DNA from: a virus
Reading direction: 5' to 3' (one strand)
DNA: 64,000 nucleotides
Virus record (IMG/VR): IMGVR_UViG_3300037484_000374
Span: 64,001-128,000 of that record
Made by a program: the position numbers and the translations under genes. The notes below the pieces were generated by a model. The model searched no databases. It saw only the letters and a program-made list of their open reading frames with translations, and was not told the origin of the DNA. Shown here piece by piece: positions 1-64,000 of this stretch. Numbering within the stretch: the first letter of the stretch is position 1; every line of letters begins with the position of its first letter.

Positions 1-1
1 T

Positions 2-817
2 GTTAGTACATACGATGTTGTTAATGATTGTAAAGAGAAAATACCATATTACAGTACATCATATAACACACCGGCAACAAATATAAAATGGTTGATGAAT
101 AGATGTTCTGAACTAAAAACAAAACAGCCAGGATATCTTTTATATAATTCAACAAAAGATAAGTCATGGAATCTTACAACCCTCGAAAAATTGTTACAGC
201 AAAAAACATTAACAAAACCAGAGGGGTTTAAGGGGATATATACTTTCACCACAGAGAACATTTATTACATAAATAAAATACTCTCATATAAAATAAACCA
301 TTTAGATCATAACTCAATAAAGTCACTGGTCAGTGGTAATTTACTGGGCTTCGATCCAAGTAGAAAAAAATTCTTAAAAAGAGAGTACACATATAAGGAT
401 GGGATTAACAGGTTTACCATACTTGGAAAGCAATCACTATTTCCAAGTGACGTGGAGTATATAGAAACAAAACAACAGCTTACAGGTGAGGTAGATGAGA
501 AAATAATGGATAATATCTATTTCAGTAATTGGATTAAAGAGTATTGTATGCAACAGTTGGTGGTTATGACTGTGAGAGGTCATGAAGACAGACATGCAGG
601 TGGTATGATAGAAGTGGAATGGCCATCCATAAATGCAGACCACAAGATGAATAAAAATATGATAGGAAAATATCTTATAAAATCTGTTATTCATAGTTTC
701 GATAACTCAGGCGATTTTAAATATAAACAAAAACTTATATGTATTAAAAATGGTTATTATGAGTCAGATGATACGAGATTGGTTCCAGCTGTGAATAAAA
801 ATATAGGAAAACAATAA
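2..817 (+). CDS. Baseplate hub protein (T4 gp27-like), 5'-partial
   Basis: The frame is open from position 2. It lies directly upstream of gp5 and its C-terminus (GKYLIKSVIHSF) resembles hub proteins. Confidence 0.55.
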   Translation, partial: VSTYDVVNDCKEKIPYYSTSYNTPATNIKWLMNRCSELKTKQPGYLLYNSTKDKSWNLTTLEKLLQQKTLTKPEGFKGIYTFTTENIYYINKILSYKINHLDHNSIKSLVSGNLLGFDPSRKKFLKREYTYKDGINRFTILGKQSLFPSDVEYIETKQQLTGEVDEKIMDNIYFSNWIKEYCMQQLVVMTVRGHEDRHAGGMIEVEWPSINADHKMNKNMIGKYLIKSVIHSFDNSGDFKYKQKLICIKNGYYESDDTRLVPAVNKNIGKQ

Positions 818-2106
818 TGTTAAAAGGAAAACTCGAAACATATCAACAGCAATCAGATAATAAATTCTATGGTATATACCGTGGAGTTATTGAAGATAGA
901 GATGATCCAGAAAAAAGATGTCGTGTAAAGGTTCGCGTATTTGGAATACACACCGATGATATAAATAAAAACCAAACAAAAGGTGTCCCAACAGATGATC
1001 TACCATGGGCAGAGCCGTGTCATGGTCTATTTGAGGGTTCTATAAGTGGTTTTGGTTCGTGGGCTGTTCCTCTACATGGTAGTCATGTATTCTTATTTTT
1101 TGAGAACGGTAACCCTACACAACCAAGATATTTCGCCACATCATCAGGAGTACCAGAGGAAGTACCGGATAAAACAAAAGGATTTAACGATCCAGATGGT
1201 GTTTATCCAAGACCCGATAGAATTGGTGAATCAGATGTTCACAGGTTAATGAGAAGTGAAAATATAACCGAGACACTTGTTCAAACAAAAAACGATAATC
1301 TTGACGGTAAAGATACCCCAATAGAGACAGCTGACAATTTAGCTGATTGGAGTGAGCCAGAGAGCGCATACGAGGCCGAATATCCAGATAACATAGTCAT
1401 GGTCACCCATGCTGGGATCACCGTAGAATTCGATAATACACCCAATAAACGCCGTGTCCATATTTATCATCCATCCAATAGTTATATTGAGATAAATGAA
1501 GAGGGTAGAATGGTTATCAGGAACAATGATGATAAATATGAAATAGTCCTTGGAGATCACAATATTCATATCGCGCAGGATGAGAATACAACTATTGATG
1601 GTGACAGAACCCGTAAAGTTGTTGGTGATGAATCAATAGATATCGATGGTAACCAAAAAAGGGATATCATCTATGATCAAGACCTCACAGTAGGCGGAAA
1701 CCAAACAGAAACTATTGATCTGAATAGGACAACATTGGTAAAGCAGAATGTTGATATTACAATCGGTGAGGATGAAACAAGAATCATCGAGGGTAGTAGA
1801 GCAGAATCAACAGTGGGGAATGAAGTAAATTATATTGAGGGTAATAAAACAGAGAATATAGTTGGCAACAGGACGAATACTATTGATGGTAATCAAGACG
1901 AAACAATTCAGGGTCACTTGAATATAACGATAACAGGTCAGTGTACTATAGATTGTAAAGACAAAGTAACAATAAATGCAGATGCCACTGTCGAAATTGA
2001 CGGTGGTAGTGGTGCGCCTATAGGTGTTGTACAGGGAAATTGTATCTGTGCTCTCACCGGTCAACCACATATGAATGTGTCAGCAACAGTAAAAAGTTCA
2101 TACTAA
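817..2106 (+). CDS. gp5: Baseplate central spike gp5/VgrG-like (OB-fold plus beta-helix, no lysozyme domain)
   Basis: N-terminal YRGVIEDRDDPEKRCRVKVRVFGIH...LPWA OB motif; EFDNTP...HPSNSYIEI segment; 8-residue VxGNxTxx beta-helix repeats. Confidence 0.9.
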   Translation: MLKGKLETYQQQSDNKFYGIYRGVIEDRDDPEKRCRVKVRVFGIHTDDINKNQTKGVPTDDLPWAEPCHGLFEGSISGFGSWAVPLHGSHVFLFFENGNPTQPRYFATSSGVPEEVPDKTKGFNDPDGVYPRPDRIGESDVHRLMRSENITETLVQTKNDNLDGKDTPIETADNLADWSEPESAYEAEYPDNIVMVTHAGITVEFDNTPNKRRVHIYHPSNSYIEINEEGRMVIRNNDDKYEIVLGDHNIHIAQDENTTIDGDRTRKVVGDESIDIDGNQKRDIIYDQDLTVGGNQTETIDLNRTTLVKQNVDITIGEDETRIIEGSRAESTVGNEVNYIEGNKTENIVGNRTNTIDGNQDETIQGHLNITITGQCTIDCKDKVTINADATVEIDGGSGAPIGVVQGNCICALTGQPHMNVSATVKSSY

Positions 2107-2118
2107 AGGAGATAGAAT

Positions 2119-2340
2119 ATGGCAGGGATAGACCAATCAGGATACGCAATGGCCGATTTAATTATAGCACAAACAACCGCTGTTACAGCTGGGCAGTTTG
2201 AGGGTGGAGATGATGGATCGGCTTATAGAAGAGAACAATTAGCCGCAATGTGTAGAGGAATAATTGCAAACATTGTCGCAGATTTAAAAGCCGTTGGAAC
2301 TGATACCCATGGTGATGGCCACAATTTAGATTTGGTGTAA
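2119..2340 (+). CDS. Hypothetical baseplate-module protein
   Basis: RBS AGGAG; tightly packed after gp5. Confidence 0.6.
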   Translation: MAGIDQSGYAMADLIIAQTTAVTAGQFEGGDDGSAYRREQLAAMCRGIIANIVADLKAVGTDTHGDGHNLDLV

Positions 2341-2341
2341 T

Positions 2342-3052
2342 ATGAGTATTAATCCTTGCGATAGCTTACAATCGAGTTTGGATACAAGTTTGAGACAGAT
2401 GAACCTTTCACGCTCACAAATGACATCCACATTAAACCTCACAAAAAGTTCTTTGTCTGGTGTCACATCCCCAGCCGGTGATACATTGACGGAGTTGAAC
2501 AATGCAGAAACTACAGCACTATTAGAGATTAATGAAACTGGAAGTGTAGTATCAAACTACACGGGAAGTTGTCTTAGTAGTGTTTCAAAGGCTCTTGGAA
2601 GTGTTACGAGAGATTCAGGTGGTACAGTTGGTAATATACTTGGTAGTATTTCAAGTGCTGATCCAGATGTAACAGCAATGCTTGGAGCTTTATCAAAAGT
2701 TTCTGGGCTACAGGGATTAGTTACAACATTAAAAATACCACCCCTCATCACAAAGTTAGATGAGTTAATGACATGTGTTGAGAGTGCCGGTTGTGTTGAT
2801 GTTGGTACAATGCAAAATTATTTAGATCAAGTTGATAGCTTCCTATCAGATATGTCATTGAGTGATGCTGGGGAACTAGACACAACATCAATGATGACAA
2901 CGGTCGGGCTTGATACAGAGATACAGGATAGTGTAGCAAGTGGTATTGAAAAGGTTACCAGTATGAAAGAAACCATTGGATCGGCGGCAAGCGGATTATC
3001 TGGTGGGTCGAGCATATGGAATAAAGTAAAAAACCTATCAGCAAGATTTTAA
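2342..3052 (+). CDS. Hypothetical Ser/Thr-rich helical virion protein
   Basis: 236-aa ORF within the structural operon. Confidence 0.6.
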   Translation: MSINPCDSLQSSLDTSLRQMNLSRSQMTSTLNLTKSSLSGVTSPAGDTLTELNNAETTALLEINETGSVVSNYTGSCLSSVSKALGSVTRDSGGTVGNILGSISSADPDVTAMLGALSKVSGLQGLVTTLKIPPLITKLDELMTCVESAGCVDVGTMQNYLDQVDSFLSDMSLSDAGELDTTSMMTTVGLDTEIQDSVASGIEKVTSMKETIGSAASGLSGGSSIWNKVKNLSARF

Positions 3053-3063
3053 TGAATTTTTTA

Positions 3064-3071
3064 TATAAATA
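3064..3071 (+). promoter_or_regulatory. T4-type late promoter TATAAATA (others at about 9067, 25202, 33763, 42823, 46632, 47143, 50653, 51877, 56687)
   Basis: Exact gp55 consensus; most copies are intergenic and 10-35 nt upstream of a start codon or tRNA. A gp55 gene is present in the window. Confidence 0.8.
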
Positions 3072-3090
3072 TTAGAGAGGGTAATAATAA

Positions 3091-3462
3091 ATGGGCTGGA
3101 AAGATTTTGACATTGAACTTAATAAACAACAGGGTGGTGATGTAAAAGCCATGACTGATGTTGATGCTATAAAAAATTCCCTTACTAATATTGTACAAAC
3201 ATTCCAAGGTTCTCGGAGAATGATACCAAATGCGTTTGTTGATATATATAGAACATTGTTCGAGCCGATGGATAGATATACGGCTGAACGGCTTGGTAAT
3301 AACATATTAACAGCCATTGAGAAATGGGATGATAGAATCGTAATCGATGCCATTAACGTGGATGCTGATTATGATAATAATTTATATAAAATAATTATCG
3401 AATTTAGAATAACCACATCGGATGAAATTGAAACAATGGAAGTTATTCTGAGAGCTATATGA
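3091..3462 (+). CDS. gp25: Baseplate wedge subunit gp25
   Basis: AIKNSLTNIVQT.QGSRRM.P..F...LFEP...AIEKWDDRI is the GPW/gp25 signature. Confidence 0.9.
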   Translation: MGWKDFDIELNKQQGGDVKAMTDVDAIKNSLTNIVQTFQGSRRMIPNAFVDIYRTLFEPMDRYTAERLGNNILTAIEKWDDRIVIDAINVDADYDNNLYKIIIEFRITTSDEIETMEVILRAI

Positions 3463-4199
3463 TGAAATTTGGGAAATACTTATTAGAAGAAAATATATTC
3501 TTAACAATGAAACCGGATGATTTTGTTACCAAAACAAATATCAATCTTCAAAGAGAATATGATAACCTCAATAAGAGTTTGTTTAATAATGAATTAGAAA
3601 AATACCCGTTAAAATGGTCTAATAGAAAGGGTGTTGGTGGTACAACAGTTTCAACAGGTGTTAAAAATAAACCTTCAACATGGGTTTTGAAACACATAGA
3701 AATATCATTGTATTATGAAACCACATACGGGGATTTTCTAAATGTTCTTGCTCATGAAATGATACATGTAAAACTTACTCAGGAAAAAACATCAGACCCT
3801 AGTGGTGGCCACGGAATATTTTTCAAAAGTGAGATGAACAGAATAAACCAGATGAATAAAGGAATTAAGATCACCAACAAGATGGATTTAACCAATAAAG
3901 CCCCTGTAAAAACCGGTGGGAAAATTAAACATGTTGCTGTTGCTATGATAAAATTTAGTAATGAGAAAGGTATTGTGGTTTATAACTTTAAAAATATTAG
4001 TAGAATACTTGAGACATTCAGAGCGTACCCAGCGGCATGGTATATTGATAAAACAATTTACTTTGTCAAGTCAGATGATATACGATTATCAAAATACCCA
4101 GTTAAGAGATCACAATCTGGGAATTTTGGATATTACACCATAGATGATGCTACTTGGAATGAGATAAAATCACAAGGTAGATCAATAGAAACACTATAA
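3459..4199 (+). CDS. SprT-like zinc metalloprotease
   Basis: HEMIH zincin motif followed by HG..F...M.RIN; N-terminal YDNLNKSLFNNEL is typical of SprT. Confidence 0.8.
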   Translation: MMKFGKYLLEENIFLTMKPDDFVTKTNINLQREYDNLNKSLFNNELEKYPLKWSNRKGVGGTTVSTGVKNKPSTWVLKHIEISLYYETTYGDFLNVLAHEMIHVKLTQEKTSDPSGGHGIFFKSEMNRINQMNKGIKITNKMDLTNKAPVKTGGKIKHVAVAMIKFSNEKGIVVYNFKNISRILETFRAYPAAWYIDKTIYFVKSDDIRLSKYPVKRSQSGNFGYYTIDDATWNEIKSQGRSIETL

Positions 4200-4205
4200 T
4201 GATAC

Positions 4206-4835
4206 TTGAGAATTATGAAAAAATGTAATAAATGCAAAGAAGAAAAACCGATATCATATTTTAATAAAAGAAAAAGAAATAAGGATGGGTTGGAACACTA
4301 TTGTAGATCGTGTATGGTAATATTAAGAAAAAAATGGGATCATAAGTATTCAAAAACTGACAAATTTAAAAAGTGTCAACATAAATATAATACATCTGAA
4401 AAGGGAAAGGAAAAATATAAAAGACATTTCAAGACAGATAAAGGAAAGGAAACACTTAGAAAATATCGATCATCTGAAAAGGGTAAATTAATACAAAAAA
4501 GATATAATAGAAAAAACTATAACAGCATATCGGGATCAATGAGAGCAAGGATAAACCAATCACTGAAGGGTGGAAAATTAGGGAAGCATTGGGAAGAATT
4601 GATAGGTTATTCTCTGGAAGACTTAAAAGAACATCTTGAGAAATTGTTTAGAAAAGGTATGAATTGGGATAACCACTCTTTAGGTGGGTGGCACATTGAT
4701 CATATAAAACCGATATCATATTTTAATATAGAATCATATGATGATAAGGACTTTAAAAAATGCTGGGTGTTGGAAAATTTACAACCCCTATGGGCAGAGG
4801 ACAATATGATAAAAGGAGCAAAGATAAATGAGTAA
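4206..4835 (+). CDS. Freestanding HNH homing endonuclease
   Basis: N-terminal CxxC zinc finger; C-terminal GMNWDN..GWHIDHIKP...NLQPLWA.DN..K. Confidence 0.85.
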   Translation: MRIMKKCNKCKEEKPISYFNKRKRNKDGLEHYCRSCMVILRKKWDHKYSKTDKFKKCQHKYNTSEKGKEKYKRHFKTDKGKETLRKYRSSEKGKLIQKRYNRKNYNSISGSMRARINQSLKGGKLGKHWEELIGYSLEDLKEHLEKLFRKGMNWDNHSLGGWHIDHIKPISYFNIESYDDKDFKKCWVLENLQPLWAEDNMIKGAKINE

Positions 4836-6579
4836 TAACCTAACACCCACATTCTTAGAAACAGATTACAACACTTTAAAAGCAAAACTGACCCAGTTGA
4901 TGAAGAAATCTGATACTTTTAAAGATTATAATTACGAAGGAAGTAATATTTCAATGTTGATCGAATTGGTTTCGTATCTCGGTGATCTCAACACATTTTT
5001 CACAAATCTTCTTGCCAAGAATATGTATGAAGATACAGCGGATGTTTATGAAACAGTCCACAGACTCGTAAGACAAAAGGGCTATAACCCACTTGGATAT
5101 AAGTCATCACAGGTAACTATCACGGCGGCACTTTCAGGTGTTCAGGTTGGTGATGTTTTACAAGTACCGGCATGGACATCCATAGATACCGGACTAACCA
5201 CAGATAATGGGGATTCAATATATTACACCATCACACAAGATCATGATTTTACAGCTGACACTGCCCCGCTATATGAGTTTGATTTAATAGCAAGAGAGGG
5301 TGAGGTTAGTGAACTTGAGTATAAAGGAAGTGATCTGGTTGATAATATAATAATTCTACCATTTTCTACTTTTGACCATGGCTCATATCCTTTTGATATA
5401 CGAGCAATTCAATTAACCGTTAACGGTACAGCATGGACAAGAATATCTGATTTTTATGAAGACGTTACTGGTCTTATTGATCAAGATAATGTATTCATTT
5501 TTAACTATGATAAATATGAGAGATATGTTATTGAGTTCTCATCCTCAAGAAATGTTCCAGAAACCACAGATGATATCAACATTACAATGCTCAAATCAAA
5601 TGGTGTTGATGGTTCTATAGGTGCTGGAACAATCACAGAAGCAGATGATAACTTTGTTGTGAATGTTACAAGAGGGGTGATTTTATCTACAATGGGTAAG
5701 GATGATCTTGATTCATTCACAAATACAGAGGCATCTTTCGGGGCTGCAAATCCTGAAACAGTCGAGCAAATGAAAAGTAACTCAAAGGCGGTTGTTCATT
5801 CACAGCTGAGAAATGTTACTACTAAGGATTATATAAGTCATTTAAACGGTAGAGGTGATGTTGTTGCGAGTAACGCATGGGGAGAACAGGAAGAGAACGC
5901 TGGAAATACCCTAGAATATAATAAAGTATATATTAGCCTTATACCACCTCGTAGCGATGCAACATATTTCATTAACGGAACATTAGATATGGTTGCTACA
6001 ACGTGGGAGTATTCTCAAGACCATACGATAACAGGAACGATATACCTTCCATCACCATCTGGATATAATACAGATTTTAAAGAAGATGTTTTACAGTATC
6101 TTGAACCACGTAAGCACATAAACGTTTATGAAACCTTTGTAATTCCAAATCTTGTGTATTTTAGATTTGAAATAGGTTTAAGAATAAAACGTATCTACAA
6201 TTTCAATGATGTGAGACAGGCAGTTCTCGACAAATTAACATATTATTTTGATCCAATGTTCAGATCATTTGGTGAAAAAGTAAATTTCCTTGACATACAT
6301 GACTTCATTCTTAATGAGGATATCACATCGGACGATTATGACTTCGCAAATATTAGGGGTATTCAGAACTTGGTATTCAGGGATGTTGTTACATACACAG
6401 ACAGTTTATCCGGGGCCGACAAAGAAGAAATTTTTGAACCTTCAAGTTCTCAGTATCCACAGTTTGTAAATTCAGCGTATTCTGGATATGTTGATAACGT
6501 TATGCGACCAGTAAAACTTGATAGAAAACAATTTCCGGTTATAGCCGATAATCATTGTACCTTTATAAGCGAAGGATAA
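4828..6579 (+). CDS. gp6: Baseplate wedge subunit gp6
   Basis: DYNTLK..L...FKDYNYEGSNISMLIELVSY N-terminus and RNVTTKDY motif. Confidence 0.9.
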   Translation: MSNNLTPTFLETDYNTLKAKLTQLMKKSDTFKDYNYEGSNISMLIELVSYLGDLNTFFTNLLAKNMYEDTADVYETVHRLVRQKGYNPLGYKSSQVTITAALSGVQVGDVLQVPAWTSIDTGLTTDNGDSIYYTITQDHDFTADTAPLYEFDLIAREGEVSELEYKGSDLVDNIIILPFSTFDHGSYPFDIRAIQLTVNGTAWTRISDFYEDVTGLIDQDNVFIFNYDKYERYVIEFSSSRNVPETTDDINITMLKSNGVDGSIGAGTITEADDNFVVNVTRGVILSTMGKDDLDSFTNTEASFGAANPETVEQMKSNSKAVVHSQLRNVTTKDYISHLNGRGDVVASNAWGEQEENAGNTLEYNKVYISLIPPRSDATYFINGTLDMVATTWEYSQDHTITGTIYLPSPSGYNTDFKEDVLQYLEPRKHINVYETFVIPNLVYFRFEIGLRIKRIYNFNDVRQAVLDKLTYYFDPMFRSFGEKVNFLDIHDFILNEDITSDDYDFANIRGIQNLVFRDVVTYTDSLSGADKEEIFEPSSSQYPQFVNSAYSGYVDNVMRPVKLDRKQFPVIADNHCTFISEG

Positions 6580-6583
6580 TTAA

Positions 6584-7273
6584 ATGCCAAAACTATCAGA
6601 TAGTCCATATTTTTTACTGAAAGAATATTTTGAGCAAACAGTTATTGCCCCATCTGAAATTGAAGAGGGCGAGGCTCAATTAATATGGATTAATTTCACA
6701 AGCAGATTAGCCGATGGTTCATTTTTTCAGGTTCCGATCACACTAACGGATTCTGAAACGATCAGCGGCGGTGTGCAGTTTATAAATGATAATAATATAA
6801 CTTGGAATATCAGATACTTCGATGAAGAAGCAGAGATGGTCAACTCATACCTCATAGGGTCACAGACATCAATGGTTACAGAGGGTGCTGGTACAATAAC
6901 ATTATATATTGAGGATCATGATAAAGGTTTCAGGCCGGTGCTATTATCATTCAAATCACTTGCAGAGAATATGTTTTCTTTTGAACTTTCCCCTGAGTTA
7001 ATATACACGGAAGGAACAACCATAGTAGAATCGATTTCTGGAATAGCATATGAATATAATGAGTATGATTATACAACCACAGAGATAAACCCAATTGATA
7101 ATGCAATGAAAGTTTATTTTAGAAAAGATTCATTCTTCCACAATTGGCTTCTGACATATGCAGAAGATTTATTTTTAAGTAAATGGGATATAAAACTTAA
7201 CATCAAAAAATACATAAATACCGATAAGACATTCATATATTTCGGTAAAATATTCAAAACCTCTGGGGTTTAA
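6584..7273 (+). CDS. Hypothetical baseplate protein
   Basis: Position between gp6 and the gp7-like gene. Confidence 0.6.
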   Translation: MPKLSDSPYFLLKEYFEQTVIAPSEIEEGEAQLIWINFTSRLADGSFFQVPITLTDSETISGGVQFINDNNITWNIRYFDEEAEMVNSYLIGSQTSMVTEGAGTITLYIEDHDKGFRPVLLSFKSLAENMFSFELSPELIYTEGTTIVESISGIAYEYNEYDYTTTEINPIDNAMKVYFRKDSFFHNWLLTYAEDLFLSKWDIKLNIKKYINTDKTFIYFGKIFKTSGV

Positions 7274-7277
7274 TTAA

Positions 7278-9053
7278 ATGGGAAACACATATCATATAAT
7301 ATATGATGGTCTAAAAGATTATGTTAAAAAGACTGTCCCAGTTCATCAACAAACTGGAAAGTTCAGCGAGTTTCTGGAAATATATTTTGACAGGGTACAG
7401 TCAGAAATTTATAACCTTCAAAAAAATATATGGACTTTATTAGACCCGATGGAGATTGACCCTGAGTATCTTGGTTACCTCTCAAAATTCTATGATATGG
7501 GTGATATCACTGATATTAGCACAGAGACATTAAGAAACAGAGAGTTCGTAAGAGATTTACCATATCTTCTAAAAAGAAAAGGAACAAACAGTTCCATATA
7601 CGATATATGGAAAGTAATAACACAAACAAATAACTATATAAACATATATGAAAAATGGCATAGTTCATCAATTACCGGAACGGTTCCAACAAGTGCGGTG
7701 ACAGAATACAATTATGTTAACCGACCAGAATATGACTACGATGTGACCCTCAGAACGGACGGTGCTGGTGAAGATTGGTATAAGGATGGATCATACCCAT
7801 CTTCTTTTGAAAGCACAACAGATGTCCAATCAACGGGTTACAGGATAGAACTTGATATGTGTAAAGAACCCATAACAAACACAGCAATTCTACCAAAAGA
7901 TATATGGGACAGACTTTATGAGTATTGGGAATTTATAAAACCAATAAACAGAGTTTCAGAGTATAGTATTGTTTTGGCCCCTATATGTGACTTCACCGGT
8001 GGTGATGTAAGTTTATACGATGTACCAAGCAAAACAGCATACTGTATATCAAGACAGAACATATATAATCTATGGGAAAATGGTGCTCATATAGAGATCG
8101 TTAATATACCATCAACAGAATGGACAATAACCCACGATCTAAGTAGAGCGAATGTTGTAACAGCGGCATATAACTTTGATTTTGAATTAATATTCCCAGA
8201 TAAGATTGAATACATCGATAGCGATACAGTTATTGCAATATGGCCAGAACCGACAACAGGATATTTCTTCACAAGGATAGTTGATTATTATCAGGAAAGA
8301 AGAACACCGACCACGGATATCTGGAAATTCAAACATTTACAGGCTCACAATGCTGGTGGGGAGTTGATCATACAGTTTAGATTACCTAACGAGATTCCAG
8401 AAGAAAAGGTAATGATAAACGATCTACAGCTTATAGATATTACACCGGACGATGAAACAGCGTTGGTTGATACAAACTATTATGTTGATACACCGATACC
8501 AGTTGAGACTGATGCACTTATAAAAGCATCGGACGCTATTGTGTTCCAAACAACACCATCAGATACATGGGAAGTCCTTCATAACCTACACTACAAGGGT
8601 GTTATAGCCAGTTGTTATGATAATGATGGAAGACAAATGGTTCCAGATAAGATAGAATTGATATCTGAGGTTGTTATGAGAATCCATTGGCCTGAACCAG
8701 TAACAGGTTATACAAGCGTTGTAGCGATAGGTAACATTGACTTCTATGACGTACTACTTGAAATACTCGAAGATGAGCAGTTATCCCCTATATGGCGCAT
8801 CAATAGTGTTGAAAACGGACTGATTGCACAGCTTTCGGAGTATGACGATGAGGGTGTAATTCCAAGAGATACTATTTATGAAGATGATAATTACTATTAT
8901 CTGTCATTTCCGCTACCAAAAGAAAACGAATATACCATCAGAGAACTTGGTATTCTTAATCAGAACCAAGAGTTATTGTTCTACACAAAATGCAGTGAAT
9001 TATATAAACCAGAAAATATTGACATGACTATTCATTATCGTATAAAAAAATAA
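7278..9053 (+). CDS. Baseplate wedge protein (gp7/P2 gpI-like N-terminus) with W.I.HNL repeats
   Basis: LDPMEIDPEYLGYL...LKRKGT motif; repeated WTITHDL/WEVLHNL modules. Confidence 0.65.
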   Translation: MGNTYHIIYDGLKDYVKKTVPVHQQTGKFSEFLEIYFDRVQSEIYNLQKNIWTLLDPMEIDPEYLGYLSKFYDMGDITDISTETLRNREFVRDLPYLLKRKGTNSSIYDIWKVITQTNNYINIYEKWHSSSITGTVPTSAVTEYNYVNRPEYDYDVTLRTDGAGEDWYKDGSYPSSFESTTDVQSTGYRIELDMCKEPITNTAILPKDIWDRLYEYWEFIKPINRVSEYSIVLAPICDFTGGDVSLYDVPSKTAYCISRQNIYNLWENGAHIEIVNIPSTEWTITHDLSRANVVTAAYNFDFELIFPDKIEYIDSDTVIAIWPEPTTGYFFTRIVDYYQERRTPTTDIWKFKHLQAHNAGGELIIQFRLPNEIPEEKVMINDLQLIDITPDDETALVDTNYYVDTPIPVETDALIKASDAIVFQTTPSDTWEVLHNLHYKGVIASCYDNDGRQMVPDKIELISEVVMRIHWPEPVTGYTSVVAIGNIDFYDVLLEILEDEQLSPIWRINSVENGLIAQLSEYDDEGVIPRDTIYEDDNYYYLSFPLPKENEYTIRELGILNQNQELLFYTKCSELYKPENIDMTIHYRIKK

Positions 9054-9082
9054 TATTATTTTTTTATATAAATACTATTGAT

Positions 9083-9451
9083 ATGCCCAAGAAACTATCA
9101 TATGATTATGTAAAGGAGCAGATTGAAAAAGAAGGATTTGAATTAGTAAGTAAAGAATATATTAATTCCAAGATTAAACTAAAAGTTGTGTGTCCAGAGA
9201 GGTATGAATATAAAGTAACATGGAATAGTTTCAATAGTGGTAGTAGATGTCCTGAATGTGATTATAATAAAAAGACTTCCAAAGTAGAAATTGAAATTTT
9301 TGAATATATTAAAACATTATATATTGGCACTCATTTAGTAGTGCTAAAAGAAGAGACACTATCAAAAACAACAATGTAAAGAAAAGGGTATTGGTTTAAT
9401 GGTAATTGATGAAGAAATTTATAATTTTAACAAAGAAAATGTTTAAATAAA
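9083..9451 (+). pseudogene. Decayed zinc-ribbon-repeat endonuclease (internal deletion and frameshift)
   Basis: One KLSYDYVKEQIEKEG...RCPEC repeat; an out-of-frame YWHS...KKQQCKEKGIGLMVIDEE tail matches the intact paralogs at 16199 and 36516. Confidence 0.75.
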
Positions 9452-9502
9452 ATAGTGGAGTTTATAGAATAATGAAAAAATACAATAAAAAGGAATTTTA
9501 TC

Positions 9503-10477
9503 ATGTCGAGAGTCCATGAATGGCAGTTTTTACTTAACCGAGAAGGTCAACCAATAGCAGATACCAGCGTCTATATATACCTCGCTGGTACGGAAATTCC
9601 AGCACGAATATTCACTGATGAAGTTGGTGGCACAATGATCGATACAGAGCCACAGGTTACCACAAACGCTAACGGTTTTTTCCAGTTCTGGATCGCAGAT
9701 AACACAGAACAAAATGGATATGATATCAGCCAGAAATTTAAAATAAAATGGGCAAAAGCGGGTGTTGCATCAGGATATATTGATTGGGTCGATGTCTTCC
9801 CAAAAATTCAACAGGCCGTTGCTGTGGATGAGACAGACCAAACTTCTGTTTTTAAAGATAAATTGGTCAACAACAGACTTGCTTATCAATGGGAGGAACA
9901 TAGAGGCTGGACATATGCGGATGGATGGTCTAATCTACATGGTTTAGCCCCCGTAAATCTAACAGAACAAGACACAACAGACAAAAATAAATTAATATCA
10001 AATGGTAATGGCTATAAATGGGAAACCCATGTTAATAAAACAGACCCAACAGATGCACATGGTATGGGGGCCGCTGATCTAACCAGTACCAATACCGCCA
10101 AAACTAAACTGATCGACAACAACACTTTAAAAACTTTTAATGATGATCGTTTGGTTCAGTATTCCTACACATTGATTGGTGGTGACCCAGGAGTTGTTCC
10201 GTCATCAAATTGGGTTAAACCAAATGTTGGTGTCGAATTCTATTATACAGAGATAAATATAGCTAATGGTTACGAAGAGACATCATTTCCGGTTGTTCAG
10301 CTATGGGATACAGATACAAGAAAAGACATTAAAAATATAGACGTTTATCTTGGTGATGAGACACATGTTTATGATGCGGGGCAGACAATAACACTTGAGA
10401 TAAGTGGAGCGATTCCACCTTCATTAAATGCTAAAATATTATTTAGAAACGGGGATATAGGTTCTGGTACTCCATAA
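9503..10477 (+). CDS. Virion structural protein (tail/fibre-associated)
   Basis: N-terminal GQPIA...VYIYLAGT...TTNANGFFQFW head-binding/Ig-like motif; internal repeats. Confidence 0.6.
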   Translation: MSRVHEWQFLLNREGQPIADTSVYIYLAGTEIPARIFTDEVGGTMIDTEPQVTTNANGFFQFWIADNTEQNGYDISQKFKIKWAKAGVASGYIDWVDVFPKIQQAVAVDETDQTSVFKDKLVNNRLAYQWEEHRGWTYADGWSNLHGLAPVNLTEQDTTDKNKLISNGNGYKWETHVNKTDPTDAHGMGAADLTSTNTAKTKLIDNNTLKTFNDDRLVQYSYTLIGGDPGVVPSSNWVKPNVGVEFYYTEINIANGYEETSFPVVQLWDTDTRKDIKNIDVYLGDETHVYDAGQTITLEISGAIPPSLNAKILFRNGDIGSGTP

Positions 10478-10833
10478 TGAGACTCTACAAATACATACAG
10501 TTATCATCTAAAGATCGGGACATCCTGAAATTTAGAGCAATCAACATTGGCCTAACAAATGAGAAGACCAATTATGATGATGTAGTGTTGCGTATTCAGA
10601 AGCAATTTGTATTAAAGGCAGACGCAACAGCGTTACTTAATAAGATAAACGAAGAGTTGGTAAGATTTTACAGTGGGAAATATCGATTTGACTTCATTAT
10701 TGATGAAGGGGTTGATGTTGATAGCATAAAAATAAGAGATAAAAAGCGTATTGATCTACTAAAACAGAAAGTTTTTGAGTTCAATGAGGAACTTAACTCC
10801 ATAAAGGAAGAATTTGAATCAAAAATACAATAA
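10477..10833 (+). CDS. Hypothetical protein
   Basis: 118-aa ORF coupled to the upstream stop codon. Confidence 0.6.
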   Translation: MRLYKYIQLSSKDRDILKFRAINIGLTNEKTNYDDVVLRIQKQFVLKADATALLNKINEELVRFYSGKYRFDFIIDEGVDVDSIKIRDKKRIDLLKQKVFEFNEELNSIKEEFESKIQ

Positions 10834-10906
10834 ATTCCGAAGTTTAGTTTACATTTTAACAAAAATGTGTTATTATTATAGTAATAAAAAAGAGGGAAAA
10901 AGATAA

Positions 10907-11353
10907 ATGACAAATAATTACTATATTAACAATTCAGAATTAGCCACAGAATTAGAATTTTTTAAAAAAACCTGTCAGTATAATAAGAAAGGTAAGTACG
11001 TAAAAGGAAAGATAAGTGAGGTTCTTGGTGAGATGATTTTAAGGATCGCCACCAACCTTGGGAATGATCGCTGTTTCGTAAACTATACATGGAAAAGTGA
11101 TATGGTTGCCGAGGCTGTTTTTACCTGCGTTAAATACCTACACAATTATGACAAAGAAAAAAGTGGGAACCCGTTTGGTTATATCACCATGATATGCAGA
11201 CATGCTTTCCTTAACTTTATCGCAAAACAGAAGAAACACGCAAAGATTAAAGATGTTTGTTTTAATTCTGTTGATGAGCTAATCGAGGAAGAAAATGAAT
11301 CCTATGCTCAGAGGTCAATAAATTATTCGATTTTGAAGATATCGAAAAAATAG
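10907..11353 (+). CDS. gp55: Late-transcription sigma factor gp55
   Basis: YYINN.EL...LGEMILRIATNL...FVNYTWKSDMVAEA...NPFGYITMICRHAFL..IAKQKK. Confidence 0.92.
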   Translation: MTNNYYINNSELATELEFFKKTCQYNKKGKYVKGKISEVLGEMILRIATNLGNDRCFVNYTWKSDMVAEAVFTCVKYLHNYDKEKSGNPFGYITMICRHAFLNFIAKQKKHAKIKDVCFNSVDELIEEENESYAQRSINYSILKISKK

Positions 11354-11365
11354 GAGATATGTAAC

Positions 11366-12241
11366 ATGCCAATGAAAATACTTGGTGCAAACGGTCTTAT
11401 CGGTGGAACACCAGAATCATTAGATAACATTCCAAGCAATGCTGTAAACGATGGTGACTTGGCATTAGTATTGAATGGTGAAGAATGGAGTTTTTATATT
11501 TTAGATGGTGATAACGGCGGTGCCGAAACATTACCAAATATAATTGTACCAGATGATATTATTCCAATTGGATCATCACCAAAGCGTTGGAAATTGATTG
11601 GTGGTGGCGAGAACACCGCAAATGTAATTATTCAATCCGGTTCAGGTCTTTTCACAAATATTATCACTGCCCCAGGAGATGATCTTCATATTACCTCATA
11701 TGAAAATGGTGGTATTACCATCAACAACGCAGGTGATTTAATTGTTGAGAATGATGCATATTTTGAAGAGGATATTTATGTTGACGGTCAAATAATATCA
11801 ACGAACACTACTCAAGCACCGATGATTGTTTCATCGAGCATTATGGTTGTTGGATTGAACACAGAGTTTGTCGGTGGGGTTGGTGGTGATGATCTAATGA
11901 CCAGAGATGGTTCAAGGACTTTTTCAGCACCAATCGTTGGAGTTACCCCAACAGCACCGACTCATTTAGTAACAAAAGCGTATTCGGATGCTCATGGTAC
12001 TGCTTTAAGGGGCACTGAAAGTATACCAAGTGGGGTATCAAGTTTGAGTGTTACATTCTCATCGGTGTTGGCATCTGCAAACTATATAGTAATTACAGAA
12101 GTCACAAACGTTGTTGATGCAATACCATCTGTTTATGCCAAGGTGGTTACAGATAAACAGACCACTGGTTTTACCATCGATTTCAGTGATACTATTGACA
12201 GTTCAAACTATAAACTACAGTATTTGGTTGCCCTGTTGTAA
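11366..12241 (+). CDS. Virion structural/tail-fibre-like protein
   Basis: TRDGSRTFSAPIVGVTPTAPTHLVTKAY and a C-terminal H-type-lectin-like segment, as in phage fibre proteins. Confidence 0.55.
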   Translation: MPMKILGANGLIGGTPESLDNIPSNAVNDGDLALVLNGEEWSFYILDGDNGGAETLPNIIVPDDIIPIGSSPKRWKLIGGGENTANVIIQSGSGLFTNIITAPGDDLHITSYENGGITINNAGDLIVENDAYFEEDIYVDGQIISTNTTQAPMIVSSSIMVVGLNTEFVGGVGGDDLMTRDGSRTFSAPIVGVTPTAPTHLVTKAYSDAHGTALRGTESIPSGVSSLSVTFSSVLASANYIVITEVTNVVDAIPSVYAKVVTDKQTTGFTIDFSDTIDSSNYKLQYLVALL

Positions 12242-12373
12242 TATTTATTATAGAACAAAACCTCTGACGCTTCTCATAAGAACAGCTGTAACAGCGGCGG
12301 TTATTTTTAGGGTGGTGGTTTACACTTCACCTTATTTTTAGTATAATGTGTGTATATAATTTGGAGAATGTGA

Positions 12374-13384
12374 ATGAAATTTATCTTGTTAGCAGACCCA
12401 CATAGTGGGGTCAAAAAAGCAAACGATCATTGGCTTGATTTGTTTTTAGTTTTATACTCACAGATATGTGAAGAGGCCAAGAAAAGAAGCATCAAGCATT
12501 TCATATGCGTTGGTGATCAATTCCATAACCGCAGTTCTATCTCTGTAAAAACCCTATCAAAGAATGTTAAAGTTAGAAGATTACTACAGGATACATTTGA
12601 TGAGTCTTATTTTATTGTGGGAAACCATGATATGTTCTATAAGGATCAACACATGCCATCGGCACTGGAAATATTCTCTGATCACAAAGGCATTACTATA
12701 GTTGATAAACCAACAACCCTCGACAAAAATATCGTTCTTGTCCCTTACTTATTTGAGAATTCTATTTTCAAAACCCCCAATATTGATTTTATGATCGGCC
12801 ATTTTGATATTAATGGTATCAGATTGAATAAATCAGGGGTAGAGTCAAAGGGCTTCACATTAAACCAATCAGACTTCAAAAAATATAAAAGAGTTTTCTC
12901 AGGCCACTTCCATACAAAAGGTGATTATGGGAACATACACTATCTTGGTTCACCATACCATATGGAATTCGGTGACGATGGGGCACGGGGGTATTATATA
13001 TTTGATACCGAAACAAACGAGTTAGAGTTTATAGAGTTTTCCGATGCACCTAAATTTGTTACTGTTACCCATGATCAATTGACCGGACGTGAAGATGTCA
13101 ATGGTAACATAGTAAAACTTGTATTCACTGAGGACATAGGGACCAACGAGTCACAAAAGATTATCAACCAGATGAATGAATGGGAGCCACTACAGCTAAT
13201 CCCAAAATTCGACTTCGATAAAAAATTCACCAATACCAAACAAATAGAGGGAGAAGAGGTAGTCATAAAAGATAACAAGGAACTATTAAAGGGGTATATA
13301 GAAGAATCAGGTATACCAGAAAATTTAAATAAAACAGTTCTCTTAGATATAATTGATACTTTTTATAAAGAGTTGGTGCAATAA
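12374..13384 (+). CDS. gp47: Recombination endonuclease subunit (Mre11/SbcD-like) gp47
   Basis: ADPH, GDQFHNR, VGNHD, GHF and SGHFH phosphoesterase motifs; adjacent to gp46. Confidence 0.92.
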   Translation: MKFILLADPHSGVKKANDHWLDLFLVLYSQICEEAKKRSIKHFICVGDQFHNRSSISVKTLSKNVKVRRLLQDTFDESYFIVGNHDMFYKDQHMPSALEIFSDHKGITIVDKPTTLDKNIVLVPYLFENSIFKTPNIDFMIGHFDINGIRLNKSGVESKGFTLNQSDFKKYKRVFSGHFHTKGDYGNIHYLGSPYHMEFGDDGARGYYIFDTETNELEFIEFSDAPKFVTVTHDQLTGREDVNGNIVKLVFTEDIGTNESQKIINQMNEWEPLQLIPKFDFDKKFTNTKQIEGEEVVIKDNKELLKGYIEESGIPENLNKTVLLDIIDTFYKELVQ

Positions 13385-13387
13385 CTT

Positions 13388-13732
13388 ATGACACCAGAAT
13401 TATATCTTTTTATATGTGAAAAAGAATGTATATGTTGGATGTGTAATCTATCATATGTAAATATTAATTTCGAAAGAGTGGTTGTTAAAGTTCATATGAC
13501 AAACGACAATCACGATATTGAAGAAATAGAGAGGAGAAAAGACTTCCTGACATGGATAAGACCATCAGAATTAAATACGTGGTTGATAGATGAAATGCCT
13601 TTATATGAGTATGAACAATTACTCGATGCTTTATGGGATACTGAAAAAATCATACCATATATTGTTATAAAACGAATAACAGAAGGTAAGACAGATTACA
13701 AACACTTAGAGGAAATATATGGAACGAATTGA
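13388..13732 (+). CDS. Hypothetical protein
   Basis: ORF between gp47 and gp46. Confidence 0.55.
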   Translation: MTPELYLFICEKECICWMCNLSYVNINFERVVVKVHMTNDNHDIEEIERRKDFLTWIRPSELNTWLIDEMPLYEYEQLLDALWDTEKIIPYIVIKRITEGKTDYKHLEEIYGTN

Positions 13733-15914
13733 AATAGTAAAAATTGAATGGAGGAATTTTCTCTCGTATGGTAACCAGTGGTCATCGTATGAGTTTAAAA
13801 TCGGTGTTACTCTGATCAAGGGACATGATAACGACAAGAACAGATCAAACGGTTCCGGTAAATCATCGTTCCTAGAATCACTTGTTTTTGGTTTATTCGG
13901 TACAACCATAAAGCCCATTAAAAAATCTGGTATCGTTAACTGGACTAATAAGAAGGGTTGTGAGGTAATGGTCTATTTCAAAAGAGGTGTGAACGAATAC
14001 AAGATTCACAGGGGCTTAAAGCCAAATGTATTTGATTTCTATATCAATGGGGTAGTTCAACCAAAATTAGCAAAAGTAATCGACTATCAAATAATGATCG
14101 AAGAAGACTATCTTGGTATGGACTTCAAGACATTTAAAAATCTTGTTCATTCAAATCCCAATAACTCAATATCATTGTTCGACACACCGAAAGGTGAGAA
14201 GAGAGAATTTCTTGAAAAACTGTTTGACTTGGGAATGTTTTCTGAAATGAACAAACTCATAAATGATAAATTGCAAAAGATACAATCTGGAATTATTGAA
14301 GATACCAATAATATTGAGAGCAATAAAAGAGTTATCAATGTTTTAAACTCTGATATAGATGGGGTTGATAGACAGCTTGCTGATATTTTGATACGTGATG
14401 ACAGCGAACTTGATAAATTGGAAGAGGTTGCCAAGGAGATAATTACCCGTGGCGTGTATGATAAAGATGTAGATACAGAAAGGAAACAGCTTTTAGAGGA
14501 TAGTGCAGAATTAGGAAAAGCAAGAGCATTGTTTACTGAGGTTGACAACTACATCACAACACAGGAAAACGATTTAAAAGTAGCTAATCGTGATATTGAA
14601 AAAATAAACATTACCGACACCAAAACTTCCTTGGAAGTAAAGGAAACAAAATATAATACTTTAATCGCCGCCGATCTCCCAACAAGAAAGAAAAAGAACT
14701 TAGAGGAAGAGATTACCCTAAAGGGTGAGATAAAAAAAATAACAAATTATATTGTTGAAATTAAAGAAGTCATCGCTGGTAGCAGGGGTGAATTAAAAGC
14801 GTTCCCTGATCCTGAGAATATTAAAGGGAAACATAAATGCCCAACATGCTACAGTGACGTTGATTATGATCATATCAAGGTCGAAATTGAAAAACTTAAA
14901 AAACCTATTGAAGAGAATATCAACACCAATACCTTAAAAGAAAAAGAGTTAACAACTTTAAAAGCTGGTTTCGAAACACAGATCACAGATATTGAAAGTA
15001 AGATCAAAACAATAGATGGATATATCAGAGAATCTGAACAGTTAGCGATTGATATTGAGAGGATAAAGAATGAACTTTCTACAAAAGAAGCAGAACTTGA
15101 AGCCCTTGAAAAACAAAAAGTGATATACACCCAATCACTTGCAGAGAAATATTTAACACGAACACCATTGACAGATGAGTTAGCAAAAGCTAATGTCAAG
15201 TATGATGAACAACAACAATATATAAGGGATATAGAAAAAGATAAAACATTATATGAGTTTAATCGTGATCAATTGGCTTCTATAAAAGAGTCAAATGAAA
15301 AGGCTATAAAGCAAAAGGAACAAATTCAGGCAAACTACACAAAGAAGGTTACCGAGAGAGATGATCTTCAAGCAAATAACAATAAACTCATAGGTGGATT
15401 GAATAAAAATAATACCGCTAAAGATTATCTCTCTTATCTAAAAAATAGCTTGAAGGATGAGAATGTTAAGCAATATGCTATCAGTTCGATGATACCATTT
15501 ATCAACAGACAGACAAATCATTACTTGTCAGAGACAGGTCACTCGTTCTATGTGAATATCGATGGATGGCTTGATGCCCAGATAATGGGGCCAGGAGTTC
15601 ATGACTGTGAATATGGGAATCTATCTGGCGGTGAGTCAAAATCAATCGATCTGGCGATGAAATTCGCATGTAATGACGTTGCAAACCTACAATCTGTTGC
15701 GGCCTGTGATATCTTAATACTTGATGAGATACTTGATAGTAGTATTGACACACAGGGACTTGAACAACTTATTGATATAGTCCAAGTAAAACAGAAAGAT
15801 AATAATTTAAAAGTGTTTATAATATCACATAGAGATGAAGTTAATGATATCGTTTTCGACAACGAGATTTTGATCGAAAAAAAGAATGGTTTCAGCAATA
15901 TAAAGGAGTTATAA
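13719..15914 (+). CDS. gp46: Recombination ATPase (Rad50/SbcC-like) gp46
   Basis: NFLSYGN, Walker A NGSGKSS, CPTC zinc hook, LSGGE signature, LILDE Walker B. Confidence 0.95.
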   Translation: MERIEIVKIEWRNFLSYGNQWSSYEFKIGVTLIKGHDNDKNRSNGSGKSSFLESLVFGLFGTTIKPIKKSGIVNWTNKKGCEVMVYFKRGVNEYKIHRGLKPNVFDFYINGVVQPKLAKVIDYQIMIEEDYLGMDFKTFKNLVHSNPNNSISLFDTPKGEKREFLEKLFDLGMFSEMNKLINDKLQKIQSGIIEDTNNIESNKRVINVLNSDIDGVDRQLADILIRDDSELDKLEEVAKEIITRGVYDKDVDTERKQLLEDSAELGKARALFTEVDNYITTQENDLKVANRDIEKINITDTKTSLEVKETKYNTLIAADLPTRKKKNLEEEITLKGEIKKITNYIVEIKEVIAGSRGELKAFPDPENIKGKHKCPTCYSDVDYDHIKVEIEKLKKPIEENINTNTLKEKELTTLKAGFETQITDIESKIKTIDGYIRESEQLAIDIERIKNELSTKEAELEALEKQKVIYTQSLAEKYLTRTPLTDELAKANVKYDEQQQYIRDIEKDKTLYEFNRDQLASIKESNEKAIKQKEQIQANYTKKVTERDDLQANNNKLIGGLNKNNTAKDYLSYLKNSLKDENVKQYAISSMIPFINRQTNHYLSETGHSFYVNIDGWLDAQIMGPGVHDCEYGNLSGGESKSIDLAMKFACNDVANLQSVAACDILILDEILDSSIDTQGLEQLIDIVQVKQKDNNLKVFIISHRDEVNDIVFDNEILIEKKNGFSNIKEL

Positions 15915-16198
15915 TGAGAGTATTTGGAAACTACGATAAAGCAAAGGAAAGTTTAGATGCAAAGAAAAAATATTGGATAAATTCACGATGTCCTTTTAAT
16001 GGTAATTTATGTGGATCAAGTTGTGCATTGTTCCATTTGAGTAAAGATGAAAACGGTGAACCTCATTTTGTAATATTGGGATGCAAGGGAAAAGAGTTAC
16101 GAATTTATATTGACGAAACAATAGAATAAAAGTAACAACAGTGAGGACATCATCTTTTCACTTGACAAAATATTGATTTTGTGTTATAATTAAGTATT

Positions 16199-17260
16199 AT
16201 GAGTAAGAAACTAACATATGAATTTGTAAAGGAGAAAATTGAAAAGGAAGGGTATAAACTTTTAAGTAAGACATATAAAAATAATAAAAATAAATTAAAA
16301 GTAAAATGTCCAAAGGATCATGAGTCCAAAATAAGATTGAGTAATTTCCATTATGGTCAAAGGTGTCAAGAATGTCCTTCTTGTGCGATAGACAAAAGAA
16401 GACATTCATATGAGCATGTAAAGGAATTAATTGAAAAAGAAGGGTATACTCTTTTAAGTGAAACATATAAAAATAACAGAAAAAAATTAAAAGTAAGGTG
16501 TCCAGAAAACCATGTATATGAAACAACATATTATAGTTTTAAAAGCGGAAGGAGATGCCCAGAATGTGCTGGTAATAAAAAACTAACATATGAACATATC
16601 AAAGAACAGATAGAAAATGAGGGTTATGCCCTTTTAAGTAAAGAATATAAAAACGCCAATAATAAATTGAAAGTAAAGTGTTCTAAAGGACATAAATATA
16701 AAGTTAACTGGGGTCATTTTCAACAAGGTGTTAGATGTCTTGAATGTTCAGGTAGTAAGAAACTAACATATGAATTTGTAAAGGAGAAAATTGAAAAAGA
16801 AGGGTATAAACTTTTAAGTGATAGTTATAAAGATTCCAGAACTAAACTAAAAGTAAAATGCCCAGAAGGACACGAATACTCGGTTAAATGGAATAATTTT
16901 CAAATTGGTCAAAGGTGTCCAGAATGTTATGCTGAATCATCAATATCAAAACCTGAAAAGGAAGTTTTGGAATATGTTAAAACTCTTTACGGTGAAGTAA
17001 TTTCAAATGATAGGACTCAGATTGTCAATCCAGAAACAGGTTGTAATCTTGAACTGGATTTATGGATTCCAGAGTTGAATAAGGCAATTGAGTTTAATGG
17101 TGTTTATTGGCACTCATCATACTATACTAAAAGAAAAGACAAAATAAAGAAACAACAATGTGAAGAAAAAGGTATTGATTTAATGATAATTGATGAAGAA
17201 ATTTGGAACCTTAACAAAGAAAAATGTTTAGACAAAATTAGAGATTTTATATTAGTTTAA
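16199..17260 (+). CDS. Zinc-ribbon-repeat protein with C-terminal PD-(D/E)xK/Vsr-like nuclease (putative homing endonuclease)
   Basis: Four ~60-aa repeats (TYEFVKEKIEKEGYKLLS..C..GH..RCPEC) followed by ELDLWIPELNKAIEFNGVYWHS. Confidence 0.8.
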   Translation: MSKKLTYEFVKEKIEKEGYKLLSKTYKNNKNKLKVKCPKDHESKIRLSNFHYGQRCQECPSCAIDKRRHSYEHVKELIEKEGYTLLSETYKNNRKKLKVRCPENHVYETTYYSFKSGRRCPECAGNKKLTYEHIKEQIENEGYALLSKEYKNANNKLKVKCSKGHKYKVNWGHFQQGVRCLECSGSKKLTYEFVKEKIEKEGYKLLSDSYKDSRTKLKVKCPEGHEYSVKWNNFQIGQRCPECYAESSISKPEKEVLEYVKTLYGEVISNDRTQIVNPETGCNLELDLWIPELNKAIEFNGVYWHSSYYTKRKDKIKKQQCEEKGIDLMIIDEEIWNLNKEKCLDKIRDFILV

Positions 17261-17265
17261 AATAA

Positions 17266-17345
17266 GCGGGTATGATAAGCCAAGGGCATTGGTAAACTGG
17301 ACACCAGCCAGTAAATAAGGGGTTCGACTCCCCCTTCCCGCTCCA
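17266..17345 (+). tRNA. Atypical tRNA, Gly-like (possible ACC anticodon); identical copy at 49625-49704
   Basis: GCGGG acceptor, T-arm AGGGG-TTCGACT-CCCCT, U73 plus CCA, anticodon stem ACTGG/CCAGT with non-canonical loop ACACCAG. Confidence 0.6.
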
Positions 17346-17371
17346 AAAATAAAATAAAGGAGAAATATAAA

Positions 17372-17863
17372 ATGACAATGAGCAGATTTGAACCAGCCGA
17401 GCAACAAGTGTATGATATGGTGTTTTCAGTAATGAAGAGTGGTTTTCCACATTTGGATCAATCCGTTTTTCATATTGTATGGGACACTAAGAAAAGAGCA
17501 TCAGGGGGTAAACTTGTAGTTGCCCGTATTCAGAAAACAAACGACCTGTTGCGCCATTTAACACTTACAAATGACATGGTAGAGGCAGATTATATACTTT
17601 ATCTTGACAAACTCGTATTCGAGCATATAAGTGAGTTGGACAAGGTTCGTGTTATCCGACATGAGCTACAGCATTGTGACGTTGATTTCGAGAAGAAAGC
17701 ACCATATGGAATAAGGGATCACGAAATAACTGATTTCTTCGAGGAAATCCAGAAAAATGCTGACGATCCTCGATGGTGTGAGAGAGTTGATACCATTGCA
17801 GAATCACTATATGACAAAGAGGAAAGTGGTGAGCCGGTAGAGGAAGAAAAAGAGGAAAATTAA
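17372..17863 (+). CDS. Putative phage metallopeptidase
   Basis: RHELQH motif and downstream DHEI.DF. Confidence 0.65.
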   Translation: MTMSRFEPAEQQVYDMVFSVMKSGFPHLDQSVFHIVWDTKKRASGGKLVVARIQKTNDLLRHLTLTNDMVEADYILYLDKLVFEHISELDKVRVIRHELQHCDVDFEKKAPYGIRDHEITDFFEEIQKNADDPRWCERVDTIAESLYDKEESGEPVEEEKEEN

Positions 17864-18367
17864 TTGAAAAAGATATTCATAATAAATGGTGCGGCCAGAA
17901 GCGGTAAGGATACTTTTGTTGAGACTGTAAGAGAAGTGTCTGGTGTTATACTCCACAACATATCAAGTGTTGGGAATGTGAAGGAAGCGGCCACAATACT
18001 TGGATGGGATGGAAAGAAAGATGAAAGAGGTAGACAATTCCTTTCCGATCTAAAAGATATATCCTCTAAGGTTTATAATGGCCCGTTAAGTTTCATGTTA
18101 GCCAATGCGCTTTGTATAACCCAGGGTTTGATTTTTTTCCACATAAGAGAACCGGATGAAATAACAGAACTCAAGAAGAAATGTGAAGAACATTCTCTTG
18201 ATGTAAGCACAATACTGTTGAAAAGACCTGATATCACACAGTTCACTAATCACGCAGATCAGAATGTAGAGAATTTTGAGTATGATTATATAATCAATAA
18301 TGATGGTAGTATAAAAAAGTTAAAAAAACAAGTAATAACATGGTTCAAAGGTTTACAATTGCAGTAA
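17864..18367 (+). CDS. Deoxynucleoside monophosphate kinase-like P-loop protein
   Basis: INGAARSGKDT, GWDGKKDERGRQFL, NHAD, FEYDYIINNDG. Confidence 0.8.
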   Translation: MKKIFIINGAARSGKDTFVETVREVSGVILHNISSVGNVKEAATILGWDGKKDERGRQFLSDLKDISSKVYNGPLSFMLANALCITQGLIFFHIREPDEITELKKKCEEHSLDVSTILLKRPDITQFTNHADQNVENFEYDYIINNDGSIKKLKKQVITWFKGLQLQ

Positions 18368-18405
18368 AAAGTGTTATAATATAGTAAAGTAAATAGGAGA
18401 AAGGA

Positions 18406-19461
18406 ATGAGTATAGGTGAATTAAGGGATAGACTTCAAAAAGCATCTAAAGGAACACATGTAAGCATTCTCTCGGAGAGTACAATTGCAACAGAAAGAAA
18501 TTGGTTCCCAACCCCATCATATGATCTAAACAGGATATTATCAGGCTCTCTTTATAGAGGGATTCCGAGTAAATGTCTTGCGTTGCTTGTGGGGCCAGAA
18601 GCGTCTTTTAAATCATCCATGATGTGTTTATGTGCAGTAGAAGCTCAGAAACAGGGATACACTGTTGTTGTGATTGACACAGAAGGTGCGTGGACAGGGG
18701 ACTTCGTTTCAAGATGGGGTTTAGACGCTGAGAAAATGATATATATTTATACTCCTTGGATTGATGAGATTTTTGTCTTACTCGGTGATATAATCACAGC
18801 AAAGGATAAAAAACTTTGCTTGGTTCTTGATTCTCTCGGTGGTCTTGAGAAATTAAAATTAGTCAAAGACAGTAATGATGGAAAAGCAAAAGCAGATCAA
18901 GGGATGCTTCAAAAAGAAATGAAACGTATGCTAAAAATGATCCTTAACATTTGCAAGGGTCAGGATAGTTCAGCATTAATGTCAGGGCATTATTACGGTA
19001 ACCCTACTGGTTATGGTGATGCAGAACAGATTGGTGGTGGTAAGTTTGCAAAATTAGCCCCCGATATGATTGTATCGTTAAAGAAAACACAGCTTTATGA
19101 GAACCCCGCCGCTGCCGCAAAGGATAGGATAGTAATAGGTAATCAGATCAGAGCAATAACAATGAAGAATCGGTTCGCCCCCCCTTTCCAAGAGGCTACA
19201 GTACAAATAAACTACCATGATGGTATTAATAAATACGCTGGATTGGTTGATATGGCTTTAACATGTGATATTATCGTAAAGGGTGGTGCATGGTTTACAT
19301 TACCTGGTGGTAAAAAAGTTCAGGGTGAAAAGGCGGTTTTAGAGGCATTTGCCGAAAACCCAGATGAAATTCTTAGACAGTTAGAGGAGATTATAAGTAA
19401 AACAGGTTATTCAACCACCAATGAAGAGTTGAAACTTGCACAGGAGATTGTCAGTGAATAA
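18406..19461 (+). CDS. uvsX: RecA-like recombinase UvsX
   Basis: LNRILSG, GPEASFKS Walker A, IDTE, LDSLGGL, KNRF. Confidence 0.93.
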   Translation: MSIGELRDRLQKASKGTHVSILSESTIATERNWFPTPSYDLNRILSGSLYRGIPSKCLALLVGPEASFKSSMMCLCAVEAQKQGYTVVVIDTEGAWTGDFVSRWGLDAEKMIYIYTPWIDEIFVLLGDIITAKDKKLCLVLDSLGGLEKLKLVKDSNDGKAKADQGMLQKEMKRMLKMILNICKGQDSSALMSGHYYGNPTGYGDAEQIGGGKFAKLAPDMIVSLKKTQLYENPAAAAKDRIVIGNQIRAITMKNRFAPPFQEATVQINYHDGINKYAGLVDMALTCDIIVKGGAWFTLPGGKKVQGEKAVLEAFAENPDEILRQLEEIISKTGYSTTNEELKLAQEIVSE

Positions 19462-19759
19462 AGTAATGAAAGTTCTGAACAGTGAACCTCTTGAATGTGT
19501 AAAAGACTGTGAGTTTCTTTGTCAATTAGATCACGGCGACCATTGTGATTATCATAAAACAATGTTGGTAACTGTTGATGATAAGGTTATCCGATGCAGA
19601 CAATGTGAGCGTCATGAACATTATAAGATTCTCACCGACCATGTAAATAAAGTAATTGATAAATATAATTTCTTTGTAAAAGATATGGATGAAAAGATAG
19701 ATAGACTTTGCTACCTTGTAGACAGGGTTAACGAAAAAATATAAAAAAGGAGAGGTGAA

Positions 19760-20098
19760 ATGGCATTAGAAATGGGATTATATGTAATTGAGTATGACAC
19801 AAAACAAACGAGTTGGAAGGTAAACATCGCCGCTCATAGTTCAGAAGAGGCTGTAAAGTACCTAAAATCAAGGGTATCGAAAATTCTCAGAATAAAATCA
19901 ATGTCTATGAATAATAGGATTGATGCTATTACCAGTGAGATATTAAACAAACTTGCAAAAGTACAAACTCTCGAAGTGGAAAAAATAGTAAAGGTTGAAA
20001 ACACAGTCGAGGTTGTTAAAATGTTGTGCCCGTATTGTGATAGTGAATTTGCTTCCAAAAAGGCTGTGAAAGGTCATATTACAAAAATGCACAAATAA
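19760..20098 (+). CDS. Hypothetical protein with C-terminal C2H2 zinc finger
   Basis: CPYC...GHITKMH. Confidence 0.65.
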   Translation: MALEMGLYVIEYDTKQTSWKVNIAAHSSEEAVKYLKSRVSKILRIKSMSMNNRIDAITSEILNKLAKVQTLEVEKIVKVENTVEVVKMLCPYCDSEFASKKAVKGHITKMHK

Positions 20099-20112
20099 GT
20101 CAGAGAGATATA

Positions 20113-20985
20113 ATGTCTAAAAAGATAATACTGTATAATGTTAATGCAACATTAGCATTAGAGTTAAGCAAAGTAAACACAATAGTTCCTTTACAGAATA
20201 TTAACAAATCTGTTAATGTTGTTTTTATTGATTGGATACCTACGAGAAAAAAACCTAACAAGGAAATGATCGAACAGATTCAACTCACTGAATTTTGCGT
20301 CAAGAACAATATCAAACTTGTTATCTTCGACAGACATAGAGGTATAACAAACCAAGAGTTCTCGTATTTAAAGAAACACAGAACAGTATTCTTGGAACCA
20401 ACTATAATTAACAGGGAAGGTTTTTTATCCCACCCTCTTTGGTTAAGAGTTCCAAAAAGTTCAAAAGATATGAGCATCAAACCATTTCTTAATTCGAGGG
20501 AGTTTGATCTTGGTTTTGTTGGTGACTCCACTGGTAGGATCAGCGGGATAGATACATTTTTCTCAAAGATTAATGGATATGGTGATTATAATGTTACCAT
20601 AACATCGAAACAATTAAGTGATCTCAAGAAACTAGAATATGAAGAGTTTGGGATAGATACCGAAAAGGGTAGATACACACCACCAAACATGAGATTCACT
20701 GTTATCGTTGATACACCAGCTGCCTATACATCTGGGTTTATGAATTCCACTCTTATTACGGCATTGGAAAATAATGTTATTCCCCTGTTACCGGACGCTC
20801 ACAGGTTCTATCACTCCATGTTTCGTGGGTTTGTTGTTGAGAACGAAATGGATGTTGCTCGATGGCTTAATGTACCGGTTGAATCTGGGTTCGGATGCAC
20901 GGTGATGATGGCCGAAAATATATTGAAATACTTTCCAGAAATGGAAGTTAAAAACAATGCTAAAATACTGACAAAACACTTCTAA
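20113..20985 (+). CDS. Hypothetical protein, possibly a divergent GT-B glycosyltransferase
   Basis: REFDLGFVG and ALENNVIPLL resemble CgeB/GT-B C-terminal motifs; weak. Confidence 0.4.
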   Translation: MSKKIILYNVNATLALELSKVNTIVPLQNINKSVNVVFIDWIPTRKKPNKEMIEQIQLTEFCVKNNIKLVIFDRHRGITNQEFSYLKKHRTVFLEPTIINREGFLSHPLWLRVPKSSKDMSIKPFLNSREFDLGFVGDSTGRISGIDTFFSKINGYGDYNVTITSKQLSDLKKLEYEEFGIDTEKGRYTPPNMRFTVIVDTPAAYTSGFMNSTLITALENNVIPLLPDAHRFYHSMFRGFVVENEMDVARWLNVPVESGFGCTVMMAENILKYFPEMEVKNNAKILTKHF

Positions 20986-21155
20986 GAGGTATTAATGACA
21001 CGGGAAAAATTGTTGATCATACAACCAAATAAAGCTTGTATGTTTAAGGGTGTCTGTATATATTCAGAATCTAAATGTGGACCATGTAAAGGAATCGACC
21101 CAACAAGAAAAAACAATTTTTAAGTGTGAAATGTTTGAGATGATGTCAAGAGGAA

Positions 21156-21866
21156 TTGATTAACAAAGTGTTAACAGTAAAATTAAAAACAAATAATCCT
21201 AAAATATTATGTGTGACCCCTCTCAAAAACGGGGATACTGTTTCTAAACAGACAAAGGTGACGATAAAAAGAAATAAAATACCTTTTAATTGGATCACGT
21301 TTGAGGGGCCACACAATCCAGCAAAAAATATGGAACTTGGTTTACAGAAGTATAAAGAAACCTATGACTCCATCCCACCATATATAATCAAAATCGATAA
21401 CGATATAACCATGTCCAGAGGTATGTTGGACAAAATGTATAACACCATTGAAAACTGTAAATCAAAATTCGTTGCATATTGTTATTGTGGGTTTGAGTTC
21501 ACAGGTGCATTAACAAACAAGTTTCCGGTTGCTAATTTTGATGCCAGAAGATTACTGCAAGGGAATTATATATCTTTCATGTCCCTTATCAATTCAAATA
21601 TTCTCGAAAAGATTGGTGGGTTAGAAACAGATGATAGCATGTTCAGGCTCCTAGATTGGGCACTGTGGCTTAAATTTTTATACTATGGTCACATAGGCAT
21701 CCCATGTATAAACGCTGGATTTACGGCTTATGCAAGCCCTGATAGCGTGTCTGCCCGTGGACAAGAGGATTATACAGAGAAATATGTAGTTGTTAAAACC
21801 AAATGGATTGACCCTATCATAGAGAAATATTCAAAAAAAGAACCTACAAATAAAAAAACACCTTGA
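21156..21866 (+). CDS. Glycosyltransferase family 2-like protein
   Basis: KIDNDI DxD-like motif, GNYISFMSLI, RLLDWALWL. Confidence 0.75.
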   Translation: MINKVLTVKLKTNNPKILCVTPLKNGDTVSKQTKVTIKRNKIPFNWITFEGPHNPAKNMELGLQKYKETYDSIPPYIIKIDNDITMSRGMLDKMYNTIENCKSKFVAYCYCGFEFTGALTNKFPVANFDARRLLQGNYISFMSLINSNILEKIGGLETDDSMFRLLDWALWLKFLYYGHIGIPCINAGFTAYASPDSVSARGQEDYTEKYVVVKTKWIDPIIEKYSKKEPTNKKTP

Positions 21867-23138
21867 CACAATCATTATATATGGTATAATAAGCTATATA
21901 ATTATTAATCTATTTTTGGAGACTGACATGGAGCATAATGACGAACTTAGTGCCTGGGAATATTTAGAAGATCAAATGCCGCTGGATATGGCGTACTTTC
22001 TTTTAGAGTGGTTTAACACTGTATTTACATATCCTTTGGATGAGTCAGAGTATGATGACCTTGACGCTTTAATTGAAATGGTACAAAATGGACAAGTAGT
22101 TTATAAAAGATGTCCACTGTGCTATAATGATGGCTATGAGATTGATGTTCATGATTGGTCGAGATTTCAAGGTGTTATGGATAATAATGATGTCTGGCAC
22201 GGTATGTTCGTAAATATTGACGGACTCGAGCACGAAATTTGTGAAGAGTGTTATGATAATAATGTTTATTTAAAATGAGGGTGTAACAATGGAAATTTTT
22301 AAGTTTTTAGCAATACCGATAGCGTTGTTTTCTTTTGCGTTTATGGATGGGTTTATAAGAAACGGTCTTGGAATAGAAGGGAAGATGCCGTTATCTATAA
22401 GATTTTATCATGTTATATTTTCTATAGCACTGGTATCGGTTGTTTTGTTTGTCATTAATGAAACAGGGAGAATATTTATATGAGTTGCCCGAATCCATGT
22501 GACGGTTTTAAAAATCATAACCTTGTTGTTATTCATTTCAGTGATCCTGGCGGTGGATTTACAGGAATCTCAACAGTTGTCAGGTGGTGTAGTGATTGCG
22601 GTGCTGTTGTTGCAGATACTGATGTGGATGGTCGTACAAATGCTGGTGCTGAGATGATCATGGGTTTTCTAAAAATAGCATTGAACAATGTTGAATTTGT
22701 TAATGCTGAACTTTATAAGCCACAAGCACCAAATGAGCCTGATTTGGTCATCGAAGCTCCAGAACTACAATATGCCACCGAAGGTTTAAAGATAACCAAC
22801 GATACGATAAAGGGGAAATGTTTGGATAGCATCACCAAGAGATGATGGTGAGTATGGTAAATCATATTATTTTGAAACCCACAACAAAGAAATTTACAAA
22901 CATCTTAATTGGGTATATGAATCAAGACTGAGGGTGATATAATGGCAGATATGAACGATAAACACATTGCAAAGATGATTTCAGAAGAGTTCTCAGAAGG
23001 TCTTGAACGTGCAGCCATGAATTTGTCTGGAAGATGGATTGAACTGTATGGGGAAAGAATGGATGAGGAGTCCCGTAGGAATTGGGCTACATTTCTGTTA
23101 GATGAACTCGATAAATTAAATGATACTATGGGGGTAAT

Positions 23139-24164
23139 ATGAAACATATAAAATTCCCAGAAATTGGACAATACAGAAATATGATAACCAGTATAAAACA
23201 GAGATGTCGATATGCTGGAAAAGATGAAAACGGTGATCCAATTTACGATCCTAAAGTAATACTACCAACAGTTAAATTCTATGGAACCGTGAAACTTCAT
23301 GGAAGTTGTGGTGGTGTATCATTTGATTGGGACACTGGCGAACTTTGGGCCAACTCACGTAAAAGAGTTGTAACTATCGGTAATGATAATCATGGGTTTG
23401 CCGGTTTTGTTCATAAAAACAGCGAATCATTTATTACCATAATCAAAAAGGTAAGAGCACAAGATAGAAGCGATGGTTCTATTGTTACTTTATTCGGTGA
23501 ATGGTGCGGTAAAGGTATACAGAAAGGTGTTGCTATAAACCAACTCGAAAAAATGTTTGTTATATTTGGAGTAAAGTACACCAAGACCGTTTCAGAAAAC
23601 GAGGACATTAGTTGGTGGTCTACACAATGGGGAAATACACGGGATACTGATAATAGAATTTTCAATATCACTGATTTCCAAACATGGGAGATAGATATTG
23701 ATATTAATAACCCTGAGCAATCACAAAACAGACTTGCAGATATAACCCTCGGAGTAGAGAAAGAATGTCCTGTAGGTAGATCATTTGGTGTTAAGGGCAT
23801 AGGTGAAGGTGTCGTATGGTCAACATATGATGGAGTCAATGTTGAACGTTTCAAAGTAAAGGGAGAGAAACATAGCGGGTCAAAGATTAAAAAACTCGCA
23901 AAGGTTGATCCAGAAAAGGTAGCATCTGTTCAAGAATATGTTGACTATGCTTGTACAGAAAATCGTATGCTACAGGGTCTTGGAGAAGTATTTGGAGAAG
24001 ACGAACCAGATATTAAGAAAATGGGTGAATTCATTGGATGGGTTGCCAGTGATATTATTAAAGAAGAAAGCGATACACTGGTTATCAATAATCTTATTTG
24101 GAAAGATGTGGCCAGTAAGGTTGCTACAAAAGCTAGGATATGGTTGATCAAAAACTACATGTAA
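23139..24164 (+). CDS. RNA ligase (Rnl2 family nucleotidyltransferase)
   Basis: Motif I KLHGS, FGEW, EGVVW, FKVKGEKHS. Confidence 0.8.
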   Translation: MKHIKFPEIGQYRNMITSIKQRCRYAGKDENGDPIYDPKVILPTVKFYGTVKLHGSCGGVSFDWDTGELWANSRKRVVTIGNDNHGFAGFVHKNSESFITIIKKVRAQDRSDGSIVTLFGEWCGKGIQKGVAINQLEKMFVIFGVKYTKTVSENEDISWWSTQWGNTRDTDNRIFNITDFQTWEIDIDINNPEQSQNRLADITLGVEKECPVGRSFGVKGIGEGVVWSTYDGVNVERFKVKGEKHSGSKIKKLAKVDPEKVASVQEYVDYACTENRMLQGLGEVFGEDEPDIKKMGEFIGWVASDIIKEESDTLVINNLIWKDVASKVATKARIWLIKNYM

Positions 24165-24282
24165 AAAATGACTGTTCAGAAAACACAAATAAGAATCCCT
24201 ATATCTAAGATTGGTGTTATTAAACACAAACCAAAAAGGGTAGGGTGTTATGATAGAAAATTAAAACATAAAGGAGAAAAGG

Positions 24283-25197
24283 ATGAAAGTTAAAGTATTA
24301 GGACACACCCCTCACCCATTAAAAGTAATTTATGCCGGTGCAAGGCAATGTTATAAAGAGGGGTTCATTGGTGATAGTTGTGAAATTGATAGAGCGATGG
24401 CTGTCTTTAATGTAAAGAACGAACATGATGGTAATATATCAAAAAGTGAAATGACCAAACTATTAAATAGTTTACTTAAATCAGGGCATCAATCCGTATT
24501 TGAACATGTGAATATTACATTTGCCATTGATGGTGTATCCCGTGCTCTGACTCATCAACTTGTGCGTCATCGTATCGCAAGCTATTCCCAGCAAAGTCAA
24601 CGTTATGTTGACTTGAGAAAAGATCACAGTGGTGATGGTGTTCTTGATGCCCTGTTATCATTTGTTCTTCCACCTTCAATTAAAAACCATAAAAGAGCAT
24701 TGGAGATTTATAACAAAACCTTACGAGAAATTGTCAGTTCATATAACAAACTGAGACATCTTGGTATCAGTGGTGAGGATGCACGTTATTTGGCTCCAAA
24801 TGCCTCTAAGTCAAGAATTGTAATGACAATCAACCTGAGATCACTAATGAATTTCTTTTCCCTTAGACTCTGTAATAGAGCACAGTGGGAGATAAGAAAT
24901 CTTGCTAAGAAAATGCTAACCGAGTGTATAGAAATAATCCCTGAATTATTTGAAAATTTCGGGGCCAAATGTGAACAACTTGGTTTCTGCCCAGAAGATA
25001 AGGGTTGTGGTAAATTACTATCACTAAAGGCATTACTTTCAAAGGTAGATGAGGATGGTTGTAAACGAGGAAGACGATTCCTTAAATCATGGAATATAGA
25101 AGTTAAAAGCCCCGAAAATGATATAATTATATCCAATGATCAAGAAGAAACAAGGGAGGATGTTTGGCAACCACAAGATTATAGTAGATTTGAATAA
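24283..25197 (+). CDS. thyX: Flavin-dependent thymidylate synthase
   Basis: GHQSVFEH, SRALTHQLVRHRIASYSQQSQRY, EDARY, RAQWEIR. Confidence 0.96.
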   Translation: MKVKVLGHTPHPLKVIYAGARQCYKEGFIGDSCEIDRAMAVFNVKNEHDGNISKSEMTKLLNSLLKSGHQSVFEHVNITFAIDGVSRALTHQLVRHRIASYSQQSQRYVDLRKDHSGDGVLDALLSFVLPPSIKNHKRALEIYNKTLREIVSSYNKLRHLGISGEDARYLAPNASKSRIVMTINLRSLMNFFSLRLCNRAQWEIRNLAKKMLTECIEIIPELFENFGAKCEQLGFCPEDKGCGKLLSLKALLSKVDEDGCKRGRRFLKSWNIEVKSPENDIIISNDQEETREDVWQPQDYSRFE

Positions 25198-25236
25198 TTT
25201 ATATAAATACTCTATAAGAACTTATGGGGGGTTTAT

Positions 25237-25722
25237 ATGAAAAAAATTAAATTTATAGCATTTAAAGGTATCTCCACCATATCAAAGATCATAAGATGGT
25301 GGACAGGTGGTGATTATAGCCATATTGCAATCGGTCTTGATGACGATAATACAATAGAAGCATGGAAGCATGAAAATAGAAACCTAAAGTGGGGGTATTT
25401 CACGGTAAGTGAGAACCATACTCATGGGACTCAATATGAAATCTGGGAAGTAGAACTTCCAAGTGCTGAGTATCAGGTTTGTATGGACTTTTATAAATGG
25501 CTTGCCGATAATAAAATCAGGTATGATTTTATCTCTATATTTTGTTTTGTATTCAGGTTCTTAAAAAATGATAACAATACAAGGTTTTGCAGTGAGGGTG
25601 CAGTAGAGCCTTTGATTAACAGTTGTGGGTGGGTTGGGGAACCTTCAAAAACACACCCATCTATGTTTGTAGATATGATAAAAGAATTTGGGGCGGTGAA
25701 AGTAAAAGAATCAATAACTTAA
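25237..25722 (+). CDS. Permuted papain-like (YiiX/YebB, NlpC/P60) amidase-like protein, late
   Basis: IRWWT..YSHIA...YD...FCSE, His-before-Cys order; late promoter at 25202. Confidence 0.7.
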   Translation: MKKIKFIAFKGISTISKIIRWWTGGDYSHIAIGLDDDNTIEAWKHENRNLKWGYFTVSENHTHGTQYEIWEVELPSAEYQVCMDFYKWLADNKIRYDFISIFCFVFRFLKNDNNTRFCSEGAVEPLINSCGWVGEPSKTHPSMFVDMIKEFGAVKVKESIT

Positions 25723-25738
25723 ATTTGTAAGGGTTAAA

Positions 25739-26773
25739 ATGTATACAAAAATAACAAATAAAAGACATTTAGACAATTTAAAAGAGATAGAAACCTTCCT
25801 AAAAGATAGTAACATTCCCTTTGAAGTTGATATTAATGATGAACGCATCTTTTATTTGAATGATGGTATTTTACAATTAAGGTATGTCGATACCGAAAAC
25901 TTCAAGATGGATTATACTAAAAGATTTGGTATTAAAGGTATTCCACATAATTATTTTATTGATATTACCAAGGAAAATAGAGAAAATGATATCAGAACTA
26001 TATGGATAAAGGATTGGGAAGTAGAAGAGTCAAAAACAATTGTGGATATCAACGGTGGAGAAATAAAAAATTATAGACGTAAATGGAATGTACTGCAATC
26101 ATATATAAAAACTGCCACTGGTAATATAGAAACAAGAATATATGCTAGGGATTGTGAAACAAGGGAGGTCACCAGTAAAGAATTACGGGCATTTTTAGAA
26201 ACAAATTGTTTTTATGGTTATCGTAGTGCAAATAAAAATTTGGGTTTATATTTAAAAAAAGATAAGAATGGTATTAAAAAAGGAACTCTACTGATGGTTT
26301 ATACATTCGGCTATCCTTTTTTTGGTAAAGGATTGTACGATGTCGAGGTAATTCGAGTTGGTACTAAACTCTTCTGTCAAGTTATCGGCGGCGCAAGTAA
26401 ACTATTAAAATGTTTCTTATTTCACTTTCCAGTATTGACATTTAGCAAAAGGGATGTTGATGTGAATAAGATTGTTTTTATCGTGGACGCTGACCATAAC
26501 GATGGAGGATCATTAAAAACTTTAGGGTTTAAATTTGTAAGTCATCAGGGTGCGGGATTCATGAATGTAGAGGCCGCTACAGGTAGGGTATCACAAAGAA
26601 AACCAATGCAACACAAGCTAATTATGGAAAGAATGGCAAAAGGTGAGATTTATAGTGTTGGAAATGCTGGTTCTATTATCTACACGATAGACCGTGACGA
26701 GTATATGAAAAATGTAAATCTTAAACATATACCCAAATTAACAACATGGGAAGATGATTGGTTTGATAAATGA
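25739..26773 (+). CDS. Hef-like homing endonuclease
   Basis: RIYARDC..RE...FLETN, GGASKLLK motif of the T4 Hef family. Confidence 0.75.
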   Translation: MYTKITNKRHLDNLKEIETFLKDSNIPFEVDINDERIFYLNDGILQLRYVDTENFKMDYTKRFGIKGIPHNYFIDITKENRENDIRTIWIKDWEVEESKTIVDINGGEIKNYRRKWNVLQSYIKTATGNIETRIYARDCETREVTSKELRAFLETNCFYGYRSANKNLGLYLKKDKNGIKKGTLLMVYTFGYPFFGKGLYDVEVIRVGTKLFCQVIGGASKLLKCFLFHFPVLTFSKRDVDVNKIVFIVDADHNDGGSLKTLGFKFVSHQGAGFMNVEAATGRVSQRKPMQHKLIMERMAKGEIYSVGNAGSIIYTIDRDEYMKNVNLKHIPKLTTWEDDWFDK

Positions 26774-27525
26774 ACGATGAAAACAATCATATAACAACTA
26801 AAGTATGTCGTACATGCAAAGAAGAAAAGGATATCAGTAAATTTACTAAACATAAAATTACAAGAGATGGATATAGTACACTCTGTAAAGGGTGTCAAAA
26901 ACAATACAGAATTAATAATAAAGAAAAGATTATGGAGTATGATAAACAGTATAAAATTAAAAACAAAAAAAATCTTAGTAAGAAAAAACAAAAACACTAT
27001 AATTCTTTGGCATTATACTTAACATATAAACACCAATTAACAATAGATGAAGAACCAAGATTGTCTATTGATGGAATATTTCTTGAGGTTAGGTGTAAAT
27101 ATTGTGGTTTTTATTTTAAACCAACAAACCAAGATATTTGGAATAGAGTAAAATGTATCAAAGGAACATGTACAGGTGAAAAGAATTTATATTGTTCTGA
27201 TAATTGTAAAAAATCATGTGGAACATATAGGAGACAACAATACCCAAAGGGTCACAAACAAGCAACGTCCCGTGAGGTTCAACCCCAATTAAGAAAACGA
27301 GTATTTAAAAATGACGATTGGACATGTCAAATATGTTGGTCTAAAGAAAATCTTCATTGCCACCATCTCACTGGTGTTGAGTTAGACCCTGTTGAATCAG
27401 CCGATGTTGATAATTGTATTACACTCTGTAAGGGTTGTCATAAGAAAACACATAAACTACCAGATTGTGCTTATCATGACCTCAGAAGAAAGAAATGTGA
27501 CCAGAATCAAGAAAAAGCAACATAA
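26770..27525 (+). CDS. HNH endonuclease
   Basis: VFKNDDWTCQIC..LHCHH...NCITLCKGCH. Confidence 0.85.
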   Translation: MNDENNHITTKVCRTCKEEKDISKFTKHKITRDGYSTLCKGCQKQYRINNKEKIMEYDKQYKIKNKKNLSKKKQKHYNSLALYLTYKHQLTIDEEPRLSIDGIFLEVRCKYCGFYFKPTNQDIWNRVKCIKGTCTGEKNLYCSDNCKKSCGTYRRQQYPKGHKQATSREVQPQLRKRVFKNDDWTCQICWSKENLHCHHLTGVELDPVESADVDNCITLCKGCHKKTHKLPDCAYHDLRRKKCDQNQEKAT

Positions 27526-27543
27526 AACATTAAGAGGTGAAAT

Positions 27544-28485
27544 ATGAAAGATGTGGATTTTAAAACACTGTGGTATGAAGATGAAGATGGTAATATATTT
27601 GTCCCTGATTTAACTGGTAATATGCCACCAGAAATACCAAAAGGGTTTATATACCAACATTCAAGGTTTATTAACAACATTAATGAAACTATATATGAGG
27701 ATATTCTACAGAGCACAGTTGATGAATGTACACATCCCGTTGCTAATGTAGTATCAACATATGGGCGGATCGATGGTATTGTTGGTCATAAATGTAATAG
27801 ATGTGGTGGTGAACAAACACCCTGTGGCACCTTTGTACCAAGCCCAAAGAAATGGGATGCTTGTGGTTCAAGACAAATTTTCTCGAGTAATAGTAGTTGG
27901 AGTATTGATCTTGTAACAGCGATGGTAAGGAACCATGGGATTAATCTCGAAAAGGCCATACAACTTGCATCTTTGTCATGTGGGCGGTGTCTTAACGTAC
28001 TCTATAGCAGATATGCACCGGAACTCGACACTGGCTATTATGAATTCAGTAATCAATGGCAAAATACAAATACTTATTGTGATATGTGTGAGGAGTATGG
28101 AACTTATAATGACCATAAGGGAAATATTTTTCTTCCAATATATCAAGATTTTTGTGTGAGAATTTCAAATGTAAATATGAGTGAAGAAACATTTGAAAAT
28201 GGTGATGGGTTGATAACATTTGATTTAGATTTTGATGATCGATACTTAACAAAACATAGGATGGCAAGAGAACAGGTAGAAATCCTTGTAGGAGAAAAGA
28301 TCATCAAAGCCCTTGAGGAATTTATTGAAAATTCTGAGGAGCCATATGATTATGATTTAGTAGCGGTAGAAGATTCTGAGTGGGACAAACTTATACCCCA
28401 TAAAAATAACAACCAAGAGGTTGACCTATCAGAAGTAGTCGAAATTTATGGTGGTATTGATGAAATACCAGATTTACCAAATTAA
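27544..28485 (+). CDS. Hypothetical Cys-rich protein
   Basis: 313-aa ORF with RBS GAGG. Confidence 0.6.
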   Translation: MKDVDFKTLWYEDEDGNIFVPDLTGNMPPEIPKGFIYQHSRFINNINETIYEDILQSTVDECTHPVANVVSTYGRIDGIVGHKCNRCGGEQTPCGTFVPSPKKWDACGSRQIFSSNSSWSIDLVTAMVRNHGINLEKAIQLASLSCGRCLNVLYSRYAPELDTGYYEFSNQWQNTNTYCDMCEEYGTYNDHKGNIFLPIYQDFCVRISNVNMSEETFENGDGLITFDLDFDDRYLTKHRMAREQVEILVGEKIIKALEEFIENSEEPYDYDLVAVEDSEWDKLIPHKNNNQEVDLSEVVEIYGGIDEIPDLPN

Positions 28486-28486
28486 T

Positions 28487-28523
28487 AAAAACCTCTCATA
28501 TTACAAATATGGGGGGTTTTTTG
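28487..28523 (+). terminator. Intrinsic terminator
   Basis: AAAAACCTCTCATATT...AATATGGGGGGTTTTTT hairpin with U-tract. Confidence 0.8.
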
Positions 28524-28819
28524 TGGTGTTTGGTTTACAAACACCACAATATGTAGTATGATTATATAATAACAACATATAAAGGAGGTTTTTATGTTTA
28601 TAATTGTTCATGAGGATAATGACATAACCATGATCGAGAATATTACAGATGAACTAAAAGAATCATTTAAAATGGGGATAATCGATATTATAAACAACGA
28701 AACCCTTCAAATATTAACCGAGAATTTTGAATGGATTAATATTGAAAAAGAAGATTAGATTCAAACATAAAATTTGAAAAGTGCAGGTAGCCCAAAGGGG
28801 CTTATACTAAGGAGCATAA

Positions 28820-29593
28820 ATGACACAGATACTCGTAATTCCAGACCCACATGATGATCCAGAAGAGAATAAAGATAGGTTTGAATGGGCCGGTAGATTG
28901 GTGGTTGAAAGGCAACCAGATTATATTGTATGTTTGGGCGATTGGGCCGAGATGGGATCACTATGTAGATATGACATCGGAATGGTTACCGCCGAGGGTA
29001 GACGTTACTGTGATGATATTGCATCAACACATAAATCATTGGCGTTATTCAACAAACCTATTGTGGATTACAACAATAAACTCACCCACTGGAAGAAGAA
29101 AAAATACACACCAAAAATGGTAATGTGTATTGGTAATCATGAGAACCGTATCAACACAGCGGCGGCGCAGACACCATCCCTGTATGGTACAATTACGATG
29201 GATGATCTCAAGTTTGAAGAACACGGTTGGGATGTTTATCCTATAACAAAACCAGCGATCATAGAGAATATGGCGTTTGCCCATTATTTCACATCGGGTG
29301 TTATGGGAAGACCAATATCAGGTGTTAATCATTCTCGATCATTGCTTATTAAAAACTTTCGATCTTCTGTAGTTGGACATTCTCACATGAGAGGAATGAG
29401 TGAAGAGAGAACAATAAACGGTGATAGAATACTTGGACTTGTTTGTGGTTGTTATTTCGATTACCAAATGGATTGGACAACAGAGAACGATAGGTATTGG
29501 CGAGGAATGGTTTATCTTAACGATGTTGTTGATGGAAACTGTGAACCGGAATTCCTTAGTCTGGAACATCACATAAAATTAAAATACTCATAG
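28820..29593 (+). CDS. Calcineurin-like metallophosphoesterase
   Basis: IPDPH, LGDW, GNHE, AHYF, GHSH motifs. Confidence 0.88.
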   Translation: MTQILVIPDPHDDPEENKDRFEWAGRLVVERQPDYIVCLGDWAEMGSLCRYDIGMVTAEGRRYCDDIASTHKSLALFNKPIVDYNNKLTHWKKKKYTPKMVMCIGNHENRINTAAAQTPSLYGTITMDDLKFEEHGWDVYPITKPAIIENMAFAHYFTSGVMGRPISGVNHSRSLLIKNFRSSVVGHSHMRGMSEERTINGDRILGLVCGCYFDYQMDWTTENDRYWRGMVYLNDVVDGNCEPEFLSLEHHIKLKYS

Positions 29594-29874
29594 AGATTAT
29601 CCACGGAACGACAAGAAATTATGTGGGCTGAATTACAAGTAGATGTTTATGATGGCCCAAATTGTGACCAGCATCGTAAATATTGGAACGCATATACCGA
29701 TGGTGATATGCAGGATGATAATTTTGAAGGTGATTTGGTATTATCACTTAAAAATTATCCACATGGGACAAAGGTAACTATATCAATCCCTGAGTGTCCA
29801 AAGTGTTATGAAACTACCGATACATGTAATTGTGGTTTTGATTGGAAAAATTGGGTAGAAGAGCAGTATAGTTA

Positions 29875-30099
29875 ATGAAAGAACTAATAATCACAACCCT
29901 TCCATGGTTGATATCAGTTATCACAATCTATATGATGATCGCTGTTGGTAATAAAAATCGTACTGGTTGGGTTATCGGGATGATATGCCAGGTTTTGTGG
30001 GGGGTATGGTCTGTTACGACAGAGAGTTGGGGTTTCGTACCATTAAATATTTTCATGTGGGTTATTTGCATCAGGAATTTTTATAAGTGGAAAAAATAG
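29875..30099 (+). CDS. Small membrane protein (PnuC-like half)
   Basis: Three hydrophobic segments; GWVIG...QVLW...N motif. Confidence 0.5.
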   Translation: MKELIITTLPWLISVITIYMMIAVGNKNRTGWVIGMICQVLWGVWSVTTESWGFVPLNIFMWVICIRNFYKWKK

Positions 30100-30149
30100 G
30101 AGAAGGTGGAAAGAGGGGAAACTTTTGTTACCCCCCCCCCTTTTTTTGT

Positions 30150-30356
30150 TTATACACCAGTTACCGCTGACAACCAACCTTTGGCCAAGCCTATAATCCC
30201 ACCGGCCTGGACGATACCACCAATAAAACAGACAAGACCCCATGCTCCAATACACAAAGCCCCAAATAATCCAATACCCACTGCCATACCGGAAACCACA
30301 TCAGTTCCAACACCATCCATTACCAATAAACTCGTTCTTACTTTTGCTTTTTCCAT
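30150..30356 (-). CDS. Small host-like membrane protein
   Basis: Only clear intact minus-strand gene. RBS AAGGAGA, own sigma70-like and TATAAATA promoters, and a hairpin at about 30110-30148. Recalled similarity to Desulfobulbaceae small proteins. Confidence 0.7.
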   Translation of the reverse strand: MEKAKVRTSLLVMDGVGTDVVSGMAVGIGLFGALCIGAWGLVCFIGGIVQAGGIIGLAKGWLSAVTGV

Positions 30357-30635
30357 AATAATCTCCTTGTTAAAATTAATCTTAATACCATTATACTATA
30401 TATTTATATAAATGTAAATAATTTATTGTAACATTTTCAGATACTTATATGTAAATTTAAGCTGTGATGATTACCACAATATAGCACTGTTAGAATTATA
30501 AGAAACTATAATTGTAAAGACTATCATAGTTGACACACAATATAAAATAGTGTATACTTGGTTTATAAACAATTATAATAAGAGGTATCAAACAGCATTT
30601 GGCCCTGATTGGAAAATTGGGTGGGAGGAAACATA

Positions 30636-31691
30636 ATGGAAAAAGATTATTCAATAAAATACCTTAAATATTGTGATGACCTTTATTATAATACTGGTAC
30701 ATCACCTATTTCTGACACGGAATATGATGAAATAAAAACATATCTGAGGATGCAGAATCCTTCTGATGTATATTTCCAGACAGTCGGTGCGCCGGTGAAG
30801 AGTGGGAAGATTAAACTTCCATACATCCTTGGTTCGCTGAACAAGGTAAAATATGATGGCTCCACTGAGAAGTGGATGAAAGAAAAACTGAAAACCAATG
30901 ACACCCTCTTAGCGTCATCAAAGCTGGACGGTGTTTCTATTTATGTAACCTATGATAAGGGTGAGGTTGTTGCGGCATCCACAAGGGGTGATGGTTACGA
31001 GGGAAAAGATATTACCGATAAAGCAAAAGTGTTTTGTGGGCGATCTACTTATAGTGGTCGTTTTGAGGTAAGGGGGGAAGCCCTTCTTACTGGTGATACT
31101 CATGAATCCCTTGGATTTAAAACACGAAGGAACGGTGTGGCTGGTATTCTAAACACAGATGAGGATATTGATAACAGGGTTCAATTTATAGATGCTATAT
31201 ATTATGAACTCTTATCATCTGATCAGGGTTTACCAACCACAGAACTTGGTAGGTTTTTGCGTATTTCAGAATATGGTCTTGGTCTTCCAGAACATACATT
31301 GATTGAAAAAGAAGATGCCACTGAGGAGTATCTTGCAGAAATACTTGGAGAATATAAGAATCATGCTATCTATGATATTGATGGTATTGTCCTTGCAGTT
31401 AATAATAGTGAGAGAGAAGATGTTTATTATCCAGAGGACAAGGTGGCTTTTAAGAATTCAGATGGCGCGGTAAAAACAACAGTTATCAGTGTTGAATGGA
31501 GTGTTGGTAGAACTGGTAGGGTAATACCTACGGTATTAGTTAAACCAATAGAGATACAAGGTGTTACTATATCAAGAGCCACGGGTTTTAATGCCAAATA
31601 TATACAAGATCATAGAATTCAAAAAGGTACAGAACTGTACATTCAAAGAGCAGGGGATGTTATACCCCACATTACAGAGGTTATTTCTTAA
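30636..31691 (+). CDS. ligA: NAD-dependent DNA ligase, N-terminal part (adenylation and OB domains)
   Basis: YY...ISDTEYD, KLDGVS, TRGDG, EVRGE, RNGVAG, DGIV, AFK, VGRTG, RAGDVIP. Confidence 0.93.
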   Translation: MEKDYSIKYLKYCDDLYYNTGTSPISDTEYDEIKTYLRMQNPSDVYFQTVGAPVKSGKIKLPYILGSLNKVKYDGSTEKWMKEKLKTNDTLLASSKLDGVSIYVTYDKGEVVAASTRGDGYEGKDITDKAKVFCGRSTYSGRFEVRGEALLTGDTHESLGFKTRRNGVAGILNTDEDIDNRVQFIDAIYYELLSSDQGLPTTELGRFLRISEYGLGLPEHTLIEKEDATEEYLAEILGEYKNHAIYDIDGIVLAVNNSEREDVYYPEDKVAFKNSDGAVKTTVISVEWSVGRTGRVIPTVLVKPIEIQGVTISRATGFNAKYIQDHRIQKGTELYIQRAGDVIPHITEVIS

Positions 31692-31988
31692 TACAAGACC
31701 ACCCCCCCCATGTCATATTATACCCATTATTTTTGGAAAGAGAATTATATTGTCTTATATAATGAATCTCCATCTCATCGAGTTCTTCTTTTGTCTCACA
31801 TTCACATAACATTTCCCATGAAAAAACTTTCCCAACCATATTTGCGAATTGCGCTATATAGATACCTGTACATGGCTCTTTTTCTTTCTGATTCATATAA
31901 ATGTTGTGATTGTCTCACAGATAAATCATATTTTGTTTGGCCAATATAATTTTTGGTTTACATTGTTAGTTATTTTGTATATAATCAT
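31681..31988 (-). pseudogene. Frameshifted GIY-YIG homing endonuclease remnant
   Basis: The minus strand reads MIIYKITNNVNQK / YIGQT...LYSAIRKYGWES / FSWEML...EMEIHYIRQYNS...GYNMT.GG across two frameshifts. Confidence 0.8.
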
Positions 31989-32047
31989 AATATAGACTCG
32001 ATTTATAATTTGTTATCTAATACTATTTATACAGGAAAAATAAGAAA

Positions 32048-32833
32048 ATGTCAAGTAAAAACTTTAATTTTGTTCCAACCAATTGCCCCAAATGTGATAA
32101 ATATTTAAAATGGAAGGGTGTAGATGTCATTTGTGATAATCAAGATTGTACGGCGCAAGGAATACTCAGAACAGAGCATTTCCTTCGAACTCTTGGAGCA
32201 GAAGAGATCACATCTGTAACACTTGAGAATGTTGGTATCATGAGCATCCATGAAGCATACAAAATCGATGAAACTGATATCATGAGCCTTGAGGGTTTCG
32301 GTGTCAGGAGCGCACAGGTTATTGTTGAGCAAATTCAAGGAACCCTAAAAACAACACCCGATAAGCTGTTGGCCGCTTTTGGTATAAAAGGATGTGGACT
32401 TGAAACAGCAAGAACAATACTAAAACATCATGACATTGAAGATTTAATGAACGGTCTGGTGAGTGTAGACCAGTTGGTGTCTATAAATGGAATAGGTGAT
32501 ATAACGGCGCAAAACATCGCTGACGGTGTTTCTGAGTACAAAGATACATACGACTACCTAAAATCAACTGGACTCCAATACAAGGTATCTGACAACGTTC
32601 TGAGGGGTAAGATTTTTACACTCACTGGAAATGGCCCGATCAAGAGAGATATTTTAAAAAATATGATTGAGAGTAAAGGTGGTTACGTGAAAGGGATTTC
32701 AAAAAACAAAACTGATTTTTTAGTATGTGATAATATCAATTCTCAATCAGGTAAATCAAAGAAAGCACGTCAATACGGTGTTCCTATAATCACATACGAA
32801 GAACTGATTGACATAATAGAAGGATTAATGTAA
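32048..32833 (+). CDS. ligB: NAD-dependent DNA ligase, C-terminal part (Zn finger, HhH, BRCT)
   Basis: PTNCPKC...CDNQDC, LEGFG, INGIG, GKIFTLTG...KTDFLV...SGKSKKA BRCT. Confidence 0.9.
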   Translation: MSSKNFNFVPTNCPKCDKYLKWKGVDVICDNQDCTAQGILRTEHFLRTLGAEEITSVTLENVGIMSIHEAYKIDETDIMSLEGFGVRSAQVIVEQIQGTLKTTPDKLLAAFGIKGCGLETARTILKHHDIEDLMNGLVSVDQLVSINGIGDITAQNIADGVSEYKDTYDYLKSTGLQYKVSDNVLRGKIFTLTGNGPIKRDILKNMIESKGGYVKGISKNKTDFLVCDNINSQSGKSKKARQYGVPIITYEELIDIIEGLM

Positions 32834-33294
32834 TGGCAGAAGATAAAGGAATGGTAATGATCTTGCTTGAAATGAGCAATCTTGAGGTTTTTTTCACAAA
32901 ACCATGTGAAGAAGATGATGGGGGCTTGATATATGGTATAACCTTTGATGATGAAAAAGTCAAGGAACTCGGTTATACAAATGATCAGGTCATCGAGAAG
33001 ATCAACGAGATGGTTGCAGGTCTTGAAGATGGGTCATGGGATATAGAAACAGCAGAAGATAATACCTATATTATAAACCTTCTTGGTGGATTAGAAGAAG
33101 ATAAATAAAGGTATAACATTTAGTTATTGGAAAAAGAGGATTGTTTTGGATGGACACTTCAAAGCAGAGCATGGAAAACCAGCGGAATCCTACATGAAAT
33201 ATATTCTGCGTTTCCATTTCTTTTATACAAAAGAAAAGCATTTATAGTGTGTCAACTATTTGATTACACACTTGAACTCTAAAGAGGAATAAAT

Positions 33295-33380
33295 GGGGCG
33301 AAGGCTTTCTACCAACACAATAGTATTGAAACGTTGCAATCGTGTTGCTTGAGTTCGAATCTCAAGACCCCCCCCCTTCA
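33295..33380 (+). pseudogene. Degenerate tRNA-like sequence, possibly Cys(GCA)
   Basis: Intact T-arm CTTGAG-TTCGAAT-CTCAAG and ACG-TTGCAAT-CGT anticodon arm; poor D-arm and acceptor, no CCA. Confidence 0.4.
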
Positions 33381-33804
33381 TATTAATTTAAGTATAGGAA
33401 ATTATCATGGATGAAGAAAAATTTGTATGTTGTCGATGTCGGAAAAGTGGAAATGAGAATCTTTCCCTTATTCTTGTCAGAAATGAGTTTTCTGAGATCA
33501 TTGCAAACATTTTTGTATGTGATGTATGTGGTGAGCATCTTTCCAGAAAGACATGTGAGTTGAGGTTCGGAACCGCTGACATGGAAACAATAGGAGTATT
33601 ACAATAATGGATGATGTAAGGTGTATAAAATTTTTCTGTAAAAAATGTGGTAAAGAAATCTTTCAGGATATCAAATATTCTTGGGAGTCATTGGCAGGTA
33701 TAGCATCAAAATGTGTCTGTGCCGATTGTACTGTGAAGTCTATAAAAAATGTATAAGTTTTATATAAATACTCTTATAGAGAATAATAATAGGAGTAGTT
33801 TAAT

Positions 33805-35433
33805 ATGAGACTGAAAAGACATTTAATACTTGAGAATGTTTCCAAGCAAGAGATTGATGATGCTCTTAAAAATAAAAATATCATTATAGGCTGCGAGTTC
33901 GAGTTTATTCATAACGATCTTCCAGAAGAAGGTGTTAGTGATTTTGTATCTACTGTATATGAACCAGCATATAATGCATGGCAACAATACCAAAAAGAGG
34001 TATATACATATAAAAAACAAGAAGAATTGTTCTGGAAAGAGATCAACAAGGAAGAGAAGAGATTAGAAGCAGAAGTCCTTGTAATTGATAATATAATAGA
34101 GAGACAGAATGAATTAGATAAAAACAGTGATGAGTGGAATAAGCTGGAAGTTGGGGTTAAAAAACTCAAAAAAAAATATGATAAAAAAGTTAAGGAACTC
34201 GAAGAAAGACGTGACAACTCATATGAAGAGTTAGACGGGTATTGGCCAGAAATAGATACTGATTACATGCAATATTGGGAAAAGACAACAGGTGATATTC
34301 CAGATGGAATATCAACAAACTCCCAAAAAGGCAAATGGTTTGCCACAGACGCACCGGATGATTTTTCAATACCTGAACCAGATATTGTGGGTTGGGGGAG
34401 TGTGCCAGGTGATGATGAATGGCAAAGTCAAGTCGAGGAACTTAATTGGTCAAGCGCACCTTTCAAAGATTATGAAATTGGTGATTATGGTCAGATTGTT
34501 CAGAAATTAGGTGATACTAAATGGGCTATTGAAGCAGATAAAACTCTTGGATATCAAGGCATTGAAGTAAAATCTCCACCAACAAATTTACCAAAAGCCA
34601 TTGATGATATTGAAAAGATGTTTAAATATATCAACAAACAAGGCTATACAGATAATAGAACGGGGTTTCATGTTCATATGAGTGTCAAGGGTATAAATAA
34701 CCTTGAAGATAAACTCGACCCGGTTAAACTTTTGATGTTCATGGATGAGGGTTTTATATGGAAACATTTCGCTGACAGGGTGAGTAATATCTTTGCCATG
34801 TCAATGAAGGACAAGTTTAAGAACGAGGGTGATATTAGACCAAATGATTTCAGTAAACTGGTAGACAAAAAGAAATTAAAAACTAAAATGACCGCCGAAC
34901 ATTTCGATGCTATCAACCTCAGTAAATGGCAACAGGGTCATATAGAATTCAGATATATGGGTGGTCGAGACTACCATAAAAAGTTTAATGAAGTGAAAGC
35001 CATTATTGGTCAGTACTCTCACAATATTTCACTGGCATTAGACCCTGAGTTTAAAAAGAAAGAATACCTTCTTAAAATTCAGCGTATCGCTAATAAGATG
35101 GAACTTTATAAAATGGAAAAAATGCTTGAATGGTATCGGCATGTTAGCCAATATACAAAGGATTTAGATAAATCATTTAAAAACCTCAAGCTGGTGTTAA
35201 AGAAGAGGATGAGAGAGATCGAGAATTATATAACCTCTTTAAAGAAAACATATAAGATCAATGACCGTGAACATATGTTATTGGGAAATAATAAGGGGTT
35301 TACCTACGGTATCGAAGATGATATCAAGAAAGATATAAGTAAAATTATAGATAAATGGGAAGATATTTTACCAGTAAGCTATATGAACGACATAATGCCG
35401 TTTATAGGAATGAGAATCTTGAAGAACAGATAA
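33805..35433 (+). CDS. Putative amidoligase (COOH-NH2 ligase type 2), late
   Basis: IGCEFEF, IEADKTL...GIEVKSPP, TGFHVHMS, HIEFRYMGG; late promoter at 33763. Confidence 0.8.
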   Translation: MRLKRHLILENVSKQEIDDALKNKNIIIGCEFEFIHNDLPEEGVSDFVSTVYEPAYNAWQQYQKEVYTYKKQEELFWKEINKEEKRLEAEVLVIDNIIERQNELDKNSDEWNKLEVGVKKLKKKYDKKVKELEERRDNSYEELDGYWPEIDTDYMQYWEKTTGDIPDGISTNSQKGKWFATDAPDDFSIPEPDIVGWGSVPGDDEWQSQVEELNWSSAPFKDYEIGDYGQIVQKLGDTKWAIEADKTLGYQGIEVKSPPTNLPKAIDDIEKMFKYINKQGYTDNRTGFHVHMSVKGINNLEDKLDPVKLLMFMDEGFIWKHFADRVSNIFAMSMKDKFKNEGDIRPNDFSKLVDKKKLKTKMTAEHFDAINLSKWQQGHIEFRYMGGRDYHKKFNEVKAIIGQYSHNISLALDPEFKKKEYLLKIQRIANKMELYKMEKMLEWYRHVSQYTKDLDKSFKNLKLVLKKRMREIENYITSLKKTYKINDREHMLLGNNKGFTYGIEDDIKKDISKIIDKWEDILPVSYMNDIMPFIGMRILKNR

Positions 35434-35689
35434 AAAAGGGGAAAAATGTAATGCCGTTATGCCAAACCTGCCAAAAACTGTACGCACCAGAACTTTTACA
35501 TGTCAAAGAAAACAATAGTATAGAGTGTTCATTCTGTAAAGCAGGAAAGGACACATTGACAATCACCGATAAAAATGGTAAAGTATTAAAAAGGATTACA
35601 AAACAAGAAACCAGTGGAGCATATGCCCAGTTTCTAAAAGAAATGGCACTTAGACCAAATGTACAAAAGTTAATTAATCGAGAATAAAA

Positions 35690-36202
35690 ATGGAAGATGT
35701 TATAGTCTTAAATGCCGATCATTCCTTCATAAACAGAGTGTCGTGGCAGAAAGCTATTTCCCTTATATATAAAGGAAAGGCCGAACCAGCGGCGTTGTCG
35801 GACAAAACCATATATAATTTTGGTAGAACATACAGTATCGTTGTTCCTAAGATTATTCGTTTAGTTAAGATGGTAAAGGATTTGTTCAAAGCCAAAGCAC
35901 CATACAGCAAAAAGAATGTATTTCTAAGGGATAAATGCACCTGTATGTATTGTAATACTATAATGACTGTTGGTAGTTGCACTATAGACCATGTTTTCCC
36001 AAGTTCTCTTGGTGGAAAAACATCATGGGAAAACTGTGTGACAGCCTGTAAGAAATGTAATAACAAAAAGGGTGATTCCCTACTTCATGAAACAGGTATG
36101 GCCCTTAGAAGAAAGCCTTATCATCCTACAATACATGAGTTCTATTTAATGTTTGTGAGGTTTCATGGGATAGACAAGATCATTGAAGAGGTTATTGGCT
36201 AA
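35690..36202 (+). CDS. HNH endonuclease (McrA-like)
   Basis: VLNAD, NVFLRDKCTCMYC, TIDHVFPSSLGG..SWENCVTACKKCN..KG. Confidence 0.9.
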   Translation: MEDVIVLNADHSFINRVSWQKAISLIYKGKAEPAALSDKTIYNFGRTYSIVVPKIIRLVKMVKDLFKAKAPYSKKNVFLRDKCTCMYCNTIMTVGSCTIDHVFPSSLGGKTSWENCVTACKKCNNKKGDSLLHETGMALRRKPYHPTIHEFYLMFVRFHGIDKIIEEVIG

Positions 36203-36515
36203 ACATGACAGGTAAGAGAATATTATAAACAAGAATTGGTAAAGAAAACATCGCGAGAATGTGATAGGTGTGGGTGTAAAAGCAATATCAGACAATGCGT
36301 TGGGTGTGGCGATGATGTGTGTAGATCATGCAGGAGTTTCATAGATATCGATCCATGGACAGGGGTTAACAATGACGACTATCCAGAACCCATATGTAAA
36401 AAATGTGATGTAAAACTCATACCGTATGCTCACATGGCCGAGAGAATTTTAGATGATGCATTTGAAGAAACAGAAAGACTAAAACTTGAATGGCGAGAGA
36501 GTTGTAAGAAAGAAT

Positions 36516-37421
36516 ATGTCCAAGAAACACACATATGAATTTGTAAAAGAACATATCGAGTCTTTTGGATATAAACTTTTGAGTGATACTTATAAAAACG
36601 CACATGGTAAATTAGAATTCCAATGCTCGAAGGGACATGAATTTAGTATGAAATTTACCAGTTTTAAAAACAATGCCCAAAGATGTCCAGAGTGTTTTGG
36701 AACACCTAAACACACATATGAATTTGTAAAAGAACATATCGAGTCTTTTGGGTATAAACTTTTGAGTAAAGAATATGTTAGTATCAAATATAAACTAAAG
36801 CTGGAGTGTCCAGAAGGACATGTTATAGAAATGAGGTTTGGTAACTTTAAAAATGTAAATTCAAGATGTAACATATGTGCTGGCCATGAGAAACATACAT
36901 ATGAATATATCAAAGAACGATTTGAAGAAGAGGGATATACTCTCTTATCAAAGAAATATAAGAACAATAAAACACCTTTAAAAACAATTTGTCCAGAAGG
37001 ACATAATCATAGTATACCATATGGTAGGTTTAGGGGCGGTGATAGGTGTATGGTTTGTAGTATAGAATCATCGTCATCAAAAACAGAGCAAGAAATATAT
37101 GGTTTTGTAAAACAAATATATGATGGTGATGTAATTTCAAATGATAGGACTCAGATTGTCAATCCAGAAACAGGATGTGGTCTTGAGTTGGATATTTGGC
37201 TTCCAGAATTAAATAAGGCAATAGAATTCAACGGTGTTTATTGGCACTCATTTTGTGATGTGAAACGAAAAGACAAAATTAAAAAACAACAATGTAAAGA
37301 AAAAGAAATAAGTCTCATGTTGATCCATGAACAGGATTGGATTAACAACAAAGAAAACTGTTTAAACAAAATAAAGGAATTTGTGGATGTCGAATCAACT
37401 AAAGAAGTTAAAGAAATCTAA
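36516..37421 (+). CDS. Zinc-ribbon-repeat PD-(D/E)xK nuclease, paralog of 16199-17260
   Basis: Three repeats plus ELDIWLPELNKAIEFNGVYWHS; a ~44-nt stretch is identical to the 16199 copy. Confidence 0.8.
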   Translation: MSKKHTYEFVKEHIESFGYKLLSDTYKNAHGKLEFQCSKGHEFSMKFTSFKNNAQRCPECFGTPKHTYEFVKEHIESFGYKLLSKEYVSIKYKLKLECPEGHVIEMRFGNFKNVNSRCNICAGHEKHTYEYIKERFEEEGYTLLSKKYKNNKTPLKTICPEGHNHSIPYGRFRGGDRCMVCSIESSSSKTEQEIYGFVKQIYDGDVISNDRTQIVNPETGCGLELDIWLPELNKAIEFNGVYWHSFCDVKRKDKIKKQQCKEKEISLMLIHEQDWINNKENCLNKIKEFVDVESTKEVKEI

Positions 37422-38505
37422 AGAGTCAACCAACAAAGCGATCACAGCACCAGCGAATATTCAGATGCACAGCTATATTGGTGATTATCAGGGATGTGGA
37501 ACCATCAGAATTATATACCCACACATGCTATTAAACCAATGGCGTGATAAAACTAACGTTAGTGTTTGTGCAAGTCATAATTCTGCATTTATAAATGACC
37601 CAAATTTCTACAATCGACTTCTGTGTATTCAATTCCAGAGAGCAATAACTGATCAACAGCTACAGATGATCCAGTGGTTTTCACATAACCTTGGAAGGTC
37701 TACCAAGACACCAATTCTTTATGAAAGCGATGATGATTTATTGAATATTTCGAAATGGAATTTCGCCTTTGATTATTACCAACCTTACCTTAAAAATCTT
37801 CCTAAGATTTTGGGGCTTTGTGCTGGTGTGACGGTTTCTACGGAACCTTTGAAACAACTATACTCAAAGTATAATAAGAATATCGTTGTCATACCAAATC
37901 ACCTTCCCAAAGCAATTTGGGGCAATATTCCAGAAAACAAACCAGAGAATGAGAAACCAAGAATTCTTTGGGGTGGAAGCGCAAACCATTTTTCGAGAAA
38001 GAAAGGTATGCAGGGTGGTGATTTCAGTATAGAACTTATAGATTTCATTAAGAAAACAACAGACAAATATGAATGGAATTTTATTGGCTCCATGCCGATG
38101 GAACTTGAAGAATTAAAAGATAAAATCAAAGCCCATCCTTGGCAGACCACTTTCGGTTATGCCAATTTTGTAAAGTCATTAAATATCGATATCGGTATTG
38201 CGCCGCTAGAAGATAACGAGTTTAACAAATCAAAATCAAATATCAAGATGTTGGAGTATACCGCCGCTGGTATAGCCAGTGTGTACTCTGATGTTTACCC
38301 ATACAAGGGTGCTAAGAATATATGTTCTACTACAGAATATATGATTGACAGAATAGAAGCCCTTGCCGCAAATGCTGATCTCAGAAAGGAAACAATACAA
38401 CACGACTACGAATTGGTAAAAGATAATCTCTATTGGGAAGAAAATGATAACCTAAGAAAGTATGTTAATGCATATTTAGGGTTATTTAAATTAACTTTAC
38501 CTTAA
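37387..38505 (+). CDS. GT-B (GT4-like) glycosyltransferase
   Basis: GCGTIRI..P, YESDDDL, VSTEPL, IPNHLP, DIGIAPLEDNEFNKSKSNIKMLEY. Confidence 0.85.
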   Translation: MSNQLKKLKKSKESTNKAITAPANIQMHSYIGDYQGCGTIRIIYPHMLLNQWRDKTNVSVCASHNSAFINDPNFYNRLLCIQFQRAITDQQLQMIQWFSHNLGRSTKTPILYESDDDLLNISKWNFAFDYYQPYLKNLPKILGLCAGVTVSTEPLKQLYSKYNKNIVVIPNHLPKAIWGNIPENKPENEKPRILWGGSANHFSRKKGMQGGDFSIELIDFIKKTTDKYEWNFIGSMPMELEELKDKIKAHPWQTTFGYANFVKSLNIDIGIAPLEDNEFNKSKSNIKMLEYTAAGIASVYSDVYPYKGAKNICSTTEYMIDRIEALAANADLRKETIQHDYELVKDNLYWEENDNLRKYVNAYLGLFKLTLP

Positions 38506-38998
38506 AGAGAGGTTTACATATCATACTTTATGATATATAATACTTCTATATGAGATAAACTTATTAATCATATAGAGAGGATAAGACGATGGATGAAGTT
38601 GACAAGTTAGTATTACTGGCAGATTTAGGTCAAACGCTCTGTGAGTTGAATCATGGCCCCGCCACAAAAAAAGAAGATTTCCCAGCCACAAACTATATCA
38701 CCATTCCTATGGGGTTCAAGGAGAATGGTGTAGTTGAGAACGCAGTTCGTGAGATGGTTATACCGATCTGTGATGAGTGTATGAAAGGATTACAAAGTAA
38801 ACTATGGACGTTGTTATATTGCTTTGAGTGTACCAGTAGTCAATGGATATACAGGCCACTGGCAAAGATGGCATATCGGCATGATATTATATGGTTGCGT
38901 GGATGTCCAGATTGCGGTGGAAAGTTTGGTGGTGTTTATTTTAATGATAACGATATTCTACATTCCGTAGCAAATATGTTAATGTAAAAGGGATAAAA

Positions 38999-39553
38999 AT
39001 GACTTGTATTATTGGATACGTTGATGATGATGGTAGTGTTATTATAGGTGGTGATTCGGCTGGTATCGATGGGTTGGATTACACTCTAAGGAAAGACTCT
39101 AAAGTTTTCCAGAACGCAAGTATGATATTTGGTTATACAAGTTCATTCAGAATGGGGCAGTTACTACGATTCAACCTCGTAGTTCCAAGTCATCCAGCAG
39201 GAATGGATGATTATGAATATATGTGTACCAAATTTATCGATGCCGTGATAGATTGTTTTAAAGAAAATGGGTATGCGAGTATCAAAGAAAATAGTGTATC
39301 CGGTGGTGTGTTTTTAGTAGGCTACAGGAAAAGACTCTACCAAATAGATTCTGATTTTCAAGTAGGTGAGAGCTTGGATTCTTTTAATGCATGTGGGTGT
39401 GGTGAGGATTATGCCAAAGGTGCTATGAGGATTTTAACTGAAAATAAAGAACTATTAGAATTTAGTGGACATGGGATGGTATTATCAGCACTTAAATCAG
39501 TGGAGTCCTTTTGCGCTGGTGTTAAGGGGCCGTTTAATATGGTAAAAATTTAA
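38999..39553 (+). CDS. HslV/proteasome-beta-like Ntn hydrolase
   Basis: N-terminal (M)TCIIG...GGDS, KVF, and a GCGEDYAKGA motif. Confidence 0.75.
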   Translation: MTCIIGYVDDDGSVIIGGDSAGIDGLDYTLRKDSKVFQNASMIFGYTSSFRMGQLLRFNLVVPSHPAGMDDYEYMCTKFIDAVIDCFKENGYASIKENSVSGGVFLVGYRKRLYQIDSDFQVGESLDSFNACGCGEDYAKGAMRILTENKELLEFSGHGMVLSALKSVESFCAGVKGPFNMVKI

Positions 39554-39781
39554 ATAGTATTTTATTAATTTAGATTTGGAGAAATGTTATGACAGGACAA
39601 ATTTTGCATCCAGGCGAAACCCCCATGGGAGATGACGATATGTTATTCCATGACATGACCTACCTTGTGAACGGCAGGGTAACCAGACTCAACACATATG
39701 GTCGTTGTGGTGTTGTGAAACGCGAACTTGGCGTTCGTGATATCAGATGGTGCAATACCAGACGTAGGTGTCGCTAATACA

Positions 39782-40399
39782 ATGTTATACACTGATTGGG
39801 ACATTTACGTTGCATTTAGGAACGCACAGGGCACTGCCAATGATAGAGGGTATCGCTTACCAAAAGATTGGAGTGCCCAACGTGCCAAAATGAAAAAAAC
39901 AAGTCTGGAATATCTTGATAGAACAGTTGGTATTTTTAACACTGCTTTGTCAAATATCGATATTGACAAATATATGAAGTGCGGGTTTGAAATATTCAAA
40001 ACTTTCAACTACCATATGTTCCTCAATAAAAAAGTCCTGAACTTGTATATTCAAAGGGATAAGATCGAGAAACGGAGTATACTGGTCAACAAGGAAAAGA
40101 TAGTTGAGAGTGTTAGGTTCATAAAGAATTATATGAAAGGTGTTGAAAATCGTAAAGGTTATAATACCTTAGAAACATATTGTAAATTAAGAGAGGGTAG
40201 CCAGAAGGTTGTTATTGGTCACTATAAAAAAGGACACATAGATAATATTACTATGGTATACTTCATAAACAATGGATATTTAGTGCTCGATGACGACGAA
40301 AGACATCAAGTGATCTATCTTATAAATCGATACAGAGATTTTATAGAGGTTCTAAAAACTGTAAAATCCTTTCTTACAAAAGTAGAGGTTGAGATATGA
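39782..40399 (+). CDS. Hypothetical protein (possibly replication-associated)
   Basis: 205-aa ORF upstream of gp32. Confidence 0.5.
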   Translation: MLYTDWDIYVAFRNAQGTANDRGYRLPKDWSAQRAKMKKTSLEYLDRTVGIFNTALSNIDIDKYMKCGFEIFKTFNYHMFLNKKVLNLYIQRDKIEKRSILVNKEKIVESVRFIKNYMKGVENRKGYNTLETYCKLREGSQKVVIGHYKKGHIDNITMVYFINNGYLVLDDDERHQVIYLINRYRDFIEVLKTVKSFLTKVEVEI

Positions 40400-41272
40400 A
40401 AGAATTAGAAGGGAAAAAGGTATATTTAAGACCCACAGGAAATAATACCAGACGAGAAATTATAGAGTTACAGGTCATATACCCTGAGTGTCAAGGCATA
40501 TACTCATTTCCGAGGATGGTGCCTTTGTCCTTTTGTGTTTTAGAGAAATAGAACAAACAAATATAGATGCGGGGCAGTTAGGTGAAATTTAAATACTGGA
40601 TATCTTGGATAATATTCCCATGGATACCTATGAGTTGGGAAAGCAAGACAGGTACTTTGAGATGTTCAATAGCACATTGGGCTAATAAGAATTTCCAGAA
40701 TTATGTATTCGTCAAATGTGGACAACCAAATAGGGCGAGAGAATGAGCAAAAAAGAACAAGGTGAATACCTCGAAAAGAGGAAAGAAAAGAAGTCGGAAG
40801 TAGAGGAACAAATGCTCTATGGTAATGATGAAACTATTTCCGAGAAGAAAAAGAAGCAAGGGGAGTATGAGGAGAAAACCTTAAATGAATAATCCATTAT
40901 TGGGGGAACCCCTGTGTTGGTTGAACATCTCATTCACATTTATTCTCATGGTTCTATTGGCGAAGCATGATGCCAAGTGGGTATCAGAAGACCCATTTTG
41001 GGTGTGTGTCACAAAGAATATGTTGGCTATGATTGTATTCTATTTGTTCATGTGTGTTGGTTTCTTTACATGTGTACAACCAATGGATATGGGAACAGTT
41101 ACCGTTATGCCAAACATCGAGAGAATGGTTGATGTACGATAAATTAAAGAAACTTTTGGAGATTAGGTTTACAAAAGGGCATAAATAGTGTATAATTTAA
41201 CATACTACGGTAATACTCATAATTCAATAGTGAATTACAGTAAAAAACAGTAAAAACAGTAGGAGAAATGGA

Positions 41273-42319
41273 ATGAGTAAATGGGTAGACGAAGAAAAGT
41301 ATAATGATTTTGCAGGGAAAAAGGAACAGGAGAAAGAAAAACAAGAGTCGGGGGAAGGTCAGCAAGGGTTTGCTAAAAAATTCAGACCATCTATGGGTTC
41401 AGCAGAGAAACCAAAAGAATACGAAATTCGTTTTCTTCCTGATACAGATGGTAGATTTTATGAAGAATATTTCTATCATGGATTCTATGTTGGTGAGTCA
41501 TTCAAATTCATCGGTTGTGAAAAAAATAAGGGTCTTGACAAATATTGCCCGTGGTGTGGAATCACTCAGATTCTATATCAGGGATCGGCCAATGACAAAA
41601 AGAAAGCCGGTGATTACAAACGTAAAAATCGATATGTTGGTAACGTTTATGTTATTGATGATCCACGGGATGCAACTATCGAGAACCCAGAATACAAGAA
41701 TTCAAAATCAGTGCGGCTCTATGAATTCCCAGCAACAGTGGAAACAAAACTCAAAAAAGAAGTAACAGATAATAAAAATGGTTACGGGTTGGCAGTGTTT
41801 GATCCTGAAAATGGATACAGTATGTTGCTTTCAATTGGAGCCAAGAAAGCAGATGCTAATAAAAAAGTATGGCCAGATTATGACCAGACCATGTTTGCTC
41901 GTAGACAATCATCCATTGCCGATGGTGCTGAACTCGAAGAGATTATGGCTCAGCGTTATTCTTTAGGTGATTTTATTGAAGCCTTGATGATTACTCCCGA
42001 TGCCCATCGTGAACTTCTTAAATCAGAAATGGTTTATGAAGATGTCGAGAGAGACTTTGAGTTGAAGTTGGGCGGTTTTAATAAACTGACTACCAAAGAC
42101 GAACCAGCAAAGGAACCAGCAAAGGCTTTTGATCCAAATCAGAATGTACCACCAGTAGAAAGTAAACCAGACATGGGTGATGATACTCCTACATATGGAG
42201 CCCCACCACCAAAAACACCCTATCCGATCCAATATGGTGATGATATGGTTGTTGATAGCACAGGGTCATCGGCTCTTAGCGAGGATGATGCGCTGTTGGC
42301 CAGCTTGAGAGATTTATAA
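41273..42319 (+). CDS. gp32: Single-stranded DNA-binding protein gp32
   Basis: IRFLP, YHGF, C...CPWC zinc site, KRK.RYVGNVYVIDDP, FDPENG, acidic tail. Confidence 0.9.
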   Translation: MSKWVDEEKYNDFAGKKEQEKEKQESGEGQQGFAKKFRPSMGSAEKPKEYEIRFLPDTDGRFYEEYFYHGFYVGESFKFIGCEKNKGLDKYCPWCGITQILYQGSANDKKKAGDYKRKNRYVGNVYVIDDPRDATIENPEYKNSKSVRLYEFPATVETKLKKEVTDNKNGYGLAVFDPENGYSMLLSIGAKKADANKKVWPDYDQTMFARRQSSIADGAELEEIMAQRYSLGDFIEALMITPDAHRELLKSEMVYEDVERDFELKLGGFNKLTTKDEPAKEPAKAFDPNQNVPPVESKPDMGDDTPTYGAPPPKTPYPIQYGDDMVVDSTGSSALSEDDALLASLRDL

Positions 42320-42367
42320 TTTAAAATAGTAAATTGGTAAAATGTGAGGTGGTAAAATGTGAGGTGG

Positions 42368-42414
42368 TAAAAAAAAAGGGGGGGGGATACATAGAAATAT
42401 GTTTCCCCCTTTTA
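42368..42414 (+). terminator. Terminator after gp32; related hairpin at 46237-46280
   Basis: A-run/G-run-CATAGAAATATG-C/T-run hairpin found at both sites. Confidence 0.75.
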
Positions 42415-42847
42415 CATTGACAAACGATATAAAATATATAGGTGATTAAGTGAACAAGAAATCGTGTTTTGATTGTAAAAATGCTGTCGTGGTACAAGGA
42501 GATGCATCGGTTGGTATTGGTGGAATATGTATTGATAACTGCCACGCACAATTAACAGAAGACCAGATGGAAGCATGTGAAGACTGTGATTGGATAGAAT
42601 ATAAATGTCCAGCAAAATGTGGTCACTTTGAACATATTATGGTTGAAGTGTGTGCCGAGTGTAAAAAAGAAATGAATACCCCATTACATGAAGTAGAGTA
42701 TTATGGGGTTGAATATGTTGATATTCCGGTATGTTCGGTGGAATGTAAAATCAAGTTTGATGAGACAGTTGGAAAAAAAATTAAAGAATATTAAAATAAT
42801 TTAGAAAAAATTTGAAAACTTATATAAATACAAATAGAGAAACTATT

Positions 42848-42925
42848 ATGAAAAACACAAAAACGACCTCGACATCCAGTAAACCAAGTAACCCCAATCA
42901 TAGTGATTGGCCGGTGTACGTGTAG
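42848..42925 (+). CDS. Putative attenuator leader peptide 1 (MKNTKTTSTSSKPSNPNHSDWPVYV)
   Basis: Starts 18 nt after late promoter 42823-42830; its stop codon overlaps the antiterminator strand; codons match the cluster-1 tRNAs. Confidence 0.75.
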   Translation: MKNTKTTSTSSKPSNPNHSDWPVYV

Positions 42926-42988
42926 AATTCTCTAAAGTAATGTTGTAACCATAAAGGGGAGAATCTACAAAGGTTTTTCCCTTTTTTT
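42921..42988 (+). promoter_or_regulatory. Attenuator 1: antiterminator (42921-42933 pairs 42958-42969) versus 14-bp terminator (42953-42984 plus U-tract)
   Basis: Base-pairing read directly from the sequence; the terminator ends 13 nt before the first tRNA. Confidence 0.8.
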
Positions 42989-43001
42989 GTGGAAAAAATA
43001 T

Positions 43002-43077
43002 GGGGTGGTGGTTCAGTAGTAGAGCACAAGGTTGAAGTCCTTGGATAGCGGGGCGCGATTCTCCTCACCCCTGACCA
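43002..43077 (+). tRNA. tRNA-Phe(GAA), degenerate T-loop and acceptor
   Basis: CAAGG-TTGAAGT-CCTTG; T-loop CGCGATT; CCA end. Confidence 0.65.
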
Positions 43078-43091
43078 AAAATTGAATATAT

Positions 43092-43174
43092 AGATTGTAC
43101 CGCCATGGGGCAAACTGCTTTTGAACGGCATGGGTGGGTGAAACCACGGGGTTCGATTCCTCTACTTTCTGCCA
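43092..43174 (+). tRNA. tRNA-Ser(TGA), atypical 8/4-like fold
   Basis: TGCT-TTTGAAC-GGCA, long variable arm GTGG...CCAC, G73, CCA. Confidence 0.7.
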
Positions 43175-43181
43175 AGAATAT

Positions 43182-43268
43182 AGTAGATTGACCGAGCGGC
43201 AAGGTATCTGGTTGCTAACCAGCAGTAAGGGTGACACCTCACAGGTTCGAATCCTGTATCTACTGCCA
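43182..43268 (+). tRNA. tRNA-Ser(GCT)
   Basis: AGTAGAT/ATCTACT acceptor, CTGG-TTGCTAA-CCAG, long variable arm, G73 CCA. Confidence 0.92.
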
Positions 43269-43281
43269 GAAATAAATGTAT

Positions 43282-43355
43282 GGGGGTGTAACTTAGTGGC
43301 AAAGTAACTGGCTTTTAACCAGTAAACGGGGGTTCGATTCTCCTCACCCCCACCA
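43282..43355 (+). tRNA. tRNA-Lys(TTT)
   Basis: Canonical cloverleaf; ACTGG-CTTTTAA-CCAGT. Confidence 0.93.
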
Positions 43356-43658
43356 AAAATTGAATAGTAACACTAACTATACACGGTAATATTACCAATG
43401 TTACAATGCAAGGGGGGGGGGGTACCATGAATAAGTTTTTTAGAAAACAGTTGGAAAAGTTGAAATCAGGTCGAGGTAAAAGTCTGACTTATAATAATAA
43501 ACATGGAAAGTTTAGAGTAAAATATTGTGATGGTGTAAAATCCAAACCAATGTTTTATGATATCGCAAAAAGATTCGCTGGCATATTCAATGGGAAAGTA
43601 TTTTACATTGAAGATGAGGATGAATATCAGCGGTATGCGTTATAATTGAGAATGATAT

Positions 43659-43735
43659 ACTCCTATGGTGTTAATTGGTAAGCATGTGTGGCTGTTAACC
43701 ACAGGGCCAATGTTCGAGTCCTCGTAGGAGTGCCA
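43659..43735 (+). tRNA. tRNA-Asn(GTT)
   Basis: TGTGG-CTGTTAA-CCACA; ACTCCTA/TAGGAGT acceptor; mismatched T-stem. Confidence 0.85.
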
Positions 43736-43743
43736 AAATTAAT

Positions 43744-43817
43744 GTATCTCTGGTGAAATGGTATCATGATTGGCTCCAACCCAATCGTTGTGGGTTCAAG
43801 TCCTACGAGGTACGCCA
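43744..43817 (+). tRNA. tRNA-Trp(CCA)
   Basis: ATTGG-CTCCAAC-CCAAT; G73 CCA. Confidence 0.9.
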
Positions 43818-43829
43818 TTAAAAATATAC

Positions 43830-43903
43830 GCTAAGAGTGGTTCTGGGAACCGATTTCTCTTGTAAGGAAGTTTTTGGGGGTTCGACTCCTCCTCTTAGCT
43901 CCA
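43830..43903 (+). tRNA. tRNA-Thr(TGT)
   Basis: GCTAAGA/TCTTAGC acceptor; loop CTTGTAA; short D-loop. Confidence 0.82.
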
Positions 43904-43959
43904 AGTTTACACACAACAAGTATTGTGGTATAATGATAGTAAATATAATAGGAGATGTA

Positions 43960-44421
43960 ATGACAAGATTTTTCAAAAGCATTAAAAATTTAATCAGGTG
44001 GTTTCCAGTAATATGGAATGACAAAGATTGGGACAACGCTTATATCTATACGATATTACATAAGAAAATATCAAATATGGAAGATTTTTTCAGAACCGAT
44101 GCTATTATCAGTGAAGCAGACAGAGTTGCCGATGAGATCAACACCGTGGTTTTAGCTCTCCAAAGACTTGTCAAAGATGAGTATGAAGAAATAGCCTTTG
44201 AAGACCATGATAAGAAATGGGGTAAAATAGGAATGATAGAAGCACCATGGAAGATGCACAAGTTTAACTTCACCAGAAAAAATGTCACCACAGAAGAGGA
44301 TAAGAAAATAGAAAAGCAGGAAATGCTTGCTTGTTTTGATAGAGTAGAAGCATATAGACAGTGTGATATTGATCTTGTATGTGATACCATGAAAGAAAAA
44401 ATTCAGGAATGGTGGGATTGA
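43960..44421 (+). CDS. Conserved phage hypothetical protein
   Basis: IKNLIRWFPVIWNDKDWD...WWD; own sigma70-type promoter at about 43906-43934. Confidence 0.7.
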   Translation: MTRFFKSIKNLIRWFPVIWNDKDWDNAYIYTILHKKISNMEDFFRTDAIISEADRVADEINTVVLALQRLVKDEYEEIAFEDHDKKWGKIGMIEAPWKMHKFNFTRKNVTTEEDKKIEKQEMLACFDRVEAYRQCDIDLVCDTMKEKIQEWWD

Positions 44422-44429
44422 AATAATAA

Positions 44430-44505
44430 CTGGGTGTAGCTGAGTTTGGTTTAGCACGGGCCTTGGGAGTCCGAGACGGAGGTTCAAATCCTCTCATCCA
44501 GACCA
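44430..44505 (+). tRNA. tRNA-Pro(TGG)
   Basis: CGGGC-CTTGGGA-GTCCG; C1-G72, A73 CCA. Confidence 0.93.
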
Positions 44506-44997
44506 TAAATTAAAATTATGAAAAAAGATGAATCATTAATACCAGAAGGTGCTTATTGTTACACAATAATAAAAACACCTTGCAAAGAAACAAATTGGTG
44601 CTTGAGAATAAAACCATGTCCTTATTGGAAATTAATTTATGATTTTCCAGAACAAATGAATGGATATTGTAAGTTCTTAAAAGAAGGTGATTGGACTCCA
44701 AAAGGTCTATCATTGTTATGTGAATAACCTTTGCGAGGTACGATAATGAACTCCCTAAAAAAGTTAAAAATGAAAAAGGTCAAGAATGTCCTTTCCTCAA
44801 AAGAGGATGTGAATAAAGTGCGCACCTCGCTGGAGCAAAAAACCTCTCAAGCCTTTGATGCGTTTGCCAAGTCGAAGCAAAAAGACCAGGAAATGGCACA
44901 TTTGAAATATCTTGATTAAAACTAACCTATTCTTGCTTATAAGCCCGGACATCTGAAATTAAGATTCTGGCTTTTTTTAATGCCATATTGAATGATT

Positions 44998-45047
44998 GAG
45001 ACTCTGGCAAGTCACATAAGCGAGTTCGATTCTCGTCAACACCGCCA
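44998..45047 (+). pseudogene. 3' half of a tRNA (G73; possibly Asp)
   Basis: GCGAG-TTCGATT-CTCGT-CAACACC-G-CCA; the 5' acceptor strand and D-arm are missing. Confidence 0.6.
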
Positions 45048-45349
45048 AGTTAAAAAAATATATGAATGATCTTATCAGAATAATACAAGAAAATCTTACA
45101 CATAGTCTACTAAAACCTGAATATAGAAAAATCAACGAAAATAGCCCAACGTATGGTCATTGTTATGCTGCCTCGGAATTTTTATGTAATTTAGAAGGAA
45201 AAGATTAAAGTTTCTTCCCCTATCATGGTAGAGATGAAAATTAGGTTGACATACCATAAACACTATGGTATAGTAGGTTATATAAGAATTTTAAATGGTC
45301 ATAAAGACCAAAAGGGGTCATAAAGACCAAAACTGTAAGGAGAAGATGT

Positions 45350-46204
45350 ATGAAAAATTTGTTAAGTGTATTGGTAGCATTGGTTGCATTTCTTGCTGTC
45401 AGTACAATCCCACAGGTATCTAGGGCATCAGATGACGTTACGATAATGTTTGAGATCGGGATCGGTATTGGTAAATCTGGAAAGGTTGCCAAGAAAGTTG
45501 ACGCTGATCCACGACTCTGTAAGAATCGTGACACTGGTCGGTTGATTTATTTTGGTGTTCGTGCAACATATGATGATGTTGAACTTCACCTTGCGCGTTG
45601 GCAGGGTGACGCTGACTGTTTGACATGTGAGCGTGACGCCTGGGCCTTGGGCCTTGGATATCAAATAACCAGTGATGATCATGGAACAATGGATTATGAC
45701 GATGTGTATACCACATGGACTCATGGACTTGCCTATACATGGGGTGAGGAAAAAAGATACGGGGGTGAGGAAAAAGAAAATACTAACTGGCGTTTACATG
45801 GTAACTTCCAGATTTTTAACCGCCTTGCTGTTGGGGTTCAGACAGAAGATGCAATGCTTGAAGTTGCCTTGAATCGTTATGGTTCATTTGATCCTAACCA
45901 CGGTGAAACATTCTTAACCGCTGGTCTTGGTCTTAACTTTTTGGAAGACACAACACATGTACCAATAGCCACACCTGAAAAAGAAATCGTTTACATCGAA
46001 GGGTCAGCGGGTAAAGACGGAACCGATGGTGAAGATGGTGAAGATGGTGAAGATGGTGAAGATGGTGAAGATGGTGAAGATGGTGAAGATGGTGAAGATG
46101 GTGAAGATGGTGAAGATGGTAACAAGGGTAATAATGGAAACGGTAACGGCTCAGAAGGTGCTTCCCCAGGTCAGGGTAATGGGGCCAACGATGATGAAAA
46201 TTAA
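45350..46204 (+). CDS. Signal-peptide protein: PagL-like outer-membrane beta-barrel candidate with acidic collagen-like tail
   Basis: Sec signal; amphipathic strands (NFQIFNRLAVG, NHGETFLTAGLG); C-terminal (GED)n. Confidence 0.55.
   Translation: MKNLLSVLVALVAFLAVSTIPQVSRASDDVTIMFEIGIGIGKSGKVAKKVDADPRLCKNRDTGRLIYFGVRATYDDVELHLARWQGDADCLTCERDAWALGLGYQITSDDHGTMDYDDVYTTWTHGLAYTWGEEKRYGGEEKENTNWRLHGNFQIFNRLAVGVQTEDAMLEVALNRYGSFDPNHGETFLTAGLGLNFLEDTTHVPIATPEKEIVYIEGSAGKDGTDGEDGEDGEDGEDGEDGEDGEDGEDGEDGEDGNKGNNGNGNGSEGASPGQGNGANDDEN
46025..46120 (+). repeat. Perfect 9-nt tandem repeat (GATGGTGAA), about 10.7 copies, encoding Gly-Glu-Asp
   Basis: Read directly from the sequence. Confidence 0.97.
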
Positions 46205-46660
46205 TTTATAAAGTAAAATAGATACATAAGAAATCAAAAAAAAGGGGGGGGGGGCATAGAAATATGTTCCTCTTTTTTTGATTTAATCACTTGACTTTTT
46301 CTACAGATGTGATATAATACATTATAAGATAAATTCAGTTGAGGGATACACCATGTTACATAAGAAAACAATGTTATTAAGAACCAAAGATAATACTACC
46401 ACTGTTAGAATAGGACTTTTCGGTAATAACTTCAACCCCGATGCTTGGTATCTCTTGAATAAAAGAAATGAGCCAGATGTGATTGTTAATACATCACCAG
46501 CAGGGGCCAGCAAGATCGTTCTCTCATACAAGACATTGGAAGGAAAGAGAGTCTATGATATCTATAAAGTTACATCAATAATAGATATTTGAGAAAAAAT
46601 TAAAATAATTTGAGAAAAAATAGAAAACTTATATAAATAGTAATAGGAGAATTAAATTCA

Positions 46661-46744
46661 ATGACACTCAGACAGACATATACTCTTTTAGAACAACGCA
46701 TACTTGTGATAGGTATTGTTGTGTATTGTGGAGAAATACCGTAA
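46661..46744 (+). CDS. Putative attenuator leader peptide 2 (MTLRQTYTLLEQRILVIGIVVYCGEIP)
   Basis: Late promoter 46632-46639 and SD AGGAG; its stop codon overlaps the antiterminator strand; codons match the cluster-2 tRNAs. Confidence 0.78.
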   Translation: MTLRQTYTLLEQRILVIGIVVYCGEIP

Positions 46745-46808
46745 GACTGGGGGATAAAATAACGATCACAGAACCCCTTGGTCTTAAAAAAGATTAGGGG
46801 GTTTTTTT
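46742..46808 (+). promoter_or_regulatory. Attenuator 2: antiterminator (46742-46753 pairs 46775-46786) versus 14-bp terminator (46772-46803 plus U-tract)
   Basis: Base-pairing read directly from the sequence. Confidence 0.8.
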
Positions 46809-46814
46809 ATTTGA

Positions 46815-46842
46815 TTGACACAGCTTAAAAATATGGTATAAT
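46815..46842 (+). promoter_or_regulatory. Sigma70-type early promoter (similar ones at about 12318, 16162, 18352, 21863, 38514, 41168, 43906, 45246, 46291, 53820, 60316)
   Basis: TTGACA-N16-TATAAT with TG extension. Confidence 0.75.
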
Positions 46843-47046
46843 AAAATATAGGTAAAAGATTAAACTTTATTTAACAGGCGAGTAGGATGTCAGTAACAAT
46901 CATAGTAGTAACAGTTGTTGTAGAAATAGCATTAGTATTGTTGTTTAAAGAGAAAAACTAGGTCTTTGTTCTATGTTGAGGTGTGTGGCTTGTAATCACA
47001 ATATATTGGGGCAGAGTATCCATCATCTCAACCAAAGAAATAATGA

Positions 47047-47121
47047 AGGGGCATAACACAATGGTAGTGTACATGACTTTGAATCGTGATATGGTGGGTT
47101 CGATTCCCCCTGCCCCCGCCA
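47047..47121 (+). tRNA. tRNA-Gln(TTG)
   Basis: CATGA-CTTTGAA-TCGTG; G73 CCA. Confidence 0.9.
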
Positions 47122-47160
47122 AAAATAAATGTGTATTTTTATTATAAATACTAATAATAT

Positions 47161-47237
47161 GGGAGAGTGGTGGAACTGGTATACATACTTCGCTTAGACC
47201 GAAGGTTTTAGGGGTTCGACTCCCCTCTCTCATACCA
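47161..47237 (+). tRNA. tRNA-Leu(TAG) with short variable arm
   Basis: CTTCG-CTTAGAC-CGAAG; A73 CCA. Confidence 0.82.
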
Positions 47238-47261
47238 GATTAATCATCGTGGAGATTAACC

Positions 47262-47435
47262 ATGTGCATATTTAAATGTAGTTGTGGAAGCAGGAAAGTT
47301 AAGATAGAATCTTTTTGTAATTGTCATTATGTAATCTGTATTAATTGTAAAAATACTACAGAGAATTGTACGAGTCCAGAAATGGCAGTATTGAAATGGA
47401 ACCAAAAAATTGATAGTATAAGTCATAGTAAATAA
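47262..47435 (+). CDS. Small Lar-like zinc-finger protein (57 aa, absent from the ORF track)
   Basis: CSCGS...YVICINC...AVLKWN; RBS GGAG. Confidence 0.6.
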   Translation: MCIFKCSCGSRKVKIESFCNCHYVICINCKNTTENCTSPEMAVLKWNQKIDSISHSK

Positions 47436-47452
47436 CCAAAAGGGAGATAGAT

Positions 47453-47842
47453 ATGAAGAAATTGTTTTTAGTATTGATAATATGTTTGAGTTTGTTGTTA
47501 CCGGTAGTTGCATCAGCAAACATGGAGTGTTTGGGTGAACCGCTCACGGATGGCGAAACCAATATAGTTAATATGGTTCACGAACTTCTTACAGCATACG
47601 GTGCTTATATAATACCACTTGCAAACGCAGTTAAACCGGAAGAGGTTTTGGCAATGACTCGACCCGATCTTCAAAGATTGGCAACCCAATTAACAGAAGA
47701 GGGTCTTTTACAAGTGGTTTCAGGTCAGATTGGTTATTACGAAGAGGGTGATGTTTGGATGTTCGTGATTGTCGAACCAACACTGGATAAGGAAGCGGCA
47801 TGTATTATCAGTGTAATGTTAAGAGAGAAGACAGCAAAATGA
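47453..47842 (+). CDS. Secreted hypothetical protein
   Basis: Signal peptide MKKLFLVLIICLSLLLPVVASA. Confidence 0.7.
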   Translation: MKKLFLVLIICLSLLLPVVASANMECLGEPLTDGETNIVNMVHELLTAYGAYIIPLANAVKPEEVLAMTRPDLQRLATQLTEEGLLQVVSGQIGYYEEGDVWMFVIVEPTLDKEAACIISVMLREKTAK

Positions 47843-48234
47843 AAATTTTATTCAGAATATTGATTGTATTAATGTTTTTGTCAGTACCAATGAGCGCACA
47901 GGCAAAAAAAGAATGTACCAGTTGTGGAACGCTGGGTGTTACCGAGCAGATTACGGTAAATGATATTAACAAACAAGTCACTGAGTATTGTAGTGAAAAT
48001 ATGGGCAAGATGAAAACGTGGCCAGTACATAGGGCCATCAAAAAAGCCGAGAAGGGGATCAATTTGATCGTCACACGGTTTATCGACAAGGGGTACGTTG
48101 ATGGTATCACTGTCGAGTTTAAAGTCGTTAGCGATGAGCTATGGCCCGATAGTAAAAAAGTTTATGTAGAATTAACCATTGTTCCAAATAATAAGAAACC
48201 GTCAAGGTGTGTTATCACGGGAAGGTTACAATGA
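47839..48234 (+). CDS. Secreted hypothetical protein
   Basis: Signal peptide MKILFRILIVLMFLSVPMSAQA. Confidence 0.7.
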   Translation: MKILFRILIVLMFLSVPMSAQAKKECTSCGTLGVTEQITVNDINKQVTEYCSENMGKMKTWPVHRAIKKAEKGINLIVTRFIDKGYVDGITVEFKVVSDELWPDSKKVYVELTIVPNNKKPSRCVITGRLQ

Positions 48235-48605
48235 TGAGAATTGTATATATACTCTTAGCACTGATGGTTTTTATGTCACCATCGTTTGAAAAACTTAGCG
48301 CATATTCTGGGATGAGTCAACAAACCAAGAACCAAGGAAGCAATACGAATGTTGTGGAGGTAAAAAAAGAAATTCGAGCATGGTGTGAATATTATTCAGA
48401 AAAAATACCATCAAGGTTAACGTTAATATTATTACAAAGTTCACTGGATGGTTATTGTAACTTTGCAGTTCGTGAGAGGATGGTATATTGGGTTGATAGT
48501 GTGGCATTTATTAAGAATAATGAGATTTGGGTAAAGACCATTATCATCCCTGTAAAGGGTGGAGAAAAAATAGAGTTTACGTTAAGACTCGTAACGAAGT
48601 GTTAA
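48231..48605 (+). CDS. Secreted/membrane-anchored hypothetical protein
   Basis: Hydrophobic N-terminus; ATGA coupling to the upstream gene. Confidence 0.65.
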   Translation: MMRIVYILLALMVFMSPSFEKLSAYSGMSQQTKNQGSNTNVVEVKKEIRAWCEYYSEKIPSRLTLILLQSSLDGYCNFAVRERMVYWVDSVAFIKNNEIWVKTIIIPVKGGEKIEFTLRLVTKC

Positions 48606-48615
48606 TATAAAATAT

Positions 48616-48705
48616 GGAGAGTGCAAATAAGGCTGGATTGGTCTGGCGGTTGGCTGTAAACCAACCCCTGATAGACATGGGGTTCGAATCCTTCACTCCC
48701 CACCA
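48616..48705 (+). tRNA. tRNA-Tyr(GTA), atypical 8/4-like fold with expanded D region
   Basis: GTTGG-CTGTAAA-CCAAC, long variable region, A73 CCA. Confidence 0.8.
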
Positions 48706-48718
48706 AATAGGAACAAGT

Positions 48719-48880
48719 ATGGATATTGAAAAATGTGAATGTGGAAGTAAGAATGTTATACCAGAACTTTTTTGCGGTAGATCATATATCTATTGTAAGG
48801 ATTGTGAAAAAACCACCGGCGAACATATATTACTCGATGAGGCCATAGGTGAATGGAATAAAATGTCCAGAGTGTGGTGA
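48719..48880 (+). CDS. Small Lar-like zinc-finger protein
   Basis: CECGS...YIYCKDC...EAIGEWN. Confidence 0.6.
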   Translation: MDIEKCECGSKNVIPELFCGRSYIYCKDCEKTTGEHILLDEAIGEWNKMSRVW

Positions 48881-49427
48881 TGAAGCAGTACAGGCATTAG
48901 TCAATGGAAGACCGGCCATGGTTTGTGAGAGTTGTATCAATGGAGTTATGACACTTACACAATGCCAATATTGTAATGAATATAGATACAAGAGACAACA
49001 AAAAGTTTGTGGCTGTAGGGAAACGATGAACGAATAATACATGTACCATCCAGACAATAGGTTTCTGGCAATGAGCTTACGAAACTCGTTTGATAGTCTC
49101 AACTCCTATATGGTACCCCAATTTAAAAAAGGATTCACAATGCCTATAAATTTGGAAATTGAAGATTATGAAAGTGTTTTAATTTTAGCAGATGATGAAA
49201 ATGGGAATTTAGTCTGGGAAGTATTGATGCCCGAAATTGATGAAAATGTAGACAGTGAAGGGGTTTCAATACCAACATTAATGTGCGCCGCTGTTGCAAC
49301 CAGAATGAAAGAAGATAAGGGGTTTGTTGATGATATGATAAACTGGTTTGATTGTTTCGTTTGTACTGAACCACCACCAGTTAAAGGTAGAATGAAAACA
49401 AGTTTGAGGAGAGTAAAATAATTTTAT

Positions 49428-49502
49428 GCTCTGATAGTTTAACGGTAGAACGGACAACTTATAGTTGTTTAATGGCCGGTTCGACTCCACCTCAGAGCAC
49501 CA
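49428..49502 (+). tRNA. tRNA-Ile(TAT)
   Basis: GACAA-CTTATAG-TTGTT; GCTCTGA/TCAGAGC acceptor; A73 CCA. Confidence 0.85.
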
Positions 49503-49624
49503 TTAAGGTTTACGGTATGATAAAAATATGTTTGAAATGTGATCAAAAAAAGGATATATCTGAATTTCATAAAAATTGCCATGCTGAATATCATCATTTG
49601 AAAAGATGTAAAAATTGAAAATAA

Positions 49625-49704
49625 GCGGGTATGATAAGCCAAGGGCATTGGTAAACTGGACACCAGCCAGTAAATAAGGGGTTCGACTCCCCCTTCCCGC
49701 TCCA
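49625..49704 (+). tRNA. Atypical Gly-like tRNA (possible ACC anticodon); identical to 17266-17345
   Basis: Same sequence as the 17.3-kb copy. Confidence 0.6.
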
Positions 49705-49716
49705 AAAGTTTTATAT

Positions 49717-49793
49717 AGTTCCGTAGCTTAATTGGCCAAGCATCTCTTTTACACGGAGAAGTCATAAGAGTTCGAGTCTCTTCGGAACCACCA
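49717..49793 (+). tRNA. tRNA-Val(TAC)
   Basis: TCTCT-TTTACAC-GGAGA; A73 CCA. Confidence 0.9.
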
Positions 49794-49803
49794 ATATTAA
49801 TAT

Positions 49804-49880
49804 AGCGGTGTAGCTCAGTGGTAGAGCCGTGGTCCTGATAAGGCACAGACTTAAAGTTCGATTCTTTTTCACCGCTACCA
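49804..49880 (+). tRNA. tRNA-Ile(GAT)
   Basis: AGCGGTG/CACCGCT acceptor; loop CTGATAA. Confidence 0.85.
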
Positions 49881-50451
49881 TTAAATAAAGGATGTTAATA
49901 TGGATGAATTTGTTAAAGTATTTTGTAGGGTTGTAAAGATGCATTGGTACACTTGGAAAGCAAAATATATTCTGGATTCTATTTTGGATGTATGTCGATG
50001 GATAATTTATATTGGTTTCCTTCCAAAGACATTAATTAACTGGACTGTTGGTTGTCATTTGGCAAACTCCAAAAGATTAAGGAAGGTTATTATAGAATCT
50101 GATTTTACAGACATCATAAAATTTGTAGATCGGGCTGATAGAGCCTATAGAAACCTTTACATCGAAGATTAAAGGAACAAAATGAGTAAGCTAAAAATTG
50201 TTTTGAGGATAGTAAGATTGTACAGATGTACTTTTATAGGAAAGTATTACATACCGTTTTTAAATAAAATCATGGATTGTTTTGTGTTTCTTGGAATTAT
50301 CCACTACGGATTTCACAACCATATTGTTGATAAGATAAAGGAAAACACACAAAGAATAATTGAGATCGCCATAGAAGGTGGTAACCATGACCTTGCTGAT
50401 ATCGCTGATGATCAGAATAAAACAGCAGACGATTTATATATTTAAATGTGA

Positions 50452-50524
50452 CGCAAAGTAGACCGGTGTCTGGTGAAGTCTCATAAGCTCTCACGCTGGG
50501 GTTCAATTCCCCACTTTGCATCCA
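50452..50524 (+). tRNA. tRNA-Met(CAT), initiator-like C1:A72 mismatch
   Basis: Loop CTCATAA; T-arm TGGGG-TTCAATT-CCCCA; CCA. Confidence 0.75.
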
Positions 50525-50535
50525 AATAATTAAAT

Positions 50536-50609
50536 GGGGATATAGTTTAGTGGCAGAACAGCTGTCTTTCTAACAGCCAGCAGGGGTTCGATTCCCCTTA
50601 TCCCTACCA
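50536..50609 (+). tRNA. tRNA-Glu(TTC)
   Basis: GCTGT-CTTTCTA-ACAGC; canonical arms; CCA. Confidence 0.88.
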
Positions 50610-50680
50610 AAAAAATTTATTTTGTATTTTAAATATTTTTCCATAAAATCCATATAAATACCAATACAAGGAGAAATAAT

Positions 50681-51790
50681 ATGGATGCATATTGGATAAA
50701 CCCACAAGGAAAAATATTACAATTGACAGGGGGGACACATATAAAGATAGTTTTTGATAATCCAAATAAGTTTGGATTATCAAAACAATCAATTCAAAAA
50801 ATATATGATAAATATAACGAAAATTATGGAATAGAAGGAAAGGCGAGAGATGAAATTATCACAAAGATCATCCAACGAGGCTATGTTCGTATCAGAGAAT
50901 ACAAGAACAGGTGGAGCGTTCAGGTATGGAAGATCAATAATAAAGTAAATGATACATTATGGGTATGGGCAAAGACCGTATTACCCAAAGCAAGTGATAA
51001 ATTTGCTGATATAGACATCACAGAAATTGGTGGAAGGAAAGGTTTAATGAGAACATCTTTATCAAAATTGGCAAGTGGTGGAAGTATTTCAGAAGAAGAA
51101 AAAGAATTGGCAGAACGGCATGTTCGTTTTGTAGACTCGATTGATGATTTTGATGATTATGTTCCAGAGACAGAAGAAGAAATATCAGAAAAATATATAG
51201 TCAATGAATCATCATTGTCAAGGCTATGGAAACACAATACAGAACACGATTGTGGGGCTTTAACGGCATGGCGTAGAGCAGAGGGTTGTGGTGAGGGTAG
51301 ATTATATACACATAAGGAAAACCAACAACGTAATAAATCACTCAGAGCAAAATTAATGGCCATGGGCTATTCTGTAACTGTGATATCTGGAAAATACCCA
51401 GAGGGTGGTAAAACATCCAAGGAAGATAGTTATTTTGTCGTTGACATGGATGACGATGGACAGCTTGAAAAGGATTTACTGAAACTCGGAGAAATCTTTG
51501 AGCAGGATTCCATATTGTTTGTTCCAAAGGGTGCTGTTGAAAGAAAACAGAAAGCACTTTTAATAGGAACAAATCATTGTCCTAATGGATTCCCTGGGTA
51601 TGGTAAAAAACTTGAATTTGAAAAGGGCAAATTTGGTGTTAATAGCCCTATATATACATCATATGTTAATGGCCGACCATTTATATTTGAAACTCTTGAG
51701 ATGACAACACTCCACAGGCAAGGTAATGGTATGGGGGTCTGGGCAACATATCTCATAGCAAAAAAAGGTTGGCAAGACATAGACGTATAA
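50681..51790 (+). CDS. Late two-domain hypothetical protein
   Basis: Late promoter 50653; C-terminal domain ESSLSRLW...ENQQRNKSL...FEQDSILF; terminator at about 51807-51856. Confidence 0.75.
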   Translation: MDAYWINPQGKILQLTGGTHIKIVFDNPNKFGLSKQSIQKIYDKYNENYGIEGKARDEIITKIIQRGYVRIREYKNRWSVQVWKINNKVNDTLWVWAKTVLPKASDKFADIDITEIGGRKGLMRTSLSKLASGGSISEEEKELAERHVRFVDSIDDFDDYVPETEEEISEKYIVNESSLSRLWKHNTEHDCGALTAWRRAEGCGEGRLYTHKENQQRNKSLRAKLMAMGYSVTVISGKYPEGGKTSKEDSYFVVDMDDDGQLEKDLLKLGEIFEQDSILFVPKGAVERKQKALLIGTNHCPNGFPGYGKKLEFEKGKFGVNSPIYTSYVNGRPFIFETLEMTTLHRQGNGMGVWATYLIAKKGWQDIDV

Positions 51791-51904
51791 AAATAAGAAC
51801 ACTTTGAAAACCCCTCTTTTTCTTTGATATCAAGGAATTGGGGTTTTTCTTTTTTGTCGTTATTTTAAATTTTTTATATAAATACTATTAAGGGAGTAAC
51901 GAAA

Positions 51905-52186
51905 ATGGAGATTTATGAAAAATATCTTCTTGAAACCTTACCGGATGGCTGGACAAAAGACAGCGTTCAAAAGTTTGCCAAGACGATAGCGGCAAGCACT
52001 GACAAGGAAGGTTTCTTCAAGAAGTGAGTGGAGAGAATGTCACAGCATTTGGATGATGCTGAAATGGTTAACGGTCTTTGTGCCAGTATGCTTGATAAAG
52101 CTAAAGGCAGTACATATTGGAGAGGTTCACATAAGACAGCGGCGCAGGCAAAGAAGGATGTAGCGGCACACCAAAATGTAAAATGA
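51905..52186 (+). CDS. Late 93-aa protein with one in-frame TGA (codon 41, 52025-52027): selenoprotein candidate or pseudogene
   Basis: Late promoter 51877 and SD AGGGAG; the frame continues 52 codons past the TGA; hairpin at 52043-52061. Confidence 0.65.
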
Positions 52187-52207
52187 TGCAATTAATGCAG
52201 AGGAAAT

Positions 52208-52417
52208 ATGATACAGGCAAAAATAATCAAGACAGAGACTGAGTACGACCATGCGCTGCTCCGCATTGATGAGTTAATGAATGCGACCCCAGACACGCCG
52301 GAAGGTGATGAGCTTGAGTTGCTTATTACCCTGATTGAGCTTTATGAGGCGAAAGAGTATGCCATTGACCTGCCGGATGCGGTCAGTGCTATAAAATTCC
52401 GTATGGAGCAACAGTAA
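52208..52417 (+). CDS. HigA-type antitoxin N-terminal domain only (no HTH)
   Basis: IIKTETEYDHALLRIDELMNATPDTPEGDELELL..LIELYE...AIKFRMEQQ, then stop; locally higher GC. Confidence 0.8.
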   Translation: MIQAKIIKTETEYDHALLRIDELMNATPDTPEGDELELLITLIELYEAKEYAIDLPDAVSAIKFRMEQQ

Positions 52418-52615
52418 AACAAAATTTTTTCATCAAAATATAAGAAAGAATTAAGCAAAATAGAACGAATAGTATTATTGAAAAATGGTGTGATGATCAT
52501 GGTATGAAATATAGCAATACAAAATATCACATCAGAATGGGAAACAATTATAGATGATATACTATAAAAAAACAGTAAAATATAAATTGTAAAATATGTA
52601 TAAAAAGGATGATAA

Positions 52616-53164
52616 ATGGTAAATGGTAAAGCAAAAGGAAGTGGATATGAGAGACAAATATGTAAACATCTCAGTATTTGGATACAAGGTACCGAAAAAC
52701 CATATCTTTTTTGGAGACAACCGGCAAGTGGTGGATTGTCAACTATAGACGGACGTAATAGTGAAAACTTATCAGGAGATATAAGGTCTATTAATACAAC
52801 TTCGGAATGGTTTTGTGGAATATATAGTGTTGAGATAAAGACCGGTTATCCTGATGCATCACTTGATAAGTTTTTAAAATATAATAAGTCTGACCCCCTT
52901 AGAGCGTTCTGGGTTCAGTGCATAGATGATGCAAATCTTTCCGAGAAAAGACCATTGCTCATCTATAAGAAGAAAGGGATGCCTACCCCTTGGGTTGGTA
53001 TTGATGAAAATGTAAAGAAGATTCTGGCCAAAGAATTAAAAGGTTTGAGGTTTGTGATGTTACATTGGGCAGAAGATTTACCGGACACATATCTTTATGA
53101 GTATAAGGAATTCTTTGATACGATAACACCCGAATTAATGAAGAAAAGGTTTAATATAAAATGA
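52616..53164 (+). CDS. Holliday-junction resolvase-like PD-(D/E)xK nuclease
   Basis: GKAKGSGYERQIC, SGG, GDI, VEIK. Confidence 0.75.
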   Translation: MVNGKAKGSGYERQICKHLSIWIQGTEKPYLFWRQPASGGLSTIDGRNSENLSGDIRSINTTSEWFCGIYSVEIKTGYPDASLDKFLKYNKSDPLRAFWVQCIDDANLSEKRPLLIYKKKGMPTPWVGIDENVKKILAKELKGLRFVMLHWAEDLPDTYLYEYKEFFDTITPELMKKRFNIK

Positions 53165-54433
53165 ATATCCAGATAACACCAACAGAATTTGAAAATCTAA
53201 TGTTGTTATACATTGAAAATATAACAATGAAAAGATCGGAAGCGGTTGGTGACAAGATGGAAACCTTTACAAGTGAAGTAGTAGATAAGGCTATTGATAA
53301 CCTGTTACTTCAAATGCAAACAAATTTCTCCCCGAAAGAGAAGCTAAACGCAAAACGTTTAATCTCTGAAATAACATCGGGTAAAAACATAATTATAATA
53401 ACATAAAACTATGAGCAAAATAACAGTAACACCAGATGAGTTTGTTGATTTCGTAATATCGTTTTTGTTAAATAAAATGATACACAAGAAAGAGATGTTG
53501 GGTGATAACGAGAGATTTAACGATATCGTGGAAAGAATGGAGAGAGGTGGTTTGAAATCACATCTTCTACAAGCATTTCTGAAATTCGATTCTCAACAAA
53601 GGATGCAGTTTAAAAGAATAAAAGATGTATTTGAAGGGAAAGATAATGTCAGAAATACTATTGATATTCTCCCAGACAGAACATCCAAAGAAAAAGCTTT
53701 CCGTAACAAGGGTGATAACAGTTTTCTTAATGAAATTATTAAAAGAGTAATAAAAGAGGCGAGGAGCTACAGGATCAGAACAGGTTGTCTTATTTCAAAC
53801 GACAAAATGGAAAGGTTGATTGACAAAGTGTTAACAGAAGAGTATAATAAGGAGAGTAAATAATGGGTGCATTTACAGATGGAACAACACCAGCAGATTC
53901 AGCGGCGACTGACAAGGGAGTATCAACAGGTACGGTGGCAACAGGAGAAACACCAGAAGGTTTCGCAACAGATGTTGAGGGGTGTAGAGCAGATGCCGAA
54001 GTAAAGGTTGGAACCGAAAATTATCCTGTATTTGATGTTGATGATAAAGAGTTTTATCAGAATATGAAGTACGGACGAAAAAGATTACGATTCGGTGCTG
54101 AGTCAAAAGCTGGAACGTATCTAAGGGGAACCAGATATAAAAGACCATTTTTTGTTCGTCATACTGATCCAAATGGTAAGGCGTATATAAGAAAAATTGA
54201 AAAATAATCTCAAACGACAGGTGAGCAAAATACCTAAAAGAAAAAAGAAGGTCTATGGTCATTGTGAACTTTGTAAAAAAAACTTTGATAGTAGTAAAAT
54301 ATATAAAGGTGTTTGTGAAGGTTGTTTAGATGGTATATTAGATACATGGGAAGATATGTATCACAAAAGTGCCTATGGTGATAAACTGAAACGTGTAGTA
54401 TAAATTGTGATTTAAAATAAACAGGTATATAAT

Positions 54434-55366
54434 ATGTCTAAGAAAATTGTGGTTGTTGGTTCAGGTGCAGAGCACTTGGGTATACGCAGTGATATACCTA
54501 TTGTAAATAATAAGTTTGCAAACGGTGAAATAAATTTTCAATACAAGAAAAGTGTGCGTGGTAAAATTGTAAATATAATTCAATCATTTCCAGATACCAA
54601 CAACAATATAATGGAATTGATGTTGATGATCGATGCCGCCAAGAGAGCGGGAGCATCAGCGGTTAATGTTCTTTTAACCATATTCCCATACTCAAGACAG
54701 GACAAGAAACACGATAGTGGTACTCCCATATCAGCCAAAGTTGTATGTGAAATGTTATGTTCTGTCAGACCATCTAGAGTAGTTACAATAGACTTACATG
54801 CCGCACAAATACAGGGGTTCATGCCTAACAAGGTTGGGTTTGATCATATAAATTCTTGTGCGTTCCTCGCATACCATCTCAAAAAACAAATAGACGATAT
54901 AGAAGATTGGGTGTTTTGTTCACCGGACATTGGGGCAGTTAAAGGAACTCTAAAACTCGGTGGTTTATGTGGTGCTCAAGATTATGTAATCATCAACAAG
55001 ACCAGAAAGAAAATAAATGAAGTTGATTCAATGGATGTTATCGGTGAAGTGGGTGGTAGAAAGGTGTTGATATTTGATGATATCATTGATACGGCTGGAA
55101 CCCTTGAGTGTGCTATGAAGAATATATTCAAACTTGGGGCTTCTGATGTGGCCGCTATAGCCACTCATGGGGTGTTTTCTGGACCAGCATTTGATAGATT
55201 AAAAGGTCATAAGGTATATGTTACAAATACTTTACCGATCAGTGAAGATCGACCATCAACGTTAACGGTTTTTAACATTGATAAATTTGTACTTAATATA
55301 ATAAACAGGCTTAATAACGATGAGATGTTAAGTCCTTTATTTGAAAAATGGGAGGAAGTAAAATGA
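54434..55366 (+). CDS. prs: Ribose-phosphate pyrophosphokinase
   Basis: FANGEI, PYSRQDKK, DLHAAQIQGF, PDIGAV, DDIIDTAGTL, ATHGVFSG. Confidence 0.95.
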   Translation: MSKKIVVVGSGAEHLGIRSDIPIVNNKFANGEINFQYKKSVRGKIVNIIQSFPDTNNNIMELMLMIDAAKRAGASAVNVLLTIFPYSRQDKKHDSGTPISAKVVCEMLCSVRPSRVVTIDLHAAQIQGFMPNKVGFDHINSCAFLAYHLKKQIDDIEDWVFCSPDIGAVKGTLKLGGLCGAQDYVIINKTRKKINEVDSMDVIGEVGGRKVLIFDDIIDTAGTLECAMKNIFKLGASDVAAIATHGVFSGPAFDRLKGHKVYVTNTLPISEDRPSTLTVFNIDKFVLNIINRLNNDEMLSPLFEKWEEVK

Positions 55367-55604
55367 TTAATTTGTTTTTTAATATGATTATTGTTATGTT
55401 TGGGTTGATTATAATGCCTATATTGTCTATTATGGTTTTATATGTACTTGTCGGTGTAATTATAGTCGCTTATCTTATCATTATAATGGCTATCGATTTG
55501 ATTGGTCTATTGATTAGATGGGTATATAACATGTATAATTCAATCATTTCCAGATACCAACATTGGAAATACAATAGACTGTCAATGACAAAGAGAGACA
55601 AATA

Positions 55605-56486
55605 ATGGCGAAGGTAATGTTCGATTTTAACAACTTGGCTATACGAACAGTTTTCAGTGCTGATGTTCTCACAAGAAATGATAAGAAAGAAATCATCGAT
55701 GTGGATTGGGAAACATGGAGACTTTATACCTTCTCAAGTTTATACGGTGCGTTGTTTGCTGTAAAGAACGTGAGTGAGATTATAGTTGCTATCGATTCTA
55801 AGCCATCGTGGCGGCTTGGGATATGGAATCGATACAAGGAATCTCGGAAAGCAAAACGAGATGTTTCAACTCTCGATTGGGATTTATTTTTTGTAAATTA
55901 CAACCAGCTTATAGCCGATCTAAAGACCCATTTCCCATTTAAGTTTATGGAAGTGCCGAGATGTGAGGCTGATGATATTATAGGGGTTTTGACTCTTAAC
56001 ACAGAAGAGAAGATTCATATCATATCAATGGATAAGGACTTTCTACAATTAAGCTGTGATCGGGTTAGTATATATGATCCCCTTAAAAAAACAAATGTGT
56101 CACATCCAAATCCAGATATTTTCTTGATCGAGCAATGTTTAATTGGCCAGAAAAAAGATGATATCTATAATATTATCACACCCCTTGATCATCCTCATGG
56201 AAAGAGAAAACCAGGGTTTGGTCCAGCGGCACTTGAAAAAGTTATGGTATATGGGTGGTATGGGTGGTTACAAGATAATAATCTGGTTGACCGGTTCAAG
56301 TTCAACCTTCGCCTAATGGATTTCAGAATGATACCGGAAGATGTCAAAGCGACAGTGCTGAAAGAGTATAATGATTATGTTCTTCCACCACCTGATATGA
56401 TTTATAACTTTTTCAAAGATCATGAGTGGCCTACATATATTGAGAAATTAACGGCTGTAGAGAATAACCTATACAGACTATATTAA
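55605..56486 (+). CDS. rnh: T4-like RNase H / 5'-3' exonuclease
   Basis: DFNNLA, WR...YKESRK, EADDIIG, ISMDKDFLQL. Confidence 0.9.
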   Translation: MAKVMFDFNNLAIRTVFSADVLTRNDKKEIIDVDWETWRLYTFSSLYGALFAVKNVSEIIVAIDSKPSWRLGIWNRYKESRKAKRDVSTLDWDLFFVNYNQLIADLKTHFPFKFMEVPRCEADDIIGVLTLNTEEKIHIISMDKDFLQLSCDRVSIYDPLKKTNVSHPNPDIFLIEQCLIGQKKDDIYNIITPLDHPHGKRKPGFGPAALEKVMVYGWYGWLQDNNLVDRFKFNLRLMDFRMIPEDVKATVLKEYNDYVLPPPDMIYNFFKDHEWPTYIEKLTAVENNLYRLY

Positions 56487-56715
56487 CTCGCAAAATGTGG
56501 CGATATAACGAGACTATCTGGGGTTAAGTCGCAACACATGCCGACTCGACTTAAATCAAAATAGGGTAAGAAAAAGTTTTACCCTATCAAAAATTTAAAA
56601 ATATTTTATGTAGCAAAATAGGATACTTATATATAACGGTACTGATATTACTACTAAAATTTTTTGAGACTATTTAGAACAACTTTTATAAATAAAACTG
56701 TAAGAAGGAGAAAAC

Positions 56716-57153
56716 ATGATATTGAATGTTGTTTATTTACCTCATTATTTCGGTGATCTTCTCAGATATGAAACCGATGGAAGTTCTGGTTTTGACTTGA
56801 GGGCAAGTGAGGGTGGTAGATTAAGATCACTGCAAAGGACTATTGTTAAAACAGGGTTGAAAATAGGAATCCCATCAGGTTTTGAAATGCAGATAAGACC
56901 ACGTTCTGGTTGTGCTATAAAAAACGGATTAACCATTATTAATTCTCCTGGGACAATAGATTCTGATTTCACCGGAGAAATTGGAATTCTATTAATCAAC
57001 CTATCGGATGGAGATCAGATTTGGGAGGCTGGTGATAGATTGGCACAGGGTGTTATATGTCCAGTTGTGCATGTTGTTAGATTTTGGCCGGTTGAGGAAT
57101 TGGATGAAACAGAACGAGGTAATGGTGCTTATAACAGCACCGGAAGGAAATAA
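56716..57153 (+). CDS. dut: dUTPase (trimeric)
   Basis: GFDLRA, IRPRSG, NSPGTIDSDFTGEI, RLAQ, RGNGAYNSTG. Confidence 0.95.
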   Translation: MILNVVYLPHYFGDLLRYETDGSSGFDLRASEGGRLRSLQRTIVKTGLKIGIPSGFEMQIRPRSGCAIKNGLTIINSPGTIDSDFTGEIGILLINLSDGDQIWEAGDRLAQGVICPVVHVVRFWPVEELDETERGNGAYNSTGRK

Positions 57154-57434
57154 AATGTCAGTAGATATTAATAAGATGTTACAGGATTCGATGGTCATCA
57201 CATAGCAAGACGAACAAGAGAAATATTGGGGTATAAGAAGGGTGATCTAAAATGTTGTATGTGTGGAAATATGGAAGCAACAAATAACAGACAACGAACA
57301 GCGTATCCAGATTCGGATAATATGTGTGTATTGTGTCCAGTTTGTCAAGAGGACGCAGATAAACATTGGGATGAAGTGTGGGCTGACTACTACTCATCAA
57401 GAATGTAAAAAATTAAACTAATAAAGGGGAGTTA

Positions 57435-60299
57435 ATGTATTTAAAAGTAACATACGCACAACAATTTGATGATTTGATCATGCATCTGAAATCAAAGTAT
57501 CCGAGAAGATTATTTGACATGGAGGGTATAGGTAAACAAACAGATATGTCCTTGTTTTCAAAGGATTTTTTCACAACGAAAACAGTAACATCTGATGTAT
57601 CTGTTGATGACAACAGTAACGTTGATGATATGTCGGTTATAACATATACCAAGGAACTACCAAAACCTTTCTTCAAGCTGAACAGCTACTATGTTCTATG
57701 GAAGAAAATGAAACAACTATATGGTAAAGCAAGAGCAAATGAAATTGTCGAGAAACAATTGACAGGTGATATTTATATCAATGATTTTACAGGTGTAGGT
57801 GCTGGAATACCGTATTGTATGAATTACAGCACGTATGATGTGGCCCTGTTGGGATTGCCGATGATCAAAAAAATTATCAGTAGTCCACCAAAATATTTAT
57901 ATTCTTTCAAATCACAGCTGGAACAGTTCGTTGTGATTGCGGCGAACAGCACACTTGGGGCCACCGGCCTTGCAGATATGTTGATTGTCATGGCTTATTA
58001 TGTTGATAAGATTTTTAGAACTGGAAAAGATGCAAGTTTTGCATTTGCCTCAGAAGAGGATGCTTGGTTATATATAAAGGAAACCATTGTGTCTTTTATA
58101 TATACAGTGAACCAACCAAACCGTGGTAATCAGTGCGTAACAGAGGATACAGAAGTTTTAACACCTGTTGGATTTAAAACATATGATATGTTATCAGAAG
58201 GCGATAGCATCTATACATGGGATAACGGCAAACTCAATATTCAAAAGGTTGATAGAGTTAATGTATATGATTATGATGGTGAAATGCACTGCTATACCGG
58301 AAGGGATTTTTGCCAGTGCGTAACACCAAACCATAGAATACTACACAAGAAGAATAATAATAGGGATGAGTATTTATTATCAGAGTCATGTAATCTAATA
58401 GATAAAAAAACTCCATTAACAGTGCCAGTGGCAATGATAGAGGATGACAGAGAAGATTATAATATATCTGATGATATGTTAAAACTTTGTGTTATGATTT
58501 TAACAGATGGGAATATCGATACAGAAAAAAATGGTAGGATTAAATTATATAAGTCACCCAAAAGGTATGGTAACAAATTAATAAAAGAAACTTTGGAATC
58601 ATTGGGGGTGGATTATAGTCTTATAGAAAGACCATCTGTTTTTGATGGAACAGTAAACCATTATGATATAACAACAGATAACTCACAAGAAATTTTAAAT
58701 ATATTAAATAGTACAAAAAAAGAACTACCCGATTGGTTTTTTAATCTTAGCAAAAGACAAGCAAATATAGCTATTGATTTATGGTCTAAATTTGATGGTT
58801 ATAACGGTGATAATAGACAAAAGTTACAGTGTGATAATTATAAAATTGCGGATCAACTACAACATGTTTGTTTTCTTGCTGGGAGAGGAAGCAGAATAAC
58901 AAGCAGACTAATTGGCAACAATAAAAAAGAAACAATATATCTCATTCCTTATAATAGAATTAATAAGGATGCATGTAAAAAAGAAAAAATTCACTATAAA
59001 GGAAAAGTGTGGTGTCCATCAACAAAAGACGGGGTTGTTGTTTTTAGAAAAAATGGAAAGGTTTTTATATCTGGAAACTCACCATTCACCAATATTTCAA
59101 TATTTGATGATAATTTCCTTAATGAATTAGCACCAGATTATCGATTCGTTGAGGGTGATGAAGTCATAACTCCAAAGGTATCGACAATCAAAAAGCTACA
59201 AGAAATGTTTCTTCATTCGATGAACCATGAACTAAGACGAACACCTATAACATTCCCAATAACAACGGCGTGTTTTAGTGTTGATGAGGATCATAATATT
59301 CAGGATGAGAACTTTTTAGATTTGATCAGCAAAGAAAATATAGAATTCGGATTTATTAATATGTATGCTGGAAAAACATCAACGTTATCAAGCTGTTGCA
59401 GACTTCGCAGTGATAAATCAAACGAATACTTTAACTCTTTTGGGTCTGGTTCAACCAAGATAGGAAGCCTTGGAGTGTGTACAATTAACTTACCGAGAAT
59501 AGCCTTTGAAAATAAAGGAAACTCAGAGGCTTTTATTGATAAGCTGATTGAACTTGCTGTTGATTGTCAGCATGTAAATAATGCAAAAAGAAGCATTATT
59601 AAAAAGCGTATTGAGTCCGGTAACCTTCCACTGTATGATCATGGGTTTATGGATATAAACAAACAATATTCCACCATCGGTGTTAATGGCTTCTATGAGG
59701 CCGTAACTGAAATGGGATATGATATAATGTCAAATGAAGGACAGGAATTTGCCATAATGATTTTAGAAACCCTGAACACTGTAAATGATAGACTACAGAA
59801 ACAATACGAAGCACCTCATAATGTCGAGCAGGTTCCTGGGGAAAGCCTCAGTGTTAAGTTGGCCTCTAAAGATAAGCTGTTTAGGATTCAGGACAAATAT
59901 GATTTTTACTCTAACCAATTTATCCCCCTTATATGTAAAGCTGATTTGTTAGACAGAATAACATTGCAGGGATTATTTGATAGCCATTTCAGCGGCGGGG
60001 CCATTGCTCATTTAAATGTAGAGCAGAGAATTGAGGACTATAATATTGTAAAGAAATTGATTCGTAGTGCTGTGAAGAAAGGTGTTATCTATTTCGCCGT
60101 GAATTACACGTTACAGCGATGTGCAAAGAGTCACATGAGTGTCGGTAGGGGTGATAAGTGCTACTGTGGTGCTGATATAATAGAGACATATCAACGAGTT
60201 GTTGGTTTTCTCACAGCGACACGCACATGGAATAAGACCAGAAGAGAGCTTGACGAGCCAAATAGGGTGTTTTATAAAAACAGTGATATAAAATTTTAA
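57435..60299 (+). CDS. nrdD: Anaerobic ribonucleoside-triphosphate reductase, intein-containing
   Basis: PYC, SSCCRL finger loop, GSLGVCTINLPR, VPGES, C-terminal RVVGF glycyl-radical motif. Confidence 0.95.
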   Translation: MYLKVTYAQQFDDLIMHLKSKYPRRLFDMEGIGKQTDMSLFSKDFFTTKTVTSDVSVDDNSNVDDMSVITYTKELPKPFFKLNSYYVLWKKMKQLYGKARANEIVEKQLTGDIYINDFTGVGAGIPYCMNYSTYDVALLGLPMIKKIISSPPKYLYSFKSQLEQFVVIAANSTLGATGLADMLIVMAYYVDKIFRTGKDASFAFASEEDAWLYIKETIVSFIYTVNQPNRGNQCVTEDTEVLTPVGFKTYDMLSEGDSIYTWDNGKLNIQKVDRVNVYDYDGEMHCYTGRDFCQCVTPNHRILHKKNNNRDEYLLSESCNLIDKKTPLTVPVAMIEDDREDYNISDDMLKLCVMILTDGNIDTEKNGRIKLYKSPKRYGNKLIKETLESLGVDYSLIERPSVFDGTVNHYDITTDNSQEILNILNSTKKELPDWFFNLSKRQANIAIDLWSKFDGYNGDNRQKLQCDNYKIADQLQHVCFLAGRGSRITSRLIGNNKKETIYLIPYNRINKDACKKEKIHYKGKVWCPSTKDGVVVFRKNGKVFISGNSPFTNISIFDDNFLNELAPDYRFVEGDEVITPKVSTIKKLQEMFLHSMNHELRRTPITFPITTACFSVDEDHNIQDENFLDLISKENIEFGFINMYAGKTSTLSSCCRLRSDKSNEYFNSFGSGSTKIGSLGVCTINLPRIAFENKGNSEAFIDKLIELAVDCQHVNNAKRSIIKKRIESGNLPLYDHGFMDINKQYSTIGVNGFYEAVTEMGYDIMSNEGQEFAIMILETLNTVNDRLQKQYEAPHNVEQVPGESLSVKLASKDKLFRIQDKYDFYSNQFIPLICKADLLDRITLQGLFDSHFSGGAIAHLNVEQRIEDYNIVKKLIRSAVKKGVIYFAVNYTLQRCAKSHMSVGRGDKCYCGADIIETYQRVVGFLTATRTWNKTRRELDEPNRVFYKNSDIKF
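58134..59078 (+). mobile_element. Intein (315 aa) with LAGLIDADG-type endonuclease in NrdD
   Basis: Q|CVTEDTEVLT, block B VTPNHRIL, MILTDG and KFDG helices, VWCPST...ISGN|S. Confidence 0.93.
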
Positions 60300-60463
60300 A
60301 AATAAACCATTATAGTTGACATCACGGGTATATTTTAGTATAATGTATAAAAAGAAAAGAAGATCACCGAAATTTTTTATTAATTCTATGAAAAATATAA
60401 TAAATAAGGGATATATAGCTTTTAAAAACAAAAATTATAGTAAAGTATTTATAGGAGAAAATT

Positions 60464-60931
60464 ATGAATATTGCAGGTGTTGATTATACGTTAAAAACAC
60501 AGTCTATAGATATATATCTATCAGGCTGTCATCCACCACATTGTCAGGGTTGTCACAATCCAGAGGCATGGGATTTTAATGTGGGTCACCCATATGATGA
60601 GGTTACTTGTAAACTTATCTTAGAAAAGATTGCCAATAATTCAGATATCGTTGATAACATTTTTGTTATGGGTGGGGAACCACTTGACCAACCATTATTT
60701 GAATTGATGACCCTTCTTGGTGATCTAAGAGAAGCGGGAAAAGCAATCTGGTTGTTTACTCGATATGAACTCGATGATATTTCTCCAGAAATAGGTATAA
60801 TGTGTGATTATATAAAGACAGGCCGATATGTTGAATCACTGACATACGGAACCGTTGAAAGATACGGTCTAAAATTAGCCACCCTAAATCAAAGAGTGTG
60901 GAAAAGGGGAGTAGATTATTTCAATGAATAA
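60464..60931 (+). CDS. nrdG: Anaerobic RNR activating radical-SAM enzyme
   Basis: GCHPPHCQGCHNPE, MGGEPLDQ, YIKTGRY, NQR. Confidence 0.92.
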   Translation: MNIAGVDYTLKTQSIDIYLSGCHPPHCQGCHNPEAWDFNVGHPYDEVTCKLILEKIANNSDIVDNIFVMGGEPLDQPLFELMTLLGDLREAGKAIWLFTRYELDDISPEIGIMCDYIKTGRYVESLTYGTVERYGLKLATLNQRVWKRGVDYFNE

Positions 60932-61196
60932 GCAACAGCAACCACAACAGATTAGTTTTGATGTTAGGCAAGCGGAAACAATGGTTTGTCCAAAATGTAA
61001 CTGTCCTGTATGGGATACTAAAACAGTTCTGAAACGTGTATCAGCTATTATAGCTGGAACAGAGCAGATTGCCCAAGTACCAGTTTTGGTTTGTGCAAAT
61101 TGCGGAACCTGTGCCCCGGGAACAGAAGCCATTATCGGTGAAGTAAAAGCACCAGAAGGAGTACCATCAACAATACTTACAAAATAAGAGGATAAT

Positions 61197-61706
61197 ATGT
61201 TTGAGTATAATGAAGTATCAGATGCTATAGACAATTTAATTAAGTTGAATATGAAGATCAGGAAAAATTTAGACCCTGATATACGTATGAATATATCAGC
61301 TGGTTCTTTTGCCGTTGACTTCTGTACAGTAAGATTTAACATAGGCAGAAGGGTAGGGAAGACCAGATACATAGAAGAACATGCCGATGATCATTCATTA
61401 ACGATTGTTGCTAATCATCATATTAGAAGAAACCTGAGAAACACAAAAGGTATGATCTTCACAGCACATGAAATTGATAGCGGTGGTTTGCATATACAGA
61501 ACCAAACTCGATATCTTGATGGTGATTCAAAATTCTCGGGAGTGGATCATTATAAATCAGATGGTAAAATATTTGAGTTTACCAGAGTATATGTTGATGA
61601 ACCATCTTTCGTGTTTAAAGACAAAAATCACATGTTGGATATCTATCATATAATTTGTAGACTCAATAGAAACACAACACCAACTTTTATTTTATTGGGG
61701 TCGTGA
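61197..61706 (+). CDS. Small P-loop-like hypothetical protein
   Basis: GRRVGKT and VYVDEP. Confidence 0.5.
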   Translation: MFEYNEVSDAIDNLIKLNMKIRKNLDPDIRMNISAGSFAVDFCTVRFNIGRRVGKTRYIEEHADDHSLTIVANHHIRRNLRNTKGMIFTAHEIDSGGLHIQNQTRYLDGDSKFSGVDHYKSDGKIFEFTRVYVDEPSFVFKDKNHMLDIYHIICRLNRNTTPTFILLGS

Positions 61707-62407
61707 TGATATGAAGCTGAACTTGTGTTCACCAAAAAGCCCGTGCTGTAAAGCTGATTGGGTAAATATAGAATGTCCTGAGTGTAGTGGATCAGGTGAG
61801 GTAGATGAGTTGTTTGATGGTAACTATACACTATGTACATATTGTGATGGCATGGGGTATTATGATCATCTTGTCGAGTGTGAAAAATGTGGCCAAGAAT
61901 TTTCATTTGATAACTGAGGAATAAGAAATGCTGAAACCAAACGAATTAGTAGAATGCCCAACATGTAGAAATAAGATTGAATATGGCTCTTTTGTATATA
62001 GCCAATATATTAACAAAGAGATTTGTTGTATGTGCCAAGACAACATGAGCAATTATCTTAACGATGGTGGCAATCAACAGAGTTATGTGAGTAGGGACAT
62101 GGCAATGGATGCCGGTGATCTAAGTTTAGAAGGATGGGAGATTTAGTGTTTATACCAAAACACTTTAAAGAATGGTTTAATAAGTGGGGTGTAAAAGATG
62201 GTATTGGTGAACCTTATGATGCCACTTTCTTATAGAGCATATCAGAAAGGTAAAAAGGATGCTGTAAAAAATGTAATACCAATCAGTGACACTGGTGGAG
62301 AGTATAATATTTGGCATCGAAACGCCGTTAGGAAAAAATAACTATTGACTTTTATTTTAAATGTGGTATTGTGTTTTTAAGATAAAAATTCAATTGAGGT
62401 ACACAAC

Positions 62408-62692
62408 ATGAGAAACAAACCGATGACATGCTCAGAGATCGCAAGGGGTACGGGTACAACAAGGCAGAACGTTTCCCAAACTCTGAAAAAGGCAATGGGG
62501 AAAATTTATAACTCAGTTCTCGAAGAGTATAAGTCACCGTGGAAAACTGTAAATGCTATGATGCATATCTTGGGGGTAAACAACCAAACACCTCATGATA
62601 TTGAGGAGTTTTTTCAAATGCTCCCGTCAAAAATTCGTGAGGAAGCTAAAGAAGATGCCAAGAAAATATGGAAATTACACCCCGACATGTAG
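62408..62692 (+). CDS. HTH (sigma region-4-like) DNA-binding protein
   Basis: MTCSEIARGTGTTRQNVSQTLKKAMGKI. Confidence 0.7.
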   Translation: MRNKPMTCSEIARGTGTTRQNVSQTLKKAMGKIYNSVLEEYKSPWKTVNAMMHILGVNNQTPHDIEEFFQMLPSKIREEAKEDAKKIWKLHPDM

Positions 62693-63516
62693 CACCTGTA
62701 TATATTGTGTAGATGACAGAGGGTGGTTCTCATGTGAAAACGATATGTTTTCCGGTAAGACAATAAACCAACTCGTTTTCCTTACACCAATTATTCTTGA
62801 ATGTATTGAGTATGAGAGAAGACCAGAGTAAATTAATTTTTTAAAGTGATGGGGCTATGAGAAATGATACACCAGAACCACCACCAATAGATCAAGGTGG
62901 GTATTATGCATGAAATAATATTACAGGAAAGGCGATCATGGATATAGCATATATTGAATCATATCATGGAGATTGGGTTTCTTATACAATTTTAAAACCT
63001 ACTGGTAGATGGAGAATGGAAAGTGGGTCATATGGTAAAGATGACATCTTTGTCGAGCACCAAACATTTATATGGTTTATAAAATGGTGGATACATGAAG
63101 ATGATATTCATTTTCTTCCAGAGCCAGAGGTCATTCAATTTAATTGTAAGAAAAGATAGGGGGGGTAATAGATGAAAATTAAAAAGATGTGTAAGATATG
63201 TGGTCTGAGGCCAGCCACCAGACTGGTAGAAATTGAACGCCGCTTATTCTATACTTAGCAGACCAGTTAAAAGCTATCCTGTCTTTGAATTATACACTCA
63301 TAATCCAAGAAACGGAACACGACACCATTTAGAAAGTAAACATGAAATAGATAATGGTAATGATAGATATAATGTTTATCTTAATGGGAACAAATGGCGT
63401 AATCAATGGAGTAGATATAGATTTACAAAATGGTTGTTTGACAGAATTGATTCTGTTTTTGTAGGGTAATATAATATGTTTACAATAAATAAAATATATA
63501 TTATAATTAATACATA

Positions 63517-64000
63517 ATGATAGACCAAAGTAAAGTACATGAAATATGTTACCAGCACCTTGTCAATGTTTCTATAAACGCCAATGGTGGTGTATGGGCA
63601 AGGTGTCCTTTCTGTGGTGACTCTAAAAAATCCAAAAAAATCAAAAGGTTCCATCTCGATTATTATGGAAAATATGACGAGTGGGTATTCAAATGCTACA
63701 ATGGTGGGTGTAATCCCGGCACTGGAAACATTTTTACGCTATATGCTTTTGTAAAGGGTATATCCCAAAAAGAAGCGTACCGTGAATTGGTTGATCCAGT
63801 ATATAATGAAGACACCATTCGGAAACGTCTGAGCACAGTCACAGCCTCACCAATTATTGAAGAGGATGTTAAAAATAATTTTCTTGATATTGATCTTAAA
63901 AATGATTGTATATCTCTCTCAAGTGAGACAACAACAAAAATAGATGAACGGTATCAGGAAGTTCTTAGAAGGTTTGTTACAAGAAGAAAGGTTCCCATTG
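63517..64000 (+). CDS. gp61: DNA primase gp61, 3'-partial
   Basis: RCPFCGDSKKSKKIKRF...FKCYNGGC zinc-binding domain; open to the window end. Confidence 0.88.
   Translation, partial: MIDQSKVHEICYQHLVNVSINANGGVWARCPFCGDSKKSKKIKRFHLDYYGKYDEWVFKCYNGGCNPGTGNIFTLYAFVKGISQKEAYRELVDPVYNEDTIRKRLSTVTASPIIEEDVKNNFLDIDLKNDCISLSSETTTKIDERYQEVLRRFVTRRKVPI

Follow-up and report, generated by a model that had tools for sequence, protein, structure and literature searches.

Two tRNA gene clusters of an uncultured T4-like phage each stand behind a short open reading frame (ORF) and a transcription terminator, and the locus raises the question of whether these elements form switches that tie the synthesis of tRNAs to the codons those tRNAs read. 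The window analysed is a 64,000-nucleotide stretch of the 171-kb phage genome, which comes from sediment and soil and has a G+C content of 35%. Ahead of each cluster we found five parts, namely a TATAAATA promoter, a Shine-Dalgarno sequence, an ORF of 25 or 27 codons, an antiterminator strand holding the stop codon of the ORF, and an intrinsic terminator (Table 1). The architecture that the initial annotation had described for both clusters is indeed present in both modules. Across the 171-kb genome, only these two sites place TATAAATA ahead of a short ORF whose stop region pairs to a strong terminator. We consider it likely that both modules are ribosome-mediated (leader-peptide) transcription attenuators with a tRNA gene array as the regulated product, a reading for which there is no experimental or RNA evidence; no RNA run was listed as containing the stretch, which speaks neither for nor against it.

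Table 1. Positions in the window of the predicted parts of both modules, the tRNA clusters and the late sigma factor gene.
Feature	Position	Strand	Description
gp55 homologue (T4-type late sigma factor)	10913..11287	+	E 3e-17, 34% identity to KVP40 gp55
Promoter block 1	42786..42830	+	Ends in the T4-type late-promoter octamer TATAAATA at 42823-42830
Leader ORF 1	42848..42925	+	25 codons; weak purine-rich Shine-Dalgarno sequence 7-12 nt upstream
Antiterminator strand 1	42920..42934	+	Holds the TAG stop; pairs with 42957-42970 (terminator 5' arm and loop)
Intrinsic terminator 1	42953..42990	+	14-pair stem (42953-42984), 4-nt loop, T run
tRNA cluster 1	43002..44505	+	Phe-like (degenerate), Ser(TGA, weak call), Ser(GCT), Lys, Asn, Trp, Thr, Pro; small protein genes interspersed
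Promoter block 2	46595..46639	+	Near-identical to block 1; TATAAATA at 46632-46639
Leader ORF 2	46661..46744	+	27 codons; AGGAG Shine-Dalgarno sequence
Antiterminator strand 2	46741..46754	+	Holds the TAA stop; near-copy of the terminator 2 3' arm; pairs with its 5' arm
Intrinsic terminator 2	46770..46810	+	16-pair stem (46770-46805), 4-nt loop, T run
Consensus sigma-70 promoter	46815..46842	+	Directly 3' of terminator 2; TTGACA, 16 nt, TGnTATAAT; 12/12 matches, extended -10
tRNA cluster 2	47047..50609	+	Gln, Leu, Ile(TAT), Val, Ile(GAT), Met (weak call), Glu; protein genes interspersed

The two promoter blocks are similar over approximately 45 nt, including an identical 17-mer that has TATAAATA at its end and occurs nowhere else in the window. 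The similarity ends at the promoter, and the ORFs and terminators of the two modules are non-homologous. We read TATAAATA as a late promoter because the genome encodes a gp55 homologue. The octamer is enriched (19 occurrences versus 11 expected) and lies 15-35 nt ahead of many ORF starts with a Shine-Dalgarno sequence. By its octamer and the gp55 homologue, TATAAATA meets the definition of a T4-type late promoter, of which activity and timing are predicted only. A sigma-70-like -35 element lies approximately 17 nt upstream of TATAAATA in block 1, and the -35-like TTGAGA lies 16 nt upstream of it in block 2.

At the 3' side of each leader, two alternative pairings are predicted. Antiterminator 1 pairs with an energy of -14.1 kcal/mol (shuffle P 0.002) and represents the most stable fold of the transcript as long as the 3' arm of the terminator has not been made. 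Antiterminator 2 pairs at -17.6 kcal/mol (shuffle P 0.0015). A 14-bp terminator with a U-tract had been claimed for both clusters; the length holds for terminator 1 and not for terminator 2, whose stem is longer, and both have the T run. In the folds of both modules, the antiterminator strand also pairs over a long range with the 5' end, a pairing which is not conserved across instances of the module in related phages. In leader-peptide attenuators, a 1:2 protector or pause hairpin keeps ribosome and polymerase in step and allows termination in the absence of translation. We found no conserved hairpin of this kind across these instances, so an untranslated leader would presumably read through.

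These parts suggest a mechanism in which leader translation, stalling, read-through and the physiological trigger are all inferred. Transcription would start at the TATAAATA promoter, which is of the T4 late type and perhaps is read by sigma-70 too, and the short leader would be translated while it is being transcribed. By default, the strand with the stop codon would pair with the 5' arm and loop of the terminator, no terminator would form, and the polymerase would enter the tRNA genes. When decoding is fast, the ribosome would be on the stop codon as the terminator is transcribed; it would cover the antiterminator strand, allowing the hairpin to form and transcription to stop. A ribosome stalled more than about five codons upstream of the stop would leave the antiterminator free, and the tRNA array would be transcribed. 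With each leader built from codons read by the tRNAs behind it, the circuit would amount to a negative feedback that fits the supply of those tRNAs to the decoding demand.

The tRNA content behind each terminator was determined by ARAGORN, which called 12 tRNAs with default settings and, when relaxed, added Ser(TGA) at 43083 and Met at 50452. Rfam added the degenerate Phe(GAA)-like gene at 43002-43072. The tRNA set originally listed for cluster 1 is thereby recovered, including its degenerate Phe gene, with one Ser gene as a weak call only. For cluster 2, the listed Tyr and 'Gly-like' genes were found by neither ARAGORN nor Rfam. In cluster 1, the first tRNA-like gene begins approximately 12 nt past the T run and 18 nt past the stem. 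Since this distance is only 10-18 nt in module 1 and in a related instance, L117, there is no room for a promoter between terminator and tRNA in either.

The leaders of this one genome have nearly disjoint compositions. In leader 1, 19 of the 24 codons after Met specify Lys, Asn, Thr, Ser, Pro or Trp, and Leu, Gln, Glu, Ile and Gly are absent, exactly as first counted. The count for leader 2 was likewise exact, with 19 of 26 codons for Leu, Gln, Tyr, Glu, Ile, Val or Gly and none for Lys, Asn, Ser or Trp. Restricted to the confirmed tRNAs, leader 2 has Gln, Leu, Ile, Val or Glu at 15 of 26 codons, a weaker match unless the tRNAs that no tool confirmed are counted. Crossing the two leaders with the two tRNA sets yields P below 5e-6 when protein windows serve as the null, and P 1.3e-4 when random small ORFs do.

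The same architecture occurs 11 times in at least nine related metagenomic phages, whose gp32 proteins are only 37-56% identical. In every one of the 11 instances, an intrinsic terminator (folding energy -14 to -22 kcal/mol, with a T run) follows the stop codon after a gap of 26-34 nt. Ten of the 11 place the stop codon within the antiterminator stem, and a purine-rich Shine-Dalgarno sequence is seen in all nine aligned instances, with a weak site in leader 1. The terminator sequences are unrelated between instances, and each stop-codon strand is complementary to its own terminator. In the 11 x 11 energy matrix, the true assignment of antiterminators to terminators beats all 200,000 random permutations (P below 5e-6). 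Individually, the pairings are significant in 9 of 11 instances; those of L001 and L121 are weak and do not outperform shuffled sequences. For a transcript lacking the 3' arm, the antiterminator is the most stable fold in 9 of 10 instances. The parts, their conservation and the co-variation of the alternative pairings are directly visible in the sequences. Five of the leaders are homologous, which leaves about six independent cases. A relative with a long contig, G001, has no such element, and the detector gave one hit per 684 kb in unrelated viral contigs.

We compared leader composition with the downstream tRNA set across these phages. For leaders ahead of partial arrays, the amino-acid match to the own set is 0.79 in module 1 (P 4e-4), 0.74 in L001 (P 0.004) and 0.74 in L011 (P 0.001), that is, 74-79% versus a background of approximately 36-41%. 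Module 2, the exception, reaches 0.58 (P 0.013) against a background of 34%. Three independent families combine to P 3e-6, and in the 4 x 4 leader-by-set matrix, each row and each column peaks on the diagonal. At the codon level, the match persists under strict wobble rules (P 2.5e-5 to 0.047). Leader content follows the downstream anticodons when non-homologous leaders are compared, and it does so inside one homologous family as well, where the counts of Ile, Lys and Asp track the presence of the matching tRNA.

The codon match depends on position. It amounts to 84% upstream of the last six codons and 33% within them (Fisher P 3e-7; P 2e-4 on three independent leaders only). A ribosome footprint extends approximately 12 nt 3' of the A site. 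The matching codons end about five to six codons before the stop, which is the boundary expected from such a footprint; a ribosome stalled nearer to the stop would mask the antiterminator in any case. The held-out leader L164, found once the hypotheses were fixed, has 18 matching codons out of 23 (P 6e-4): 16 among the first 17 and two among the last six. Both the match and its position dependence are observed features of the leaders. In codon content, position and pairing, the modules meet what defines a leader-peptide attenuator, as far as sequence can tell.

Ahead of near-complete arrays, leaders of 35, 38, 33 and 28 codons use 20, 19, 18 and 18 different amino acids, respectively (P 0.0009-0.04; combined P 2.5e-5), and the variety of codons in them is also unusually high. 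Not every tRNA of these arrays is represented in its leader: Leu is missing from the L026 leader, and Cys and Val from those of L117 and L118, with the cognate tRNAs present. Between the homologous L117 and L118 leaders, amino-acid diversity is kept and the peptide sequence is not.

The consensus sigma-70 promoter behind terminator 2 was overlooked in the initial annotation. It would transcribe cluster 2 independently of the attenuator, probably early in infection. Similar promoters lie 3' of the terminators in L025, L026 and L121, and L011 has one approximately 1.2 kb beyond the terminator, behind two protein genes. Part of the tRNA expression therefore bypasses the switch, and the promoter 3' of terminator 2 leaves the attenuator as the sole route of tRNA expression unsupported. 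The switch also has cargo other than tRNAs, since in L011, L025 and L145 the terminator is followed by protein genes before the first tRNA is reached.

These promoters also bear on a simpler explanation, namely that the leaders are ordinary small late genes with their own promoter and terminator, the terminators insulate self-promoted tRNA arrays, and the codon match arose by chance or merely reflects peptide composition. T4-like phages commonly have small ORFs, and as set 1 consists of polar and set 2 mainly of hydrophobic amino acids, peptide type alone would produce some match. However, this explanation does not tell why the strand with the stop codon can, at a constant gap, always pair with a terminator whose sequence is otherwise unrelated, why the match holds in non-homologous leaders and against a small-ORF null yet is lost in the last six codons, or why leaders ahead of full arrays hold 18-20 kinds of amino acid. 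Nor does it fit the L117/L118 pair, which conserves diversity rather than peptide, or module 1 and L117, which have no space for a further promoter ahead of the first tRNA. We regard it as very unlikely. It is hardly credible that the ORF is incidental and that RNA alone forms the switch, as a T-box-like element or other riboswitch recognising uncharged tRNA or a small ligand. T-boxes are known tRNA-sensing attenuators and also use a terminator/antiterminator pair, but no sequence is common to the 11 leader RNAs, which, at approximately 60-120 nt before the switch, are too short for a T-box; what is conserved is the ORF, the Shine-Dalgarno sequence and the position of the stop codon. The Rfam T-box family, whose hallmarks are a specifier loop, stem I and a conserved T-box sequence within the bulge of the antiterminator, was rejected, as it and all riboswitch families had no match in 42000-52000 at E up to 1.

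If the modules are true translation-coupled attenuators, they might still report general translation capacity (ribosomes, starvation, inhibitors) rather than particular downstream tRNAs. Any stall would trigger the switch, a ribosome cannot distinguish a missing from an uncharged tRNA, and leaders with nearly all amino acids would answer almost any starvation. A general sensor, however, needs none of the matching we observe: partial-array leaders are restricted to the amino acids of the array and, at the codon level, to its anticodons, the Ile, Lys and Asp counts follow the matching tRNA, and the two leaders of one genome hardly overlap. This makes the general sensor unlikely. The initial annotation emphasised evasion of defence, in which host anticodon nucleases cleave tRNAs, the leader senses the loss, and the phage replacements are switched on. 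PrrC, RloC, PARIS AriB, Retron-Eco7 PtuAB and colicin-type tRNases deplete specific tRNAs, and phage tRNAs are able to compensate for depleted ones. The switch would respond to such a loss, and Lys, whose tRNA is a classic PrrC target, is present in both cluster 1 and leader 1. Yet no sequence feature points to nucleases, the host is unknown, and leaders with up to 20 amino acids go far beyond the known nuclease targets; a codon-usage mismatch between this AT-rich phage and its host would select the same feedback. Nothing here supports nucleases as the trigger, and we hold this explanation to be doubtful.

The preferred reading, leader-peptide attenuation, places the modules beside the trpL, hisL, leuL and pheL attenuators of enterobacteria. 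Both have an intrinsic terminator and an antiterminator that excludes it, behind a short leader that is translated, in the phage by inference; in both, the position of the ribosome on the leader would select the hairpin, and the regulatory codons correspond to the substrate of the product. In contrast, the product of the phage module is a tRNA array rather than a biosynthetic enzyme, the leader codons sample 6 to 20 amino acids instead of a single-amino-acid run, the stop codon itself lies within the antiterminator strand without a detectable conserved 1:2 protector hairpin, and the module is phage-encoded with a predicted T4-type late promoter. Multivalent attenuators (thr for Thr and Ile; ilvGMEDA and ilvBN for Ile, Val and Leu) also sense several amino acids via mixed regulatory codons, but only two to three related ones of a single pathway, whereas the phage leaders reach 20, set by the downstream anticodons. 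The pheST attenuator (pheM) and the T-boxes of aminoacyl-tRNA synthetase genes likewise adjust a translation component to the state of its cognate tRNA. However, neither regulates tRNA genes: pheM responds to a single amino acid and acts on a synthetase, and T-boxes bind tRNA directly, with no ribosome involved. T4 and KVP40 resemble this phage in the TATAAATA promoter with a gp55 homologue, and in tRNA genes clustered amid small ORFs of a T4-like genome. In neither the KVP40 tRNA array nor the region ahead of the tRNA cluster of T4 did the same detector find a short ORF with a terminator switch. We found no publication on leader-peptide attenuation controlling tRNA genes, in line with the initial statement that no description is known of a multi-amino-acid attenuator whose output is the cognate tRNA array.

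Our findings support the attenuator interpretation by comparison with relatives, not by experiment: the architecture recurs in distant relatives, and the antiterminator strands co-vary with terminators that are otherwise unrelated. The phage probably makes its clustered tRNAs only when ribosomes decode the matching leader codons slowly. If this is true, the two leaders would control two different subsets of tRNAs independently.

Each tRNA cluster of the window is preceded by a module composed of a promoter block, a Shine-Dalgarno site, a leader ORF, an antiterminator strand containing the stop codon, and an intrinsic terminator. Terminators 1 and 2 dominate the predicted folds. The initial annotation had proposed that an antiterminator strand overlaps the leader stop codon in both modules, and this was borne out: the stop codon lies inside both antiterminators, and both pairings are better than shuffled and natural-sequence controls (P 0.002-0.003). 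The amino-acid compositions of the two leaders are exactly as that annotation gave them, and leader 1 has only a weak Shine-Dalgarno site. For the clusters, ARAGORN called 12 tRNAs, relaxed ARAGORN added Ser(TGA) and Met, and Rfam added a degenerate Phe-like gene. The Tyr and 'Gly-like' genes previously assigned to cluster 2 could not be confirmed by ARAGORN (default or relaxed) or by Rfam (E up to 10).

We notice that a degenerate tRNA-like sequence heads each cluster. The first is Phe(GAA)-like with a defective T arm, and the second is called by no tool, its acceptor-like pairing being seen by eye. Cluster 1 also contains a G run just upstream of the start of a small ORF ending at 43645. The run differs by one G between contigs of two metagenome runs (X1 and X2), and therefore may be a variable homopolymer.

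Positions of the features discussed. Plain coordinates refer to the window, and L-numbers denote loci in related metagenomic phages.
Feature	Position	Remark
gp55 late sigma factor homologue	10913-11287	
AT-rich promoter blocks	42786-42830; 46595-46639	about 45 nt in common
Leader 1	42848-42925	
Antiterminator 1	42920-42934	pairs with 42957-42970; -14.1 kcal/mol vs -14.6 for terminator
Terminator 1	42953-42984	one of the two top terminator-like sites in a 10-kb scan
Degenerate tRNA-like, cluster 1	43002-43072	35 bits
G run, cluster 1	43404-43416	about 12 G
Leader 2	46661-46744	
Antiterminator 2	46741-46754	pairs with 5' arm of terminator 2; -17.6
Terminator 2	46770-46805	the other top site in the same scan
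Sigma-70 promoter	46815-46842	perfect consensus
24-codon ORF	46887-46961	
Degenerate tRNA-like, cluster 2	46965-47040	
Relatives with the architecture		L001, L011 (near-twin L136), L025, L026 (and L116), L117, L118, L121, L145, L164
gp32-end hairpins with late-promoter motif	L122:11005-11046; L165:11018-11053; L007:10987-11034; L017:11432-11479; L018:11611-11646; L022:10992-11033	
GOLLD RNA	L026:10322-10751	Rfam RF02032, 177 bits
tmRNA genes	L025:18356-18713; L145:11248-11608	
107-residue ORF	L164:15571-15894	RF-1 domain
Unexplained stretch	L004:12460-12680	175 nt

The window comes from a single contig of 170,951 bp with 35% G+C, and large ORFs in it resemble T4-type baseplate hub and wedge proteins, gp46 and gp32. 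The nearest gp32 in a collection of 5.8 billion proteins is 56% identical. An INPHARED protein search with gp32 revealed no cultured relative, since the nearest cultured phages, cyanophages, show 25-30% identity and nothing exceeded that. Near and distant DNA searches of 42400-47300 against INPHARED returned tRNA-level matches only, and a single-protein scan of IMG/VR with gp32 gave no match. The promoter-block DNA pattern was also searched in IMG/VR and set aside, as all of its 87 loci were chance matches except one relative already known. Near-identical DNA is contained in sediment and soil metagenomes. The source is a T4-like phage, distant and uncultured. Contigs of four DNA runs represent near-identical strains with zero substitutions in either leader, a variation too small for selection on the leaders to be assessed. 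In contigs of three metagenome runs, 46268 is joined back to 42700, a hint that some strains are rearranged between the two promoter-block regions, which resemble each other.

Relatives were sampled as contigs around gp32 homologues, plus tRNA arrays for some. The architecture described for the window recurs at nine of their loci, giving 11 instances when the two modules are included; the gp32 proteins of these relatives are 37-56% identical to that of the window phage. In every instance, 26-34 nt separate the stop codon from the first paired base of the terminator. The terminator stems are unrelated in sequence among instances, and the stop-codon strand is complementary to the 5' arm of its own terminator. 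When duplex energies were tabulated for all 11 x 11 combinations, the true assignment was better than all 200,000 random permutations, and an 8 x 8 exact test gave P 5e-5. With the terminator loop included, 9 of the 11 pairings are individually significant, only those of L001 and L121 being weak, and the stop codon falls within the antiterminator stem in 10/11. Within the 171-kb genome, only the two modules combine TATAAATA with a short ORF behind it and pairing of the ORF's stop region to a strong terminator. A promoter-free detector yields 1 match per 684 kb in unrelated viral contigs, and it found no element upstream of or inside the tRNA array of KVP40. The element is likewise absent upstream of and inside the T4 tRNA cluster, which has no terminator within 700 nt upstream. 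In phiCbK, the third tRNA block has ahead of it a promoter, an ORF of 32 codons and a strong terminator. We do not lean on this case, in which 13/31 codons match, counting a Tyr(GTA)-like tRNA read by eye without any tool call (12/31 with ARAGORN tRNAs alone); the terminator finder is ill-suited to high G+C.

When transcripts were folded to the end of the 5' arm, with the 3' arm absent, the antiterminator was the minimum-energy structure in 9 of 10. The antiterminator is thus favoured before the 3' arm exists, and the default state would therefore be read-through. In these folding models, a ribosome on the stop codon region is the one event able to switch the default to termination. The modules would then act as leader-peptide attenuators, in which transcription of the tRNAs depends on the speed of the ribosome over the codons those tRNAs serve. 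Such a switch would let tRNA supply limit itself by negative feedback, and the window phage would have two independent channels of this kind.

The codon content of the leaders was compared with the downstream arrays, partial and near-complete arrays being treated separately. In front of partial arrays, the share of leader residues for which the array has a tRNA is 0.79 in module 1, 0.58 in module 2, 0.74 in L001 and 0.74 in L011 (P 4e-4, 0.013, 0.004 and 0.001), against a background of 0.34-0.41. In the 4 x 4 matrix of leaders by tRNA sets, the diagonal is the maximum of all rows and columns. For the two leaders and two sets of the window phage, the cross statistic gave P < 5e-6 (against protein windows) and 1.3e-4 (against random small ORFs). 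At the codon level, strict wobble rules gave P 5e-5, 0.047, 0.007, 8e-4 and 2.5e-5. L164, a locus found after the hypotheses were fixed, matches in 18/23 codons (P 6e-4), and its leader includes all seven isotypes of its own array. The leaders of module 1, L121, L145, L011 and L164 form one homologous family, within which the counts of Ile, Lys and Asp track whether the matching tRNA is present. Counting independent families only, the combined P is 3e-6, so that the match between leader content and downstream tRNA set, as the initial annotation had claimed, is better than random.

The match also depends on position in the leader. Upstream of the last six codons it reaches 84% (76/90), whereas within them it is 33% (10/30; Fisher P 3e-7), which is the background level. 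The effect is significant at all cut-offs of 3-8 codons, with P 2e-4 on three independent leaders alone. The ribosome footprint extends about 12 nt 3' of the A site, and therefore a ribosome stalled no more than four to five codons before the stop would still cover the antiterminator strand, which starts at about -3 to +4. The last 4-5 leader codons are thus unable to act as sensors. The six-codon cut-off was picked after seeing the data; nevertheless, this boundary agrees with ribosome geometry. Pro is found among the last four residues in 7 of the 11 leaders, so a 'hold' signal near the leader end is only suggestive and not universal.

Leaders of near-complete arrays (21-28 tRNAs) differ from those of partial arrays, as the attenuator model predicts. 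With lengths of 35, 38, 33 and 28 codons, they encode 20, 19, 18 and 18 different amino acids (P 0.0009, 0.024, 0.040 and 0.008; combined, 2.5e-5), and their distinct codons are unusually numerous. The correspondence between leader and tRNAs is not one to one in these arrays. The leaders of L117 and L118 are homologous, and their peptide sequence has diverged almost fully while the amino-acid diversity is kept, which argues for a constraint on composition and not for a functional peptide.

The two promoter blocks are similar, as the initial annotation had noted, and contain an identical 17-mer ending in TATAAATA that is absent elsewhere in the window. The likeness ends at the promoter, the ORFs and terminators behind the blocks being not homologous. 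TATAAATA, the T4 late-promoter consensus, is enriched in the window (19 observed vs 11 expected), and genome-wide it often lies 15-35 nt ahead of a Shine-Dalgarno site and ATG. Several instances carry a sigma-70-like -35 element properly spaced upstream of TATAAATA, and therefore this promoter may also be read early. In many relatives, we also observed a hairpin terminator just past gp32 that bears a late-promoter motif in or beside its loop, exact TATAAATA in some and the variants TATAAATAC or GTATAAATA in others; terminator and late promoter are thus superimposed.

On the other hand, several observations weigh against a simple picture. A sigma-70 promoter directly after terminator 2 had been overlooked, similar promoters follow the terminators of L025, L026 and L121, and L011 has one about 1.2 kb past its terminator, behind two protein genes. 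Early on, these promoters probably allow tRNA expression independent of the switch. In module 1 and L117, by contrast, the first tRNA lies 10-18 nt past the terminator, and read-through is the sole route from the adjacent promoter to the tRNAs. The picture is also weakened by protein genes between the switch and the first tRNA (L011, L025 and L145), by the weak Shine-Dalgarno site of leader 1, by the lack of a conserved protector (1:2) hairpin among the instances, by the imperfect correspondence of leader and tRNAs in full arrays, and by G001, a relative with a long contig (L004, L028; gp32 54%) that has no leader/terminator switch near its tRNAs. The tRNA region of G001 contains a short ORF 175 nt ahead of a strong 17-pair hairpin, and the intervening stretch, at the position of the attenuator in other relatives, is unexplained by any tool.

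Other elements were observed around the arrays. The 24-codon ORF directly behind the sigma-70 promoter of module 2, just before the first tRNA-like sequence, encodes at 15/23 codons an amino acid that cluster 2 serves (Val, Ile, Leu or Glu), with no terminator after it; possibly it is a very small hydrophobic protein, or else a second element coupled to translation. A GOLLD RNA lies within the array of L026. The arrays of L025 and L145 end in tmRNA genes, so that a ribosome-rescue RNA adjoins putative attenuator-gated arrays. Within the array of L164, an ORF encodes a peptide chain release factor / peptidyl-tRNA hydrolase domain.

The proposed switch works in the manner of the trp, his, leu and pheA attenuators, and likewise of the multivalent leaders of thr and ilv. 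Classical leaders sense one amino acid (2-3 in thr and ilv) and control enzymes. Except for the conserved 1:2 hairpin, the modules meet the sequence-level defining features of these attenuators. They differ in that their output is tRNA genes, their sensor spans 6 to 20 amino acids set by the downstream anticodons, their stop codon sits inside the antiterminator, and their context is that of a phage late promoter. They are not a T-box, as judged by the absence of any Rfam T-box or riboswitch match in 42000-52000 at E up to 1. In the full-text literature, with subscription journals largely outside, we met no account of phage or bacterial tRNA genes being controlled by leader-peptide attenuation. 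The regulatory principle is known; the kind of target is new.

On sequence evidence, the feature is real and conserved, with good statistical support. The attenuator mechanism put forward in the initial annotation is, with good though incomplete confidence, its best explanation, and no experiment stands behind the mechanism. The natural trigger cannot be told from sequence, as codon-usage mismatch, decay of host tRNAs and anticodon nucleases are indistinguishable. We lean, with less assurance, towards an undescribed class of regulator, in which codon-matched leader-peptide attenuators make phage tRNA arrays demand-driven and self-limiting, the leader being a 'translation speed test' for the exact anticodons it gates. 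This class may have arisen repeatedly in unrelated tRNA-rich phages, and it might sense host tRNA-cleaving defences.

Phage tRNA genes are usually debated by purpose, namely to compensate for codon usage, to replace degraded host tRNAs or to evade anticodon nucleases; to our knowledge, the control of their expression is almost unknown. In metagenomic phages, the leaders provide a signature by which functional tRNA sub-arrays can be annotated from sequence. If the mechanism holds, they would offer synthetic biology a compact and programmable way to sense tRNA availability, and attenuation would extend to multi-codon sensors controlling RNA genes of the translation apparatus. The phage would gauge decoding speed codon by codon and adjust its tRNA supply by feedback. 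One could then test directly which tRNAs limit an infection, since the answer of the phage itself can be read from the leader.

Follow-up and report, generated by a model that had tools for sequence, protein, structure and literature searches.

The closest described systems are the enterobacterial multivalent leader-peptide attenuators of the Yanofsky type, namely trpL, hisL, leuL, thrL and ilvL. Control of this kind also reaches the decoding machinery, the pheM leader attenuator controlling the Escherichia coli pheST (Phe-tRNA synthetase) operon, while the T-box riboswitch binds uncharged tRNA directly, without translation. As to phages, both the carriage and the control of their tRNA genes are debated, with codon-usage compensation, replacement of lost host tRNAs and escape from anticodon nucleases as the explanations under consideration. 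In the cyanobacterium Anabaena, a cryptic tRNA-array operon is induced under translational stress (PMC8421152).

The locus analysed here, at positions 42823-42988 of a phage genome fragment, lies directly ahead of a block of tRNA genes and is, in our judgement with moderate confidence, a ribosome-mediated (leader-peptide) transcription attenuator gating late transcription into that first tRNA block. An attenuator had been proposed at this place in a first-pass annotation, and the computational evidence supports that reading through (i) the match between leader codons and downstream tRNAs, (ii) the competition between two folds, and (iii) recurrence of the arrangement at a second tRNA cluster of the same genome and in a distant relative, L128. 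Attenuation of this class is known, and its application to tRNA genes by way of a leader sampling an entire block is, as far as we have found, an undescribed variant: full-text literature searches returned no description of tRNA genes, phage or cellular, under leader-peptide attenuation.

The tRNA block, its predicted promoter and the leader ORF

The source contig is a 171-kb IMG/VR virus record with a completeness estimate of 71%, and the window, whose numbering is used for this locus throughout, is the 64,000-nt stretch formed by its bases 64001-128000. It has a G+C content of ~35%, carries long ORFs almost exclusively on the + strand, and contains genes for the single-strand DNA-binding protein gp32 (41273-42319, PF08804), gp46/gp47-like nuclease subunits, UvsX, and a homologue of the late sigma factor gp55 (10907-11353; phrog_234, E 1.3e-37). 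The source virus is a distant, uncultured T4-like phage. ARAGORN finds 12 tRNA genes in the whole contig, all of them inside the window and split into two groups, the first with Ser(GCU), Lys, Asn, Trp, Thr and Pro (43182-44505) and the second with Gln, Leu, Ile(UAU), Val, Ile(GAU) and Glu (47047-50609).

Two further sequences stand ahead of the first group. The first gene past the terminator of the candidate attenuator is a tRNA-Phe(GAA) (43002-43075, + strand; Rfam 35.4 bits), which ARAGORN calls solely in the near-identical contigs L119 and L120; alignment shows the window copy to be without one T-arm A that those two have. It is followed by a degenerate tRNA-Ser(UGA)-like sequence (43083-43174, + strand), with anticodon arm, long variable arm and T arm intact, which appears at a relaxed ARAGORN threshold only; ARAGORN at default settings misses it, as does Rfam with the cutoff raised to E<=10. 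The first-pass annotation had both Ser tRNAs matched by the leader; this stands for Ser(GCU), which lies with tRNA-Lys(UUU) at 43182-43355 (+ strand), but not for the sub-threshold Ser(UGA), whose acceptor stem is poor. Further downstream, tRNA-Asn(GUU), tRNA-Trp(CCA) and tRNA-Thr(UGU) (43659-43903, + strand) are found 3' of a 72-aa ORF, and tRNA-Pro(UGG) (44430-44505, + strand) 3' of another ORF, with sigma-70-like promoters ahead of the former, between Lys and Asn (43378-43407), and of the latter, between Thr and Pro (43906-43934). Because of these two promoters, the candidate attenuator would be the sole gate for the first four genes only (Phe, Ser-like, Ser and Lys). The earlier claim that the cluster would be silent without antitermination is thus retained for those four and given up for Asn/Trp/Thr and Pro.

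The elements at 42823-42988 succeed one another as late-promoter motif, SD-like site, 25-codon ORF and terminator, then the tRNA gene, and the space between terminator and first tRNA is too small for a promoter. The motif is part of a 48-nt block on the + strand (42790-42837; ATTAAAATAATTT ... GAAAACTTATATAAATA ... AATAG), which overlaps the stop codon of an upstream 114-aa gene, is common to both tRNA clusters and has only two copies in its own genome, at 42790-42837 and 46600-46646. Its octamer TATAAATA (42823-42830, + strand; extended form TTATATAAATA), placed 17 nt 5' of the leader ATG, is the predicted -10 element of a T4-type late promoter, a prediction with which the form of the motif, its intergenic position and the gp55 homologue all fit. 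The extended motif is found 13 times on the + strand versus 6 on the - strand, mostly in intergenic positions ahead of an SD and ATG. Counts of the bare octamer were dropped as proof of late promoters, being unbiased by strand (29 versus 26).

The predicted 5' end of the transcript (42835-42846, + strand) carries the weak SD-like sequence AGAGAA (42835-42841; GAG), would leave a 5' UTR of only ~11 nt, and is paired with 42921-42934 when the full length takes its minimum-energy fold. Initiation would be favoured by the second codon, AAA, and by the A-rich start. From its ATG at 42848, the leader ORF (42848-42925, + strand) comprises 25 codons and reads MKNTKTTSTSSKPSNPNHSDWPVYV up to the stop, all of codons 2-17 specifying Lys, Asn, Thr, Ser or Pro; the list of its codons given in the first-pass annotation was correct.

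Taken by itself, this ORF might simply be one more small late gene, equipped with a promoter and a terminator of its own, whose product, a polar peptide of 25 residues, works in trans, with the tRNAs as mere neighbours. The distance from promoter to ATG is similar at the genome's other late genes and T4-like phages have many tiny ORFs, yet this peptide is polar and of low complexity, with no family match and no homologue beyond identical copies, and gene callers do not call the ORF on related contigs. Such a gene would, moreover, leave unexplained how tRNA-Phe/Ser/Lys, 13 nt past the terminator, are transcribed, as well as why, in three elements, the make-up of the peptide follows the tRNA set, and is in our view clearly unlikely.

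Competing folds and codon content

The attenuator reading depends on two structures at the end of the leader. The intrinsic terminator (42953-42988, + strand) consists of a 14-bp hairpin (42953-42984; -15.5 to -19.4 kcal/mol) and a U7 tract (42982-42988), the latter lying ~65 nt from the stop codon. Its end, at 42988, is followed by the first tRNA-like gene at 43002, so that the spacing of 13 nt noted at first pass is confirmed. The 5' strand of the antiterminator, UGUAGAAUUCUCU (42921-42933, + strand), covers the UAG stop codon (42923-42925), and its 3' strand, GGAGAAUCUACA (42958-42969, + strand), takes up most of the left arm of the terminator plus its loop. The resulting helix of 6 bp, a 1-nt bulge and 5-6 bp has, in isolation, an energy of -11.2 to -12.0 kcal/mol. 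Because it uses bases of the terminator, the two folds exclude each other, as had been claimed. These energies (antiterminator ~-11, terminator -16 to -19) are similar to those of the trp attenuator. Inside the leader there is also a perfect 7-bp hairpin, CCAAUCA-UAG-UGAUUGG (42894-42910, + strand; -6.0 kcal/mol), whose extended form (42888-42919) reaches -9.3 kcal/mol and which ends 4-13 nt 5' of the stop codon; it is a plausible candidate for an RNA polymerase pause hairpin. On re-reading the sequence, the strings and coordinates first reported for both pairing strands and for this hairpin were all found to be right.

Folding of transcripts of increasing length shows the antiterminator as the minimum-energy fold for 3' ends at 42969-42980, while the terminator wins from 42984. 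The check that the first-pass annotation had proposed came out in the same sense, with the terminator forming when 42910-42940 was held unpaired and the antiterminator dominant in unconstrained transcripts exposed to 42970-42980, before the terminator's right arm emerges. When the ribosome was modelled as a 29-nt mask moved codon by codon along the leader, ~12 antiterminator pairs remained for P-site codons 1-20, and these dropped to 9, 3, 1, 0 and 0 over the last five positions. In silico, the antiterminator disappears when the mask lies on P-site codons 22-25 or on the stop codon, and survives masks placed earlier. The expectation that the antiterminator is competitive in folding was borne out, only a ribosome at the stop codon or within the last 4-5 codons removing the helix. 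At full length, the terminator state is favoured by 5 kcal/mol (-36.2 versus -31.2 kcal/mol with enforced antiterminator). Thus, the antiterminator could act only kinetically, as it likewise does in classic attenuators. For an untranslated leader the model predicts read-through, and any termination would therefore need tight coupling of transcription and translation.

The strength of the helix, taken alone, is not above chance. Against dinucleotide shuffles of the upstream 105 nt, scored as competitors for the left arm of the terminator, 71 of 500 and 121 of 1000 were equal or better, and helix energy was dropped as sole proof of the antiterminator, since 12-14% of shuffles match it. On the contrary, helices of equal strength whose upstream strand also falls within 18 nt around the stop codon arose in only 3 of 1000 shuffles, and a strand over the stop codon is the position demanded by the classic attenuation model. 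As for natural terminators, some of the other strong hairpin-plus-U sites in the genome have comparable competitors and clean intergenic terminators mostly have none, this control for competitor strength being as such not clean.

These values bear on an explanation in which a constitutive and partly leaky terminator ends the transcripts of the gp32/114-aa gene together with the short late transcript, the tRNAs being reached by unregulated read-through and the ORF, its codons and the helix being incidental. Such an explanation is in line with a helix energy not above chance and with comparable competitors at other terminators of the genome, but it must call it coincidence that at two unrelated leaders the competitor strand lies over the stop codon (3/1000 here and 4/1000 at the second cluster).

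The whole region folds slightly better than shuffles (z -2.56). This would also be expected of a stable non-coding RNA, as which the ~155-nt transcript from TATAAATA to the terminator could be regarded, T4 encoding its small stable RNAs C and D (rnaC and rnaD) beside its tRNA genes. However, it is the terminator that supplies most of the fold energy, the 5' half being unstructured, A/C-rich and an open frame with a start codon; Rfam gives nothing beyond terminator-like noise, and in T4 rnaC and rnaD sit 3' of the tRNA genes in their unit rather than preceding them with a terminator in between. All this makes a stable RNA highly improbable.

The codon content of the leader provides evidence of another kind for the attenuator. 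Scored against the anticodons of block 1, with Phe included, 15 of its 24 codons are cognate to downstream tRNAs under strict wobble rules, and 17 of 24 if U34 reads whole family boxes. This match ranks first among 915 short ATG ORFs (20-45 codons, six frames, whole contig), and among sliding 24-codon windows of long ORFs a value of 15 is reached by 12 of 26,636 and a value of 17 by none of the 26,636. Straight after its Met, the leader has a 16-residue run made only of F/S/K/N/W/T/P, which none of 27,524 windows shows. A and C predominate in the first 50 nt of the ORF, a composition that favours Lys/Asn/Thr/Pro codons and which would speak for incidental codons ahead of a leaky terminator; nonetheless, read in its two alternative frames (frames 1 and 2), this DNA scores just 7 and 4. 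Composition therefore does not account for the match, and the comparison of frames speaks for selection on codons. Thus, the leader is a clear outlier, its codon content matching the downstream tRNAs far beyond chance and in the reading frame alone, a frame-specific first rank among 915 that unregulated read-through must again take as coincidence. The agreement is partial in that the leader is without a Phe codon, though tRNA-Phe is the first gene past the terminator, and in that no tRNA of the block matches its His, Asp, Val and Tyr codons.

Related elements in this and other phages

The second tRNA cluster of the genome is preceded by the same promoter block, and by a leader and terminator that are unrelated to the first ones; in the pairwise alignment of the two loci, identity is limited to the promoter block and the downstream parts are not alignable. 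Its 27-codon leader ORF (46661-46744; MTLRQTYTLLEQRILVIGIVVYCGEIP) contains an internal hairpin and is followed by a strong terminator (46771-46804), with whose left arm an antiterminator strand starting exactly at the UAA stop pairs; strength and placement over the stop codon are together equalled in 4 of 1000 shuffles. The composition of this leader shifts to Leu/Gln/Glu/Ile/Val, fitting the second tRNA group, with a codon match of 10-14 of 26 that 0.5-5% of windows equal. A consensus sigma-70 promoter is located 3' of this terminator.

Outside its own genome, the window element is known only as identical copies, a fact that sits well with a merely leaky terminator. L119 and L120 are identical across leader and terminator, and L119, L120 and L149 are identical in the conservation comparison. 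Homologues of the upstream 114-aa protein form one cluster at >=90% identity, from which two contigs were compared in DNA, and a metagenome scan with a composite promoter-block pattern added one more copy, again identical, of the second element. By gp32, the next relatives share <=56% identity, with none between 56% and ~100%. Searching phage GenBank with the 2.3-kb region returned tRNA-level matches only, and gp32 as single query gave no match among viral contigs. The 17-nt promoter motif produced >100 unrelated AT-rich matches in viral contigs, three tRNA-carrying contigs among them having the motif on the opposite strand.

The comparison among gp32 relatives covered 21 loci. Of the gp32-profile loci L121, L128 and L130, only L128 has a comparable element, and in the T4-like L121 an ordinary gene runs straight into the first tRNA. 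No tRNA in the other phage loci compared has a terminator <=120 nt upstream. L128 is a distant relative, with a gp32 43% identical, in which a 28-codon leader ORF (11820-11906 of that contig; MILTTIYIYTSIDTTSPNNWDNGGIMPV), with TATAAATA and a strong SD ahead, precedes a strong terminator (11938-11971). The unit downstream consists of two protein-coding genes, for an SNase homologue and for a PEP-CTERM protein, and then tRNA genes for Asn, Pro, Ile(UAU), Thr, Trp and Ser. Of the residues of this leader, 18 of 27 fall within its own tRNA set, and 0.2-0.3% of windows are as good. In its predicted fold codons 2-5 pair with the stop-codon region, and once a mask covers codons 1-7 that region becomes available for pairing with the arm of the terminator, so that as modelled the L128 element has the full trp-like four-region design. 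The window element has no strong region-1:region-2 hairpin that would enforce termination without translation, whereas L128 has one.

Each of the three leaders (window, second cluster and L128) scores best against its own tRNA set. Their Lys and Ile counts, K3/I0 in the window leader and K0/I5 in that of L128, run parallel to the presence of Lys versus Ile(UAU) tRNAs. The weight of L128 is nevertheless moderate, because ~5 ORF/terminator pairs were examined to find its element. Still, a third matched leader is one more coincidence that has to be accepted if the tRNAs are reached by unregulated read-through past a leaky terminator, and we hold that explanation to be rather unlikely. It is the main rival of the attenuator, followed by the small late peptide gene and then by the small stable RNA.

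A further parallel comes from an unrelated phage, Caulobacter phage phiCbK, for which the depositors annotated rho-independent terminators directly 5' of three tRNA blocks. Short ORFs precede these terminators, and two of them are enriched in the amino acids of their block: a 45-residue ORF before the Pro/Lys/Leu/Ser block takes 23 of 44 residues from that set, and the ORF before the Phe/Val/Ile/Gln/Gly block reads ...QFVRQIQVVRNI.... The third ORF, before the Glu/Asp block, runs into the terminator and shows no convincing match.

Proposed mechanism and comparison with known systems

For the candidate attenuator at 42823-42988, the following sequence of events may be envisaged. RNA polymerase carrying the phage late sigma factor would start just past TATAAATA (42823-42830), and a ribosome would begin on the 25-codon leader, while the hairpin at 42888-42919 may hold the polymerase close to the stop codon, giving the ribosome time to catch up. 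With fast decoding of the Lys/Asn/Thr/Ser/Pro/Trp codons, the ribosome would stand at the last codons or the UAG and cover 42921-42933; the terminator hairpin (42953-42984) would then form, and transcription would end 13 nt before tRNA-Phe. If the matching charged tRNAs were scarce, slow decoding of any such codon would make the ribosome lag, 42921-42933 would pair with 42958-42969 once the latter is made, and the blocked terminator would allow read-through into the tRNA genes. The net effect would be a negative feedback, with phage tRNAs supplied on demand.

A broader proposition is that unrelated phage lineages run their tRNA blocks as modular 'tRNA-on-demand' units, each behind a codon-sampling mini-gene and a trp-style terminator switch that would open the block only under slow decoding, the locus at 42823-42988 being one instance; we regard the case for it as evenly balanced. 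Slow decoding could stem from decay of host tRNAs or from cleavage by anticodon nucleases. If a leader-peptide attenuator matched to its tRNA block is at work, the phage would gauge how fast a given set of codons is decoded, supplying the matching tRNAs only when needed, and classic attenuation, as found for amino-acid biosynthesis and synthetase genes, would extend to tRNA genes and to viruses. There would also be a simple search signature, namely late promoter, mini-ORF, terminator and tRNA.

Among phages, the tRNA cluster of T4 resembles the present one in having tRNA genes interspersed with small ORFs, a late-promoter motif and a late sigma factor. It differs in the spacer before tRNA-Gln, which holds no hairpin with U-tract and no short leader plus terminator, and T4 was for that reason dropped as a precedent for the element. 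The nearest concept found is the Anabaena array, likewise an extra tRNA block expressed when translation is impaired (PMC8421152), although bacterial and not phage; its mechanism appears to be different, because that report never uses the terms attenuator, leader or terminator.

With T-box riboswitches, the window element would share a switch between terminator and antiterminator that is governed by tRNA status and precedes genes connected with translation. Neither a T-box nor any other such Rfam family was detected, only tRNA matches passing the gathering thresholds and the sub-threshold ones being terminator-like noise. The likeness to pheM is closer in function, both being cases, here a putative one, of leader-peptide attenuation of the decoding machinery in which the aminoacyl-tRNA sensed is one that the product helps to make. 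On the contrary, pheM concerns a synthetase, one amino acid and a cellular operon, and the window element the tRNAs themselves, in a virus.

In its architecture, the locus is most like the enterobacterial attenuators. It differs from them in regulating, as proposed, tRNAs rather than biosynthetic enzymes, in its predicted phage late promoter, and in a leader that samples five to six codon families in mixed order instead of presenting a run of one codon. With trpL, hisL, leuL, thrL and ilvL it has in common a promoter (here a predicted one), a short leader ORF rich in regulatory codons, and mutually exclusive antiterminator and terminator, as well as a stop codon adjoining the antiterminator strand, by which a ribosome finishing the leader would favour termination; and, as in ilv and thr, several amino acids would be sensed together.

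tRNA-Phe, a Ser-like sequence and a G run in the first tRNA block

The first tRNA block opens with a copy of tRNA-Phe(GAA) at 43002-43075, counterparts of which are found in the near-identical contigs L119 (10516-10589) and L120 (4349-4422). The T arm of the window copy contains one A fewer than those of L119 and L120, and the absence of this nucleotide is the reason why ARAGORN makes no tRNA-Phe(GAA) call in the window. The T loop reads CGCGAUU instead of the usual UUCGAAU type, a feature that is also displayed by the intact copies. Next to it, a degenerate tRNA-Ser(UGA)-like sequence (43083-43174) retains intact anticodon, variable and T arms, while only about four of the seven pairs of its acceptor stem are formed; this sequence may represent either an unusual tRNA or a paralogue of the adjoining tRNA-Ser(GCU) that is in decay.

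Within the same block, a run of 9-11 consecutive G (43411-43422) lies just 5' of the ATG of a 72-aa ORF (43427-43645), at the position expected for its ribosome-binding site. The length of the run differs between the window and L119/L120, and it could be either a variable tract or a sequencing artefact.

Neighbouring proteins and the region 3' of the second terminator

Directly upstream of the proposed attenuator, a Cys-rich protein of 114 aa (42450-42794) exhibits several CxxC pairs, and no family was found for it in Pfam or PHROG; its C-terminal length varies across near-identical contigs (101-118 aa). A 284-aa protein (45350-46204), encoded between the two tRNA blocks, has an N terminus that resembles a signal sequence and, C-terminally, a collagen-like repeat, (GED)n, from which alone its weak PHROG tail-fibre matches arise.

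Between the second terminator and tRNA-Gln (46815-47046), a consensus sigma-70 promoter (TTGACA-16-TG-TATAAT) is present, together with a hydrophobic 24-codon ORF, MSVTIIVVTVVVEIALVLLFKEKN (46887-46961), in which Val, Ile, Leu and Glu are also abundant, followed by a hairpin lacking a U-tract and then by tRNA-Gln. Further on, between tRNA-Gln and tRNA-Leu, TATAAATA (47143-47150) lies 11 nt 5' of tRNA-Leu(UAG), and could be a chance occurrence or an internal late promoter.

tmRNAs and comparable elements in other phages

In the more distant gp32 relatives L135, L136, L137 and L139, a tmRNA is encoded ~2 kb 3' of gp32, its tag peptide being ADDYNYEYAMAA or ADDYELRMAA.

The distant gp32 relative L128 carries a comparable element (11790-11975) that consists of a late promoter, a 28-codon leader and a terminator, and in which a region 1:2 helix of the trp-like kind is present. 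Two protein genes, for an SNase homologue and for a PEP-CTERM protein, lie downstream of it together with six tRNA genes; tRNA-Ile(UAU) of this contig (14792-14862) is not called by ARAGORN at default. In the unrelated Caulobacter phage phiCbK (NC_019405, 45501-56500), each of three tRNA blocks is directly preceded by a terminator, as annotated by the depositors, in front of which lies a short ORF; at the first block this ORF extends into the terminator hairpin itself.

Follow-up and report, generated by a model that had tools for sequence, protein, structure and literature searches.

A candidate ribosome-mediated attenuator with a codon-matched leader in front of a tRNA gene block of a T4-like phage

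The purpose of the tRNA genes carried by phages is debated: they have been proposed, among other things, to compensate for codon usage, to replace a host pool under degradation and to evade defences that cut tRNAs. A 64,000-nt stretch of DNA from an uncultured phage (hereafter the window) raises the related question of how the supply of such tRNAs is controlled. In this stretch, a short open reading frame (ORF) and an intrinsic terminator stand in front of a block of tRNA genes: do they form a switch, and if so, what does the switch sense? The initial annotation of the locus, made from the sequence alone, described an attenuator resembling the ilv leaders. Our analysis supports the core of that reading, a ribosome-dependent attenuator with a codon-matched leader, and a comparison of ten modules strengthens it. 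We propose, with a probability of about 0.62, that positions 46600-46808 of the window constitute a ribosome-mediated attenuator that would gate read-through from a TATAAATA promoter into the second tRNA block of this T4-like phage. If so, the phage probably makes more of the block's tRNAs only when ribosomes read the leader codons slowly.

The window comprises bases 64001-128000 of a 170,951-nt IMG/VR virus record (35% G+C, estimated to be 71% complete), and its phage belongs to an uncultured, T4-like, gp32-bearing clade with sigma70-type promoters and Shine-Dalgarno sites. The nearest named relatives of its gp32-type single-strand DNA-binding protein (41273-42319) are found in cultured cyanomyoviruses, at only 25-30% identity. 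A blastn search of cultured phages with 46200-47400 as query returned no match, and a 79-amino-acid neighbour protein has one near-identical match, on a 3.6-kb contig. The whole genome contains 12 confident tRNA genes, all in two blocks downstream of gp32. Block 1 (43182-44505) encodes tRNAs for Ser(GCU), Lys, Asn, Trp, Thr and Pro and is preceded by a weak tRNA-Phe(GAA) reported by Rfam (43002-43072). Block 2, in which every gene lies on the plus strand and was called with both ARAGORN and Rfam, begins with tRNA-Gln(UUG) (47047-47121) and continues with tRNA-Leu(UAG) (47161-47237), tRNA-Ile(UAU) (49428-49502), tRNA-Val(UAC) (49717-49793), tRNA-Ile(GAU) (49804-49880) and tRNA-Glu(UUC) (50536-50609). 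Relaxed ARAGORN settings yielded an additional Ser(UGA) and several degenerate tRNA-like stretches, none of which was used; those at 48615-48701, 49628-49703 and 50452-50524 were without Rfam support and were excluded from the statistics.

The elements in front of block 2 (leader ORF, terminator, promoter, codon counts and TATAAATA copies) were all found where the initial annotation had placed them. On the plus strand, an AT-rich 40-nt block (46600-46639) ends in TATAAATA (46632-46639), a motif read from the sequence; the block is presumed to be the promoter of the leader transcript, of a putative T4-late type. It is followed by AGGAG (46645-46649), a Shine-Dalgarno-like motif likewise read from the sequence, whose spacing of 11 nt to the ATG is rather far and which lies close to the point where a transcript initiated at TATAAATA would be expected to start. 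The plus-strand leader ORF (leader 2, 46661-46744) comprises 27 codons and a TAA stop (46742-46744). Its codons include AUA three times, AUU, GAA twice, CAA, CAG, UAU twice, GUG twice and GUU, together with CUC, CUU twice, UUA, GGU, GGA, AGA, CGC and UGU. A plus-strand hairpin in the 3′ half of the ORF (46693-46720), present in both the minimum free energy (MFE) and the centroid folds, might act as a pause hairpin. From the stop codon onwards, 12 nt (46742-46753, plus strand) form the 5′ strand of a predicted antiterminator (segment 2, RNAduplex). The intrinsic terminator that follows on the plus strand has a stem at about 46770-46805 (16 pairs counted; −17.8 kcal/mol), with its 5′ arm at 46773-46785 (segment 3), loop at 46786-46789, 3′ arm at 46790-46802 (segment 4) and U-tract at 46802-46808. 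Behind it lies a plus-strand sigma70-type promoter (46815-46842; TTGACA, 16 nt, TG-TATAAT) that agrees at 12 of 12 positions and carries the TG extension, and a second TATAAATA stands downstream of the terminator at 47143. Cassettes of a G-run hairpin plus a promoter are repeated nearby, at 42366-42450 and 46237-46320.

The predicted switch resides in the pairing of the stop-codon strand with the terminator. The initial annotation had claimed that 46742-46753 pairs with 46775-46786 through 12 bp, including three G-U pairs, and RNAduplex, queried with the post-ORF region against the terminator 5′ arm, recovered this pairing as the best one. Segment 2 can thereby compete with the 3′ arm (segment 4) for segment 3. 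The duplex has an energy of −17.6 kcal/mol, compared with −11.2 ± 2.7 kcal/mol for 1000 dinucleotide shuffles (p 0.019), and the nascent leader 2 RNA folds into an antiterminator hairpin of −14.4 kcal/mol. Pairing between segments 1 and 2, which would sequester segment 2 when the leader is untranslated, reached −7.2 kcal/mol (p 0.68) at leader 2; across the family its p values ranged from 0.04 to 0.68, with the Shine-Dalgarno/AUG region as the partner in five modules. A four-segment, trp-type design is thus not claimed for leader 2, its segment 1:2 pairing not being significant, and the design may comprise three segments instead of the four of trp.

The same genome carries a second, paralogous module. 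The 40-nt block ending in TATAAATA occurs in exactly two copies in the 171-kb genome, one before leader 1 and one before leader 2. In both places a short ORF comes next, then a terminator and a block of tRNA genes, the two ORFs being unlike in sequence. Attenuator 1 (42791-42990, plus strand) consists of the TATAAATA block at 42791-42830, a leader ORF at 42848-42925, an antiterminator strand overlapping the stop codon at about 42920-42934, and a terminator at 42955-42984 plus a T-run, with tRNAs downstream at 43002-44505, all on the plus strand. The energy of its antiterminator duplex is −14.1 kcal/mol (p 0.007, shuffles). Nineteen of the 24 residues of leader 1 are amino acids of block 1 (binomial p 2.4e-5), the highest match among the 998 short ORFs of the genome, and none of 35,075 24-residue windows of real proteins reached the same score. 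We also considered whether an A/C-rich RNA tract could have produced this match incidentally, and rejected the idea: it cannot account for leader 2 or for the leaders of the related loci L188, L126 and L165, described below.

We collected related loci from IMG/VR, JGI metagenomes and Logan contigs using an alignment of gp32 homologues as the query; a single-protein gp32 query had found nothing in IMG/VR, and the alignment-based search was needed. Exact matching of a 17-mer from the promoter block in IMG/VR gave at least 116 loci, all chance matches without the extended block, and was discarded. In total, ten modules were identified: the two in the window's genome and eight at loci of phages whose gp32 is 43-56% identical (L141, L148, L126/L157, L188, L190, L192 in genome G003, L191 in G002, and L165). 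Each module in a relative consists of an ATG-initiated ORF of 20-39 codons followed by a strong terminator, usually with TATAAATA upstream; L165 has a TATAAT box in its place. In seven of the ten modules a tRNA gene lies no more than about 320 nt downstream of the module (range about 20-320 nt), and in L126 and L165 protein genes stand between the terminator and the first tRNA. One locus, L119 of G001, has tRNAs downstream of gp32, yet no module before them.

The alternative pairing is shared by the entire family. In 10 of 10 modules the stop codon lies within the strand complementary to the terminator 5′ arm. The stop codon itself differs (UAG in four modules, UAA in four and UGA in two), its partner triplet changes along with it, and the terminator stems are unrelated in sequence. 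The initial annotation had taken the differing sequences but common logic of attenuators 1 and 2 as a sign of selection on structure, and this argument now extends to ten modules, homologous or analogous, that keep the pairing while their stems differ. The spacer from the stop codon to the hairpin measures 26-35 nt in all ten; given the ribosome footprint as generally known, a ribosome parked at the stop codon would therefore mask segment 2 and stay off the terminator. In a family-wide duplex test, the region from 12 nt before the stop codon up to the hairpin was paired with the terminator 5′ arm plus loop; in eight modules with 1000 shuffles each, p ranged from 0.001 to 0.32, with a Fisher's combined p of 3.5e-7. 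When nascent RNA ending at the terminator loop was folded, all ten modules formed a hairpin between the stop strand and the 5′ arm, at −8.8 to −23.3 kcal/mol.

Two controls bear on these values. For 33 terminators that follow long ORFs in the same phages, the best duplex averaged −4.8 kcal/mol, the strongest reached −7.8 kcal/mol, and 33% of the best duplexes overlapped the stop codon. A blind screen for the whole arrangement covered 1.04 Mb of unrelated viral loci with 159 terminators and found no match; in 0.85 Mb of sequence from relatives, with 163 terminators, it found ten, of which nine were family members. Because the alternative pairing is conserved with covariation and both controls lack the arrangement, we regard it as a selected feature. 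Chance co-occurrence of these elements (short ORF, terminator, complementary stretch) might be entertained for leader 2 alone, where the values are modest (duplex p 0.019, composition p 0.006); against ten loci with covariation and a blind screen that found nothing in 1 Mb of control DNA, we consider this explanation hardly credible. According to the predicted structures, a ribosome at the stop codon would be the element that decides between the two folds.

If translation of the leader sets the switch, what does the ribosome report? The composition of the leaders offers a clue. Fifteen of 26 residues in leader 2 belong to the amino acids served by block 2 (Q, L, I, V and E; binomial p 5.9e-3), a score also reached by 29 of the 998 short ORFs of the genome, L/I/V-rich peptides being common. 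Codons 9-21 hold 12 matches out of 13. Counted strictly by codon, the six tRNAs read 10 of the 26 (p 0.04), or 14 of 26 if U34 reads whole four-codon boxes. Several finer claims of the initial annotation were not supported. The three AUA codons had been matched to tRNA-Ile(UAU); this genome encodes Ile most often by AUA, which makes up 3.47% of its codons, and three AUA among 26 codons give p 0.06. Unmatched Arg and Cys codons had been read as a possible record of tRNAs lost or moved, for which relaxed ARAGORN and Rfam searches provided no support, and the proposed Cys-like remnant at 33.3 kb is a T-arm-like stretch but yielded no tRNA call (relaxed ARAGORN; Rfam with E up to 1).

The broader claim, that the leader consists largely of residues carried by the downstream tRNAs, fared better across the family. 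The composition test was limited to the five modules with a reasonably known tRNA set, and the leaders were enriched in all five, leader 2 itself moderately. Matches to the own cluster amounted to 14/19 in L188 (binomial p 1.4e-3), 20/27 in L126 (binomial p 5.2e-4) and 18/24 in L165 (binomial p 5.5e-5). For each of the five leaders its own cluster was the best fit, and the true assignment ranked first among 120 permutations. Pairs of related leaders are instructive here. L188 is the closest relative of leader 2, sharing the end of the 5′ UTR before the ATG as well as the C-terminal end; unlike leader 2, its middle codons specify N, T, K, H, F, D and Q, and these match the tRNA block of L188, which encodes His, Phe, Phe, Gln, Lys, Gln, Asp, Asn, Asn and Thr tRNAs. 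Similarly, the main differences between L126 and leader 1 are Ile (three AUA codons) and Asp, and two tRNAs of the L126 cluster, located by Rfam before their identity was known, proved to be Ile(UAU) and Asp(GUC). The residues that remain unmatched fall mostly within the last five or so codons, where a stalled ribosome would still cover the antiterminator strand. On this sequence evidence, homologous leaders and tRNA blocks change together in one T4-like clade.

The signal could also be less specific. A real ribosome-dependent attenuator might report general translation capacity, or the coupling of transcription and translation, with a leader composition that is incidental or inherited. The structural evidence is independent of codon identity and suits this explanation equally, as do the moderate match of leader 2 and the leaders beside very large tRNA sets, which show no enrichment (matches of 30/38 and 30/35 equal the background expectation). 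It is harder to reconcile with five of five leaders fitting their own cluster best in the first-ranked of 120 permutations, or with the fact that, within each pair of related leaders (leader 2 and L188; leader 1 and L126), the residues that distinguish the leaders are exactly those that distinguish their clusters. Furthermore, the leaders beside large clusters are highly diverse, as a codon sampler would be expected to look: within its 35 residues the G002 leader uses every one of the 20 amino acids (p 8e-4), and the 38 residues of the G003 leader comprise 19 kinds (p 0.03), while diversity is below expectation in the leaders beside small tRNA blocks. We therefore rate a general capacity sensor as rather unlikely and favour the codon-matched attenuator, for which the computational support is good at the level of the family and moderate for the codon match of leader 2 itself.

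Several leaders also have residues in common that follow the same order, such as a Trp adjacent to Asp or Asn close to the C-terminal end. This order indicates common descent and hence fewer independent observations, and the five composition matches cannot be counted as separate events. A Trp adjoining Asp or Asn, 6-10 residues before the stop codon, occurs in six of the ten leaders, which could suggest that the nascent peptide itself stalls the ribosome in response to a small molecule or factor, as in the TnaC and Erm types, and that hungry codons play no part. We judge this very improbable: leader 2 and L188 are without Trp, no ligand logic connects such a mechanism to tRNA genes, and the motif overlies an RNA structure. 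In leader 1, L126 and L141, the Pro-Asn and Asn-Trp-Asp codons coincide with an intra-ORF RNA hairpin, which may explain the conservation of the codons of the Trp region.

The promoters of the module place limits on what the codon-matched attenuator could control. Across the genome, 36 of 55 copies of TATAAATA are intergenic, compared with 25% non-coding sequence; the motif stands upstream of a gp25-like baseplate gene, but also of a dUTPase gene and other non-structural genes. The initial annotation had cautioned that the sigma70 promoter downstream of the terminator could bypass it, and a perfect promoter is indeed present at 46815-46842, from where it can bypass the switch. The stretch behind the terminator had also been treated as an insert, and we do not regard it as a peculiar one: a sigma70-type promoter directly after the terminator is found here and in L141, L148, L165 and L192, that is, in at least five modules, and its recurrence in relatives argues that it is part of the design. 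It follows from this position that the attenuator would gate transcripts from the upstream promoter only. As far as the promoter sequences indicate, the inner promoter might plausibly serve constitutive early expression, and the outer one expression according to demand.

The same promoters invite a simpler explanation without any regulation, in which a small (late) protein gene with an ordinary terminator happens to precede an independent early tRNA promoter and the tRNA neighbourhood reflects synteny. Besides the five or more modules with a promoter after the terminator, the ordered residues common to the relatives, such as the conserved Trp with Asp or Asn, and the two nearby G-run hairpin cassettes would fit this account. 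Nevertheless, it leaves unexplained the composition match, the stop-strand complementarity seen with covariation in 10 of 10 modules and in 0 of 33 ordinary terminators, and the spacing of 26-35 nt. The length of the peptides, from 20 to 39 residues with many indels, also speaks against a conserved small protein, as does the RNA hairpin underlying the conserved Pro-Asn and Asn-Trp-Asp codons of leader 1, L126 and L141. We thus hold an unregulated small-protein gene to be unlikely.

Based on these findings, we propose a mechanism for the codon-matched attenuator. During fast translation of the leader, the ribosome would reach the stop codon and cover segment 2; the terminator would then form, and transcription would stop before the tRNA genes. 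A ribosome lagging on Leu, Ile (including AUA), Val, Gln or Glu codons would leave segment 2 free as segment 3 emerges, so that the antiterminator could form and RNA polymerase would enter the tRNA genes. The leader favours the residues that its downstream tRNAs carry, so a shortage of these tRNAs is the likely signal. The outcome would be a demand-driven feedback, with more of the phage tRNAs being made when their cognate Leu, Ile, Val, Gln and Glu codons are decoded slowly. The sigma70-type promoter behind the terminator probably provides unregulated (early) expression.

The proposed element is reminiscent of the leader-peptide attenuators of enterobacteria, among them trpL, hisL, leuL, thrL and pheL and the multivalent leaders of ilvGMEDA and ilvBN. 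As in those amino-acid operons, a short translatable ORF precedes a terminator whose 5′ arm can pair with a strand near the stop codon, ribosome position would decide the outcome, and codons related to the products of the operon are over-represented in the leader. The term ilv-leader-like used in the initial annotation is apt as an analogy, in that several amino acids would be sampled at once, but not as a statement of family membership: an Rfam cmscan of 40000-53000 with E up to 1 returned only tRNA and spurious matches, with no match to Trp_leader, His_leader, Leu_leader, Thr_leader, Phe_leader or T-box. There are further differences from the amino-acid operons. The genes that would be regulated here are phage tRNA genes and not biosynthetic enzymes, so that the quantity sensed is the product class itself; the leader is a mixed checklist lacking a run of a single codon; the stop codon lies inside the antiterminator strand; the segment 1:2 pairing is not significant; and a bypass promoter follows the terminator.

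Other systems resemble the module in part. The chromosomal pheST attenuator of E. coli controls phenylalanyl-tRNA synthetase by sensing one amino acid and, like the present module, would represent leader-peptide attenuation of a component of the translation apparatus as opposed to a biosynthetic pathway; the difference is that here phage tRNA genes and several amino acids are involved in place of a chromosomal synthetase gene and a single one. T-box riboswitches also sense tRNA status and control terminator read-through through an antiterminator. They bind uncharged tRNA directly via a specifier codon and need no translation, in contrast to the present element, which has a translatable ORF and no T-box match. 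Finally, the PeSL (promoter-early stem-loop) cassettes of T4-type phages combine a terminator-like stem-loop with a following early sigma70-type promoter, as seen at 46770-46842, 42366-42450 and 46237-46320; they are not known to have a leader ORF or an alternative pairing linked to a stop codon. Full-text searches of the literature turned up no account of phage tRNA genes under the control of a leader peptide.

If our reading is correct, this phage would measure the decoding of matched codons and make tRNAs on demand, a supply-and-demand control as opposed to constitutive expression, and classical attenuation, so far known from amino-acid operons and one synthetase operon, would extend to tRNA genes and to viruses. 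The promoter, the 27-codon sensor and the terminator together would form a compact, portable part of about 210 nt. Given that leaders and tRNA clusters vary in concert among relatives, a leader could help to predict which tRNAs a block supplies or needs. More tentatively, and with considerable doubt, we suggest that codon-matched leader attenuators might be a general, co-evolving control of phage tRNA blocks, in which the decoding speed of the checklist ORF would reveal a failing host pool, including one whose tRNAs are cut by host defence nucleases, and replacement tRNAs would be switched on. Were this so, the element would respond to tRNA-targeting immunity, as a built-in sensor, in addition to codon demand.

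In the window, a unit made up of an A-run, a G-run hairpin terminator and then a sigma70-type promoter occurs twice, at 42366-42450 and 46237-46320, and its repeated terminator and promoter resemble the cassettes known from T4-type phages as promoter-early stem-loops. Each copy opens a parallel series in which one ORF comes first, then the TATAAATA block with a leader behind it, and finally a terminator followed by tRNAs. The repetition suggests that the two tRNA modules originated by duplication.

Between the sigma70-type promoter of the leader 2 module and tRNA-Gln lies a mini-ORF of 24 codons (46887-46961), in which the amino acids of the cluster are over-represented: Q, L, I, V and E account for 15 of its 23 residues (p 0.001), and its codons include five GUA and two AUA. 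On its 3' side, a stem of -20.8 kcal/mol lacking a U-run is found at 46974-47035. The mini-ORF could serve as a second sensor acting on promoter-proximal transcripts; alternatively, it could merely encode a small hydrophobic peptide.

At 43002-43072, 43083-43174, 44990-45060, 48615-48701, 49628-49703 and 50452-50524 the sequence is tRNA-like in a degenerate or unusual form, and both the T-arms and the acceptor stems are good. The first, a Phe(GAA) tRNA-like sequence, scored 35 bits, above the Rfam cut-off, while Ser(UGA), 'Gly(ACC)', 'Met(CAU)' and one sequence with an unreadable anticodon were called by relaxed ARAGORN only. The initial annotation had proposed a Cys-like remnant at 33.3 kb. 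This tRNA-like remnant, at about 33295-33375, has a stem-loop resembling a T-arm, an acceptor-like end rich in G and C, and GCA in a loop, but no tRNA was called there by relaxed ARAGORN or by Rfam (E up to 1).

Directly 3' of the last tRNA, a 369-aa protein (50681-51790) carries a domain of the S-adenosylmethionine lyase family (Pfam PF23780, E 8e-11) and, judging from this match, may be an anti-restriction SAM lyase. A 284-aa protein encoded at 45350-46204 has a signal-peptide-like N-terminal end and a long Gly-Glu-Asp collagen-like repeat, and weakly matched phage tail-fibre families.

Across the whole genome, TATAAATA is strongly enriched between genes, with 36 of 55 copies intergenic versus 25% non-coding sequence, and one copy precedes the gene for a gp25-like baseplate wedge protein (3064-3462). 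This enrichment and position are consistent with a putative T4-type late promoter. A dUTPase gene and an amidoligase-like gene likewise have TATAAATA upstream, however.

In L188, the locus of a relative phage whose leader is the closest to leader 2, a tRNA with anticodon CUA lies at 6150-6224; its ARAGORN label, Pyl, denotes an amber-reading tRNA. The leader at the same locus ends in UAG. If this tRNA is active, the leader stop codon could be read through, and the behaviour of the switch could thereby be altered.

Follow-up and report, generated by a model that had tools for sequence, protein, structure and literature searches.

A T4-like phage gene with an in-frame UGA codon and a downstream SECIS-like hairpin is a probable selenoprotein gene

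Bacterial selenoprotein genes such as fdhF, selD and grdA/B carry an in-frame UGA codon that is aligned with cysteine in homologous proteins. They also carry a stem-loop just downstream of this codon, inside the open reading frame, as modelled by bSECISearch. The phage gene described here resembles the bacterial genes in these features. Its hairpin and those of two related lineages have a loop of 5-6 nt with G-G at loop positions 2-3, a spacing of 22-23 nt and a folding energy of -7.5 kcal/mol or lower, and so satisfy every constraint of the bacterial SECIS consensus quoted in PMC13188914. It differs from them in its location, a lytic-type T4-like phage genome without sel genes of its own. The predicted protein also differs from the catalogued selenoprotein folds (thioredoxin-like and other): it is a small domain that consists of helices only and has a U-x17-C or U-x14-C pair. 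The mechanism proposed below is the known bacterial one; as far as we have found, the phage-borne gene and its protein family are new. A full-text literature search for phage selenoproteins returned only papers on eukaryotic viruses, and phages are not mentioned in the 2026 prokaryotic selenoproteome review, in BSepDB or in the GOS selenoproteome paper.

Virus-borne genes that rely on the Sec machinery of the host are described for the GPx-type selenoproteins of molluscum contagiosum and fowlpox viruses. These selenoproteins of eukaryotic viruses are captured homologues of host glutathione peroxidases and have eukaryotic-type SECIS elements; that of fowlpox virus also lies within the coding region (PMC1802603). 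The gene described here would share the dependence on the host. Unlike these viral genes, however, it belongs to a phage-specific family and its candidate SECIS is of the bacterial type.

Two phage systems are also close to this locus. The internal proteins IPI, IPII and IPIII of T4 carry a capsid-targeting sequence, with Y4 and F7 in the leader of T4. In IPIII the capsid-targeting sequence corresponds to the first 10 residues; residues 4 and 7 of this sequence matter for targeting, residues 8 and 10 for processing, and gp21 cleaves after L/I-X-E (PMC9026906). Our gene likewise encodes a small protein of a T4-like phage with a 10-residue leader that is aromatic at positions 4 and 7 and has L-x-E at 8-10, has the motif TATAAATA upstream and resides in a genome with a gp21-type protease. 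However, it shows no sequence similarity to the T4 internal proteins past the leader, and its packaging is predicted from the leader. The second system is the two-cysteine helical module found in phage head-morphogenesis/protease fusions; one member of the family (P0092) is fused to Peptidase_S77. The family differs from these module proteins in its other fusions, which involve cupin/DUF5661 domains, and in the lack of a Pfam family.

The window analysed here is the whole stretch of 64,000 nucleotides corresponding to bases 64001-128000 of a 170,951-bp IMG/VR virus record. This record is estimated to be 71% complete and has a GC content of 35%. It includes T4-like phage genes for gp5, gp6, a gp46-like nuclease, NrdD, NAD ligase and a Peptidase_S77 prohead protease, among which those for gp5, gp6 and the gp46-like nuclease are inside the window. 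The anaerobic ribonucleotide reductase frame (window 57435-60299) is 954 residues long. The Pfam match to NrdD is in two stretches, mostly between residues 549 and 940, and leaves a long N-terminal part outside.

The recoded gene occupies positions 51905-52186 of the window and comprises 93 codons. It lies on the plus strand, as do all the elements listed with it in this paragraph. It starts at ATG 51905, reaches an in-frame UGA at codon 41 (52025-52027), the proposed Sec codon, and then stays open for 52 more codons to an ordinary TGA stop (52184-52186). A putative T4-type late-promoter motif, TATAAATA, is found 28 nt 5' of the ATG (51877-51884), and a Shine-Dalgarno sequence AAGGGAG can be read directly 8 nt 5' of it (51890-51896). 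The first ten codons (51905-51934) specify the leader MEIYEKYLLE. The SECIS-like hairpin CAGCAUU-UGGAU-GAUGCUG (52043-52061) follows the UGA and precedes the TGT codon of Cys59 (52079-52081), the partner of residue 41. The adjoining gene is an N-terminal HigA-like fragment of bacterial origin (52208-52417). A sequence-only reading of this stretch had placed the start codon, the UGA at codon 41, the end of the open frame and the hairpin at the same positions, and all of these were recovered.

The gene upstream of the TGA gene encodes a protein with an S-AdoMet-lyase-like domain (phrog_30877; window 50681-51790) and has its own TATAAATA 28 nt 5' of its ATG. A simple terminator scan of 51600-52700, which includes the gap to this upstream gene, called none. 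The S-AdoMet-lyase-like gene is also located upstream of the TGA gene in the related phage locus L070 (1083-1724), so that local synteny is partly conserved. An endonuclease VII gene lies downstream of the TGA gene in L070, and the TGA gene of another locus, L089, adjoins a gp32 gene.

Homologues of the read-through product form a large phage family without annotation. With this product as the query, an exhaustive HMMER search retrieved 171 of them at E <= 0.001; the family consensus is GWTKxS..KF.K..G...KGFFxKCVxxM....GFCAxxKD...G.T.WRG. The motif FFxKCV...FCAS, cited in the sequence-only reading with cysteine at the UGA position and a second cysteine as its partner, is present in the family alignments. 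Columns 41 and 59 are C/C in 142 of the 151 aligned domain copies. The exceptions include three I/T copies, in which both cysteines are gone together, and one W/C copy. When the family HMM is compared with the two halves of the gene, the piece before the TGA matches profile positions 4-43 and the piece after it positions 45-92, so that exactly the cysteine position falls on the TGA. One protein family spans UGA-41.

No Pfam family covers the domain and its sole match in PHROGs, to phrog_6439 (function unknown), is weak. A tblastn search against cultured phages gave no match, and the family HMM found no further copy of the domain elsewhere in the phage record. Fold searches in the PDB and BFVD did not give any significant match; the best non-significant ones in BFVD are capsid morphogenesis and maturation-protease proteins. 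A protein-atlas search with the natural homologue P0014 returned only viral hypothetical-protein clusters. The AlphaFold model (pLDDT 82.7) shows five helices. Residue 41 belongs to the helix spanning 37-46 and residue 59 to the one that follows it (52-67), an arrangement in which the two residues may be in contact.

The TGA is not unique to this genome: it also occurs in four other assemblies of this phage and in three diverged lineages. The halves of the split gene (P0004 and P0002) are found on three JGI contigs and one Logan contig. Contig DNA from the JGI samples 3300037692, 3300037515 and 3300044698 carries the same TGA and is identical to the window across the gene, save for one G-to-A change in the hairpin. 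The contig of Logan run SRR12682491, represented by its gene products only, shows the same split into 40 and 49 amino acids.

Among the diverged lineages, L005 has a TGA at the same codon in a protein about 51% identical to that of the window. The same holds for the codon in L067/L070, where the other 23 of the 25 metagenome loci have cysteine (TGT). The third diverged lineage is L089 (810-1079). Its database product P0061 shows a 'W' at this position because the gene caller used TGA=W, while the other genes of the contig are ordinary under code 11. The four TGA lineages (window, L005, L067/L070 and L089) are only about 50% identical. A DNA-pattern search of viral contigs for similar loci gave only L060, an out-of-frame chance match. 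In the domain tree (163 leaves), all TGA forms fall within one subclade of 27 leaves (support 0.94), where they are interspersed with Cys forms; L005, for instance, is the sister of the Cys form P0020 (support 0.93). Cysteine thus alternates with UGA at codon 41, as the homologues had been expected to show, and UGA persists in four lineages.

Counted from the UGA, the hairpin begins at a distance of 15 nt and its loop at 22 nt; the stem is 7 bp long if the closing U.G pair is counted. The bacterial consensus of PMC13188914 was coded as a set of rules and applied to the 75 nt after codon 41. It is passed by the window hairpin (stem 7 bp, loop UGGAU, spacing 22 nt, -8.4 kcal/mol), by its L006 variant (7 bp, UGGAU, 22 nt, -8.0 kcal/mol), by that of L067/L070 (6 bp, UGGAU, 22 nt, -7.5 kcal/mol) and by that of L089 (7 bp, AGGUAA, 23 nt, -8.1 kcal/mol). 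The homologous hairpin of L005 (5 bp, AUGGAUG, 21 nt, -3.8 kcal/mol) fails the strict loop and energy rules. The three passing lineages all have G-G at loop positions 2-3. Three of the four TGA lineages therefore pass versus one of 46 distinct Cys forms (Fisher p = 0.0008), a comparison that amounts to only about two independent structural observations because common ancestry links three of the four hairpins. In L063 (P0020), the Cys form nearest to the TGA forms, a hairpin of this kind is absent.

The changes seen between related hairpins preserve pairing. The closing U.G pair becomes U-A in L006 and C-G in L067, and a U-A pair becomes U.G in L067. The stem of L089 (AACACCU/AGGUGUU) is unrelated in sequence to those of the other TGA forms. 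Between the window and L005, the conserved residues of codons 42-52 are identical at 6/6 synonymous sites, versus 18/28 elsewhere. An ungapped RNAalifold analysis of six TGA forms recovered the hairpin in five, L089 being 1 nt out of register. Stability alone was dropped as evidence: the folding energy is unremarkable when compared with shuffled sequences (z = 0.2 for 71 nt and -0.6 for 51 nt) and, once the positional and loop rules are removed, hairpins of the same stability turn up downstream in 4 of 30 Cys forms. It is the comparison across the family that stands above chance: there the hairpin goes together with the UGA, and equivalents of the SECIS-like element noticed in this one gene are present in the other TGA lineages.

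The genetic code of the phage is otherwise ordinary. TGA terminates 34 of the 164 long plus-strand ORFs of the genome, in agreement with the earlier statement that global recoding is not implied. A coding-potential screen of every in-frame TGA on both strands left four candidates: the gene described here, one ordinary gene junction and two that are unlike single genes. Candidates at genome positions 4889-5143 and 13199-12837 were rejected, as they look like ordinary adjacent or non-coding frames. Only the UGA-41 locus has coding sequence on both sides of the TGA in this record. With TGA ending many genes and a single coding in-frame TGA, a genome-wide reassignment is ruled out.

The phage record, at 71% completeness, contains no tRNA-Sec, UCA-anticodon tRNA, SelA, SelB or SelD. 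The idea that the phage brings its own tRNA-Sec or a suppressor tRNA was rejected, the extra tRNA-like genes having Phe, Ser, Tyr and Met-type anticodons. These tRNA-like genes, uncalled by ARAGORN, are located at window positions 43002-43072, 43084-43172, 48612-48705, 50450-50522 and 49622-49703. They include a Phe(GAA) tRNA (Rfam 35 bits), a class II Ser(UGA)-like tRNA, a Tyr(GUA) tRNA and a CAU-anticodon tRNA, together with one odd element whose anticodon loop is ACACCAG. None of them has a UCA anticodon.

For a UGA codon in the place of a conserved cysteine, with a hairpin conforming to the bacterial SECIS downstream of it, the most likely explanation is a phage-encoded selenoprotein. To this reading of the small late gene, with selenocysteine inserted at UGA-41, we assign a probability of roughly 0.7 from comparison of sequences. 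The gene would give rise to one 93-residue protein. UGA-41 would be read as selenocysteine by the SelB/Sec-tRNA(Sec) machinery of the host, recruited by the hairpin 22 nt downstream acting as a bacterial-type SECIS inside the coding sequence. Sec41 would replace the first cysteine of the conserved Cys41...Cys59 pair, whose two residues are predicted to occupy adjacent helices in a small phage domain that consists of helices only. The Sec41/Cys59 pair is probably a selenenylsulfide/disulfide-type or metal-binding site, and a redox role of the protein appears plausible.

Both the identity of the inserted residue as selenocysteine and the possession of the necessary machinery by the host are inferred. 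A lead to this host comes from the adjoining gene. The TGA gene and its downstream neighbour are located in a GC-richer patch (42-47% versus 35% for the genome). The neighbour (52208-52417) consists of the first 69 codons of a HigA-type gene and is preceded by remnants of the 3' end of higB (region 52183-52417). A marine-biofilm MAG labelled 'Proteobacteria bacterium' matches the fragment with 87% identity at the protein level and roughly 85% at the DNA level; for a Desulfocapsaceae MAG the amino-acid identity is 74%. The HigA-type gene of the closest MAG (L090) is full length, with 396 residues. The fragment looks like captured host DNA. The three MAGs closest to it all carry SelA, SelB, SelD (with an in-frame TGA) and a 74-bit tRNA-Sec. 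A host of the Desulfobacterota type with Sec machinery is a lead only, drawn from one mobile antitoxin-gene fragment.

Each of these three MAGs also carries a second Sec-like tRNA. That of G001 (L131, C104:8150-8420) has a UCA anticodon and discriminator U, and adjoins a SelB-like gene. That of G002 (L133, C1:46700-46900) is 94 nt long with a GCA anticodon, and that of G003 (L134, C19:13700-13900) has a UCA anticodon and adjoins a second SelB-like gene. These tRNAs resemble the tRNA(ReC)/SelC* system, which reads a UGA with a SECIS as cysteine (PMC13582414, citing Vargas-Rodriguez 2018). The phage gene might therefore undergo the same SECIS-dependent recoding but with insertion of cysteine via tRNA(ReC)/SelC* and a SelB paralogue, giving an ordinary Cys41...Cys59 product. 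The second tRNAs of the candidate host-lineage MAGs, two of them beside a SelB-like gene, are in keeping with this, and PMC13582414 gives a precedent for UGA plus a downstream SECIS yielding cysteine in some Desulfobacterota. The same paper warns that bioinformatics cannot separate the Sec and Cys outcomes. However, the link between the phage and the tRNA(ReC)-bearing MAGs is weak, and canonical tRNA-Sec, selA and selD are present in the same MAG genomes. Nor is there an obvious reason to keep UGA over UGY in four lineages. We regard insertion of cysteine as unlikely.

The gene could also be a split one, in which translation would stop at UGA-41 and restart by coupling at ATG-45, producing associating peptides of 40 and 49 residues without the first cysteine. 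All TGA forms possess ATG-45, which in the window comes after GGAGAGA, and gene callers annotate the halves separately (P0004, P0002 and P0097). However, Met45 is the ancestral residue of the family and hence no new start, and among the TGA forms only the window has a ribosome-binding site before this codon, L005, L070 and L089 having none. Moreover, codons 42-44 are under amino-acid constraint. The nearly invariant Val42 of the family is found in every TGA form (GTG, GTG, GTA and GTA), the difference being synonymous and GTA being unable to act as a start codon; residue 44 is R or K in all of them. Cys59 is also present in every TGA form, whereas family members that lack Cys41 lack Cys59 as well. 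Finally, a split gene leaves the position-specific hairpin unexplained. We consider this explanation quite improbable.

Substitutions downstream of the UGA point in the same direction. There, about 6 of the differences between L067 and L070 are synonymous and 3 are conservative. The dN/dS ratio for the window and L005 is about 0.3-0.5, with a value of about 0.5 in the C-terminal half that indicates only moderate constraint. The ribosome therefore appears to read through UGA-41.

UGA is the leakiest bacterial stop codon. Read-through might accordingly be leaky or programmed, carried out by a near-cognate tRNA (Trp, Cys or Arg) and stimulated by the hairpin, with short and full-length products in a fixed proportion and no selenium involved. 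Downstream structure can stimulate read-through, and the phage record is devoid of sel genes. However, the stop falls exactly on a nearly invariant, paired cysteine in four lineages, which is the signature of Sec/Cys exchange and not of a C-terminal extension, and both the spacing of the hairpin and its G-G loop match the SelB-type consensus. Such read-through seems very improbable. A pseudogene or a sequencing or assembly artefact, that is, a functionless TGY-to-TGA nonsense change, is effectively refuted: TGT and TGC are one substitution away from TGA and the GC-richer patch around the gene may be a recent acquisition, but the TGA is identical in independent assemblies and shared by four lineages only about 50% identical. 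All four are free of frameshifts and further stops, and they keep the invariant residues of the family downstream of the TGA.

The phage-encoded selenoprotein is thus the reading retained, and its upstream region and leader suggest when and where it might act. The motif TATAAATA occurs 19 times in the window versus 11.0 +/- 2.9 expected. Six plus-strand copies are located 27-42 nt 5' of ORF starts, including that of the TGA gene. The repeated spacing between TATAAATA and ATG in a T4-like genome fits the late promoter that the sequence-only reading had proposed, and late transcription of the TGA gene is probably driven by the copy of TATAAATA in front of it.

In the leader MEIYEKYLLE, residues 4 and 7 are aromatic and residues 8-10 form an L-x-E motif (L8-x-E10). 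The leader resembles a T4 capsid-targeting sequence with its cleavage motif, and a KYLxE leader is common to family members. A gp21-type protease is present in the phage record (Peptidase_S77 match of 53 bits). The leader suggests that the protein would be loaded into the prohead and trimmed by this protease, as are the T4 internal proteins. Leader and protease lend indirect support to the virion packaging that the sequence-only reading had put forward as a possibility. Taken together, the L-x-E leader, the KYLxE motif of the family, the Peptidase_S77 fusion and the non-significant BFVD matches suggest, as the most likely function, a protein of the head interior that may be injected and would carry a Sec-Cys centre. 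The Peptidase_S77 domain of the phage itself (L135/L136, G000:C1:162006-163523, minus strand) is located in an open frame of 566 residues, in two matched stretches; this frame is much longer than a plain protease.

In its broadest form, the hypothesis is that of a first family of bacteriophage selenoproteins in T4-like phages of anoxic-sediment bacteria: head-packaged effectors co-injected with the DNA, dependent on a Sec41-Cys59 redox or metal centre, and with the UGA and SECIS serving as a host-sensing switch. As a whole this proposal is tentative and rather doubtful. If it is true, the Sec41-Cys59 centre would act in the newly infected cell, and the full-length product would depend on the decoding system and the selenium status of the host. 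The outcome would vary with the host: Sec, Cys via tRNA(ReC), or, where the host does not have the trait, a truncated peptide of 40 residues. The UGA codon would therefore be both a host-sensing switch and a host-range marker.

The locus would also carry a warning for annotation, since phage gene callers split such genes or silently use code 4, as for P0061. The natural UGA with its 19-nt hairpin is a compact cassette for testing SECIS rules. If the selenoprotein reading is true, the known selenoprotein families would gain a new one, unusual in its all-helical U...C motif, and there would be a sequence marker tying uncultured T4-like phages to Sec-competent hosts. Sec decoding is regarded as a cellular trait; a phage gene that depends on host SelB and tRNA-Sec would mean that bacterial viruses exploit the 21st amino acid.
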